Shown here: in pieces, positions 1 to 64,000 of the stretch
Layout: each line of letters opens with the position of its first letter
How positions within the stretch are numbered: the stretch's first letter is position 1
The notes under the pieces: model-generated
Told to the model about the DNA's origin: nothing
The model's database searches: none
What the model saw: only the letters and a program-made list of their open reading frames with translations
Position numbers and translations under genes: made by a program
Source: Callorhinchus milii
Taxonomy: Eukaryota
Length of the DNA: 64,000 nt
Assembly: GCF_018977255.1 (NCBI RefSeq)
Contig: NW_024704750.1
Coordinates: 5,084,001-5,148,000 of the forward strand
Reading direction: 5' to 3'

Positions 1-457
1 TTGTAAATAATGAAATTTAAGACGGATGCTGTTGTAGTTTGCAGTTACTTTCTCTGAATACATTTATTCTTTTCTTTGAGTACCAATGCTTTTTTCTGTG
101 TTCTTTTAGAATCCGAATGCAACAGTGTAAAAAAAACAATGCCGTAGTTCAGTCACCAGGTGTCAGCCTACGCTCAATGCAAAGAGCTTGTTGTACAAAG
201 CAAACGTCCCTATAACCACAGTTGATTCCATTTCTGTAGCGAATACACATAGGGGCTGTCTCCACTCTGGACTGAATGTGGTCTTTAAGATGTTCATGTT
301 CATTGCTTTCCTATGTACGATCTCTCAGCTTCTTATGCTTATGAGCTCATTCAACACAGCGGAAAGGGCATCAGTTTGTCCTTGCAGAACGTGCCTTTAT
401 TATTGTTTTGAACGTTATGTTAGCAAAATAATAATAATCATTGCATTTGATATATGC

Positions 458-575
458 CGTGTTTCGCCCACAAAATAAATAGTCAATTCACTTTACAGGA
501 TATTCTGTGAAGCGCTTTGAGACGTTTCAAAGACGTGATAAGGCGCTATACCAAAGGCAAGGATTATTATTATTA
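458..575 (+). mobile_element. 3' half of the same SINE family (other remnants near 12405-12590, 13070-13190, 20170-20290, 60895-61010)
   Basis: gtttcgcccacaaaata...gtcaattcactttacag...gcaaggattattatt. Confidence 0.75.
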
Positions 576-1237
576 CCGTCTAATTCTGCATTTGCAATTT
601 CCCAGTGAAGGATAAATAATCCCTAGGTTTTCTCCACTTACCACTTTTCCTTGTTTTTTTCTTTCATAACATCACTGCCAATGGTAAGGGAGTACAAATC
701 TCATGGCAAAATCTGTGGGACATGTAATTCAGTGTCAAACTACAGTACTAACCGATCCATTTGGTACAGTTCTTCTGAAGTGACACCAACTCACCTCTGG
801 GTGGTCGTATACAGTAAAATTCACATAAGTCGTGTCGATTGGCACCATAACATTTAATGTGACTTATGCAAAGCATCTGATAATGCAAACATGCCTAAGT
901 CGTATCATATGTGACTTACGTAAAGTTATGTACTGTACTGACCTCTTCTGGTGCTGGCTCGGTAAAAGGGACATTTGCGTATAATGTAGTTACAACATGT
1001 GCTTAGGATTTAAAAACCACTCATGCATTGTCATGCGCACTAATCTCCCGGCAGTTTTAAAATATATCGGAAATGATCCCAGGTTAATGGGGGTACTTGC
1101 ATACACATTAACTTTTGAAGTTTGTGTGCATGTCATTAATATAATAGTAGTGATAATAATAATAATCCGTCGTTTTGACACAGTGCCTTATCATGTCGAC
1201 AGAGTTTTAATGTCTCACAAACAACCATGAGTTTTAT

Positions 1238-1446
1238 TTTGGGGGAATTGCAAGTCGGGGTACTGGGAGAAACTCCCTTCTCTTTTCGAATGGTGCACTG
1301 GGATCTTTAACGCCCACCTGAACAGACAGACGGGACCTGCGTTTAATGTCTCATCAGGAAGTACAGCAGCTCCCTCCAGCACTGCACTGGAGTGTCAGCC
1401 AAGACTGTGAGCTCAAAGTCCTGACGTGGGGTTTGACTCAGAGGCC
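1238..1446 (-). mobile_element. Ancient SINE resembling the Deu-domain family (SacSINE1/AmnSINE-like); related copies near 5455-5850, 17935-18290, 19150-19270, 22870-23075, 58092-58345
   Basis: Recurring blocks gggatctttaac..ccacctgaacag.cagac and cactgcactggagtgtcagcc across the window; family name recalled, not searched. Confidence 0.6.
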
Positions 1447-1517
1447 AGAGTTATGTATCTATTATTTGCAGTTCTTGTGTTACTTTGTTTTGGAGTGTTA
1501 TCAAGCTGAAGAAGTCG

Positions 1518-1541
1518 CACACACACACACACACACACACA
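1518..1541. repeat. (CA)n microsatellite; another (TG)n at 11136-11153
   Basis: Read directly. Confidence 0.9.
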
Positions 1542-3814
1542 TACCTCTCTATAACAGGAGGCGCACTGAAATTTTTTTATTTATTTCTAAGGAATAGAGG
1601 ATATGCACTAGACTTTTCAAATTAAAGATAGTCTTAGTGCCAGACATCACCATGGTTACAGGGAGCTCCAATCTTGTAAAAATAATCATCCGTGACAAAG
1701 CAGACTTGCATATATATAAACTAATTATACACTACCCTTGTTGTGCTGCTGAAAAGCTGACTTGCCTGGGTGTTGCATCTGTATTGACAAGCTATGTAGG
1801 TTAATATTTCAGTAAGTAATTAGCTCCAGATCTGCACAGTGCTTTATTATTGTAATATTAATGTTTGTTTCAGTGTCGAACGATATGAGGTGAAACTTAA
1901 AACAAAATTGACTGGTCCAGAAAGGCAAGAAATTCCCTGAACTGGCCAGCACCCTAAGGGCTAATCTTGCCTTCAACTTATGTTATCCTTTCGCCTAGAC
2001 TTCATCTCCTCAAAATAGTTTAGCTCAGTATGCATGTTTGCGATTGAAAGCCATCCAATCAATTTATTTTCACTAAGTTGATGCGTAAACAGAATGATAA
2101 ATATTCTAAAGTTTGACGAGAACCAAAGTTAAGTATGAAGATTATTTATATATGTTTATTAATATGTAATTGCCGCAATGCTGAGAGAAAGCTTCAAAAT
2201 CTCAAATGCTGTGTAAATACATATGGAATAGTACATCCACTCCTACAGCAGTTGACTGGGTAAAGCGGTTCTGAACTTTGATAGCTGATGTAGACAGAGA
2301 TGGGTAATCTCAGGTGAGGCAGACGTGGGGGCTGCTTCTTGGATAGAAATACATTAATCCCCAGTATATTCCAATTTAAGTCTAAGGCACACATTTTAAA
2401 TATTCCATTAAAATAATATGCCTGCTATTGAAAGGCTCTTTCAATCACCAGACCCCATAATTGCTCTGTGAATCACAGAGATTTAAACAGTGCATTATTA
2501 TAGGAATGTCACGTGGATCTTAGCTTTGGTGATGGGTTTCCGCACATGTCAAGCACCCGGCTGACCAAAAAGAGATAAAAATCTTTGCTTGGGTTTGGTG
2601 TAAGTATTCCACTTACAGAACAGGTTGAAGGTTATTGTCACAGCAGGAAAATAACAAAGATCCTACTCATAAGATCGCAAAAGAGGTAGTTGGATGAATG
2701 AATCCAGTGCCCTGGCTTCTACCTCCCTTCTTGCTTATCTGTTGCAGCTGCTGATTACCCTCTGTGTAAAGAAATTCTTATTAATGTCGGTCCTAAAATT
2801 ACCCTTCACAACATTGAACTTGTGCTCACGTGTCCTGCTGCCTTGGCATATCTTAAAATACTGGTCTGGACCCACTCACACTCATAGGAAGGTACAGAGG
2901 ATTCTTTTTGAGTCAATTTATTGATAATGTAGGGATTTTGTATTTTTTACTGTGAGCAAATATGATCTTTTCTGTATTCTCTGACAAACGTTTAGCCTAA
3001 TCAAGCGGATCTCAATACAAAGGCTTGTCCATAAAGCGAACAATACTCTATACTAATCATACCTACCAAAAGTAAAGAAAGTTTAATTAATTGTGGTCTG
3101 AATTCAGTTCAGGTTTAAAAATACTAAATACCACAAGCCTACAATATAACAATATTTGTTACCATCTACATATACTTACACGATATAACACGGTTCCAGC
3201 ATTAAAATAAATGCCAATGTTAATGTTCAGAATTGAAATGTGTTAGAAATACTGCTGTCTTACTATTCTTAAGTGAATGTTTTGCACCGTAAATGCCACA
3301 CAAACTCAAAACAAAATTAATTTCACTTAAGACACTTAGTCCAGTAGCTGCTTACGCAAAATAACTTGGGATTCAAGCCTGTGACTGTAGAGGTTACTCT
3401 GCCACTGACTGCAGATGCACTAAGTAATAAACTAAATAAGCAGCTTGGCCAGTGAATGGATTGTTTACATAACAATCTTACTCAATTCTTAAGATTTATC
3501 AAATAAACATGCTGTAAGACACTCAATGATAAATATTTATTTGCTCAAATGCTTCTTAAAATTATATATATTAAATATTTTACAAAATGATGTTACAATG
3601 CTGCCAAAACATAAAGCAAAGCGTCAGTTATATAAATACACGAGAAAATAAAAGCAGACAAATCTTCTAAAATCCAATTGCTCAGTAAGTGTTCATTTCC
3701 TCTTTCTTTAACACAATTAAACAAATAAGTTGTGTAAATTATGACTTCAAATTCTTTAATAGAGCAATATATCCAGGCCATTTCTATTAAATTATAATTT
3801 AATAATAAAAATTA

Positions 3815-4213
3815 TTATAATAATCCTTGCATTTGATATAGCGCCTTATCACATCATTGAGACGTCTCAAAGTACTTCAGAGAATATACTGTAAAGTGAA
3901 TTGACTGTGTATTTTGTGAGCAAAAAGTGGCAACCAATTACACACAGAGGTGTCCCACAAATCCATTACCATCTATGCAACTTCCTCCATTCTGACACAG
4001 TGACCTGCAACCAAATAGAATAACTATGTTTATGCAAATAGTAGTGACCAAATGAGGTTTTTTTGAGGGATTATTATCCCCTGGTTAGCAATCTGCTAAT
4101 GGACTAACAACCAGGTTCCTGCTTAGTGGTAGGTAAACATTTTCACTCCACCCGGGAATCGAACCCAGGTCCTCTTGCTTGCAAGGTAAGTGCTTTAAAC
4201 AATATGCCAGGGA
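3815..4213 (-). mobile_element. Diverged tRNA-derived SINE interrupted by the DLK1 duplicate
   Basis: Tail taatccttgcatttgatatagcgcc, body tgtcccacaa...gtgaccaa and head ggaatcgaacccagg align to the 24150 copy. Confidence 0.8.
3958..4043 (-). repeat. 86-bp duplicate of the DLK1 last intron/last exon junction (copy of 5234-5319)
   Basis: caaatccattaccatctatgc...gtgacctgcaaccaaatagaataactatgtttatgcaaatagta matches 5234-5319 with one mismatch; offset 1276 bp. Confidence 0.95.
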
Positions 4214-4221
4214 ACTTCTGA

Positions 4222-4227
4222 TTTATT
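4222..4227 (-). terminator. Candidate DLK1 polyadenylation signal (AATAAA); a second candidate at 3536-3541
   Basis: tttatt on + strand about 300 bp past the stop codon. Confidence 0.4.
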
Positions 4228-4523
4228 TGGATACTTTGCATTAATATTATCCATTTCTACATAACTTTGGGAATTACAAGGTCTCATCTTTGCTCATTGA
4301 ACTTCCTCTTACTTAACATGTCCCATGAGTTGGATTTTGAGCTGAGTAAGAAACGTTCACTTAGATAGATACACATTTTATAATAAACCTCAAACATTTA
4401 GACAACACAGCAAGTCATCAACAAAATGCTTGAATTTGGTGTAAGCCGTTATAAAAACACTTCTAAAATGATGCATACAAATAAAGATAGACATTTAGTT
4501 TAACAAATGATAGAAACAAAAAT

Positions 4524-5280
4524 TCACATCGAGATGTAACTTTTCCTGTAGTTTGTCAATTTACTCATGTCCGGGAATATGATTTTGACTGAAGTCTCTT
4601 CGTCGTTGAGAAAGTGATTTTTTTGTTTCCGTAGGTATTGACGATATTTAGCATTTGCCATCCACATTTTACACTTGGAGAAAAAGATGATCAGTGTCGT
4701 TCCCAGGATCACGAGACAAGTCAGCAATCCAAGCATGACAAAGCAGATGACTTGACTTCTGTTGAGCAGGGAATTCGATGTGTGGATGGTTTCTTTGACG
4801 GTGATCTTCAGCATCTCATTACCTTGATGGTGGGTGGGCTTGTGAAAGGCATGCAGCGGTGGATTGAAAAGCTTGCCATGTCTGACCCAACTTACTCTCA
4901 CGTGCTTGGATATGTTTTGCTTTGTATCATGTTTAGAAGAGATATGCTCGTGACAGGTTTCTGCTTCATAACCAGGCAAGCATGCGCAATCAAAACCCCC
5001 CTCAGGAAGATCATGGCAAGTGCCTCCATTCTTGCATGGATGACTAAGGCAGGATGTGATTAGATAATCGCAAGATCCGCCAGTAAAACCAAGGGGACAG
5101 AGGCAGCTGTAGCCAGAAACCAGGTCTGTGCAAGTCCCATTGTTTGCACATGGATTAGAGTCACAGTCACTGATTTTGGTCTCACACAAGACCCCAGTAA
5201 AACCCTTCAAGCACAGGCAGGAAGCCTGGGATCCAAATCCATTACCATCTATGCAACTTCCTCCATTCTGACACAGTGAC
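4524..5280 (-). CDS. DLK1: DLK1 last coding exon (EGF4-6, juxtamembrane stalk, transmembrane helix, cytoplasmic tail)
   Basis: Acceptor ttggttgcAG at 5282-5281. Reads (G)SLCQNGGSCIDGNGFGSQASCLCLKGFTGVLCE...QVICFVMLGLLTCLVILGTTLIIFF...IIFPDMSKLTNYRKSYISM*. EGF repeats, TM helix and IIFP tail match DLK1; synteny with BEGAIN/WDR25 favours DLK1 over DLK2. Confidence 0.95.
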
Positions 5281-5852
5281 CTGCAACCAAATAAAATAAC
5301 TATGTTTATGCAAATAGTACAGTCACCTTTCAGTTAAAAAAAATCATCCTATTGGAAAAAAAATATATCCTTTATCACTGTAGTGTCTGTGAACTATTAT
5401 TTATTCATGAGCTAGTATCTCTACATACACAATTGTTTATTTTGTGTCAGCCTGGCTCTCGCCTCTCAGTCAGAATTTGTGGGTATAAGTCTCATTTGAA
5501 CTCACGTGGAAGTAAGTCCTGGCGGGGAGGAATGGGGATGTATTATCGGAGATGCCATCCTTCGTATGAGACTTTAAACTAAAGTCATGTCTGCCTGTTC
5601 AGGTGGATGTTAAAGACTCATGGCACTATTTGAAAAGGGGAGTTTCTCCCAGTGTCCTGGTCAACAATCTCCCAAATAAAAATTGATCATTTGTTTCCTG
5701 GCTGTTTGTGGGACAAACTGTGTGTAACGGTGCTGCCATCTTTGCCTACAAATAACCAGTCACCCCATTTCACAGTAAATCCTGTGAAGCACTTTGAGAC
5801 TTCCTTCACATGTGAGAAGGCACTGTACCAAACACAAGAATTATTATTATTA

Positions 5853-6252
5853 TTCAAGATCCTCATCCTCTCTGACCTACTATCCCCCTATTTACCTGCC
5901 CATACCCTCCGTTCCTCTGGCTCCGGTCTGCTCCACATTCCCCGCCCCAACCGCCCTACCATCGGTGGCCGGGCCTTCAGCCTCTCAGCCCCGAGGCTCT
6001 GGAACTCCATCCCCCAGTGCCTTCGCCGCCTCCTCCCTTTCCTCCTTCAAGGCCGGTCTCAAGACCTTTCTCTTTGACCGAGCCTTCAGCTCCCCTCTCG
6101 ACTCTCTACCCCCTCCTCGCTCCCTCCCTTCCCTCCCCTCACCCTGACCATTTCCCCCCAATGCTCGGGTCCTGACCCAACTGTCCAGCGCCTTGGGACG
6201 TCCTCCCGACGTGAAAGGCGCTCTATAAATGAAATCTTGTTGTTGTTGTTGT
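5853..6252 (+). mobile_element. L2-clade LINE 3' fragment (young subfamily) in a DLK1 intron
   Basis: Encodes TLRSSGSGLLHIPRPNRPTIGGRAFSLSAPRLWNSIP, typical of the L2 ORF2 C-terminus; stem-loop tail and (TTG)n end. Confidence 0.88.
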
Positions 6253-6493
6253 GTTATTATTTTAGATCATGTGCCTTAAAGGAATTCTGGTGCTATGTGT
6301 TGTACAGGCACTATTGTTTTCTGAAATTTAACCATGTATGCTGTAGTGGGGTTATTATATTATGATTAAAATCATTATTTATTAAGGATTGTTACAGGTC
6401 ATATTTAATGTTATTTTAAAATAGCATTGAGATTTCAATCATATCCATGCAACATTGAGTACATCACAGGTCCTGACAGTATGCATCCTTTAC

Positions 6494-6638
6494 CCATTTA
6501 TGCAGAAATTTCCTTTCCTGAGCTGGCAATGGTTCCCTGTAAACTCCTCTCCACAGATACATCTGTAGCCACCTCCTTCACTCTCTATACACGTTGAATT
6601 GTTAGCGCATGGGTGTTCTGAGGAACAGGTGTGGGGAG
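6494..6638 (-). CDS. DLK1: DLK1 coding exon 4 (EGF3 and start of EGF4)
   Basis: 145 bp, AG/GT flanked, (A)PHTCSSEHPCANNSTCIESEGGGYRCICGEEFTGNHCQLRKGNFCING; phases fit both neighbours. Confidence 0.93.
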
Positions 6639-7919
6639 CTGCAAAGAAGATAACATAGAGTTAATTTAACAGTCACATATATAAAAAAACAAATTAAACA
6701 CTAACTTGCTGCTGCTGATTTAATGCAATTGATTTTGTGTAAGAGACAAAACACCCAAGTACAGTAATGCATTATTTTAAATGCACACATCCTACCTTGT
6801 ATCAGCATTTCAATATGCTTGAGATTATAGAGATGGCACACAATATTATGTAGCTAAAGGGGAGGAGTGACTGCTTTACTCAAATATAAATTAAATAATT
6901 TCAAAATAAAATACTTTTTTAGGGGGGAATTTCTAACATGTAATATGATCTTGCCTATCTTATCTTTCAGAAGGCGGTGGAACTTCGAACAACATAATTC
7001 TATTACATTAAACCGATATTGATTAAATGGAACCATCATCGAATCCTCTGGATCTAAGAGATAATGTGAGTGCTTTGAGGAACATGACCATATTTTAGGG
7101 CAGTGTTTGATTACTTCCATTATGTAGCTGTCTTGCACTTAACTGCCAGTCACTGATTAATGTACATTTGCTATCACATTGTCTAATGTTTGTAAGCTTC
7201 TAGGAAAGCCTGTAGCAAAACCATTTTTCTTCTTTAAGCAACAAATAAAAACATTGCAATGATTCCAAAAAACACCCAGGGGATTTTATCCCGCTTCCTG
7301 TGCTAATATATTCACACTAATGCAATTGTTGCAGTGGATATTTTGCGTTGAAATATATATGCAAATGACATTCAGTGACAACAGAGATTAATGCCATCTG
7401 ATTATCTGCCAATTAAAAGGGTATCATATTTTTCTTCTACCGCTGATGAAAAGGATAATTTAATTCAGATGCATTTATTAGTATTTGGTGGCATGATATC
7501 ATTTGGCGACATAATCTCAGATGTATTTTGCTTTACTTACTTCTTAAATTAGGTTTTCAAATACCAATTACTGTATTAGGACCAAATGAATATGATCTAG
7601 CGCATTAGACAACAACAAAAAGAAAATCTTGCAAACTGGTACTGAGGTACTAACTTTGGTATATCAGTACATGAATAATACATAGAAAACAAAATAATAT
7701 CAAATCACTAAAATGTGAGCTTCTAGCCAAGTCTATCAATTAAATAAATAAATTATAAATTATTTCCAAACTCTTACAATCTGATTAAATATGAATCATG
7801 ATATTGTGTTGTACATAATGAATTCCAATTAGCTGTAACGTTATTTTATTCGTAGCATAGCTTAAGAGTTTTCCAATTTTGCATTGTGTATTTGTGTGAC
7901 ACTAAACGGTTGAACAGAC

Positions 7920-8050
7920 CTGTGTCGCAGAGGATGCCTGACCAACCCTCTTCACAACAGCACTGCCAAGGTTTTGTGCAACTCCCATGTAAACAGCCAG
8001 GAATGGGAGTGCACTGATCACACAAGTCTCCCTGCCAGCCAGACTGACAC
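7920..8050 (-). CDS. DLK1: DLK1 coding exon 3 (end of EGF1, EGF2)
   Basis: 131 bp, AG/GT flanked, [43 protein letters not shown]. Confidence 0.93.
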
Positions 8051-8483
8051 CTAGAAAAACAAACCAGTTAGTTATCGGATTCCACACAAAATCCAACACG
8101 ATACAGATGACTTAGCTAAGGAGGCAACCTTCAAACCTCCACCCCTCTCTGTTCTTCAATGACACGAAAGGGATAACGATATTGAACTGATGCAATTGCT
8201 TTGAGGTGCTATCCTGCGTGAAGAATAAATGCAACTGGTTGGTAGTGTTAGTTTACAATGCTTGGGATCTTTTTTTTTAAAAAAAAGTTATTTTTCACAA
8301 TAGTGTCCTTTTCTACCAGTTTATTCTTGGTTCCAGGAAGGGTGTGCACATCTTGCAGTCTTGTCACATCAGTGTTGTAACACTAAGTTTAAAGCAGAAG
8401 TGTTTCATGGTGAATAAACTTCAGTATATGTTTTCCAGTGAGATGAGTACTCAGAGCAAGGTATGCAATGCTTGAGTTTATAC

Positions 8484-8547
8484 CTGCATTCCCCAGTATC
8501 CTGGCAGAATCCATGCAGTGGGTGACAGTCGGGTTTGCATTCAGTCC
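8484..8547 (-). CDS. DLK1: DLK1 coding exon 2 (EGF1 N-terminal part)
   Basis: 64 bp, AG/GT flanked, (G)TECKPDCHPLHGFCQDTGECR. Confidence 0.92.
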
Positions 8548-8966
8548 CTAAAGATCCAGAAAAGACAATACAAATTAACAAATGCTTGAAATAATGACCA
8601 CTGTTGTTCTCCTTCCACCTTTATAAATATTTTCGCTGTGATGTCTGGTAGTGCACAGGCAATCTCATCCTTTTATTTCCTTTGTTGTCTACGATGGATT
8701 GACCATTTCGTTAGAAATGGAGGCAAATGAGACAATTTAATCTGCACTGACAACACGCTGCAAACATTTCCCAAACCACGTATGAACCTTCATCTTGATC
8801 TTTCTTTCTTGATCTTGAGTTTGCTTTCCATCGGTTCGGATCAATCGTTCTCTTCTGGAATTTGTTGGGGAGCGATTCTGTAGGTTTTGTTGCTGTGCAA
8901 ACACTGAAAACTTCAAGTTCAGCGAATGGTTTGTCCAATGCAAAGCTCTTGAAGTTACCAAATCTG

Positions 8967-9131
8967 ACCCCCCCCCCCAACCCCCCCACACACACACACA
9001 TACACACACACACATACACCCCCCCCCCCCCCCCCCCCACACCACACACACCCTTCCAACACCCCTCCACGTACACATACTCCCAACACCCCCCCCCACA
9101 CATCCCCCCCCCCCCCCCCCCACATACACAC

Positions 9132-9162
<31 letters not shown>

Positions 9163-9627
9163 CCTCCCAACTCCCACACCCCCCCCCACATACACATACA
9201 CANNNNNNNNNNNNNNNNNNNNNNNNNNNNNNNNNNNNNNNNNNNNNNNNNNNNNNNNNNNNNNNNNNNNNNNNNNNNNNNNNNNNNNNNNNNNNNNNNN
9301 NNNNNNNNNNNNNNNNNNNNNNNNNNNNNNNNNNNNNNNNNNNNNNNNNNNNNNNNNNNNNNNNNNNNNNNNNNNNNNNNNNNNNNNNNNNNNNNNNNNN
9401 NNNCAACACACACACACCCTCCCAACCCCCCCCCACAACACAACACACCCTCCCAACCCCCCCCACACACACACACACTCCCAACACCCCCCCCCCCACC
9501 ACACACACACACCACATAACACACCCCTCCCACACCCTACACACACATCCACATAAACACCCTCCCCCCCCCCCCACCCACACACAAACACACTCATACA
9601 CCCCCCCCCCCCCCCCCGCCCCCCCCG
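8967..9627. repeat. Poly-C/(CA)n low-complexity tract in a DLK1 intron, containing an assembly gap (N run 9203-9403)
   Basis: Alternating C runs and CA repeats on both sides of about 200 N. Confidence 0.95.
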
Positions 9628-9657
9628 GATGGTGAGCCCAGGCTCGCACCCACTTAC

Positions 9658-9733
9658 CCTGAGTCCGGGTACCAGTGAGCAGCGGTAACAGGAGACTGAC
9701 CACCAGCACAGAGGCTGCGGAGTGATGAGCCAT
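9658..9733 (-). CDS. DLK1: DLK1 first coding exon (signal peptide)
   Basis: ATG at 9733, MAHHSAASVLVVSLLLPLLTGTRTQ-G, donor G|GTAAGT; hydrophobic signal peptide; phase 1 fits the next exon. Confidence 0.88.
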
Positions 9734-10207
9734 TGCTGCCCACACACGATTGCTCTCACACACTCTCCTCGCCACCTGAGCAGAGCGGAGATAACAGGGG
9801 GTTAAACATCGTCATTCAGGGTATACATGGACAGCACACATACACATACATGCACATGCACAGCAATGCACACATGCACACATAGCAGCAACCCCATTCC
9901 CCTTCCACACAGGCTGCTGTGGATCAATCGGTTGCAAGAAGGCAATGTCGAATTATTTGGTTGTTCCCTTTCAAGGCAATTGCAACTAACACGACTCACT
10001 GTTCATCTCATTGCACATTGCCTTGTGCAGTTATCCCCCAAGTCCTGGGCAGTTCATCCACCCACCGACCTCCTTATTTTTTTTTATTGCATCGTTCGTT
10101 TCTGCCAACTGGTCAGGAAGCACTTGCGATGTGAAATCCCTGGTCAACTTTGATGTGAGTTTTAAAAAAAAACACACACACACACACACAGCAAAACGTG
10201 GGTTTAC

Positions 10208-10250
10208 CTGCAGCTCTCCAGCTCTCCCCATCCCCTGCTCTCAGGTACAG
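10208..10250 (-). other. DLK1: Probable non-coding first exon of DLK1 (5' boundary approximate)
   Basis: Donor CAG|GTAAAC at 10208/10207; matching pyrimidine-rich acceptor ctctgctcAG at 9777-9776 upstream of the ATG; TATA about 30 bp upstream. Confidence 0.55.
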
Positions 10251-10275
10251 GTACAGGTGGTGAGGATGCGATCTC

Positions 10276-10281
10276 TTTATA
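10276..10281 (-). promoter_or_regulatory. Candidate TATA box (TATAAA) of DLK1
   Basis: tttata on + strand = TATAAA on - strand, just upstream of the putative non-coding exon. Confidence 0.5.
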
Positions 10282-10295
10282 ATGCTCTGGTCGTT

Positions 10296-10357
10296 AGTCA
10301 GTGAGTGAGTGAGTGAGTGAGTGATGACTGAGTGAGTGAGTGACTGACTGAGTGACT
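10296..10357. repeat. (GTGA/GACT)n tetranucleotide repeat in the DLK1 proximal promoter
   Basis: gtgagtgagtgagtgagtgagtgatgactgagtgagtgagtgactgactgagtgact read directly. Confidence 0.85.
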
Positions 10358-13300
10358 ACCTGCACTCACTCCCCTTCACCATCTCAGAGCTGGACTTACT
10401 GATCAATGAATGCTCTGCCCAGAGATGCATCCTCCCACTCCATCACCACCACCACCACCACCACAAAACTCTCCACTCCAGCAGTTCCCTGCAGGGACAC
10501 TCCTTTTTATCCTATTTGTATATTTTTTAAAAAAAAAACGTGTGTGGCTTTGGTATCGAATCAGAGGAATCCAAAGTCTTTACGTGATGTCTACACGATA
10601 CACACAGCACTTTTCTCTTTGAAACATCTTGAAGCCTTTCCAGAAAGCAGATCCCTTTTTTTTTACACACAGCCTCCTATTCCTCGTAGCAATTTCAATT
10701 GCATTTATTCCTCTGACTATTAATGTATATTGCGACCCATGTATTAGTATTTTGCAATGACATGTATACAAAAACTCTCACAGGGGAATATAACTAAATC
10801 CTAATTGAACTCCAATGGAGCTAATGGCTTAATTTAATTGCATCTTTTATTGATCACCTTCAGTAACGATGGCCCCAGCACATTTTTTTTAGATTTTTTT
10901 TTCCCCCCTCTCTCTCTCTCTCTCCTCCATGATTTTTCAACATATTTTTTTGCCTTTCAACCAAGAACACAATTCGCGATAAAATGGTGCAAATATGTTC
11001 ATGTAAATGTGCGGAGTAAATAGACTGTTATATGCTTCAACAATCTTCCACTCCCAAAATTCTGTGTTGTGTCTCTGGATTCATCTGTCTCTGATTTGAC
11101 AACACAGCAAATAAATGTAACTAAAGCTTCAAAATTGTGTGTGTGTGTGTGTGAGAGAGGTGTTTGATGAAATTAACACCTTTCTTTTTTTAAAAAGCAT
11201 TTAGTGGTAAATCAGTGTTTGATGGGATCTTTCAAACGAATTCCAAGTAAAACTGATTGATCATTCACTGCACTGCACAGATATCTTTTTCCCCCCTTGT
11301 ATTGTTTTTAAAGTCGGGTGCCACTTAAATTGCAAGGCGATCACAGAGATATATATCCTTATTTATTCAATAAGGCTGACGAGCTTAGGTTATTGTACAG
11401 TACAGTACTGCAATTATTATTAATTATTGTTATTAATAATAATCACTGAATTAGCCCAGACAGCGAATGCGCTGATTCTGGTTTGTTTTAAATTCAAGCC
11501 TAAAAAGGCACATTTTTTTAAATTTTCTTTCTCTCTCTTTCTCTTCAAATTGCGGATTACACAGTTGTTTGCTTTTCAAATTATATATTCTTCTTGGGGT
11601 GTCTTCCTTCAAATAGTGTTTATGAAAAGAAGCAATCTGCAGTCTGCACAGGTCTTCGCTTAGTGCGGAAAACCATTGCGTTTGACTCTGTTTCTTCTGC
11701 TGGGAGAATTGTCCTGCACTGCAGGACACGTAAAGACTTTGCATTTGATGACTATTAACATTCCTCAATTGATTGATCACTTCTCTTTGTGCTTCGTGTC
11801 CGACGTTGACTGATGTCGATTCGTTCCTAACTCTAACCACTCGTGGTCGCTCTATTTCTATTTATTGTATCTCTAGCCCAAAGCCCGCAAGTCGGGACTG
11901 CAGGAGGAAAGTGTTTCCAAGAGCACCAATAAATCTTGTCTTGAGCATGACAAGTTGCCGTGTTTCATGTGGTGCAACATGCAATAAATCCCCTCATCAT
12001 TAATAACTATACATCACAAAACCAAGCAAAGTGTTGAGTTGATTCAACTATTTTTAATTTAAAAAATCCTGACCAGATTTGTGACATTTGTGACATGCTT
12101 CAGATCTTTATACGGTACCTCTTTAATGACTCGATTCCTCCCAAATGTGATATAAGTGAATGAATTGGATGCTTCTGGTTTTTTTCACACTGTGAATAAA
12201 GTTAATAAGCTGGAAATGTATTAGGGACTCCATACCTGTGTGGTATGCAATCTATTCCCCCATCTTTAAGTGGTGAAAATAATGCATGGGATAAGCTGAC
12301 TGCACAAATATCCATAATGAAGACGGGGGGATGGGGGGATATTGGAGTTAATGGGTGTATTAGGAGGACAAGACATAATAGATAATAATCATCCTCCCAT
12401 TTGATGCAGCACCTCATCGCATTGTCGAAACGTCTCAAAGTACTTCACAGAAATTTACTGTAAAGTGTACTGACTGTACATTTGCAGGCAGACCCAGCAG
12501 CCAATTTGTGCATGGCAATGACCCACAAACAGCCGAGTAGCGAATGATTAATTTTATCTGGGTGATTGTTAGCTGGGACACTTTGAGAAACTTTGAGAAA
12601 GAACTTCACAGGATTTACTGTGAAGTGTATTTTGCAGGTACAACACAGTACGTACCCAACAAGGCAAATTTTGCTTCTTTCTGGGCAGACGGAGAGATCT
12701 ATGTGAAAGACAGTGCACTTAGTAGCAAGGGGAATGAGTTGCTCAAATGGCTATATTATTAGGATACCAGTTGCTAAAATGGGTATTTTCCAGAATTAGT
12801 TGCAGCTTCCGGTGTTTTAGTGGTGTGCAAAAGGCTGTTTTCAAACTGGTTTATGGATTTTGCCTTGTAGACCCAGATTCCTTATAAAGTACCAACAGGG
12901 AGGAGAATGACCATTGAGGAATGTGGCCATCATTGTACTGATCGCAGTCTCAATTACCTCTCACCCCTTGACCAGTATCTATAAATAAAAATGCACAGGT
13001 GTTCATCGAGTAGCATTCAAACAGTACAATTATCATTTAAATTCCACCAAGGTGAACGCGGGAGAGTAGCAAATGGTATTTTGCCTACAAAATGCACAGT
13101 CATTACACTTTACAGCAAATCCTGTGAAGCGCTTTCAGATGTCCTCCTGATGTGGAAGCTGCTGCATCAAATTTAAAGATTATTATAGTTATTTATTATT
13201 TCTGATCACATGGCAAATAGATAATTAAAATTAAAAAAATTAGAGGTGTTTCAAAATATCAGTAGCCACAATAGCAAGTGTCTCTATGTTTTGCACAGCT

Positions 13301-15419
13301 ACAATCTTGTCCTGTTAAGAAAAAGTATTCCAGGTTGTAATTATGGCTGAGATGGATGGTCTATAGATTAGTGTTTCCATAGTAAAGGAGATGAGGTCAT
13401 CTTCTATCAGCCCTTATTCTTGTCAGTAGTAGTAGAAAGCAATAAAAGGGCTATCTACTCTCTTCTCTGACCACTTCTCTATCTGCCTGTTTAAAGCTTG
13501 AGAATATTAGAGAACTGCCAGTAATAGTAATAGTATGGTTGAAATAAATGGAAGATTAGTTGACTGCCAGGCAAGGTAACACTCCTGCACCAGCTGAAAT
13601 ATATTGCTCATTTTCCTTTATTGTTGGGTGAATATTTAACTCCTTGGAAGCCAAAATGCCCTTGCAATGTACCATAACATTTCACTCACTTTGTACTTTG
13701 ACAGGAAACATTCAGTGAATGATGAATGATTATTAAATAATTAAATTATTAAATTTAGAACTAGATTTAAATACACATGTATTCACAGAATGAGCATATC
13801 AACATATTCTGTAACTGCCCATTCATTTTGTGCAATGGCATTATATAGATAATTAAAAAAAAGCTGTTATAACACCAAACTATTACTAGAGATACAGTGA
13901 GCAGTTTGCTATAACATCACTGTTGCATTCAAATAACGATTAAAACAACACAGCTGGCAGACAAATTGTATCGCAAAATGATATTTACCTTTGCCTTGCT
14001 TGCTAGCCTTCAGCTTCTGGCAATAATAAATAATAAATTATTGCCAACCCCTTTTCCATGATTAGGTGGTATATGTTACCCCAAATAGCAACCATAGATA
14101 TACAGTATCAACACATGGATAGGATTCAAATTCACTTTCATTTGAAAATGCCAGAGGGTTGCATTACATTAACTCCACTTCATTTCCTGCAGTTGGCTCA
14201 TTTAGCAAAATGCAGCAAATATAATGATCATATCTTATATCAGCAGGTACAGTAATGAACATTTACACTCAAAATAGTCCGTGCCTCATCTCAATGGATA
14301 CAGACTTCCCTATACAGTGTCCCTACCTATTAGGACCATTACAACAACACAACTTGCATTTATATAGCACCCTTCATGTGGGGTAGTGCCTGCAGTTACT
14401 CTGCAGGACTCTGCTTCCCCTTTCCTGCTCCCACCCCACCTCCCCACAGCCCAATAGAACTATAGAAATGTGCAGCACAGGAAAGGCCATTCGACCCATC
14501 GTGTACAATATCTGTAAAATCCTTGACATGTTTTTCATGAAATATGGTATTTCAATCCAAGTTGTCGAAAAATCAGTCTATTGAAAATTATTCATGGTCC
14601 AACATATTTAGCTTCAGCATTTGTAGATGTGTGCCCAGTTCAATCGACACTTGCTGTCTTTGTCCTGGAATGGAGCCAATCAAACTGTTCCTGAAACCAC
14701 CTCAGGTGCCAGCCTCCAATACTGATTTTTTCCTATTTACAAAATAGACAATGAATCACAGACAAAATTGCAGTATAAATGTAGCATTGTCGTTTATAAT
14801 CACAAATGGCTATGGTCTATTAATGCACTATTGAAGCATTTTATATCCCATTGGTATGCAAGAATAAAAATCTAAATTATGCAAGCAAAATATCACCAAA
14901 CTGGTTTCGCTTCAGGGACCATTATAGATTCAGTTTTATGGCCTGTTGAATATTTCATCCAATTTGTGATTCAGAAACAAAACAATGTACCATCATGAGA
15001 AAGCTGGCGGTTCAGTTAGAGATGTTCGATTTCAAGATGCTTTTCTTTGAAAAACCTTTTTGAAGTCTAAAATGGTCAAACAACAATATTTTGAATAAGA
15101 ATCTGCATCTCATAATGTTCCTATACTGATTAAGAAATGGGGTGAGTGATGTTTAAAAGTACATTTAAGAGCATAAATTTTCCATATCCTCTGCTAGAGC
15201 ATTTAGTGGTTCACTGCAGTATGTAATGAATTTTCATCTTCGGTGATTTATCTCTTAGTTAATGGATGTTACTTCACTGTGAGTGTGTGGCACGGTCGAA
15301 GAAGAGGGTCTTGAGGTGGGTCTTGAAAGTGGCAAGGGAGGGGGCGAGACGGAGGGACTGCGGGATGGAGTTCCAGAGGGTGGGTGAAGAGTGCAGAAGG
15401 GCCGCCCGTTGATAGTGGA

Positions 15420-15995
15420 GCTCAACTATGCAAACTCACTGCTTGTCGGCCTCCCCAACTCCTCCCTCCACAGGCTGCGGATCATCCAGAACTCTGCAGC
15501 CCGTGTCCTCTCCCGCACCAGGCTCCGCGACCCTATCCACTCCATCCTCGCCCAACTCCTCTGACTTCCCATCACACAGAGGATACAGTTCAAGATCCTG
15601 GTCCTCACCTTCAAGCCCTCCATGGTCTTGCTCCCCCCTACCTCTTTGACCTCCTAACCCCCTACATCCTGTTTGCTCCATCCACTCAACGGGTTCCGGC
15701 CTGCTTCACGTCCCCCGCCTTGCTTGCCCACTATTGGCGGGCGGGCCTTCCGCCACTCTGCACCCACCCTCTGGGACTCCATGCCATAGTCCCTCCGTCT
15801 TATCCCCTCCCTTGCCACCTTCAAGACCCACCTCAAGACCCTCCTCTTCGACTGTGCCTTCGATCTCCCTGCTTCCCCCATACCCTAACCCCACCCCACC
15901 CTGACCCTCAGCTCTGTTCCGAAACTCTGTCTGTCCAGGGCCTTGGGATGTCCTCCCGACGTGAAAGGCACTATATAAATGTAATTTTGTTGTTG
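15420..15995 (+). mobile_element. L2-clade LINE 3' fragment, preceded by an inverted L2 piece at 15289-15418
   Basis: YANSLLVGLP...RIIQNSAARVL...IQFKIL motifs of L2 ORF2, frameshifted; same tail. Confidence 0.88.
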
Positions 15996-18900
15996 GTAGA
16001 AAATATCTATCAAGTTTGCAATTATTGCTTTCCTATAAACAAAGGAGAATGTATGCTGCCTTCATGCCTTCAAAGCACGAAGAAGAGTACCAAATATATA
16101 TTTGTCCTTAATGTCAAATGCACGTGAATACATAAAAATGAGTCTGACACATCAGAGATTCAGTTCAGATAACTGCAGGAATCCTAAACTATTTTTTGAA
16201 CCACTCTATGCCTGATATTTTTTGGTGTCTGCTGTGCTGATTCAGCAAGCGTTCACAGTTAATGTGCTTGTACTTGAGCAACTCATGTTCCTGTGTGGAG
16301 AACACTTTGTACTGCTGATGTGTGATTTTTGAAACTAATTGCATTACAGGGTTTACATCATCCAGCATTAACTTCACCATTTCAGGTTTACTTTGGTCCA
16401 CCAAGCAAATGATAGAATAATACAGTGCATGTAATTACAGCTAAGAAGTGAAGGAAATCAAGATTTTTAAAAAAAGGGGATTTCAGGTATACGAGTAAAT
16501 ATTCCATTGCTGCTATAGAAATTCACTCTGATAATCTGATTCTAATCATTGATTATATGCATAAGTTTACGTCAGAGAAGGAGACCATTCAGCCCATCAT
16601 GTCTGTGATCCTGCTGGCACTCCCATTTATGTGAGTCCCATTTCCCTGCGCTTCCCTTTTAATATTATTTTTCCTTGAATATTTATCATGTTCCCTTTTA
16701 AAAGCTTTATGACCTAATTATGGTAAGACATCCTACATACTATCAAACAGCACTCTGAGACGTTATCGTGAAGGAACTATATAAATGCAAGTTGTTATTG
16801 TGGTAATAACTCGCTATGAAGGGAAATACTAAAAGCAATGTGGGATATGATGATTATTACTGGTGATAACTATTACATGGTCTACTCTCCCCCATGGGAG
16901 AAAAAACCCTTCAAAACTGATACTTGTTTTTCTGGTAATGGTGGGGAAAATAGAAATACCTTAATACAACCCAGAGCATTTGAGTTAGACCAACACATTG
17001 CATAACCTTTATAAATGGATGAATGGCTTGTTTAGGTTGGTGGATTGTCCCTGACCATATTGTTGTCTTGAATTCAATTTCAGATACCTTTTAAGAAAAG
17101 TTCTCTTTGATTTCCAGTTGCTATGTGGTCAGAATTAATTTTGAAAATGCATATATGTTATGCGATGTGTGCTACCCAATGCACTCGTATATTTTACAGA
17201 CCAAAATAGAAATTCTATTCTTTGATATCTACAGTCAAAACAAAACTAATGATTAGGTGGGAACGCTGTAAAATAATAACTGCACGAAGGAAAAACAGTG
17301 CAGGAATGTACATCAGTTTAAAGATGCTGCCTGACAGTTTGGCATGTACTGCACAATGACGGATGAAACTAGACATATTGGAAAGATCTTATCAGACCAT
17401 GAAACGTTGTTCATTTCCTGGTCTCCAGCAGCTGTAAACACTATTTTAGGTTGGACAGCTGAGTCCAAACTGATACTGTATCTGTAAGTTTTCAAATGCA
17501 TAAAATGCCAAATTGGATATTAACTTAATGTAAAACGTATCAACTGCTGGAAGTTTTTTTTAAAAAAAAGCAAAATAATTATGTGAAGTTTGGTTGAACT
17601 TGGACGATCTTACTTCATATCTAGCTGTCGTCTTATTTTTATGCTGTGCTCTTGCTCATTCTCTGTGACAAATCCCTAATTAGCCTTTCACTGAAGAATA
17701 AGTATTCAAGCAGAATTTGATCTTCTCCTGGAAAAGAGCTCAGTTAGACGATAGACAGCTAAAAGCCTCATCATGATAGAGAATTTTTCACGGCACAAAA
17801 ATCATGCAATTAAGTTCTTTTATTTCACACTTCTTTGAATAATAATAGTATCTAAAACTTTTTCTCCAGACCATTCCTGGGTCTCTGCAATTTCACGACA
17901 TTTAAATAATCAGATGTCAGCCCAGCTCAGTAGTTAGTCTAGCTCAGCTTGAAGCACTGTTGTCACTGAGTTACAAGGTTGTGGAATCAAGCTCCATGTT
18001 GGAACTTTGAATTCATGTGGACTAGATTGACACTCCAATGCTGTGCTTCATTGGAGGCACCATCCATCGGATGAAATGTTAAAATGAAGTCTCCTCCGCC
18101 TGTTAAAGATCCTGTGGCACTATTTGCAGTGTTCTGGCTTCACAGAATTGATTGCAAAAATGTGACGGTGTATTTTGTAGGGAAACATAGCATCCAATTT
18201 TGTGGTGTTCTGCCCAACAATCCCCCAGATAAAATAGATCATTCACTTCTTGGCTGTTTGTAGGCGCGACGCTGTGCACAAAATTGGATCAGCTGCGTCA
18301 AGCTTTGCATATCAAGAAGGTATATATTGTACGCATTTTTATCAGTCCCAATCTCCCAATCCATCTGTCAAACATTCACAAACTACAGAGTAATTTACCA
18401 GGAATGATTATGCATTAGGGCTCTTTATCCCCAGAGGAGCTAGAAATGTCTTATTGTCCCCAGCTGTTCTCATTGTAAGAAGACATAGTGGATGAGTTTC
18501 CAACCCAAATGACATTAAAAAAAACGATTGACTTCAAAACAATTTTGCTGGTACTTTCGGCTGGCGGGACATGTGTAACACTGTGAAAAGGCATGTTCAC
18601 ACATTGTAACAATTGGAAATTAAGCTCCCCATGTGGGTGACCACTGTGCTGCAAATTAGCATGTTCTCGTAATAAACAGTGTGACATCAAACATTGTGCT
18701 GTGGCTTCAGGGATGTGCCTGGAATTCAGATTCCCTGAGTCCATATTTAATATTCAGGTTGGCTGCGTCTTTTCTAGTTTGCTTCATGTAAACACATTCA
18801 ATGGGCCATCATGAGTTCAATTGTCTGTCTTGTTATAATATGGACTAGTACTGTGTTCAGGTTTTTTTTTAGATGTACTGGGGTTAAAATAGTCATGCAA

Positions 18901-21152
18901 TTTAGTGCTATTGCTGCACAATCCTACCGATCAATCATCTCTCTTGATGACTAATCTTATCACTGTTTGAGCTTGGTTTGGGATGGGGGGGTGGGGGGCC
19001 GACTGCATTATAATTTGATACACTGTGAAGTGGGGTGTCTGTGTGCACGTTGTGGGTAAACAGTAGGGAAGATATTAATTTGGACAGTGTAACAACATCC
19101 TCTTTTTTATACAGAGTCATGAGATCTTTAAGATTCATATGAGCTGGCAAGCGACCTTGGTTTAACTTTCCATTTGGAGGACAGTACCTCCACCAATGCA
19201 GCTCTTCCTCACTCTTGCAATGGAATATCAGCCTAGATATTTAGATCTCAAGTCCATTTTTTTTGACCTAGAGGCCAAACTGTTGCTCCTCCGTCTCTCT
19301 TCCCTTTTCTTTTTCCCTCCTGCAGTTCACAAAGCAAATAACGTTTGCTTCAAGCAATACACAGCTATCTTTGCTCACAAATAACACAAGCAGATGACTG
19401 GGATGAATTGATAACACTGGTATTTCAGCGTCTGCGATTTTTCTTTCTATCGATATTATTACCTGGATAGCTGGATTTTCCAGGTAACAGATCAATCATG
19501 TATTCAAGATGCAGAAATGAGACTGTTGATTCTTCCTGAAAAACATTTTTTTTAAAATATATAAAACATGAATCTTTTATTCTGTCTTAATTCATATTGT
19601 CTTTTCTGTGATTGCATAATTCAAGTACAAAGCGTTGCCTATGAATGAATGGCATTCCTCACTGTAACTGTCTTTTTTTTATTTCGGTGAGTTTGTGCAT
19701 TTACCTCTGGACCCGTGACTTGATGATTGTCATGGGAACAGGCATCAAGTGTCAGATTGAAAGCAAAATACTGACAAGTTTGTGGATTCATCACAGTAAG
19801 TGTGGTCTGTGCCTTGAGCTCATGCTGCAGGAGACAGAAAATGTACCATTTAAAGTTCCCATTTGAATCTGGAATAATCTTGAGTATTTAGAGAACCTTT
19901 AAAATCATTCGTATTTTCAAAATGGGTCATATATCTTCTAGCGATGAGCATTTCTTTAATCTGGATTAGAACTAAACCAAATCAGGACTGTATAAATGTG
20001 AGAGTATTAAACCACTCCTCTCACGTCTTGTCAATACTAGTAAAAGAGGTAGTACAGTTGAAATCATCAGCACAAAACCTTTAATTCAAACCTGTAATTG
20101 ACCTATTAAATATCCTATATACACCATCATAGCAATCAGATCATGCTACATGCTGGATATGGTGATGGCTTTAATAATAATAATAAAAATCCTTACATTT
20201 TTGTATAGCGCCTTTCACATTGGGAGGGCATCCCAATGTGCTTCACAGGCTATACTGTAAAGTGCAGTGATTATGTGTATTTTGTGGGTGCACCTGATGA
20301 TTGTAATCACAATGTGTTGAAATGCCTTGGGATACCTGGGAGGAATCGTACCCCTTCCATTGCCAGAGTGATTGATTGATCCGCCCTCCAGATTAAGGAC
20401 ATTGATTCTAGAACGCTGCTGTGAGTATTTTGTGCCTTTGATTCTCAAACCGAACACATGATTTTCAATCTGGTCATTAATATTAAAAGATTCAACTATC
20501 TTTCCTTTTTTAGCAATGCATGATAGCAGTACAACTGCATAACTGGTCTGCAGAAGGTGTGGTTTAAGACTGAGCCTGACTGCTTCAGGCTATTTGTCAC
20601 TCAAAATGAAATTGCCGGCTTTCGTGCACTAATCTATCCAGCAGCTAACACAGTACTCAAGTAATTGAGTAATCTATAACATAATGATAGATGGCTGAGG
20701 GATTCAAACACAAACCTGGCTGGCAAGTTAATCCTTCACTACTAAGCTGCCTGCCTCTTACATCCCTTTCTAAACATCAAGTTGCTTAACTTACCTTTGT
20801 ACACCAATTCATTTTCCACTTAGGTGGACAACTCCTAATATCGAGTGACCACTCTCTTTCAGTGATTGATCTCATTCAAGCTTGACAGCTTTCTTCATTA
20901 AACATTTTACTTAACGCTCACAGTTGCTCCCTCATATTACCAACCAATTCACAAATTTTGCATAAAAAAACACAAGCCAGCATTGTAATCTGTCAAGATA
21001 TCAGTACGGAGCATTAATAAATATAATGATGACGTGAAAAAACAATTTTGATGGATATACAAATTAATTATCCACCTGACTTATATATAGGTACAAGACT
21101 TCTAAATATAAAATAGAAAATAATTAAACCATAAGATAATGCAAAAGATAAT

Positions 21153-21467
21153 GGAGTCCTGTAGCTCAGTGGTTAGAGCACTCGCTTTGCAAGCGAGAGA
21201 CCTGAGTTCAATTCCAGGCAGAGGGCGAAACCTTGGGCAAGTTTCCTTACTCCACACACCTAATAATAATCCCTCCAAAAACCAAAAACAATAATAAATT
21301 GGTCATTTTCAATCTACGACTGTTTGTGGGGCATTGCTGTGCGCAATTGGCTGCCGCGTTCGCCCACAAATATACAGTCAATTCACTTTATAGTGCGTTC
21401 TATGAAACGCTTTGGGACGTCCTCCCGACGTGAAAAGCGCTATATCAAATGCAAGGATTATTATTAT
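21153..21467 (+). mobile_element. Full-length young tRNA-derived SINE with an L2-like 3' tail
   Basis: A box TAGCTCAGTGG, tRNA-Ala-like TGC loop, B-box-like GAGTTCAATTCC, (TTA)n tail; near-identical to 42508-42831. Confidence 0.9.
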
Positions 21468-24149
21468 ACATTCAACTAACAATAATAATCCTTGCATTTG
21501 ACATAGTGCCTTATCACGTAATTGAATAACACTCTCTTTCAGGTATTATCTATGTGGTAGAGCAGTAAGCTTTATTCAGAAAAACACAGGGGTTAATTGA
21601 CGTGGGAGTCTGGGTGTTGAGGTTCTTCTGTAAAATATTGTTACCATGGATAAGAGGATCATCGCCTAGCAACTGATTATTGATACGGCTCTTTTCTCTC
21701 TTTTTGATTTGTGTTTTATCTTTTAAAAAAAATTAAAGATCAAATCATTGCCATATTCTGCTTCATGTCCATTTCAAACAACCGAAACCTGCTTTCGTTA
21801 ATATCACTTTAATATTTCAAGAATAATTGATTCAATTTTTAATTGAGATCCGTTTCGCTGCCTTTCATATGAAAATTTAAACAGCGAGAGTGAATTGAGA
21901 AACACAACACAATTACAACAGTATAGTTTACAATTCGATCTGATCAATAATTATAAGTTATTTGAATTTCAGTCTTTTAGTTTGCTATTCTTTCCTTCAA
22001 ATTCTCATTGATTTTTTCCCCCTCTTATAATTTGTCAGTCTTATGCTGCACAATTTCAGGTGGATTTGTCTTATCAGCAAAGTTTTCCTGGGAGTCTTTT
22101 GTTCTATTAAACTGAAGTATGACATTCAGATTGTATTGCATTTATATTCCAAACAGCTATAGAATATAAATCCAATGCGCTTAAGGTTGTTCCTTCCCTT
22201 CCTATTCCTTACTAAAGTATCAATCTGAATTACATGCAATACCTCTCAAGATTACAATTAACTACTGTCGTGGTACATTTCGATGGATGTTAGGCATTAT
22301 CAGAGATTCTACTCTGTCTGAGATCTCGGTGGTTGGTTATTGTTCTGCTTAGTAAATATGGACAGTATCTCAGTTAAGCTCAAAGTAAAACCATTTTCAA
22401 GCCAACTCTTGAAGCCCAAGGGGCAAAGCATTTCTAAAAATATAGTGTAATTTAACTACAGTGTTTAAGGGAGCAATATCTCTATGGACCAGATGGAGGG
22501 AGCATTCAGTTAATAAGTGGTGGCATTCTCACTGAAGGATTACATGTGTGATGTAAACACTGCATGATTAGTGGAATTTAATCTGCAGTAAATTCTTAGG
22601 GAAGTGACACTGGTGGATGTATTATAGAGAATTAGGATGTCAAGCAGCTAGTAAAATGGAGAATTGGTGAATCATTGTTAATATTATCACTGGCACACAG
22701 CATATTTTCACAATAATAACCAATAACTCACTCTTCATTCTGTGAAAGCAACAGCATAATAATGTTGCATTTGCTATAACACCTTATAACATCATGAAAC
22801 ATCTCTCAGAGTTTATTGTAAAGTGTAGTAAAAAACAACAATGTCCCACAACCATGATGCGAGTGACCAATTGTATCTGGGGGATTGTTGGGTAGCTCCC
22901 TTCCCTTTGCAAAAAATGCCATGGGATCTTTAACATTTACTTGAACGAGCAAACAGCACCTCAGTCTAACAGCTCATTTGAAGGATGGCATCTCCAACAA
23001 TACAGCGCTACCCTAACACAAACTGGAGTTTCAGCCTAGTCTATACGTGTGCTGAACATCTGAGACTAAGGCGAAGGTGGAAGTTAAAATCTACAAACTA
23101 TATCATTTCCCACAGAAAAGCATTCTGAACAACAACGTAATCTACAGACCTTGAGCTTTAACCAGGTTTGTTATTTTTCATGTGCCATTTGTCTGTGTGG
23201 TTTAAGAACTGAGGTTTATTTATTTTTAGCACACTGATGACACTGAGAATAAACTGCATCCTTTAGCTGGGAACTAAGTGCTGAGTCTCTCATGCAACGG
23301 AAAAAAAAATTAACACTGCAGCAGAATGATAGTATAATGCTTCATTGTTCAATGTTTTAAGGCTCGATTGGGTTTGATGAATTTCATCAGATCTCAGCCA
23401 CACTGGTTCCTGGGAATAATTGCTGCTCTGACCTATTCCAGAAAAGACTAACCATCTCTCGCCATGTATCAGTAAGAGTGCTGATTCGATAGTCTACTCT
23501 GTAAACAGATTAAGTATATAGAGCAAAGTACGTCATACCATAGAACATCCCAGGTAGGTCAGTGGACTGAGTCACCAAACTAAGGCTGCAAAGTTTTGTT
23601 TTTCATTTATTCTGGGTTCACTCAGCCCTTGACCCTTTCAAGGTCAATTAAATGGTTACTGTGTGTAAAAAAAATCTGTGTCAGGAACAGGAATCTTCCT
23701 GGAGAAACGGGGAAGAGTTGAACGGGGTCTCCTGTGACTAAACTGACTCAGAGATAGATCTAGCGAACAAAGTTAGGCATTCATCAATTTTTTTCTACAT
23801 TTTCTACACTGACAGTTTAAACAATGGTGGTTGAATACCAAACAGCGTTCGAGAGTTGCCTGATGACGTTTCTCAGGTTGGTCAGAGTAAGTAGGTCACT
23901 GTATTGTCTAATTTCCAGCAAATACTCTACTGCATTATATCCTTAACAGCATAGTATCATTAGAAGTGTGAAACCGGCTCAGCAAGTGTTAATGTAGCTC
24001 TCAATCACCAATGACATGAGGTGATCTTTGCAAAGTTCAAAGAGGTTGCTATTCCATATGATTAATGAACAAATGGCTTCCTGCTTTCATGATTATGTGC
24101 AGGGTTGTTTTGAGAAGATATGACAGACTTGTCAGACTCAATTTGTCCT

Positions 24150-24443
24150 TATAATAATCCTTGCAATTGATATAGCACTTTCCACGTTTTCTAGATGTCT
24201 CAAAGCGTCACAGAATAAACTGTAAAGTGAATGGATTGTATATTTGTGGGCGAAATGCGGCAGCCAATTGCGCACAGCAGTGTCCCACAAACAGTTGTAG
24301 ATTAAAGTGACCAATTTATTATTTTTTCTTGGGAGATTATTATCAGGCGTTTGGTGTAAAACTTGCCCAAGGTTCTGCCCTGCCAGGAATCGAACCCAGG
24401 TCTCTTGCTTGCGAGGTGAGCGCTCTAACCACTGAGCTACAGA
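24150..24443 (-). mobile_element. tRNA-derived SINE, more diverged copy
   Basis: Reverse-complement similarity to the 21153 copy from head (ctaaccactgagctacag) to tail (ataatccttgca). Confidence 0.85.
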
Positions 24444-25029
24444 TCCAGTACAGACTCTGTATAAACCTACAATTTAAACTTACTGGGTATTTATAATATC
24501 AATAATTTACATTTGACATAGTACCTTATCACGTCAATAAGTGGTCGAATATCAGGAGAAAAATCTGCTGTCTAACATGAGCCCTTTGTTATAGCTCCAG
24601 TGAAATGTTTTGTATTCTGCGGTGACAACAAGAATTCCCATTAAGGCACAGAATGGCATTTAGTGGAGCGAGATGCTGCTAATATATTAATGCAGTGGAA
24701 CAACGAGCATGGGTTCATGTTGACAGTGAAACGTGCACTCCTCCAACCTAAATCTTTTGGGTAATTAAATAGATTGTACTTTCTGTTGTCCCCTTTCAGT
24801 ATTCCAATCAATGTGAATGATTGCTCGAGAGAAAATGGTAAGGTTTACCTTATCCACTCCAAAGCAATAAATCTTTTGCTTTACCATGGATTGGCAGAAT
24901 TGATTCATCAACTGATCTGATACTTGGAAGAACACTGAGCGTCACGTCACTGCAGGGCTTACTTGGACACAGCAATCACGTTAAAATACTAGTTTTAAAG
25001 CAACTGCCTTTCAAAATTGATGGAGAAAG

Positions 25030-25292
25030 GAAAGTGAGTCAAGGTTTCGGGTCCATGACCCTTCATCAGAACTGGGTCATGTTGGGAGGGAGAGGCTTTT
25101 AAGGACTAACAGAGGCAAAAAATGGGGTAGAGGACAGGGGATAATGGGTTAAAGAGGTGTTAATGATGCAAAACAAAGGGGTGGGATTTATGCAATCCCT
25201 TTCTTTTCTCCATAGATGCTGCCTGATCTGCTGAGTGTTCCCAGTAACTTCCGTTTTTGTTTCAGATTTCCAGCATCTGCAGTATTTTGCAT
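25030..25292. mobile_element. Remnant of a repeat common in cartilaginous fish, probably Penelope-like
   Basis: gtttcgggtccatgacccttcatcagaactgg and gatgctgcctgatctgctgagt...ttcagatttccagcatctgcagt; class assignment recalled, not searched. Confidence 0.5.
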
Positions 25293-28200
25293 TTTGGCCT
25301 TTCAAAATTACTGTTTTTTTCCCAGTTTTAAAATTTCTGAATCTGTGTAAAGGAGGTTCAGTCAAATTAATAGTATGGCATTATCCTCTAGTCTAGCAAT
25401 CAATGGTTAATATGTTTGAAGTGTAAAGTGATATGAATGGATTTAGCTTCTGATACAATTACCGCTTTTCCGGGGGTAATAATGCCATTGAAATAAGGCA
25501 AGACTGCTGATTTGCCCAGTCATGATTATTGAACGGAAGTATAATTAAACATATCTTTTGTATCAGCAGATGTACTGCTCTTTTAATAAAAATGCACTCA
25601 GTACTGTAGATAGTTATTGGTGTTTTAAAACTGTTCTGTCCTGTGTCCTCAATTTGTTGGCTGCTTAATATATGTGTGAATACATTCCTTTAGTATATTG
25701 ATTGGTTTGATTCCTTGGCAATGTCATGGTTGCAAAGCAGAGCAAACTAAAGCACACCAACATGGCTCTGCAGCAGATTTATAATCTGACGTAACTGTTC
25801 AAGTTTCAGATAACAACTCTGGTAAAAAAAAATCGGCAATATTTTGCATTAGATGCTCAATGTACTTCTGGAAAATTGTAAAGTTATAATTCACCTGCAG
25901 TGAAGTATTGGTGCCAATGTCATTACATTCTAAGTACTGTTCTCATACCTAGCATGCTCCCGACGTGAAAGGCACTCTATAAATGTAATTTTGTTGTTAT
26001 TATTGTTGTTGGGAGGGAGATTTGCTGAACCTGCTTTCAGAAGTTTGGGCCTAGCTGCCGTTATGAATTTCAGGCATTGAAGTCCTACGACTGTAAGTTT
26101 TCTAACTAGTTCAAGTTTAATGGAAAACTGGTTCCATTGTACTGATAATTATTTAATTTTTCATGTTGCAATGCATATCTCAACAATACTAACAATGGAG
26201 TTTGTGATAGGTACTTTGTAATTCCAAAGCAATTTACGGCCAATTTCTCTCTTGCTGGTGCATTAGACAGAAAAGGCTTGCTTGGAATTGAGAGTTTAGT
26301 CAGGCGTGGCAGTTAATGCTTAAGCTTGGGTAGGTACTTGTAGGTACTTGATCTAAGAATGATAAAGTTGTACTTGAGATCCTCATTGGTTTGATATTTT
26401 GTTATCATTGAAAGTGTGTATCAATAGGTAATAGGGATTTCTATAGCAGCTTTTATCAGTATTCGCGCAGCGCTCCTACTTAAAAGTACAATAATGCTTT
26501 CACTAGTTTTACATCTTCGCAACAGCTGATAGAGTATAGTTCTGTCACTTCATACTTAAAAGATTATATTTAAGAACGACGGTCATTTTAATTCTGGGTC
26601 ACAACCCTGAGTGAGTGGGGAATACAGTATATATCAAGACCGCAGGCTGAAATCATCAGCAGACACATCTGTTGTTTGTGAGAATAGGGAGTCCTATCTC
26701 GGCTTTCTCTGAGAAAACATCATCCTTAAAGTCAAGATTTGAAGCAGATGGATTATTTCAAGGCAGGTTGTTGAGTCGTTTCCTCTTCCTCATACAGAAC
26801 TAATTTTAACTTATAATATTATTCGGTTCAACTTCTCAAGCACATCTTCCGAGTCTCTGGAGAAAATTTGCACTTTGATTCAGCTGTGAACCAAATACAC
26901 CAGTGATCTGACACAATATTTTAATAGTAGCATTAACTCTGACTTCCTCCAATTAATTTTATGTATTGAGCGAGTCCCATTTAATGTATAATTTAAATTC
27001 CCCTTCCATTCTCAACATATCTATTATACAGGAACCATCTCCCCAATGCCAGCCCAACGGTAGTTAAAGTTCCTAATAACCTTACAGATTGAAATCTTGA
27101 AAGTTTGAATACTTTCAAGTATGTGGGCATGTGCTTAAGCAAGTGGTGCTTATATGGATTTTCTTCGGATATTAATTCGGTGATGTAATGGATACATCTC
27201 AGAGTAACTGACAATTACGTGTTCAAGATCAGTTTCAAATAAAACATGATTTATAATTGACTGGTAAATATGTCAATCGTTTAAGCCATACTCAAAAACA
27301 TCATAATATTGATGGCGACAATTTGTTAGCTCCGTATATGGTATTTCTGTTCTATTTGGTGTTGTTCTTGTTGAAATATGGAATTAACAGTTGAATCTCT
27401 TAATTTTCACTCATTATCCTTTACAAGTATGTTGCCCTGGATATTAGTAGGCAATTGTGCTAAGATATTAACACAATTAGTTAACTAATAAAAAAAATTC
27501 CTAAATGCAGAAAACCTTTTAAAATTATTCAACATCCTCTTCCGAATAGAGTATCAACACTGCTAAAAAAAACACTAGAGCAAAAATGCAATGAATAAAA
27601 TGTATGGGAGATCACTGCAGAGTATTGGTTTGAGTATCTATTCCAAAATGCATCAGACTTCTAATGTGGCCTTATTTCAAAGCACAGTAGTCACGTTTAT
27701 TATAATCTCTTCAAAATAAGCATCATAAAATAAGCTTTTGTAAAATAAAAGTGGCAAAAGCTGAATATGCAACAAGGAGAAATGAATGACAGGTTTGAAT
27801 ATACTCCATGGATCTTCTCACAATTGCATAAACCATCAAAAATGATTAGCATTTCCACAGAGGAATCTGGGAGAGGGAGGCAATTATTTTAGGCTAGAAA
27901 ATGAATTTTTTTAATGCGATGTGGTTAGAATTTGCTTTGATAAAGCTGCAAAGGGCACTAATCAAAATTCATTGAAAAAAAATAAAGGGTTATTAACTGT
28001 CAACTTTTTTAAAAAAAGACAAAATAAACGTGACCTTTAAAATGACGAGATGATGTACCATTAATTCAGCGTTCTCCTGCAATACCTAAATTAGGACTGA
28101 CCTGATAAAGTGAATCAATATAAATATCATTGTACATAAATTGACATTTTAATATTTACATACTCTTGGTTTGAGAATAGAAATCGGAGATTGGAGAAGC

Positions 28201-31057
28201 TTTGGTTTGACGCATGATTACTGTGAAAAGATATGATATAAATCTAATTATCGAAGATATATGACTTGCTTTTAAGGTAGTTCATGGAATGCTTGAGCCG
28301 TTTTGTTGCTGCTGCCAAAATGAGATGTAGCATCTGCTCATTAAAACAGCCTATCTGCATGTGGAACAGCCCAAGAAGCTAATTGCAGTTATTTAAATTA
28401 GACAGTCCTTGTGTGTTGTCTTCATCAGAATTACATATTAGCCTTTCGAATCACGAGATCTTTTTTCATGAGCAAGGACACAGAAGAATCGTTAGTTAAT
28501 ATTATACTGTCGTGAATTAACAATATACATGAAATATATCTGATACTGCACACAATAAAAGCACCATACACTCTAGTATTTGACAGAAGCACAGTAAAAA
28601 TTGCACTTCATATATTCTAAGAGAAAATGCCTAATAGGGGTATCCTCCTGTATTAAACATTGTGTTATGGGTTTCAAAACTGGCAAACAGTGAACTGCAC
28701 ATTGAAGGTCACATTTTTGAATTAGACTATACAATGACAAGGTTGGTTAGTAATGAGATGGAAATCACAGATGGCCTTGCAATGAATAGTTAATGTCCTG
28801 TTATGCTTTATTTGATAGAACCTATATTGGAAATAATTCCAATTCAAACGTACCTGGATATTCTTGCATGCCAGCTGACTGAATCTGACTCCCAGAAGTA
28901 ATTGTTAGAATGCACATAAAAGTTCAGGAGATCTCAATGGCATAAATCACAGGATATTATTGACTAATGATGTAATTGACTGACTAACTAGCTGCAGTAT
29001 CTAAAATAAACACATTGATATAATCTGGTATTGCCTATATTTTTTTAAAATGCTAAAAAACAAATTTGTATTTATATGAGCCTTCATGTAATGATAAAAG
29101 CATCTCAAAAAAAATAACATCCTGGTAAGCAGGATTGCTTGAGCAACAGATTTAGGAAATATTTGCTCACAATTTGTGAGTATTGATTTCTCATTGATTG
29201 CCTTGCTTTTCACTGAACCATTTATTCTAGAATGCATTTCCCCCTAAGGATAATGGATTGATGAGTGATGGATTTGTAACCGTTGTCAAATAATAATGCA
29301 GACTGATTTAATGAAAAAAAATTTCAAGAAAGAAAAACAATAACTATGTCCCAATTCAGTTTAGGTGGATTAAAAACACAGAGCACAACGCTGTATGATA
29401 TAATATTTGTAAAGACCTCAAAGTTAGCTGCAATCCCATGTTATATGTGATTTACAGTGGACAAACAATGGCATCTCAGAAGAGATCATTAAAAAGTCCA
29501 TTTGCACTCCCCAGTATCATCAGTATTGCAAAGGATATGCGACCTGGCCTGCTTTATTCTCACGCTTAGCAATGGTGCTTGTGTGATGCTAACAGCCAAG
29601 TTTTTGTGCTGTGGTAATGATGTGATATTCTATTTCCATTAATATCTCCTTGCCTTACAGTAGAGTAGAAATAGATTATTTATTTAAAACAATCATTGAG
29701 AAAGCCTGGTGAATAGCTTTCAGGGCACCCCAAGGTTGAACACCAGGAGCGAGAAATAAATCAAGAAGTGATTAGGTGACAACAAGCTTAAGGTTCAAGA
29801 GTCTGTAAATTGTTTGAGGAAGGCAAGGTAAGGAATTCTGCAGTCTTCAACACCTGAGAAAGGAAATACAGAAATACCAATCGTCACAGTGATCTTTATT
29901 TCTGCATTACATTAGGGCTAAAGTTGAAGTACTACAACTAATCCCAGTCCCTTTGGATTAGAAAGGAGAATATCAATCGTGATTCTCGCTCTAATTGCTA
30001 TCTAGAGATATCTGAATTGGAAAGTGTGCTCATGTGGATGTCAGATGCCGATGGAATTAGAATTGCCTTGACCTTGAACAGACTGACAACTCATACCTGC
30101 ATAATAATAGCGGTTTCTGGGACACACTGGGTTGATGAACAATGTGGGACTGTCGAACTGTATCCCAGAAGGAAAAAAAATGTCAGCAGAGGAGAATGAG
30201 GAAATTGAATATTGCGGTAAAGTTGGAAGCAATTTTATTTTTTGTCTACAGCAAAAACGTCTTTTTTTTTCTCATTTAGATGAACAGCACGGACATCTGT
30301 AAGTTAGAAATATAGCAGTGGCATGACAGTCTCACAACACATACATTTAGAATTACATTGGATCTAAACCAAGGAAACAGGCCATTTATCCCAACTAAGA
30401 ATGGTACTTAACATAAATGAAACATTGTTAACTATTGATAACGGTATGATTTTACCTGTCTTGTCTGGATTTTGTTTTGAATGGTAGTACAGTACTTATA
30501 TAAACTGGTTGAACTAACCAATTAGTTAGGACCTATATTCCCAAAGTTCTTCTACGTTTAAAACATTTCAAACATACTGTAATTGGCAGAGACATAGTTA
30601 CTGTATATTTTGAAAGCAACAAAACAGTTCATGTCAGCAAATGTGCAAAACAGACCAAGAGGCGATTGAGGTCTCCACACCCCATTACCCACACTGCATA
30701 AGATTTACAAATGATTCTGAATCACTCATACAACATACATAAATTTAATGTAACTACTTTATGTTAACTCTGTTTGACAATGCAGTACACGTACAATAAG
30801 ATGATGCATAAAAAGTTGCTGACAGTTCCCCTTTGCCTCACTGATGACCTTGCTCATGATAAAATCTTGTGATGTCTGGTGCTGAATCCTGAATGTGATG
30901 TATTACTGTACACAGTAAGTATTAGTATTCTCAGAACAATGTCAGCATTTGACTCAAATTTTTTTTGTGTCTCTTGACAATATTGAATATGCCAAAATAT
31001 TACTGAGCTTCTTTTATTCATTTGACCCATTGATAGTTGACATCAATCTTCCTGTCA

Positions 31058-31488
31058 ACAGCAACAACAACAACAAGATTCCATTTATAGAGCGCCTTTC
31101 ACGTCGGGAGGACGTCCCAAGGCCCTGGACAGTTGGGTCAGGACCCGAGCAGGGGGGAAATGGTCAGGGTGAGGGGAGGGAAGGGAGGGAGCGAGGAGGG
31201 GGGAAATGGTCAGGGTGAGGGGAGGGAAGGGAGGGAGCGAGGAGGGGGTAGAGAGTCGAGAGGGGAGCTGAAGGCACGGTCAAAGAGAAAGGTCTTGAGA
31301 CCGGCCTTGAAGGAGGAAAGGGAGGAGGCGGCGAAGGCACTGGGGGGTGAAGTTCCAGAGCCTCGGGGCTGAGAGGCTGAAGGCCCGGCCACCGATGGTA
31401 GGGCGATTGGGGCGGGGGGTGTGGAGCAGACCGGAGCCAGAGGAACGGAGGGTACGGGCAGGTAGGTAGGGGGATAGTAGGTCGGAGT
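31058..31488 (-). mobile_element. L2-clade LINE 3' fragment (young subfamily)
   Basis: Reverse complement of the 5853 copy, with an approximately 48-bp tandem duplication in the 3' UTR. Confidence 0.88.
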
Positions 31489-32591
31489 GGTCACCCACTT
31501 TTACCATAGTTTGGACACATTTGACTGATTACAGTACTTCCAGTGTGACATTGCTGTCACTCCCCCCTTCTGCTGCTTTTTGAAGAAACGCCTATTGATT
31601 AAATACTACAATGTGCAAATATCCAAAAGATGTTGGGTATAAAATGTCACAATTAATACTCAAATTGGTAGCCTATACGATGTATAGTCAGACATTTTGA
31701 TACAGCATCCTAATGTGAAGGGTGCTATGTCAAATGCAAGGATTATTACTCACTAGTCAAATATTTTTGTATTCAGTCAATGATCAGTCGATATCCTCCA
31801 AATACTGTATATTATGTAGATTTGTACATTTTCATCCTGATTTACCTTTTACAGTAAATTGACCTCTGAGTCCACAATTAGTATTGGAGCAAATTGGCAC
31901 GCTGGCTTGTGAATTGAGCATGTTTCAGGTTTTTAATTGTATCAGATTCTGTTGCATAACATTAATTTCCCTGCTTGTCACCACAAAACTAATGGACTTT
32001 TAAATGACTTTCTGATGGAAATGTGAAGCTGTAACATTGAAACAGATCCAAAGGGACTTCCTGTCAGATTCAATGACAGCTCACAAAGTAGGGCACTGTA
32101 AATCTATAATTTAAATATTTTAAAATTGATTTATACCATCTGATTTTAGCTTCAGCTTCAACAGTCAACGGAACATTGTGTGACCTTTTTGATCAATTTA
32201 ATGTGATGTCTCTAAACCGGACGTACAGTGTCCTGGATAACCTGTCGTGTTTCAGTGCATCAGTGATTGAATTTAGTTGATTCATATGTCTTAATTACCA
32301 AAACAATTAATTTCTATTGAATGTAGGCTTGTTTGGAAATGGGCTTGCAAGTTCAGCTTGAATTTAACTGGGTTTGGTTGAAGGTTGCAAGTTCAGGCTT
32401 TTTTTTAATTGCGTTTTATTGAGTGTCCCAGAAACTGAAGTAATGGTGACACATGAGCAGCAAATCAGTTCAACATCTCAAATGTTGATGTGTGATTGGA
32501 TGAATGCTCGTTGACGAATGAATGAATTTTGACGGCCCTTTAAACAAGAATCAATTAAAGTGACGACAGATTTAGCTGCAGATACCCCAAA

Positions 32592-33497
32592 ATGCAGGGT
32601 AAGTCCATCAACTTCACCAGGACTGAAATCTATCCTCATTTCAGACATTTGAAGCAGGGGACGAAAGAGAGTGGAGAAAACCGTACATTGAACTCCTCCA
32701 CTTCCTCCTGTTATCCATACTCTGACGGAGGCAGTGATAGAGAGAGCATCTCACATTTCCACAGAAGGCAGTCTTTTCGATCAGAAGAGGATAAGCATGA
32801 AACCCAATGCAGCTCCAGTGAAGATAGCTTTGATCTCACCATTAAAGGGTCAAAAGCTAAAAGCTCAGTCCCTGACTCAAATCAACTGAAGCGCAGATCC
32901 ACAAAAGGTGAAAAGAGCTACACTGGTTGGCGCTATTTACATCCAGGAAAAGCCAAAAGCAGGGGTGGTAAATTACGAAATTGCAGGGAGAAGCCAAAGA
33001 GCATTGAATCCTCCCAATCAAATCTCAGATTCGTGAGTAATGGCTCTTCATTGTCCTCTGGTTTAGTAGAAGAAAAGATAAAAGCCAAACTGAAATTTTC
33101 CGAATTTATTGATGAAGTGACAATCCGAGTTTTGGATCCAATGAGTCTGAAGGCATTTGGAGTACAGAAACCTATAGATTGTGAGCTGCCCCTGGTTGAT
33201 ACATTTTTGGGGGAGCATCAAAATATGCAGCAGATACAGATGGTCTCTCATCAACTGGACAGTGCAGGAAAAGCCTATCTTGAAACTGATATAGACAGCG
33301 TCAGAAGTGAAGATACTGAAGGTGGAGCACCGGAAAATTCAGTCAAAGGTGTTCAAGACGCCAGCAATTACGCGGAGCACCAAACATTGAAAAAATTTAA
33401 GATAACAAGGCCATTGACTCCCACTGCGCAAATGTCAAATCCAAGAACATCTTTCGCAAAATGTAGATCTTACTCTTTACCCAGAAGTAATAGTATG
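32592..33497 (+). CDS. BEGAIN: Large putative first coding exon of a long BEGAIN isoform (302 codons)
   Basis: Open frame from aaaATG to ...SLPRSNSM|GTAAGT; the phase-0 donor joins in frame to the 29-bp exon at 33891. Ser-rich, with an ordered-looking motif KAKLKFSEFIDEVTIRVLDPMSLKAF. Confidence 0.75.
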
Positions 33498-33890
33498 GTA
33501 AGTTTTTTTTTGTACCTGTTTCATATTTTGCAAGTTAATGGTCAAATTTATTTTGAGCACTAGCTCTTAAACATTGCGATTACTCTTGCTCAAATAGTAT
33601 CTTTGCTTTCAACTGATATTTCAGTTGTTTGTATGAATGTATTACAATATGTAAATGCTGGGAGACTCAAAATGTGTTTATAATTATAGTTTGTGGTGCG
33701 GTGTTATGATTTATTGAGCTGTGTTGCAGCAATTAGCTTGCAAACAAACAGATTTTCTGCTAAAGTCTGTATTTCCCCATGTCAATATACAACCATTATT
33801 TTGCTGAAGTAGATAAACGTACTGAAGTTGTAGAGGTGCTTAAACATCTTTGATCTGCTCATTTAATTTTGCCCATTTAACTTCCTTTAG

Positions 33891-33919
33891 CTCTCGGTTG
33901 AAGAAATGGACAGAATCAG
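33891..33919 (+). CDS. BEGAIN: BEGAIN 29-bp micro-exon (LSVEEMDRIS)
   Basis: cttcctttAG|CTC...ATC AG|GTCAGT; corresponds to mammalian ASAADMEKLS and supplies the phase 0 to phase 2 bridge. Confidence 0.82.
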
Positions 33920-34129
33920 GTCAGTGTAACCAAGCTCTATATTTTGACAATTTTAAATACAAAGAGGGAAAATCCATACACAAATAATAGAGTTCTACAC
34001 CACTTACTAATCCTATGATATATCCACAGGCCATTATTTTACATTGGATAGATCCTAGGCCTTCATTTTACTGTCAGTTTAATACAGAATGAAGAGAAAC
34101 AAGCTGAAACTGCAGCTCATGTTCACTCC

Positions 34130-34598
34130 CGAACTAAGCTCCGTGAACCAATCACCCCCTTCTTTGTCCAGCTTCACTGGCTCCCCATACCCCAGAGCAT
34201 CAAGTTCAAGATCCTCATCCTCACTTTTAAAGCCCTCCATGGTCTTACTCCTCCCTACTTCTGTGACCTACTAAAACGTTACCAATCTGTCCACTCCCTC
34301 TGCTTGGTGAGCACTGGCCTGCTCCATTTCACCCGCCCTGCCTACTCCACCATCGGTGGTCGGGACTTTAGTATTTCTGCCCCCACCCTCTGGAACTCTA
34401 TCCCGGAGCCCCTCTGCCTTGCCCCTTCCCTGGCCTCCTTCATGGCCCATCTCCAGATGTTCCTCTTGACCTCCTTCGCCAACCCTCCCTGCCCTCCAAC
34501 CCTCCTCATTCCAACCCAGGCTCGGGTGCAAATTATTATCCAGCGGTTTGGGACGTCTTCCCGACTTGAAAGGCGCTATACAAATGTATTTTGTTGTT
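34130..34598 (+). mobile_element. L2-clade LINE 3' fragment (older)
   Basis: LHWLP...IKFKIL...GGRDFSISAPTLWNSIP and the same tail. Confidence 0.82.
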
Positions 34599-35224
34599 CC
34601 TCTTTAATTGACTACAAAGAATTAGGATCTCATAAGGTACCAAAATATCTCAATTATCTTCCCCTAAGGAAGTGTCAGTAAAATCTAGAGTGGAGAGGAA
34701 GAGAAAAACTTTTAATGTTGAAAAGGAAGATGTTTCTGGATTGATATTATGTACCAAATCTGAAGTGTCTATTTTAACTGATATATTAAATACAAAAACA
34801 ATTTACAGTACAAGAAAAAAACAGATTCCAGATTGTCTGTATGGTATAATAGAAACAAATATAGTAAGTAGCCAAGCACTCAGGTGCTATCATAGGATAG
34901 CAATTTATAAAATAACTTTTAATATTAGTTATTCCAGAAAACAGGGAACCACTTTCCATACCATAATAGCTTTGACATTCTAGCTTTATAAAATAACTAT
35001 AATTACATTAAGTGAAGCTAAAATCTTTTATTTAAATGCATTGGCTTTGTTAGTCAAAACTAATCCAAATATTTGTACGGAAGTACTGTACTATCATTCA
35101 AGATAAAGTCTTACAATAAAATAGAAAGTTCTTAAGAGACTTATTATGACAAATTGAACAGTAGGATGGAATGTTTTTGCTGAACAAAACACTTAGGTTT
35201 GAAAGTAAAATAAGTAGCAAGTCA

Positions 35225-35753
35225 TCCTGTAGTCCCTCCACCTCGCCACTTCCTTTGCCTCCTTCAAGACTTGTCTCAAGACCCTCCTCTTCGACCATGC
35301 CTTCGATCATCCTCCTTCCCCGAGGCTCTGGAACTCTATCCCCCAGTGCCTTCGCCGCCTCCTCCCTTTCCTCCTTAAAGGCCGGTCGCAAGACCTTTCT
35401 CTTTGACCGTGCCTTCAGCTCCCCTCTCGACTCTCTACCCCCTCCTCGCTCACTCCCTTCCCTCCCCTCACCATTTCCCCCCTCCTCGCTCCCTCCCTTC
35501 CCTCCCCTCACCCTGACCATTTCCCCCCTGCTCGGGTCCTAACCCAACTGTCCAGGGCCTTGGGACGTCCTCCCGACGTGAAAGGCGCTCTATAAATGGA
35601 ATCTTGTTGTTGTTGTTGTTGTTGTTCCCCCCTGCCCCCCACCCTCCCCGATTCCGACCCACAGCTCGGGTCCGAAACGCTGATTCTCCAGCGCCTTAGG
35701 ACGTCCTCCCGACGTGAAAGTTGCGATACAAATGTAACTTTCTTGTTGTTGTT
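35225..35753 (+). mobile_element. Nested L2 fragments: a young copy (about 35322-35624) inside an older copy
   Basis: Two successive L2 tails; ttcccc on both sides of the inner copy. Confidence 0.82.
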
Positions 35754-36901
35754 ATAATATTTGTATAGAACAACATTCTGAATGTGTTAAGTCACATCCG
35801 TAACAATTGAGCATTAAACGACACAGTAAATCATTGTTGAGAGTTGTACATGTAAATGATTGTACAGTATTAACATTCCATTTTCAGTACAAGCAATATA
35901 GAATGTCATTAAATCCAATTCATTCCCTATGAATTTTTATTTCATTAGAATGGCAGGTTCACAGTCTTGCATGCTTGGATTCACAAAGAATGAATGATCA
36001 GTACAAGTATTATCTAAATACAAAAGAAAGGTATGATTTATGTCAGCAGTGAACTCATTTCCCAATGTCCAGATGACTAACTCTGCTTACTGAGCTTCAC
36101 AACATCCATCAATGTCACTCGGGAACGCATATCTGAAAAATCCATTTATTACCACTTTTCTATTATTTGGAATCTGGATTTCTCCAATAAAAACACTGTA
36201 TGGTATTAGAGACAATCTTTTTAAGCTTAAGTACTGTGACACCTTTAGTTTTAATAAGGATCCACATCACACAGTTTCCAATCCTCACTGCCTTTTCCAC
36301 AGCAAAATCTTTGCACAACAGTTTTCTTTAACTGTTTTTGGCAGTTTCAATTTTAAGAACATGATGCACCATGGAAATTTCCCCGGCCGAGAATCTCAAT
36401 TTGGGCTCAACTGACTCAGTTTTCTCATCAACACTGGCAATATTATTTAATTTGCCTTATCACTTACAAGCATATAATTAGTAGTGTATAACTAAACAGT
36501 GCATATCACCATAATAGCAATTATTCCTCTGAGCTGATATATTGTTATTCACTGACTGTAATTATATGGACCTACTTGCATTTTGATATCCTGTTGCAGA
36601 ATGAGAGTATGACAGTGATGGTGTTTAGTTGATGGAAGGATGCTTTAAAACCAAGGATCATGAGCCCATGATTGTTTTTTTCCTTTTATAATGAAATATG
36701 TATCTGATCTGTGTGTCTGGTAAATCCGACTCAAAAAACTAATGACCTGGAATCGCACGATAATACGTGTGACTGAAACGTGCATACTAGTCAACATATT
36801 CTTTACAATAATGTTTTGGAAGAATTCACTATGTAATTGCAATATGTGTATATGGAAGAGAAAACCAACTATGAAATTATCATAAATACATTTAGTTTCA
36901 G

Positions 36902-37063
36902 TTCTTTGGAAGAACAGAACGACGACCTGCAGAAACTATTGTCTTACACTGCGCACACACTGGAGTTTCAGGAATCGGAATTTGAGGCAGCAAAGCAGAT
37001 CCTGGAGACAGAGCTGGACGGCGCTCAGGAAGAGGTGATCAAACTGACCGAGAAGCTGCAAAG
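36902..37063 (+). CDS. BEGAIN: BEGAIN coiled-coil exon
   Basis: 162 bp, SLEEQNDDLQKLLSYTAHTLEFQESEFEAAKQILETELDGAQEEVIKLTEKLQR; similar to mammalian ALQEQKGELRKRLSYTTHKLE...VTEKLRR. Confidence 0.92.
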
Positions 37064-37399
37064 GTTAGTTTTCGGGGGAAAAAAACAATCGTAGCATCAA
37101 TCTACAAATAAAAATAGCAAAATAACAATGCTATTTGTATCTTCAGCGCCGTTACCTTGAGATTATTATAGCCATCATTACCCACAAAATTTTAAATGGT
37201 TTACGTCTGAGCCTTCAAGTGATTTAATCTGTAGACTGCAAACTTTTCTGTCATTAATGTCTGCATAACACTTTAATGACTACAGTAGTTGCCAAAACAA
37301 TAAGAGTTGTCAGAATGTCACTAATTTTAGCACTGTTTTTTTTTAAAAATCGAGATTTACACTCCAGTGATCTCCGTGGTTTGGGATAATCAAGGGGAG

Positions 37400-37567
37400 T
37401 TGAAAGAGATCTTGGGGTGTTAGTTAGCTCATCACTGAGCAGTGTGGGACAGTAATAATCAAAGCAAACAGGAATCTGTACTACATTACCAAATCAGTCG
37501 AGTTCAAAATCCCAGTAATCAGGCTGAAACTGTACAACACTTTGGCCAGACTGCCTCTGGACTACTG
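37400..37567 (+). mobile_element. CR1-clade LINE ORF2 remnant; CR1-like 3' remnants also near 2700-2870 and 50640-50800
   Basis: gaaagagatcttggggtg (ERDLGV), aaagcaaacagg (KANR) and a degenerate RPxLEYC-like segment. Confidence 0.6.
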
Positions 37568-37645
37568 CAATATAGCCATGAAGATAGAATGAAGTAAGCC
37601 TTTCCTTCACTGTTAATGCTATGATGTTATGTTGGTCTGCTTTAG

Positions 37646-37712
37646 GGTACAAAACAGCCATGCAGCACTACAGAGAATTAACCAGGACCTTGAAGACAAA
37701 CTTCACATGATG
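37646..37712 (+). CDS. BEGAIN: BEGAIN exon
   Basis: 67 bp, AG/GT flanked, VQNSHAALQRINQDLEDKLHMM (ALQRINQxLEDKL motif). Confidence 0.93.
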
Positions 37713-38436
37713 GTGAGTGAAGAGCAAGGGTGCTCAGCATAATGCAATCCTTGCTCCCCGATCCTGACTCCCAACTTGGGTCTGAAACACTGATTGTCCA
37801 GCACCTTGGGATGACCTCCTGACATGAAAGGCACTATACAAATGTAATTTTGTTGTGTTAAGTGCTACTAGCTATAATGAACAACATATTGAGTAATTGA
37901 TTCAAACAATCTATGTAATTTGAGTTCAGATAGCCTCCTGTACAAGTAGATTAGTCTTTTGGCTGTTACTTTTATTGGACTATATGCATACTGTCTGTCA
38001 TAAATTACACATCATTTATTATTTTTGGTATGTCATAACAATGGTCTACAATGTTACAGTTTGTATGATTCAACGTGGATAATACAATGTTGTGTTTAGG
38101 CTTATTGATAGCACACGATAAACTCGCTTAATGACCATTTATATAGTCTTTCAAGTATTAGTTGAAGGGATAATAATCCAGATTGAATCTTTTAGATGGG
38201 GTGATGACACAAAATACCATGATATTTACACACGCAACAATCGTAATGAAAGTGACGAAGTGCCACTGGTAGACTGCAAAGTTGGAACATCACACTTACT
38301 AGTGTTTCTGGGCTGTCAGGGGATTTAGCTGCGATGAGCTGTAAATTACATGTATGAGTGATATTTTTGCCAGTTAGATTTTGATATTGCAGTTAGTGTT
38401 TTGTTTTGTTATTGGTGGCATTTTTGCTCGTCTTCT

Positions 38437-38858
38437 ACAACAACAACAAGGTTGCATTTATAGAGCGCCTTTCACGTCGGGAGGACGTCCCAAGGCGCTG
38501 GACAGTTGGGTCGGGACCCGAGCAGGGGGGAAATGGTCAAGGGGAGGGAAGGGAGGAGCGAGGAGGGGGTAGAGAGTTGATAGGAGAGCTGAAGGCACGG
38601 TTGAAGAGAAAGGTCTTGAGACCGGCCTTGAAGGAAGAAAGGGAGGAAGCGGCGAAGGCACTGGGGGATGGAGTTCCAGAGCCTCGGGGCTGAGAGGCTG
38701 AAAGCTCGGCCACCGATGTTAGGGCGGGGGATGTGGAGCAGACCGGAGCCAGAAGAACAGAGGGTACGGGCAGGTAAGTAGGGGGATAGTAGGTTAGAGA
38801 GGTAGGAGGGTGCAAGGCTGTGAATGGCCTTGTAGGTGAGGATGAGGATCTTGAATTC
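38437..38858 (-). mobile_element. L2-clade LINE 3' fragment (young subfamily)
   Basis: Reverse-complement similarity to the 5853 and 31058 copies. Confidence 0.87.
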
Positions 38859-40936
38859 TACTCTTTACTCATTGTTTCCTGAGACTGTGAAAGACTGTGA
38901 AACTCCGTAGCTCCCCTCTAATTATTTACCCTGTAATGATTTACAGGTTTTTAAAGCTCAGGCTTGACTTGCTTGGTGCTCAGCATAATGCAAAAAATTA
39001 ATACTCTTTTTGACCCATGTGTTTTGCTGCATTTTTACCTTGGGCCTTCATCTCGATTCTCAACTTAAAAATAATTTAAATTGTAGCTGCCCAGAACATT
39101 TCACTGCATAAAATTAGATTCTCTGAAATGGCGTGATGCAATATTTTATTTAATCTTGCTTTTTTTTAAACAATTAAAGAGTGTTAATCTCAAACCAAAT
39201 TCAGATGCAGGAAAAAGCGAGCTGATAGATCTTGCAAATGAAATTCCTTCCTGTTGTTAATTAATTGGCAATAAAAGGCAGCTGCTTGGTTTATTCTGAA
39301 ATGTCCATTTTCAAATTCTATATTTAGAATGATCCTTACTTAAACAAATGAATTGCCCACATTGACCACATTCTCAGCAGCATAGCACTTTTTAAAAGCA
39401 ATAGCATATCTTGGGCGGTTTCCCTTGATGAGTTTTAGCCAGCTGGCTGTTTTAACAAAGAAGGTAGTTTGTGGCTTTAAAATGCAGATAAACATATGTT
39501 CGTTATATTGATTGTGAGAGACAACTATTGCAGGTCACTGTTAAGGGGATACTGCAGTACAAATGAATTTAGAAAATGTAATGAAACCGTGTTTTTCTGT
39601 TCCGAACTTGGGGCCTACTTTAATTTCAGTTGAGTTTCCAATAAGCTTCAATAAGAAAGTGAGTGTTTTAATTTGATCTAATCCAATCACAGAGGAGTAG
39701 TGACTGCTTTGTTTTGAATGTCAACTAATTCACCTAATTTATGTAAATGTTAATAATTAGTCAGTTTAGTGATTCTCAACTTCAATTATGTACCTGATTG
39801 GAAACTGAAATGGAAATTGAGCTCAGCTGCTTTTGCAGCAAAACTAATTTGTCTTTGGATGCCCAAAACACTGACAGTGTCAACTTATATCAAACATTTT
39901 ATTGTGACAGAAATGAAGTTTGTACTGGTCCCACATTTTTAATATCCTACAAATTACTGCCGAGGACTAGTTGGGCAGTGGGTTAGCACACAGTCCTTTT
40001 ACTTCAGGGGATGGTTTGGAATCTAGTCCAGACTAATGCAATGAAAGTCTTTGGCAGTTGGTAGAGTCCTTAAAGCACTTTTGTACAGTATCAGTTTAGT
40101 TCATTGGGGGTACATGCATAAAAGAAAACTATCCCAAAATTTGCACTAAATGGCAGTCTTACTCAGTAAGGTCATAGGCTGGCTGGTATGGAAAATGGAG
40201 ACCTTTATACTGATAATATTGTAAGAATTGGGAAGGGGAGAGAAATTGTATGAAATAGAGAACAATGGTATTTTATGAAAGGCTCTGAAACACGATTTAT
40301 GAAACATTCTTAAGTTTGTTTGAATAGCTAATAAATAGTCTCCCCTGCCCCAAAAGGCATAGACTCAGCTCAACAAGTCCATCATGTAACCGGATAAGAT
40401 TCTCAATTCTCTTGACCTAATGGAAATTTTGACAAAGCTTCACAATTGCTTTATTCCTCAACAAACACCCCACTAATTGTAACAGCACCAACAATTCAAT
40501 ATGCCAATTTATTTGCCTGCAAGTAGCATATGATGACTGACCTCATAAAGTATGCATATATATATATTACCAATTAAAAATATATATAAATTGGGAGAGG
40601 GTGGAACAATAATAAATTATTAGTAAATATTATGATTTGAAATCCGATTTAGCTTAAAATAATAATAATGATTTACAAAATCTATGATTGCGGTAACAAA
40701 ATGCAACAGAATCTGGATAAAGTAGGAAGGAATTAATCTGAAAGCTAATCTCTTGAGTTTAACATACATTTGATCACCACAATCCAACTTGCCCACTTTT
40801 TTAAAAAATAGATTACACACCGCATTTAGTTATTGAATTTTTTAAATAACTACATTGTGAAATAGTCTTGTACATATAAAGAAGATGGATATTTGATCTT
40901 TCAGAGCATGTGACGTTGCTTTTTATGTGTACACAG

Positions 40937-41044
40937 GCACAACTTCATGAAGACAAAATGAGGAATCTTGAACATGAGGTCATTACTCTAAATAACCATC
41001 TAATGGAAGCCAAGATAACTATTGATAAATTAACAGAGCAAAAC
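40937..41044 (+). CDS. BEGAIN: BEGAIN exon
   Basis: 108 bp, AG/GT flanked, AQLHEDKMRNLEHEVITLNNHLMEAKITIDKLTEQN. Confidence 0.93.
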
Positions 41045-41549
41045 GTGAGTAACAATTTCTAAAACGCAAGCGCTTTTGGTCTCAAAAAAATAGCACAAAC
41101 ATTGCATCAAATATCTGATAACTGCTGAAAAAAAACAATCTGGTAAACTTGGCCCCACATTTTTGATCCAGCATTTATACCTGCGTGATGTACTCATGTA
41201 GCCATACATGTAACTCAACATTCTTCACCATCAAACTCGAGAGAAATTCTGAATGCCTGATACTATTAATGTAACTCAACAGTGAAATACAACTTACAAA
41301 ACATACAGTGAATATAATACACATCAGTAAAGTGAAAAGCTGGAACTAAGATAATACTGTATTTCAATGATTAATTCAAAAGGAATTTCACTGAATTAAG
41401 TTAAATCTTTTATGCAGTTACGCATCGAATGGATTCTGACGGTTCTCTTCAGTTAGAAATAAAATTGTTAGACTGTACACAATAACTGCAGCATTTTTTG
41501 TCTCCTTTCTGATGTTAAAATGTTATTTCCTTCAATTATTTTTTTCCAG

Positions 41550-41633
41550 GAACTCTATAGGAAAGATCGAAATTTGGCAGCTCAACTGTTACAGTGTGAC
41601 AAGCCTCCTTACAGGACACATAGGCCTTCAGAG
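41550..41633 (+). CDS. BEGAIN: BEGAIN exon
   Basis: 84 bp, AG/GT flanked, ELYRKDRNLAAQLLQCDKPPYRTHRPSE. Confidence 0.93.
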
Positions 41634-42507
41634 GTTACTTCAATTACATCTAGTTTTGTTTTATTGCCATATTTATTTTAGGAAGTCATAAATATTTAGT
41701 TTGTTTTCCTTAAAGTCACTGTTAACGTGAATGTCTGCAAATCTTAAAACTAGGAGTGTATAACCAGCATTTATGCACATTTTGTAGCTTCTATTTTTTC
41801 TGTAGAAATTCACATTTCATTTTAATTAAAGTACATCACCTAATTATTGTTTTTCTCACATGGCTTTAAATCACTGATTAGTAAGTTTTATTCACGATGT
41901 GAGCACTACCATTTCTTAAATAGTAAAGAGATTAAAAAATCTTCACCTTTGATTTCAGCAACTGACTTGAATCATTTCCCTTTTGTCTAATTTTGATAAC
42001 TACACCACTGGAAATGATAATTGATTAATCAGTGTAACAACCCGAAACAGAAGCTTTACAAAGAGGTTTCTAAATAATTTCATTAAATTTACATGCAGGT
42101 AAAAGAATAGTTCAATGCAGCTGAAAAGCATTAGAAATCCCACCATTGTTATATGGTTTCAGTGAGCTTTAGTACATTCATTTGTTCCTTCAGTCCTACC
42201 AAGAGATCAGAAAGATCATAACCAGCAATGGAAAGCAAGCATTGAATGCTTCAATAAGAAATGCGATGAGTATTAAACACATGTACAATGAACTTAACAA
42301 TAATGATCTTTGTCATGTGTAGATTCATGACTTTGCTTTGTCTTTGCTAAATGAAACCAAGTGTTTTGCAGCACATATATACATACAGTACTTACTCACT
42401 GAAGTAATCTGAAGTGACTTGCTCAATTTGTAATTTGTTAAAATACCATTTTTAAAAGTGTGATTTTTAGTACAGTTTAAAAAAACATATACAATCAATA
42501 AAATTGT

Positions 42508-42831
42508 GGAGTCCTGTAGCTCAGTGGTTAGAGCACTCGCTTTGCAAGTGAGAGACCTGAGTTCAATTCCAGGCAGAGGGCGAAACCTTGGGCAAGTTTC
42601 CTTACTCCACACAGAGCCTAATAATAATCCCTCCAAAACCAAAACAATAATAAATTGGTCATTTTCAATCTACGACTGTTTGTGGGACATTGCTGTGCGC
42701 AATTGGCTGCCGCGTTCGCCCACAAATATACAGTCAATTCACTTTACAGTGTGTTCTGTGAAGCGCTTTGGGACGTCCTCCCGACGTGAAAAGCGCTATA
42801 TCAAATGCAAGGATTATTATTATTATTATTA
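42508..42831 (+). mobile_element. Full-length young tRNA-derived SINE in the last BEGAIN intron
   Basis: Near-identical to 21153-21467; (TTA)n tail. Confidence 0.9.
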
Positions 42832-43115
42832 TAAAGACCTAGGTTTCTGAGATTAAAATATAAAACGTAGTCTGAACATATGAAACTGTTCACCAAACAC
42901 TATCAAACTACCATGCAGTAAACTGTGAAACAAAGGACTATTGTAATTACTTTGCTGCTCAGAAATGGCTGGAAATATTGATTCTGTTGCAATGACTCAA
43001 GTGTTAAGTGGACATCAAATTCCATCGAGCCATTGATGTGATGTGTTCTGTTTTCATCATTTGTGTTTAACTAAAGTTTGGGGCAATGTTTGACCTTGTA
43101 TCTTATTAACCACAG

Positions 43116-44402
43116 AATCCAACAGAATTTCAAGAGAGAGTTTGTCTTCACGTGGAAAAGCCTGAACCAACTAGTCCACCAAGTTCTCCTGTTGGGCCCT
43201 CACTCACACAAGATGCTAGCAGTATGCGTAACAATTTGGTGAATGTGGACAAATTTGGCCAAAGGTTTCCATACAAGGCTGATTTATATTGCAGTGACAC
43301 AGCTCTTTATTGTCCCGAAGAACGAAAGACAGACAGGAGACAAAGTTTTGATGTGCAAACGAAAGCTGTTGAGTTTTTCCGAACACAAAGCCTCACGGAT
43401 GGTTGTGGAGACATCGACAGTCTGCAAGCAAGTCTTTCAAGTGAACATCTTGCCGATAAGACCCCTTCATTAGCTCCCACCACCTACCCAGGCTGCAATG
43501 TGGTAGCAGAGGAGAAAGGACCCATACAAACTGAAACCATCTCGACTTCTACCATTAGTTTGAGGGATATTCATGACAGAAAGTTCCATGTTTCACAAAA
43601 TCAAGGTAACTACAATTCTAGTTTTGTTCAGGGAAGACCAACACAACAATTCACAGAGATGGCACATGCTCACCAGAATGGGTCCCATTCAAAAACTATT
43701 CCGACACGCTTCAGTAATCCACTGCCAGCCTCTAGGATGAGCTCCCCGCATGGAGGCATCCCAAAGCTGTACAATGAACGAAGAAATATGCCAATTCCAG
43801 AAAAAGATGTAATAGGCCATTGGAGGCAAACAAGAATGCAGGATTCAACCACCGCTTCACACAGGGTTCCTGGAATAATTTCAGCTTGCAGCCATAAAGA
43901 TCAGCTCTTCCGAGGATGTCCAGTGAAGCCAGTGGATGATGGGACAAACCATTTCTTCACTGCTTCTTATCGAGATTACTTTCCTGACGGAGAGGATTCA
44001 TTTCAAACCAGGTTTACAGAATCGGGCTTTGGAGCCAATGACTGTCAATCCAGTTCAGAAACCGATGACAATAATGATCAGAATTATGACAAATTTGCTA
44101 TTTGCAAGCAACGTGATGCCAGAGGAGACCCTAAAGTCTTCATCAATAAAAACAGCACAAATCAAACCTGCGTGCAAAATGCAGAATACCTCAGAAAGGT
44201 ACTAAAAGAATATGTTCATGTTGGTGCAAATAGTTCAGGAGAGTATGTACACCATCCCAAAGTGCAAGCTTTAGAGCTCCATCATCTATCCTTAGATGCA
44301 ACTGATTTTAATAGCAAAGTTGGATCAGTATTGAAGCTGGGTGGTCTAAACAGGAAAGACAGTCTCACAAAGGCTCAATTATATGGAAACCTGCTCAATT
44401 AA
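43116..44402 (+). CDS. BEGAIN: BEGAIN last coding exon
   Basis: Acceptor cacAG at 43114-43115; NPTEFQERVCLHVEK...PYKADLYCSDTALYCPEER...GLNRKDSLTKAQLYGNLLN*; both motifs are BEGAIN hallmarks. Confidence 0.95.
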   Translation, partial: NPTEFQERVCLHVEKPEPTSPPSSPVGPSLTQDASSMRNNLVNVDKFGQRFPYKADLYCSDTALYCPEERKTDRRQSFDVQTKAVEFFRTQSLTDGCGDIDSLQASLSSEHLADKTPSLAPTTYPGCNVVAEEKGPIQTETISTSTISLRDIHDRKFHVSQNQGNYNSSFVQGRPTQQFTEMAHAHQNGSHSKTIPTRFSNPLPASRMSSPHGGIPKLYNERRNMPIPEKDVIGHWRQTRMQDSTTASHRVPGIISACSHKDQLFRGCPVKPVDDGTNHFFTASYRDYFPDGEDSFQTRFTESGFGANDCQSSSETDDNNDQNYDKFAICKQRDARGDPKVFINKNSTNQTCVQNAEYLRKVLKEYVHVGANSSGEYVHHPKVQALELHHLSLDATDFNSKVGSVLKLGGLNRKDSLTKAQLYGNLLN

Positions 44403-44747
44403 CAACAAATGTGCAGTAAAAATTATACACTGCCCTGATGTTTAAAGTCATGGATTACATACTTCACCATAAAAATGACCTCCTTCTGTCCATCCCCTTA
44501 GTATAATACTATATAATTAATGTTAGAAAACTCCATAAACATTTAATTGGAGGTACAGACACTAAGAAGAAACTCTGGTGGATTTCTGTTAAGCAACAGA
44601 ATTTCTGTTACAGCAACCAACAATGCTTAAATTATGTGATGAATTTGTCATTCTAAACTGTAGTCGATTTTGCTTTAATTTTTTCAATATCTCCCAGAAT
44701 ATATATGAACAAAAGTAGCTCTATAGTCTAGATAATGTACTTTACGA

Positions 44748-44773
44748 AATAAAAAATACAAACGTGTAATAAA
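44748..44773 (+). terminator. Candidate BEGAIN polyadenylation signals (AATAAA at 44748 and 44768)
   Basis: Clustered AATAAA hexamers about 350 bp after the stop codon. Confidence 0.5.
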
Positions 44774-45989
44774 TGTGGTTACTTAGATCTATTTAAATAA
44801 ACATTATTTCTTTGACTTTTACAAATCCCTAGTTGCACAATAGTTGCATAGTTATAGATAAAATGATTTTTAAAGGCAATGATTCCATTGGGTTGAGTTT
44901 CTGTATCCTTGTCGTAAATCCTGATGCATTTCGAAAGAACCAGACAAATTACATTGTGGAAATTGAAAATAACAGGAACTCACAACACCAAGAAGTTTGG
45001 ATCCAAAAGAAGTCAACCAAGTTGCCTTACTTTTCGCTTACTTTGAACTATTGCTAGATTATAGGAGAAAGTGCCTTCTTCTTGAATTTCTGAAACAAGT
45101 TAGGGATCAGAAAAATCAAAGGAAATGAGTACAGAAAATCTGGCTGCACCAAAAAGGCAGATTGTCCAGGCTTCTGAGTGAAAAGACATCACAAGTCCTA
45201 GAGCAAAATCAAGGGAGTTGACTATTGCCCAACCTGGTTATGTGTAATACTCAACAGGTTAAGTCAGGTCCATGGTCTTTTCAACTATAGGAAGCAAATT
45301 AATTACTATTGATATCCAATACTTTGCCAGGAAATTGCTTCCAGGAATATATGCTTTGTGAACTTAATTGTATCTACACTTGTATGTTGTTCCAGCTTGT
45401 TCAAGTCATACTGAATGTAGCCTGTCAGATCACTGTGGTGTTCCTGTGTTTTTTTTGCTTTTCTTTGCTTTTTTTCCCCTTGGTTCAAGTTTTTTTGATA
45501 AGAACCTGATTGATGTTTTTCTGCTGTTTCTCTCACTCTCTGAGAACCTTTATTCTTGAACACTGCTCAATACCACTTATTGAATAGGAACTCAATGCAA
45601 CTGCACTCTTCGCTTATTGATGTTCAAGGTACAGGGAGCAATGAAAGTAAATGGTTTCAGACAAATCCAAGGAGAAACTACACTGTATGCCAAATTAAAA
45701 TATTAGATGATTATCTTCACATTGTGATTTCAGTTTTTTCATTATAACAGGTATATTTAAGCTACGTCTGATTTTTTACTATTTTAGAATGAAAAAACTC
45801 GGTCAGCCGGGTGTCTGACACATCACCATTCTAAGAGTATTCGACCCATACAGAGTTATGAACATGAATTGGAAATTTGATAAATGTGGTTGAAATGTGT
45901 TTTGGATTGACATGAATACACTCATAATTAATATTATTAGGCCATTATTGATTATTAATTATTATTAGTAAGTAATCTTATTTTCTAAT

Positions 45990-46268
45990 CTCGCCTCACA
46001 AGCAAGAGACCCGGGTTCAATTCCTAGCAGGGCAAAACCTTGGGCAAATTCTCTTACTCCACACGCCTGAAAACAATACCTCGAAAAAAAAAAAATTTGG
46101 TCACTTCAATCCACAACTGTTTATGGGACACTGCTGTGCGTAATTATCTGACGCGTTTCGCCCACAAAATGTACAGGCAGTTCACTTTACAGTATATTCT
46201 GTGAAGCGCTTTGAGACATCTAGAAGACATGAAAAGTGCTTTATCAAGTGCAAGGAAGGAAGGATTAT
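45990..46268 (+). mobile_element. 5'-truncated tRNA-derived SINE between the BEGAIN and WDR25 3' ends
   Basis: gggttcaattcc B box, same body and tail as the 21153 copy. Confidence 0.8.
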
Positions 46269-46440
46269 CCTTGACTACGGTGCAGCACATTCTAAATATT
46301 ATGAAGAAACTTCAGAACTCAAACAACTAATTGCAACTAAACACAAACACTCATACACTACATTCAGAATATCGACCAACTAAATTAAAAGGTATAAAAA
46401 TACTTTTTAAAAAATTCTCTCATTCGACTGAAAATTTGGA

Positions 46441-46446
46441 TTTATT
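46441..46446 (-). terminator. Candidate WDR25 polyadenylation signal
   Basis: tttatt on + strand about 170 bp after the WDR25 stop codon. Confidence 0.45.
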
Positions 46447-46613
46447 AAATTTTAGGAAAGAGGACAATATCAAACACTTTCTCAAAAGAGATGCACATTT
46501 ACTTTGAAACAACGCATTCCTTTTTTAGATAAGGTACTATGAAGGGGCCGAATAATGACTGGTGATACTTACTTGTGACTTAAATTCTTATTCGCAATAT
46601 GTGGAGTTAGGAA

Positions 46614-46835
46614 TTAGTCCCAAACCTTGATTTCTCCACTCCAGTCACAAGTTGCAATAATAGAAGGGTGTACGGGGTGAAAGGAAACATCAACACAGGC
46701 CTGTCCATGGGCAGGTAAAGTACGGATTAGTTTTGAATTCAGGTAGTTGTAAAAATAAACTGTCCCATCCGCACTTCCTGTAGCAATTAGGGTCCCATCA
46801 GGTGAAAATTCACAGCCCACTGCATAGCCTTCCAC
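46614..46835 (-). CDS. WDR25: WDR25 last coding exon
   Basis: VEGYAVGCEFSPDGTLIATGSADG...SFHPVHPSIIATCDWSGEIKVWD*; WD40 repeats; acceptor at 46837-46836. Confidence 0.94.
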   Translation of the reverse strand: MEGYAVGCEFSPDGTLIATGSADGTVYFYNYLNSKLIRTLPAHGQACVDVSFHPVHPSIIATCDWSGEIKVWD

Positions 46836-46929
46836 CTGTAACATAGGGAGAAAGTTCATGAAGCCTCAGCAGTGATCATTCAAGAAATAAAATATATGGA
46901 TTTCTTCATATGTTGCTGTGGTGGATACC

Positions 46930-47232
46930 AACACCACCAAACTACATTTGTACAGCTCCTTTCATGTCAGAAGGATATTTCAAGGCGCTGGTCAGTTAAG
47001 GGTTTGCACCCGAGTTGGGGATTGGAATCAAGAGGAGTGGAGGGTAAGGGTGGCTGGGAGTAGGAGGGAGGCCGAAGGCACGTTCAAAGAGGAAGATCTT
47101 GGATAGGCCTTGAAAGAGACAGTGAGGTGGCGAGGTGGGGTGGAGGGACTCTGGGATGGAGTTCCAGAGGGTGGAGGCAGAAAACTGAAGGCCCGACAGC
47201 CAATGGTGGGGTGGGCAGGGCGGGGACATGTG
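46930..47232 (-). mobile_element. L2-clade LINE 3' fragment (older); further remnants near 37750-37858, 47880-48035, 57150-57380
   Basis: gggatggagttccagagggtgg core and degenerate tail. Confidence 0.78.
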
Positions 47233-49126
47233 GAATTTAACCACATCGCTGAGTGGTGATATAAATATTAAAGAGGGTAGCAAATCTTTACATTTCATCT
47301 GAATGCTGCAACATACAAAATTTGTTAAATCTAAACATATCTAAGCAACTATTTAGAAACAAGAAAGAGCAAAGCCCAGAAGAGCAAAGCTCTCCATCAC
47401 TCCAGCACTGAGGCCTCAGCTAGCAGAGTTGCCGAGTTCTTGCATGAATGCTGGCTGAGTGCTGTGCAGAGGTGAGGCACTGAATCTCTGAGGTTCACGA
47501 CCCAGACCATCAAACATGGATAAATTACTCTGCTGTGGAACTGCTTCCTAAACCAGTTGTTCTCATGCAGAATGGGGATTTGCACAGAATAAAATCAAAT
47601 TGCCTTGTTTCAGCTTCATCGTTTAACATTTTTGGCTCAAACCGTCCTATTCCTTTAACAAAATTAGAGATAAATGTTGAGTGCATACCACATTGCTTCA
47701 GGTCTGTTTTTGATTTCATGCTATTATTGTTTTGGATCAGTAACCTGCCCTGGATGCCTTGTCTATGGGACTACTGGATTTAGCGTGTGGGAATGCACCC
47801 GTATTTTCTAGTGATTTAAAGAAACTGACAAGCAAGGCTTCACGATTATATCATCATTTTCATGGTATGAGGGACGTACAGCAGACCCGTGCAGCTGAGC
47901 GAAGGCGGCAAGTAGAGGAATGGGATATGAACAGATCCGAGAGGTACAGAGGTGCCAGAGCGTCAAGAGATTTGAAAATGAGAGCGAGGATCTTGAAATC
48001 AATCCGTTCTGCAACAAGGAGCCAGTGGAGCCTGACAAGAACTAATTAACATTATTAACACCTGCTGCCTGGATTGAACAATTGCCAATCTATTATGCCA
48101 ATAATTGAATTTTTTATTGTTCAAAGGACGAACATACACAAAAATTGAACATTCTCACCCCTCACCACAAACAGCAGAGGAAAAAAAGGATAACATTGTT
48201 TCCTGTTGATTTTGCTGCCTATTTGACCTCATGTCAGAACAGATGTATGATGGATACTTGATGTGGGAGGCCAGGAGTGAAATCAATGTTGACAATATAC
48301 ACATCAAGGTTAGATCTGCTTGAGATCCCAAAACTTGATTTTACAGCACATTAGGTTTTAAAGGCTAAACTGATTACAGAGGTCATTAATACTGTAAATA
48401 TTTATCATTTCAACATCTCAATTTTGATGAAAGGATTAATGTTTATCACAATAAGAGATCTTATCTGAAGCACTGAAGTAGCTGGATTTATGACTCTAAG
48501 AATTAAATGAAAATGGATCTAACAGTTAATGAGAATTAAGATCACATTATCACCTCAGAGTTTTGAAACACAGAATGCAGCTACAGGATTATTACTTGAT
48601 ATGGGAACCTCTTGGGGAGGGATGTAAGAGGTGTTAGGAGCTTTGATACACAGCTATTATCTGGGCTATTTTCCTTTGAGTGTCAATGATTAAAATAAGG
48701 ATTATCTACTGCCTGTAGAAAAGACTGAATATGCTGTGCCATGGAGTGGCAGGATTTGGGTTTATATTGTGATCCTCACACAGGCACATGCACTGCTTTG
48801 GGAAGTGTTGAGTGAAGGCTAGGTACTCCCTTGGAGAAGCAGAGGGAGTGGTCCTGAGGTTGCCATTGTACCTAACACCCAGCAGCCAGTTTCAGGGCAG
48901 CATCTTAATAAATGGAACATTAACTTTGTCGATTAGGCAGCTTTACCTGGAGTCTATGTTATGGGAGGTTAAGTTACATGGTTTATGATTGCGTGGCATG
49001 GTGCTGAACCCAACTTCACTACGTGAGAAAATATCCACAGATTGGTCAAATGGAAAGCTGCAGGAAACATTCTTTAAACCGCGGAGCGCTGCAGATTTAA
49101 TACACAACCATTAAGTAAAAATGTAC

Positions 49127-49267
49127 CTTATGCCCATCATATCGTTTTCTTTTATTCATCCTGTATGGTCGCTGAGTAGAAAAAAGCACCATATAGCTGC
49201 CATTGGTCTGCGCAACAAAAACAGCTTCTTTTGGATGGACAGCCATACACGGGATGGTGTATCTTTC
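49127..49267 (-). CDS. WDR25: WDR25 exon
   Basis: 141 bp, AG/GT flanked, [47 protein letters not shown]. Confidence 0.93.
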
Positions 49268-50273
49268 CTATGAGGGAATGGGATGGAGAATGAGTTTCAA
49301 TGTTACACTTATTTAATATTTAACAGTATTTAAAACAACCCCATAAAATTGCCAATTACTGCAAATCAATAGGAGGTAGAAACTGTTGGCTCAGGGTGTT
49401 TTAGCTAAAAAATAATGGTCAGTCCCTTTCTGTTCTGTTTTCCTTAGAATAGAAAGAGAAATAGTAGATTTGTCCTTTATTCTAAGACAACACGGGCAAT
49501 TACTGCCTCCCCCTTAAACATACCATATGTCTTTAATACAGCTGTAAATCTCTAGCCTCCAATCGTTTTGCTTTTGGGAGGAAAGGAATCCTGATTTTTA
49601 ATTAAATCATTGTGCCTAATCCGTTTGTCCACAAATACACAAAAAAATCCCATGACGTGTTTTGGGATGTCCCCACGATGCGAAAGGTGCTATGGCAAAT
49701 GCAAGGATTATTATTATAATCCAGTAAAACATACGATTAATACTGATAATAAAAAGGACACCATTAATTTTCTTCTCAGTAAATAACCTTGAGGTTTCTT
49801 TGTGGCTGTCAGAATCTGAATTGTTTATGAATTTTCTGGAAAACATTTCTACTATAGATCTTTAATGTTAAATTTTTTTTAATGTCATGTGCTAACAATC
49901 TGTACAAATATTTATATTTAGTAAAGACCTGTTTACATATTCTGACACTAATTCATGCGTGGCTGAAAACTGGATTGTTAGCATTGCCAGTGCTACAGGC
50001 AGAATCACAAGTAATGTACTGACAATTTACTGTAACAGTGTTACATGGATTATACCACAGGAGCGAGATCAACCTCCAGCTCGTTTCTTCTCATTATTTA
50101 GTTGAATGAACGGCAGTGGCTGAGAAGCTTCAGTGCTGGTTATGTTTCTGCACTCCAGCATCCTGTGTGTAGTCCAACATAAAATAAAATTGCTCGGGTC
50201 AATGGGCACCAAAAGATTGCACTGTATGGGATAACTTTGATGAAGAAAGAAATAGGAACCCTGTTGACCTTAC

Positions 50274-50444
50274 GTGAAAAATCTGATTGGAGATTTTTGC
50301 AGATGTCTGGAAATCCCAAGCAATAACGGTTCGGTCCGCTGAGTCTCTGCTGGCTGCATCTGTGCTGGTAAGAAATTCTTTTCCGCCCGGAAGGAAAAGG
50401 ATGTCAAGTGTTTGCTGTATTCCAGCACTGTATTCACTTACTAC
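50274..50444 (-). CDS. WDR25: WDR25 exon
   Basis: 171 bp, AG/GT flanked, [57 protein letters not shown]. Confidence 0.93.
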
Positions 50445-50874
50445 CTGGAATAAAAGGGTTAATAAAGATTAACTGCAAACAACAGCAGAACCAGGAACAG
50501 GAAGAGGGGTTATTCAGCACATCAAACCTGTTTCACAGTTTATTTGATTTTGGTAGATCTTTTAATCATAATGCCCTAACTTTTCTCCATACCTCTTAAT
50601 ACCTCTGCTACCCAAGTTATCTGTCTATCTCTCTATGAAATCCTATCAATTCTGCCTCTTCAGTTATCTGGGGCAGAGCATTCCTATATTTTAACAACCC
50701 TCGGTGTGAGAAATGCTTCCTGACCTCAATTCTACTTGCTATAATTCTAATTTTAAGGTTATGTGTACACACAAAGCTCTCAGGGATGTGCGTCCTGACC
50801 TGTGGATGTGACTGTCTTAGCTGTTGCCAAGTTACTTTGGATGAAATTGTGCAAGTCATAATGTGTTCCTCTAC

Positions 50875-51005
50875 CTTGCAATTTCTTGTATCCCATGCTT
50901 TCACAGTTGAGCTGAATCCTCCAGACAGAAAGATGCTTTGGTTCACAGGATTGAATGCCAGGCAGGTGATTTGACATTCATTACGAAGACTGACAATTTG
51001 TTTTC
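50875..51005 (-). CDS. WDR25: WDR25 exon
   Basis: 131 bp, AG/GT flanked, (G)KQIVSLRNECQITCLAFNPVNQSIFLSGGFSSTVKAWDTRNCK. Confidence 0.92.
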
Positions 51006-51208
51006 CTGTGTTGGTAGAAATAAAGCTTTACTACAAAGTAAGGACTTTTTTTTAAAGACGGTTTGTTGTCCAATGTCCCACTTTCATCATTTTGAAAATA
51101 TACTGATCACAAAATTAAATGTTTAGGTTAAAGAAAAGATTAATTTTAAATGGGTTTGTGGCTTCCTCAACAGGCCGTTTAATAAATGCACCAGAAGGCA
51201 TGATATTC

Positions 51209-51396
51209 CAGGGTGGTCCAACCAGCAGCTGCAACCGGCCCGCCTCTCTCTGTTTCATCGAGCCCACTTGCTCCCTCCGTTACCTGTAAATGTTATGTTT
51301 CTGGAAGGGAAACCCAAAAATATTGCTTATTCGACCTGTGGAAATTTCTCAAGTAGGGCATCCGGCCCTCAGCAGCCAAAAGGTTGGACCACCAAA
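51209..51396. mobile_element. Short non-autonomous DNA transposon (MITE, hAT/Charlie-like) in a WDR25 intron
   Basis: 12-bp inverted repeats ggtggtccaacc (51212-51223) and ggttggaccacc (51382-51393); CAGGG start; subterminal ccggccc motifs. Confidence 0.6.
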
Positions 51397-54300
51397 TGTT
51401 AGAGGCCACCAAATGTGCAAAACTCTTTACTATTTTGAACAGATGGACTGAGAACCATAGTCTCCCCTCAATTAGAAAAGAACCTCCCCACAGCATATAT
51501 TTAGCAGGCACTATGCACAGTGCATTCACAAAATTGCATGTATGGGACGGGTAGTATAACACAGTGGGATTAAAACCTCAATTTTACCAAGCACACTTTG
51601 AGCACATTGTAAATGAGATGATAATGGGAACAATCTCTGCCACAATGATCTAATTATTATACTTCGGAGCCGCTATCTTGAAAATCTTGCTAAGATTGCA
51701 GTTGGTGGCCGAATGCCTTTGGAGAGAAGCAGCGTGAGTAATCTAATGAGGAGCATTGAAAAAGCTCACTGCTCTTACGGTAGGCCCCATTAAAATAAAT
51801 GGAAAAAGTTAATTAAAATGAGAAAAATTAATTTACTTCCAATGTGACATTTAAAGTTTAATAAACAGAATAGGTCTTGGCTGGAGGTGAATAATATTAA
51901 TCTCTACTCTGATGCTAACAGAATGATCTACAAGAAACAAAGACTGGTTCAACAGAGAGTAGGTAGCCATTTCCAAGGTGTGAGCTGCAATTTTCAGTCT
52001 CGAGGAAAGGTTCACAGCCATACAGTAGACAAACCTCTTCAGTGATCTGTACAGATGATCTGAAAGTTTAGTCACCCCTTGAAGAGAAAAACATGGAGTG
52101 AACACCACACTCAGAGGCAATGGTTGGCCTGATTAAATTGCCATCTGAGTCTAGTCACAGGATGTAGACCCATGTTAGGGATATTGTGGCAACAGACCAG
52201 AAACTAAATAGTGCATTGCCTTCATTGCACTATAGTAACTATGATGGCTTTGCACCTTCGTGTTTTCTAGATACAAGACCTCAGATCACAATCTGTGCTG
52301 ACTTGGTTCAGGTATTTGTGCAACTGCTCTTCCGCCTGCTCCCTCACTAGGGACATTTTCTGGAAACTATGTGTATGTGTGTGAACACTTGAACATTGAG
52401 TAAAGACATCATTAAATTCACATGTGATCATCTCCATAGTCTGCTGACTTGCTATCTGGGCTCAACATGAAGAATAGACATTTGAGCAACAGAGTACAGA
52501 CCTACCAAAGCCAACAGAGCCATACCCAATAAGAATTAGCCACCAGGTAAGAAAATTGACGAACTATCAAATGACTCAAATTAAAGTAGCAGAATTGGCT
52601 TGAAGTTATTGCCAACATTAGTGCCGTTAATTCTTTTTAATTTCAGGAATATCCGAATATTACTTCTATAGCGCATAAGAGAAATTATCTTGGCCAAGAT
52701 GCACATTGTGAATATATTTACAGAATGCAAATCATTAATTTTTAATGAAAATGTTGTTGCCACTAATGAGGTTAACCAGACATTATTTTATCCCATTTAT
52801 CTTACAAAGTTGCTGGTGGTCCTTGCACTGACTATGACAGGGGAGCTGAAACATAAATATCTGCTGGACAAACAAACAAAACATTTGATTCCTCCTCCGA
52901 ACGTGTAACATCTGTGATGTAAATGAATGAATTCAATTTTTTTTAAATAAAGGAACTTATTTTCCTTCTAATTTCACCACGTTCAGCAAAATGAAACTAT
53001 TCTCCACTGTCCCAGTTCTGCTCAGCGCTGATCACCATTTCCTACATTTGTGGTGCTTAATTATGACTCTTCTCCAATTAGGTCTTTCTTGCAAGTTCCT
53101 TCAAGTGCTAGAAACATAACCCACCAGATGATGTTCTTCCTTACGATGAAACTAATAGTTTCCTCTCGGGAAATAACCTACATAATAAATTCATCATGGC
53201 AAATACAATTCTGTCTACTGATTTCCTGTCAAGCAATTGTAAAACACTCGATTACTACAGGTTGTGAAAAAGGGTTTTTACAAATCATCTTGTACAATGC
53301 AGTGGTGGATTTCTTGAAACAATAATAATAGTGTTATTCATAAAATGGAGTGCAATTATTTTGAAGTGAATTGATTTATTAACTAGCAAACACACATTTT
53401 CTTCTAATGTTGTTTAGAAGAAATGTATAAATATGCTATAAATATGCAAAGAAGCTTTTAAATTTTGCATTAACTACTTCCAGAAATTAGTTAAGAAAAA
53501 CAAATCAGGAGGCATTCGGATTCTACATTACAAACATCTTTCACATCCAAGCTAAGACAGAGGTCTACAAACCACAATTAGAGAGCTATAGGCATCAGAC
53601 GCAGCAGGTACGAAAATGAGAAGGATAATTTTTCATGGTTGGTGGAAGTCTGCCTTGATTAGAATGCTTCCCATTATATAGTACCTGCTGCTTTGTTCTC
53701 TTTGGAGCCCTCTCCAAGGTAATCATTGTTGCAATGTCAGTATTGATCATATGCATTACCTTTAGATTCGTCAAATAAATCATCAATCGATCAGATTTAA
53801 AGGCACATCAAATTGGAGTGAAGTGGTAGGAACCCAAAGCGAATCACACTTGTCCCTTGCTTTCAGTGGCAAATCAATTCCTATCTCTGCAACAATAACC
53901 AGTGAGTGCAAATCAATTCTGGCTCCACTCTGAAAGGGTGCATTAAAGGCAGACGCAGACTGCTTTAAAGCACACCAGCTGTTTACTTTCTGCCATCACA
54001 TCAGCTATTTCATACCTTAATGGTAAATCTATAGCAGTTCTGCCTAGAGTAACTCAGAGTAATTCTGGAGGCACATCAAAAACTCTCCTGGTTAATGGAG
54101 GACTTTCTTCATTTTGCATAGCTGTGCACTAAGGTGGGCATAGCTACAGACTCACTCAGTACAAGCTCTTGAGAGGCAATTCTTTCAAAACAAACTTTCA
54201 CACAAAGCTTGCTATCAATCAGTCTGGATCAACTGGGGGTATCAGTCAGCCAGAATCAACTGACTGAGTATTCAGTCCAGTCCAGACAAACAGAACATAC

Positions 54301-55071
54301 TCAGACTGAGTATGTTTTAAAAAAAATTGTACACCTCCATTTGGAGAGTGCAGCACTCACTGAACCAGCTGAGCTCCCACCTCTGCTCGTACAATACCGC
54401 ACAAATTGCTAAGCAAAAATTGTTTCATAGAAAAATCATATTGCATGGAAGACCTGATGCTGTGTAGGATGCTATGAGTATAACTCAATCTTTCTGCATT
54501 AATGACATTCATGAACAGTTCACATTGTGAGAAGATGGTATGAGACTTTATCAGTACCCTCCAGCACATCAATTATTCTGTATCTATTACATAACATCTT
54601 GCAATATAGCCTCAAGGTTCAGTCTTTAATAACCAAGCCATCAGCTATTCAGGCTCATAATATTCTAATTAGCAATGTAATTCGATGTGAACAAGAGCAC
54701 TGCACCTCTCTAGGATCCACGTCTACAGATAGATACCCTGTGGGTTGTAGGCTGGACTGGAATAAAAGGATAGAGATTGTAGCAATAGAATAAATTAAAT
54801 CTTTCCCACCGGAAGCTGAGAAGCCACATAACACTGGTGCAACCTGCAGGTAGTTTTGTTTTCAAACTGTAATTCTCAAACATTCCCAGTGTTTCAATGT
54901 TCAGAAGCGAACCTGAAATTCAAACTGTAAGGAGCTCATAGAAGAAAGGAAAATGCGTCGGGGATAAGCACAACTAATGGAATTTCACCAGGACATTTAA
55001 TCACATTCAAGCTATTCGGCTCTTGAATTAAAAAGATAATGACTGGCAAACAAAAAAAAATCACTTCTTAC

Positions 55072-55219
55072 CTGTTTCAATATCAGTCAAATGAAGCATT
55101 GAATCAAATCCACCACTGAGGATCTGCCGTCCACACAAAGACCATTGAGCGTCACGAACTGCCCCTCTGTGGCAAAAGTATGTCTTCAAGCACCTGCTCG
55201 TATCAATAGCATCCCATAC
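55072..55219 (-). CDS. WDR25: WDR25 exon (most 5' exon visible; the gene appears to continue beyond the window)
   Basis: 148 bp, AG/GT flanked, [50 protein letters not shown]. Confidence 0.92.
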
Positions 55220-58200
55220 CTTTATGAAGGACAAACAATAGAAAAGGTCAGCGGTTAAAAAAAAACTTTGATTCGGAAAAAATCCAAACAAAATAGAAGA
55301 AATGGTCCAGACAATCATAATAATAATAATAATAATAATATAATACCTGCCACCCCCACCAAACACCCCCAAATTATTTTTAAAAATCTTGTTTCTCATT
55401 TTATTTGGTTTGGGATATAAAAATAATTTAAAAAATGAATTAATTCCGGGTTCACCAAAACCAGCACCTCAAAACCAATCACCGGTTGGAAATGATAGGG
55501 AATTACTGCTCAGTGGCAAATGTCTCAGACACATCTCACACATTCCATACATTGCTTTCGGCTACTGACACCTTACTGAAGTCATTGAATGTGCTTAAAA
55601 GACTTGATTAGAAGAGTATTGTTAATTATAACCAATTTTAGCTTGATCTTATTAAGCACAAAATCAGCTCCTCTTCAGTAAAGGCTTCTGAGAAATTAAA
55701 CACCTTTGCTTCCAAACTCTCATTTATCAGTGGTGAATTCCAGCTCCATTTTTAGACTTAGAATAAAATTGGTAACTACACAACATAGTACATGTCCAGT
55801 TAGGAAAAAAGGTGACATGTTCAAGATTTCCTTTAATTACTGTGGATATGCATTTTGCCAGGTGTAATTTACTCTGGGCCAGTGAAGCCTCAGGAAGACT
55901 TTGCTTACCTATGCCAATTTGTTAAGGTATATAGATTGAAGATTCACAAGTAGAGAACAACGGATCAGCTTTTTCATGATCCGATAACACCTCTGCCCTC
56001 GGATGAAAGAGAATTGCATGCATACATATATGACCAGCTCTTGTCACAAGTTTCCTGTTGACTGTTGACTCGCCTGTTGACTATGAAGGCTTTTCCCCAG
56101 TGACACTTCTACTGGTGTTACGCCTAAATAGATTGAGACCACCCGTAAGGTGGATTCATTTCTCTTGCCAAAGTACTAATCATACCCAGATTGTAACTTT
56201 AAAGGCATATTGCAGCTTCTGCATTGATTTGATGTGAAAAACCACATCAAATTGTGGCAGAACCTATTACTTAACTGGCTGCACTTAGACAGACTCACAT
56301 TAGTGATCAGTTTGATGGACATCAAACAAATCTCTTTAAAGATACTACCTTTACATAATGCAGAGAATAAAGCTTCAAGTGAATGTTTATTGAAGATCTA
56401 ACGCTTTCTGGTTGCTTAATTAAGCAGCAGATCGGTAACCAAAGCAGAAATACACTTCTTAGTTTCAATTTGAAGTTGAATTAATATACAGTATTGTTGT
56501 TCGTCTTTGAAATCCAAAAGCTTATTAATAATCATGGCAAACAGCAGTATCAGTCGCAGTCAGCAAATACAATTACTGGAGAATTCTTGCTGCATGAGGT
56601 TGTTTAATGAGTGGGTGGCACTTTTAAAGTAAAGATGATGTGAAATAAGGACACCTTCATAATCCACCCACGTAAATAACACCAGAATAAACCCTTGGGT
56701 AACACAGTAGCTATATCTATATTACCTATTAAATGTAGGAGTAAAGGAATCCCTGAAGCAATATAGTGACCCAGATAGATCTGCAAATATTTGAGGGGCG
56801 CTGTTACAATTTCATGAATGTTAATGAAAAAAAGAAAGTAATTCTATCTCGAAATTGTGTTTGCTTTGTGCCTTGGAAATGGAGAGTACAGAAGCGATAG
56901 TATATTTGCATCTCACGTCCATTGGCGCCACAAATATGGATTCTGTGCAAATATATTTTCCAAACAGATCAGCAATTTGGTCTTTCCTGAATTGCCACTG
57001 GGAGCGCGACGTACAAATACTTGCATTAACCACTGCAGAGAATCTTTCGATATTTATGCATACTAACTGAAAATATTCCTAAATGCAACACAAGTCTGCA
57101 CTGTGCCAACTGTTACATTGGCTCCTAATTACTTCTGTAACCTTAAAGTCTACCAACCTACCTACTCCCTCTGATCCACAGGCAATGGCCTGCTTCACGT
57201 TCCAACCTTGCCTGGCCCACCATTGGTAGTCGGTTGCAGACTATCTGCCCCCACTCTGCAGAACTCTATCCAGGAATATCTTCACCTCGCCAACGATTCC
57301 CAGTTTGGGTGCAAATCCTCTACTGTCCAATGACCTCCTCCTGATGTGAAAGCTCTATATAAATACAGTTTGTTGTTGTTATCTACTCTGACTTTGGTGT
57401 GTAATGAACACTAGTGGGATTTACTTCATGCTGAGGACCCTCTTTAGCAGCAGAAGCTATTGCTATTATGGTATAAGATCAATGAAAAGTGCACTTTTAA
57501 ATCAGGTTGATTTAGCTTCGGCCAGGATTCTATAAAAAATTCAATTTATCTCTGAGCATCAATCAATCTAACAGATTTCTATAACTGGAAGCATCTGCAA
57601 CTGTGATTATCAGTTATTATTTCTAATTGAGTTCTAAGCAGAGAAGCAGATCCAAATTTTCCGGAACATGCATCAGAATATAGACAATATAATTGCGGAT
57701 GTGTTTGAGTGTATATTAGAGTGTTAAAAAGCTTAACGCAATGAAGAGGTTGAATTGATGCCAAACTGTGGCAGCTAAAGCTGATGGGCTTTGTAACCTT
57801 TCTTTGAATCCCAAGATTGTATTTCTCCACATTTACAGCCACCTGTTATCACATGTAATTGCACTGCAGTATAATGTAATTTACTTTTTAAACACTGAAT
57901 ATTATGAGTCAGCGATATGGAAAAATGCTGTTAAGACCAAATGTAAAAAAAGAGTAAAATATGGTGCATTGAACTTACTAGCCCAGTTTATGCAGATGCT
58001 CATACCAAAGGATTGTGCAAGTACATGACTTAATCTCCTCACGAACTGAGAAGAGATAATTGCCAAATANTTTTTTTCACTCAGTTGGTAGCTCTTAGCT
58101 GGCTCAGTGGGAGCACTCTTGCCTCCGAATCAGAAGGCTGAGTGTGGTGGGACTTTGAACACACATAGTTCACAAGGGTTGACATTCCAGTGCAGTGAGT

Positions 58201-61200
58201 GTGCTGCTTTCGGAGGGGTCGTTCTGTGTTTGAGACATTAAAACGAGGATCCATCTGCCTGTTTAGGTGGATGTTAAATATCCTATGGTACTACTCAAAA
58301 GGTGAAGCAAGTTCTGGCCCAATCCCCCGGATAAAATCAGTTATTCACTTCATGGGATGTAATTTATACTCCACTAGTGGTGCTGTCACTAATCAGTTAG
58401 TGTTAGCCCACTTGTGAGACATGTGTCACATACCATATAATCATCTATAATGTGGCTTTGGCCACATTTCCTACCATGCATTAGGTAGAGAAATGCACCT
58501 CCTCTAAAGGTTTAAACTGCAGATACAATTGATCAAATATAATTTTTTGTGGTAAGCGAATTACTTAATATTCAGCAATGGCTTTGCAAAGGGAAAATAA
58601 AGAATTGGAGAAATGGTGTGTAATAAAAATGCATTATAGATGCAAAGCATATTTTTGCTGGTGAACTTATATCCTAAACGAGGTACACAAAAAGATGCCT
58701 CTTTTAATACTGAATGTCATGTGCTTTAAAAATCCTTTAATTTCTTTATAAAGAACTCCCAATAGAAGGAGAACATTAGTCATATTGCCTTTGAACTACA
58801 CACATGACAGCTGCTATTACTAAAATCAGTATGTATCTGCTGTAAACCTTTCTTGGGATTTCATTAGCCTCTCTACCTCAGAAATAACAAAATCTATCTG
58901 CAACCCTTCGCCATTGCTCTGGAAATCCCAGAGCGAGTTACTTTCTTTATTATACAGACATGCTGTTTCTATCATCAAAATGAGAGATAGGCTTGTGTTC
59001 AAATGACCTCACTAAAGTAATAATCAAGTCTGGTAAAGTGCCTCCCAGGCCTTTCCCCAGGTCACTGATGACTTTTTCCCCCTCCTCTGAACTTCTTGAT
59101 TCTCTGAGGCTGCAAATCATTTTGTCCTGTGATTTATTGATTCCAAGGATACACAGTTTCAAACACTATTGCCTGTACTTTTTTAAATATATATTTAGAC
59201 ATTTGGCTCTATGACTTGAAACAAAAAATAGATTTTACCTCTACTTTCTTGAGGGTTCTGACTCATGCTGGAATATGGTTCCAACCTCCTGCATCAAGGG
59301 AGACTAGATGGGATATGTTTGGAGGCTATTTAACCATAAAGGCATCAAAGCCAAGATCAGTTCTGTTCTCATCCAATGTCCACATACGTGCTTTCACCCA
59401 GTAACCCTCATTGATTTTCTCTCCCTGGCCGAGGGCCTTGAAACCAATTGCAATATCCCTACTACTGTCCTGAACTGAGATTAACTCGCTGCACATATTG
59501 TTGAACCTAAAATGATTCAAAATGAGACAAAATGGCTTAGTTCTGCTATAGTTGTCACCAGGAGAGCAACAATTCTCATTTTTGTTTTGAAAAAAAGTTT
59601 TAGAATCTGCATTATTTTGAATTATTGATGATACTGTTTCTTAAAATTTCAAGAATTTCAACCACTTTTATTGTTAGACATCAAAGTTAATATTTTTTGC
59701 TTTTTCATATTACATTTCTAAACTTTATTCACACTATTATTATTTGATAGGTCAAAAGATTGTATATATATTTGGCATATTTGTAACTAACACGGAGACT
59801 TCATGAAAGAAATAGATAAGTTTAAGAAAAATAGTCAAGAACCTATTGCAGTTTAAAACAATCAATTTTAATACTTTTTCCCAAATTAAATCAATCGCCA
59901 CAAGTTCTAAACCACCACCACAAATAACAATAACAACTTGCATTTATACAGCAATATATTTTAAGTTTAGTGCGCGAGTGTGAGGGTGGCGGAGTTCTGT
60001 TAATACACGCTGTTCGGTAGAAAATCCAGTCTACAGCTGAAGGTATTAAATTGAATGTACAAGTTTGCAGATGATATCACTGAAGTGTGGAGAAAATAGT
60101 ACGTTCAGAAGAAAGGATATGAGTCAAGTGAAATTTATGGCAAATTAATAATCATTTACAGACATGATTCTATTAATATTGGAAAATATAAAGTGGGGCA
60201 AATTGGCATTGAAATTGAAAGATTGATTCCAAATAAATGTCATTTTTTTAATCAACTTAGCGTTTCCCTGGCGCCTCTATTCTTCTTCTCATTTTGCTCC
60301 TTATCAATGATGACGTCCACTTATCATGTAACATTTTTCACTCTTTGGCTGATTGTTCAACTTTCTTCAGATTGCATACTCTCAGTGCAATTGACCTTCA
60401 TGCCTCTTACAACGCAATGACTAAATGTCTAAATCTGTGATAGTGAGACAGCGGTCATCATACTGAATGAACGGATTATGGAGGCAATGGAAAAGATTAG
60501 AGAAGGGCAACTAAAAGGATTCCAGGTTTTCAACCATTTTCTATGAAGGCAGACTAAGAAAACTAAATCTGCACTAACCTATAAACTCTGCAGCCCGGAC
60601 TCTCACATGGAGAATTTATATAATTAAAATAAATATAATATAATTAAAAATCAATTTAAAAAGGACAAACTGGAACACAGTAAAACAATCAATTATAAAC
60701 TGGGCAGCAAACAAGATACTTTAACAGTGTGCCACTTTAGGGAGGAACTTTACATTCAGTCATTCTGAGCTGGATTCAAACCATGGTATGAGAACACTGC
60801 AGCACTTATTCTCAATGATTTAAGACAAGTTTGGAGTCTAACAATACTGTTTGGATGAACATTATCCGAATTATTGCTCAATTCTCATCCTGCCATGTTT
60901 CGCCCACAAAATATAGTCAATTCACTTTACAGTCTATTCTGTGAAACACTTTGAGACATTACGAAGATGCGATAAGGCGCTCTATTAAGTGCAAGGTTTA
61001 TTATTATTATCATTGCCTTCTTGGACCTATGATTGTAATGGGAATTTGGTTATTATAGAGGATATTATCTTACTCAACCAAAACATCCGATTTTGGTGTT
61101 AATACTCCAATGCATGCATAAACACAGCAGAAGTGTGTAAGACTACTGTACTGAGCAGCCTCATTGTAGCACTCGTTGCTTCTGTAAATGCCATAAACAA

Positions 61201-64000
61201 CTCCACTAATATTGTATTTAAAACAATGCAATGTCTGGAAAACAGAAAATTACAACGCAAATGAAATGAAACTTCATATCAAATCAGACTGTGGAAATCA
61301 CAAAGCAAACACTGTCAGCACAGGTCAAATAGTGCATCAGTTTGGCTCATCTGGTGGAGTGCTGCAGTCTCGCATCGACACATTAAAGATGTTTGAGAGC
61401 TTTTGAGTCCAGGAACAATCAGAACTGATGAAGATGTTCTGAAGAAATAATCAGCGTCAGGCTGGTGTAAGCATTTGGTGGATGACATAGTCTTGAAATA
61501 CTTTGAATCGCAAATGTCACAACAGGCATAAATTATCAGCTATAGCTCCAAAGTTCTGTTTGATGAAAACTGAAATTAGAGCTTGGTTTGCATCCGACAT
61601 CTGTTTCATTTATACTGATTTATCACTAGTCATACAAAGCTGCTTGATTTCAAATCAACGCAGTTCTAAAGGTGTGGCCAACCTTCAATAAATAGAAGCT
61701 TGTGCATGGTCTAACATATAGACTCCAAGAACATCACGTGAACGTCAAGTCAATCAGCAAGGAGCAAAAAAGGCTCCCTCCTCAGTTCAAAGCTCACAAG
61801 CTTCCCTCAGGAACAGCTGAGAGTGGTGTGTGAAATTCAAACGAGATCCAGATTCAAACTCAAAGCTTCTGCGGTAAAGGAATAATTGGCTTACTGGAGC
61901 ATTGAACAGTGGCTCCAATAAAAGACGAGTGTGCGGAGGGCTGGAAGGGGTCCCCACAGGAGTTATTCAACACAAAGATTTGCAAAGTACAGTAAATGTC
62001 AGCTTCTCCTCAAAATCTGATCTTTATTATTTTGTTAAGCTGTTTTTTTCCCTGCTGATTATCCTTTTTATTCCTTTCCCTTCCCACTTCTCTGAACAGT
62101 TTTCAGCCCAGTTCAGAAACCCAGATATATATATTAATATAGAGTCACTGGAGTCATTCCATATGTACACGATCAAGAATACCTCCTTTACACGAGACAG
62201 GGAAAATTTGTTACACAATTTGTACACAACAATTACAGTCTTGGATAGACTTTATTGAAAGTGTAAGTAGTACAGCTCCAGTCAAACTTGAACACAAATC
62301 AAATTGATAGCAGAACGCAATACAGTCAAGTTTATGTATAAGTTCTTTGGAGAGTTTATCACTTTCAGCCCTTAATTCAGGTGAGAAGCGGAAAAATTTG
62401 CACAAAGATTTATTTGTTGCTGTCGGGTTTATTGGTCATGCCAAAATATCACTCTATGTACAATACATAAAGTAATCGTAAACCGTGACTTTACTGCAAC
62501 TTGATCTACACCATGAGTAATGTTTTTGATATTTAGCCAATTCTGGTATAGTGATAGCTCCTAGGAACTGCCCAACCACACAGAAAAGTTAAAGCAATTA
62601 TTGGTTGAAACAAATGCACATTCTATTTTAACGATTAATTGTTTAGGTTGAAAAATCAAATGGCAATTGGAAAACTGACCTGATAGTTTATTAGAATGTT
62701 ATTACCCAGGCTGGTATTCAAATGATGACATTTCAAGCTCTAGTGGTTGACAAAGGACTAGTTAAATTGGTAAATAGTTATATTTAACGATTTGAAGGGT
62801 GAATAAAGAGCACCGATAGCACAATTAAGATTGTCATGGCTGTTTTATGTATAGGAACTGTCAGAAAGTGGCAGCGATCTGCATAACAACAACAACAAGA
62901 TTACATTTGTATAGTGCCTTTCACGTTGGGAAGACGTCCCAATAATGCACTTTAGTGCATAAGGACACCCTGGTTAAAATCACTTTAATTTCCAAGAAGA
63001 AAATGGTGTTTAGCATGGTTGTGAAGCCAAACAAATCAGAACAATAAAATAAAGAACAAATACCAAGCAAAAAGAAAGTAGGATTTATTAATTTTTTTTA
63101 CGAAATATTTAATCACTCAAGAGTTTATTTTGTATTCATCTGAGAGGCGTTACACTTGTCAGATACCTGATAGTCCAGGAAAGATGTCATTCGATCCTAA
63201 TACTGAATACGTAAATTTAATGCTCAAATGTTCAATATGGACTTATAGCTAGTATGGCTCTGATAGGAATCCAGAATGGGATTCCTCTTCCAAGGCTGTC
63301 CCTCCCCATGCTTGTGATGATCTCAAGGTCCTCAAAGCAGAATTCCATGAGGAAATTTACCCCAACAATGTAATTGACGGTGCATTGAATAGATTTAAGA
63401 AATCAATCATTGAGATCACAAACGAATCAGACAGTTCCCTTTGTTGCAACTTTGAAACAGTGAGAGGAATAACATTTACAGTCTGTGGTAACTTACTGCC
63501 ACCTTTAGGCGAGTACACATACCGTATTTCCATGGAAAGCAAATTAGACTGCTCTACATTGGATACAGTGAAAATAGTAAATAGCACTTCCTAGTGGCTT
63601 ACCACAGAGAACCCCTGGCCATGGGCTTTGTAGCAAGTCTTTCGTCTGTACTTGCAAGAGATCTTTCAATTACTACATGTCAGCAATTACACGGCTCAGC
63701 AATGATTGTGAAAATTGACAGCTTTAATTCATTCAATCCTGTGTTACCGTTAAAATTATTGACATAAAGAGGACTACGCAAGACTTGTGCATATGAGTAA
63801 AGGTTTGTTTGTCCTTACAACAGTATCAGAATTCATATTTTAAAGATTAGATTGCACATAAAATACACCATTTGATCCACTAGCCTTCAAACACATTTTT
63901 AAATAATGTTCCAATAATAGCTCAAAATGAAACATGTTGCTTTTATTATATTCAAGTCTTCATGACATATTAAAACAAATATAAGTCAATGGAACATCAA

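What the first reader, a model, noticed from the sequence alone, without database searches (positions are those of the whole stretch)
3938..4043. Duplicated DLK1 splice acceptor inside a downstream SINE forms a candidate alternative last exon for secreted DLK1
Seen: 3958-4043 copies 5234-5319 (39 nt of intron including the pyrimidine tract and AG, plus 47 nt of exon) in the same orientation with one intronic mismatch. Splicing the exon ending at 6494 to the copy (exon start 4004) keeps frame and reads SLCQNGGSCIDGNGF, then SINE-derived VGHLCV* (TAA at 3940-3938). An AATAAA follows at 3541-3536. The product would be signal peptide + EGF1-3 + a shortened EGF4 with no TM helix; GFVGHLC even resembles the real EGF ending GFTGVLC. 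Established: mammalian soluble DLK1 (FA1/Pref-1) is released by ADAM17 shedding. Inference: this lineage could make a soluble form by splicing instead. The copy may equally be neutral.
Basis: partly seen in the sequence, partly recalled or inferred. Interest (0 to 1): 0.8.

Follow-up and report, generated by a model that had tools for sequence, protein, structure and literature searches.

The report
DNA-repair copy in DLK1 mRNA tail
In the elephant shark, a short piece of the DLK1 gene containing a splice site was copied into an old repeat in the untranslated tail of the same gene, most likely as a harmless DNA-repair patch, though it could in principle let the cell splice out a secreted form of the protein.

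Summary
The duplicate is real: 3958-4043 copies 5234-5319 (86 nt, one mismatch) and has only these two places in G000. The gene is elephant shark DLK1. The copy replaced about 13 nt in the middle of an old tRNA-headed SINE. It has microhomology at both ends and no poly(A) or flanking target-site duplication, and it is far younger than the SINE. That is the signature of a local templated insertion; a second unique local duplicate lies within 464 kb. Spliced-RNA contigs of run X3 read past the 4222-4227 AATAAA and across the copy, so the copy most likely lies in the ordinary 3' UTR. The listed joint from exon 4 to the copy is ambiguous: its 27 letters lie inside the duplicate, and a canonical-only model gives the same contig ends. 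Contig depths fit 0 to about 16% skipping; X6 shows only the canonical path. The frame is kept by construction, the tail peptide is SINE consensus, and the 160-aa product would lack EGF5-6. Verdict: probably a neutral repair scar; minor alternative splicing is not excluded.

The parts
3958..4043 (-). 86-nt templated copy of the DLK1 intron 4/exon 5 boundary (39 nt intron, AG ending 4005, 47 nt exon)
   Evidence: carried by X3 contigs
5234..5319 (-). Source of the copy: canonical exon 5 acceptor (exon starts 5280)
   Evidence: X6 contig 5278-4548 unbroken
3800..4216 (-). Host SINE: tRNA-like head 4216-4144, body, ATT-rich tail; 260 of 306 gap-free columns match the majority of 29 relatives; low end approximate
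3938..4004 (-). Candidate alternative last-exon reading: 15 duplicated residues plus SINE-derived VGHLCV, stop TAA 3940-3938 (use not shown)
3958..3961 (-). TTTG microhomology shared by the copy's 3' end and the SINE's right flank
9658..9733 (-). DLK1 exon 1, coding part (ATG 9733, signal-peptide-like N-terminus)
   Evidence: spliced model equals P0001
8484..8547 (-). DLK1 exon 2
   Evidence: RNA joint 8048-8482 in X3 and X6
7920..8050 (-). DLK1 exon 3
   Evidence: RNA joint 6638-7920 in X3
6494..6638 (-). DLK1 exon 4 (EGF3 and start of EGF4); its donor is the one in question
4524..5280 (-). DLK1 exon 5 coding part (EGF4-6, stalk, TM helix, tail; stop TGA 4526-4524), with internal donor-like sites after 4902, 4896 and 4823
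3890..4523 (-). Transcribed stretch read as DLK1 3' UTR, at least down to 3890 (strand and continuity inferred; hole 4393-4444 in X3)
4222..4227 (-). AATAAA read through in X3 (contig 4154-4392 bridges it)
3755..3803 (-). Two ATTAAA hexamers (3803-3798, 3760-3755), candidate distal poly(A) signals; use not shown

Best explanation
A recent germline DNA-repair or replication template switch. A broken or stalled strand inside an old SINE used a short microhomology (SINE ACTGTTTG against ACTATTTG at the start of the copied stretch) to prime on the DLK1 intron 4/exon 5 boundary 1.3 kb away. It copied about 80 nt, then returned to the SINE at TTTG, and about 9-13 nt of SINE were lost. Shown: the copy, its junction sequences, its age relative to the SINE, and its presence in RNA. 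Inferred: the pathway (MMBIR-like or polymerase-theta-like; these cannot be told apart here). The SINE lies in the DLK1 3' UTR, so the mRNA carries the copied acceptor as passive UTR sequence. Exon 4 splices mostly or wholly to the first, canonical acceptor at 5280, giving the 390-aa membrane protein. Any use of the copy is leak without selected function (inferred).
For: 24 of 29 related SINE loci hold the empty-site string within 4 edits and 0 of 29 hold the insert (alignment). Only 2 places in G000. The copy includes intron and has no poly(A) or flanking target-site duplication. SINE 15% from its relatives' majority sequence against 1 of 86 for the copy; about 13 differences would be expected if both were equally old (my arithmetic). 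X5 differs from the assembly at 20 of 4497 letters in its 7 long unique contigs, so 1 in 86 is within allelic range (P=0.32). A second unique local duplicate (92 nt, 100%, 838 nt apart) exists among 30 near-identical local pairs in 464 kb. X3 contig ends at 3976, 3987, 5263 and 27-29 nt into exon 5 match the k=31 graph of a canonical mRNA with a long UTR. X3 depths: upstream exons 55.9, exon 5 56.1, UTR 62.7, 57.9, 69. X6 contig runs 5278-4548 unbroken with 30 further letters whose depth share falls in the exon 4 bin. 3 of 3 cluster proteins end canonically. Germline templated insertions with junction microhomology are common in humans (PMC8421209 section 10).
Against: The same contig ends also arise with 20% alternative splicing, so topology alone does not exclude it. 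The tail contig 3890-3987 is deeper (69) than the one before it (57.9), which would fit up to about 16% skipping. The tool warns that contig depth is a poor measure and that contigs drop rare variants. Only 3 RNA-like runs were laid, of unknown tissue, and X6 and X7 are shallow. No X3 contig links the coding part to the UTR (hole 4393-4444) and strand is unknown. The copy keeps AG, pyrimidine tract and a branch-point-like GTCAC just upstream (my reading), and it lies about 200 nt from an ATTAAA, a layout that suits terminal exon definition (PMC3737548 abstract).
Confidence: 0.74

Rival explanations
1. One reading: the copied acceptor competes with the canonical one and is used as an alternative last exon at a real level (5% or more) in some tissue. 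It yields a secreted 160-aa protein of signal peptide, EGF1-3 and half of EGF4. A SINE-encoded cysteine 10 residues after the third EGF4 cysteine (native spacing 11) could take the place of the fourth.
For: Acceptor identical over 39 nt but for one pyrimidine swap; in transcribed RNA; stop in the last exon with ATTAAA about 135 nt later; tail contig depth 69 against 57.9; the tool lists a joint 4002-6492, compatible but ambiguous.
Against: No depth drop from upstream exons (55.9) to exon 5 (56.1) in X3; X6 exon 5 contig passes the duplicated bases unbranched. The exon 4 search of proteins of 85-2000 aa returned 1 candidate, the canonical 390-aa cluster (the tool calls such blanks weak). The tail is SINE consensus and the copy is too young to show selection. 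EGF1-3 of human DLK1 does not bind ACVR2B (PMC12216052).
Confidence: 0.16
2. Not raised by the first reader: the copy acts as acceptor for a donor inside exon 5 (after 4896, AGA|GTAAGT; or 4902, 4823). That would cut out the TM helix and tail as an intron and give a secreted 277-301-aa protein with all six EGF repeats, the splice-made equivalent of the shed ectodomain.
For: The donor after 4896 has the consensus intronic hexamer and sits just after EGF6; joined to the copy it gives 279 aa with a 12-residue new tail. Mammalian DLK1 is alternatively spliced in this region, removing the cleavage site and part of EGF6 (PMC8721543 passages).
Against: X3 contig 4445-5263 (depth 56.1) and X6 contig 4548-5278 cross these donors without a break, and no such joint is among the 15 shown of 266. 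GT-rich hexamers are common: 7 donor-like sites were found in this exon.
Confidence: 0.05
3. Different origin, same neutrality: the patch was copied from DLK1 pre-mRNA by a reverse transcriptase (class 2 TSIP route), or entered with the SINE during its insertion.
For: The copy is sense to the gene and to the SINE, and the donor is transcribed. Class 2 TSIPs show microdeletion and microhomology without TSD or poly(A) (PMC5110952 passages).
Against: TSIP donors are described as distant, not nearby; here the donor is 1276 nt away. Entry with the SINE is unlikely given 1 of 86 differences against 15% for the SINE. An RNA template in a later repair cannot be excluded from sequence.
Confidence: 0.1
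4. Assembly artefact.
For: DNA run X5 has one contig through the source (4865-5472) with no break, where a second copy should branch the graph.
Against: X3 contigs hold the copy with its private mismatch and both junctions, with no other letters. X5's word share (0.84) fits loss of the whole SINE interior (0.835), not an empty allele (0.93), which points to assembler pruning.
Confidence: 0.01

Closest known systems
Microhomology-mediated templated insertions (MMB-TI/MMBIR; PMC8421209, abstract and section 10 part 1 read)
   Same: Nearby template, germline, junction microhomology including one-mismatch 'microhomeology', tens of bases long.
   Different: Template is 1.3 kb away in direct orientation; the empty allele was not seen, only inferred from SINE relatives; the copied piece happens to be a splice acceptor landing in the same gene's UTR.
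Class 2 templated sequence insertion polymorphisms (PMC5110952, passages read)
   Same: No TSD or poly(A); microdeletion and microhomology at the junctions; 86 nt falls in the 73-414 bp range given there for experimental insertions.
   Different: Donor is local, not distant; polymorphism not shown.
Mammalian DLK1/Pref-1 isoforms (PMC8721543, PMC3699714, passages read)
   Same: Same gene, six EGF repeats plus TM helix; isoform choice concerns the last exon region.
   Different: [quoted passage not shown] The 160-aa product would lack EGF5-6. Shedding of the shark protein was not tested.
Soluble receptors made by alternative terminal exons, such as sFlt1 (PMC2926593, search listing only)
   Same: What the copy would work like if used: a TM-less product from a different 3' end.
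   Different: The alternative end here is distal, inside the canonical UTR, young, and its use is not shown.
tRNA-derived SINE of cartilaginous fishes (HE1-like; the name is recalled, not tested)
   Same: tRNA head, high copy number (2166 first-look candidates), ATT-rich tail.
   Different: This copy alone carries the DLK1 insert (0 of 29 relatives); no repeat library was available to name the family.

Membership tests
DLK1 ortholog | Signal peptide, six EGF repeats, TM helix, short tail, five coding exons | tested here: met
   Spliced model equals P0001, 390 aa; architecture read from the sequence; named DLK1 by UniRef and RefSeq
DLK1 ortholog | Linked to a DIO3-type deiodinase gene downstream (PMC2408620) | tested here: met
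   Uninterrupted PF00837 match with one TGA about 88 kb downstream on the same strand; its DIO3 label is inferred; a separate 37% paralog lies on C3
Microhomology-mediated local templated insertion | Insert matches a nearby template almost exactly | tested here: met
   85 of 86, 1276 nt away
Microhomology-mediated local templated insertion | Microhomology at the junctions and small loss at the recipient site | tested here: met
   TTTG at the 3' junction; 1 nt, or 7 of 8 nt on a second reading, at the 5' junction; 9-13 nt of SINE missing; recipient inferred from 29 relatives
Microhomology-mediated local templated insertion | Empty allele seen in another haplotype or species | tested here: inconclusive
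   X5 contigs do not cover the SINE interior; no related genomes are held
LINE-mediated insertion / class 1 TSIP / processed copy | TSD of 5 bp or more, poly(A) tail, intron removed | tested here: not met
   None present; the copy keeps 39 nt of intron
SINE-borne transduction | Insert carried by other SINE copies | tested here: not met
   2 places in G000; 0 of 29 relatives
Alternative last exon | Intact acceptor in the same pre-mRNA with a downstream poly(A) signal | tested here: met
   Acceptor intact, region transcribed, hexamers downstream; strand inferred
Alternative last exon | Reads joining the upstream exon to sequence unique to the alternative exon | tested here: inconclusive
   Only contigs were available; joint 4002-6492 has 27 letters, all in the duplicate; depths fit 0-16%
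Alternative last exon | Conservation or a detected protein product | not testable with these tools
   No related genomes held; no proteomics; database isoforms canonical in 3 of 3

The most novel reading that the evidence does not exclude
A single recent repair event gave elephant shark DLK1 a second terminal acceptor inside its own 3' UTR, and it is used. Either exon 4 skips to it (160-aa EGF1-3.5 fragment) or, more strikingly, the consensus donor after EGF6 splices to it and yields a 279-aa secreted full ectodomain with no protease needed. This would be the birth of a soluble ligand isoform caught at or near the polymorphic stage.
Probability: 0.15. Interest if true: 0.6.

Novelty: new member of a known kind. 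Interest (0 to 1): 0.2.

Why it matters
As it stands it is a clean example of a local templated insertion in a cartilaginous fish, with the empty site readable from SINE relatives. It is also a warning: short-read or contig mapping will place the ordinary exon 4-exon 5 junction on the copy and fake an isoform. If the copy were used, it would show a new terminal exon arising in one step by copying a working acceptor. It would give DLK1 a splice-made soluble form, where mammals use ADAM17 shedding, and the locus would be a natural test of competition between two near-identical 3' splice sites.

Tried and rejected
(1) The joint 4002-6492 in X3 as proof of the isoform: rejected, because all 27 letters lie in the duplicate and a canonical-only simulation gives the same contig end. 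(2) The 3' end: X3, X6 and X7 have no cover in bins 3187-3747 while DNA-like X5 goes on. No RNA holder is on record as RNA; X3 is taken as RNA from its spliced joints. (4) GFVGHLC likeness to an EGF end: explained by SINE consensus (15 matches in 29 loci). (5) Solved structures: only generic DLL, JAG and Notch EGF matches at E<=1e-20, no bearing. (6) Rfam over 3400-4600: only the tRNA-like SINE head. (7) Literature: 'Callorhinchus milii' with 'DLK1' gave 0 papers; listings showed no paper on this locus, on duplicated DLK1 acceptors or on a DLK1-overlapping antisense RNA outside mammals (listings only; the library lacks most subscription papers; no supplements read). PMC2408620 passages held nothing on soluble forms. 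(8) Two look-ups of earlier scan notes returned nothing. (9) No fold of the 160-aa product was made, so its disulfide pattern is inference only.

Full report
OBSERVATION. Window 3958-4043 matches 5234-5319 at 85 of 86 letters in direct orientation, 1276 nt apart. On the minus strand it is the last 39 nt of an intron and the first 47 nt of the next exon. The mismatch (4018/5294) swaps one pyrimidine for another. A search of G000 with 3930-4075 found 2 places, copy and source. Two ATTAAA at 3803-3798 and 3760-3755 were overlooked.

THE GENE. Coding exons 9733-9658, 8547-8484, 8050-7920, 6638-6494 and 5280-4524 give a 390-aa protein identical to P0001 (boundaries). UniRef and RefSeq label it DLK1 of Callorhinchus milii. 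An uninterrupted deiodinase match lies about 88 kb downstream on the same strand, the DLK1-DIO3 arrangement of vertebrates (PMC2408620, passages). A 37% paralog lies on another contig; I take it for DLK2 by inference. All 3 of 3 proteins in the cluster (390, 412, 375 aa) end with the canonical exon 5.

THE HOST ELEMENT AND THE JUNCTIONS. The copy sits in the middle of a SINE with a tRNA-like head at 4216-4144 (Rfam RF00005, E 4e-5) and many relatives (2166 first-look candidates, 40 scored). I aligned the 29 fetched relatives. At this site they typically read GGTCAC-T-CAATCCACG-ACTG-TTTG-TGGGAC. 24 of 29 loci hold that string within 4 edits and 0 of 29 hold the insert (whole 3-kb loci searched, so another SINE copy in a locus may count). 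The focal copy reads GGTCAC, then the 86 nt, then TGGGAC. So the insert's last four letters TTTG are also the SINE's own. At the other end either one T is shared and 13 nt are lost, or the SINE's ACTGTTTG primed on the source's ACTATTTG (7 of 8) and 9 nt are lost. There is no poly(A), no flanking TSD of 5 bp or more, and intron is included. The SINE matches the majority of its relatives at 260 of 306 gap-free columns; at that age about 13 of 86 letters should differ, and 1 does (my arithmetic). The copy is thus much younger than the SINE. Run X5 differs from the assembly at 20 of 4497 letters in its 7 long unique contigs, so one difference in 86 is within allelic range (P 0.32). These features fit a microhomology-mediated templated insertion. 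In two people about 100 such germline events each were found, and 138 of 155 and 135 of 148 junctions had microhomology (PMC8421209, abstract and section 10 part 1 of 2). Class 2 TSIPs share the junction features but come from distant donors (PMC5110952, passages). As a base rate I scanned 464 kb around the window: of 30 near-identical local pairs, 28 were high-copy repeats and 2 were otherwise unique, this one and a 92-nt exact pair 838 nt apart. Two events give only a rough rate, but the kind is not rare here.

IS IT SPLICED? Of 24 listed runs I could lay 4, all contigs: X3, X6, X7 (RNA by the tool's guess) and X5. X3 shows spliced joints 8048-8482 and 6638-7920 and no depth over most intron bins, so I treat it as RNA. 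Its contigs are: exons up to 4 plus 27 letters (depth 55.9), 4445-5263 (56.1), 4154-4392 (62.7), 3976-4182 (57.9), 3890-3987 (69). The third bridges the AATAAA at 4222-4227; the last two carry the copy with no other letters. So the duplicate is real and the RNA runs past the proximal signal and across the copy. That it is the DLK1 3' UTR is inferred from similar depth: strand is unknown and X3 has a hole at 4393-4444. It is not evidence: the 27 letters lie wholly in the duplicate. A k=31 graph built from the canonical mRNA with a long UTR gives exactly these contig ends (5252/3976, 5263, 3976, 3987). So does a mix with 20% skipping, while short-UTR models do not. The two fitting models differ only in depth: skipping should lower exon 5 and the proximal UTR against the upstream exons and the tail. 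Upstream against exon 5 gives 0%; the tail against the contig before it gives up to 16%. The tool warns that contig depth is flat and a poor measure, so this is a loose bound. In X6 one contig (depth 7.2) covers 5278-4548 unbroken, with 30 more letters that account for the depth in the exon 4 bin (1.158 computed, 1.16 listed). Contigs drop rare variants. Net result: canonical splicing dominates where it could be seen; minor use is open.

THE PRODUCT IF USED. The frame is kept by construction, since the same acceptor is copied. FVGH is what 10 of 15 matched SINE relatives encode there, and most also have a cysteine in the next two places, so the tail is unselected SINE sequence. The 160-aa product keeps three EGF4 cysteines and gains a fourth at near-native spacing, so it might fold (inference). 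It would lack EGF5-6. Human ACVR2B binds DLK1 EGF4-6 and EGF5-6 but not EGF1-3 (PMC12216052, passages). The larger 50 kDa shed form is the active Pref-1 (PMC3699714, passages; the Mei 2002 paper was seen as a title only). In mammals splicing makes membrane-bound forms and ADAM17 the soluble one (PMC8721543, passages). Donor-like sites inside exon 5 (after 4902, 4896, 4823; 7 such sites in the exon) joined to the copy would give 277-301-aa proteins with all six EGFs and no TM helix. X3 and X6 contigs cross these sites unbroken, so there is no support at present. In favour of possible use, terminal acceptors couple to poly(A) signals (PMC3737548, abstract only) and the copy lies about 200 nt from an ATTAAA.

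AGAINST MY READING. The tail contig is deeper than its neighbour. Only three RNA-like runs of unknown tissue were seen. X5's contig through the source is unbroken, which an absent copy would explain; but its word share (0.84) fits loss of the whole SINE interior (0.835) better than an empty allele (0.93; SE about 0.03), so polymorphism is unresolved.

VERDICT. Observation confirmed; interpretation partly supported. Most likely a young, neutral templated insertion in the DLK1 3' UTR (0.74). Real alternative splicing to the copy has about 0.15-0.2 in all. I found no paper on this locus ('Callorhinchus milii' with 'DLK1': 0 papers). New member of a known kind; interest 0.2.

Noticed in passing
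window 4635-4829 and 6971-7065, + strand: Run X7 contig 23 (1059 nt, depth 10.9) joins these two stretches across a GT..AG intron on the strand opposite DLK1, with good acceptor and donor sites on both pieces. It points to a multi-exon antisense RNA overlapping the TM-coding part of DLK1 exon 5; its other 342 and 425 letters were not placed in 3000-8600. All three frames of the two exons have stops. One contig, one run.
   Followed up: partly
window 4896, 4902, 4823 (- strand): Donor-like sites inside exon 5 just after EGF6, one with the consensus GTAAGT; with the copied acceptor they would give TM-less full ectodomains. No use seen in X3 or X6.
   Followed up: partly
L035:778-869 and 1707-1798: A second exact 92-nt direct duplicate of unique sequence, 838 nt apart, with unrelated flanks; probably another templated insertion.
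   Followed up: partly
window 4393-4444: 52-nt hole in X3 cover between the coding contig and the UTR contigs, while X5 spans it without difference; may be an allele difference or a filter.
   Followed up: no
window 7964-7956 (- strand), exon 3: EGF2 reads QCCC, giving seven cysteines in this repeat and so a likely free thiol; coordinates approximate.
   Followed up: no
G000:C9:21829328-21830038 and C9:5000004-5000858: Two uninterrupted deiodinase matches, each with one in-frame TGA, on the same contig; only the second is near DLK1.
   Followed up: no
window 2999-3186: Run X6 has depth 3.99 in this bin with none on either displayed side; a possible further exon of some transcript.
   Followed up: no
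window 8966-9625: Low-complexity G/T-rich tract in DLK1 intron 1, containing the N run 9203-9403.
   Followed up: no
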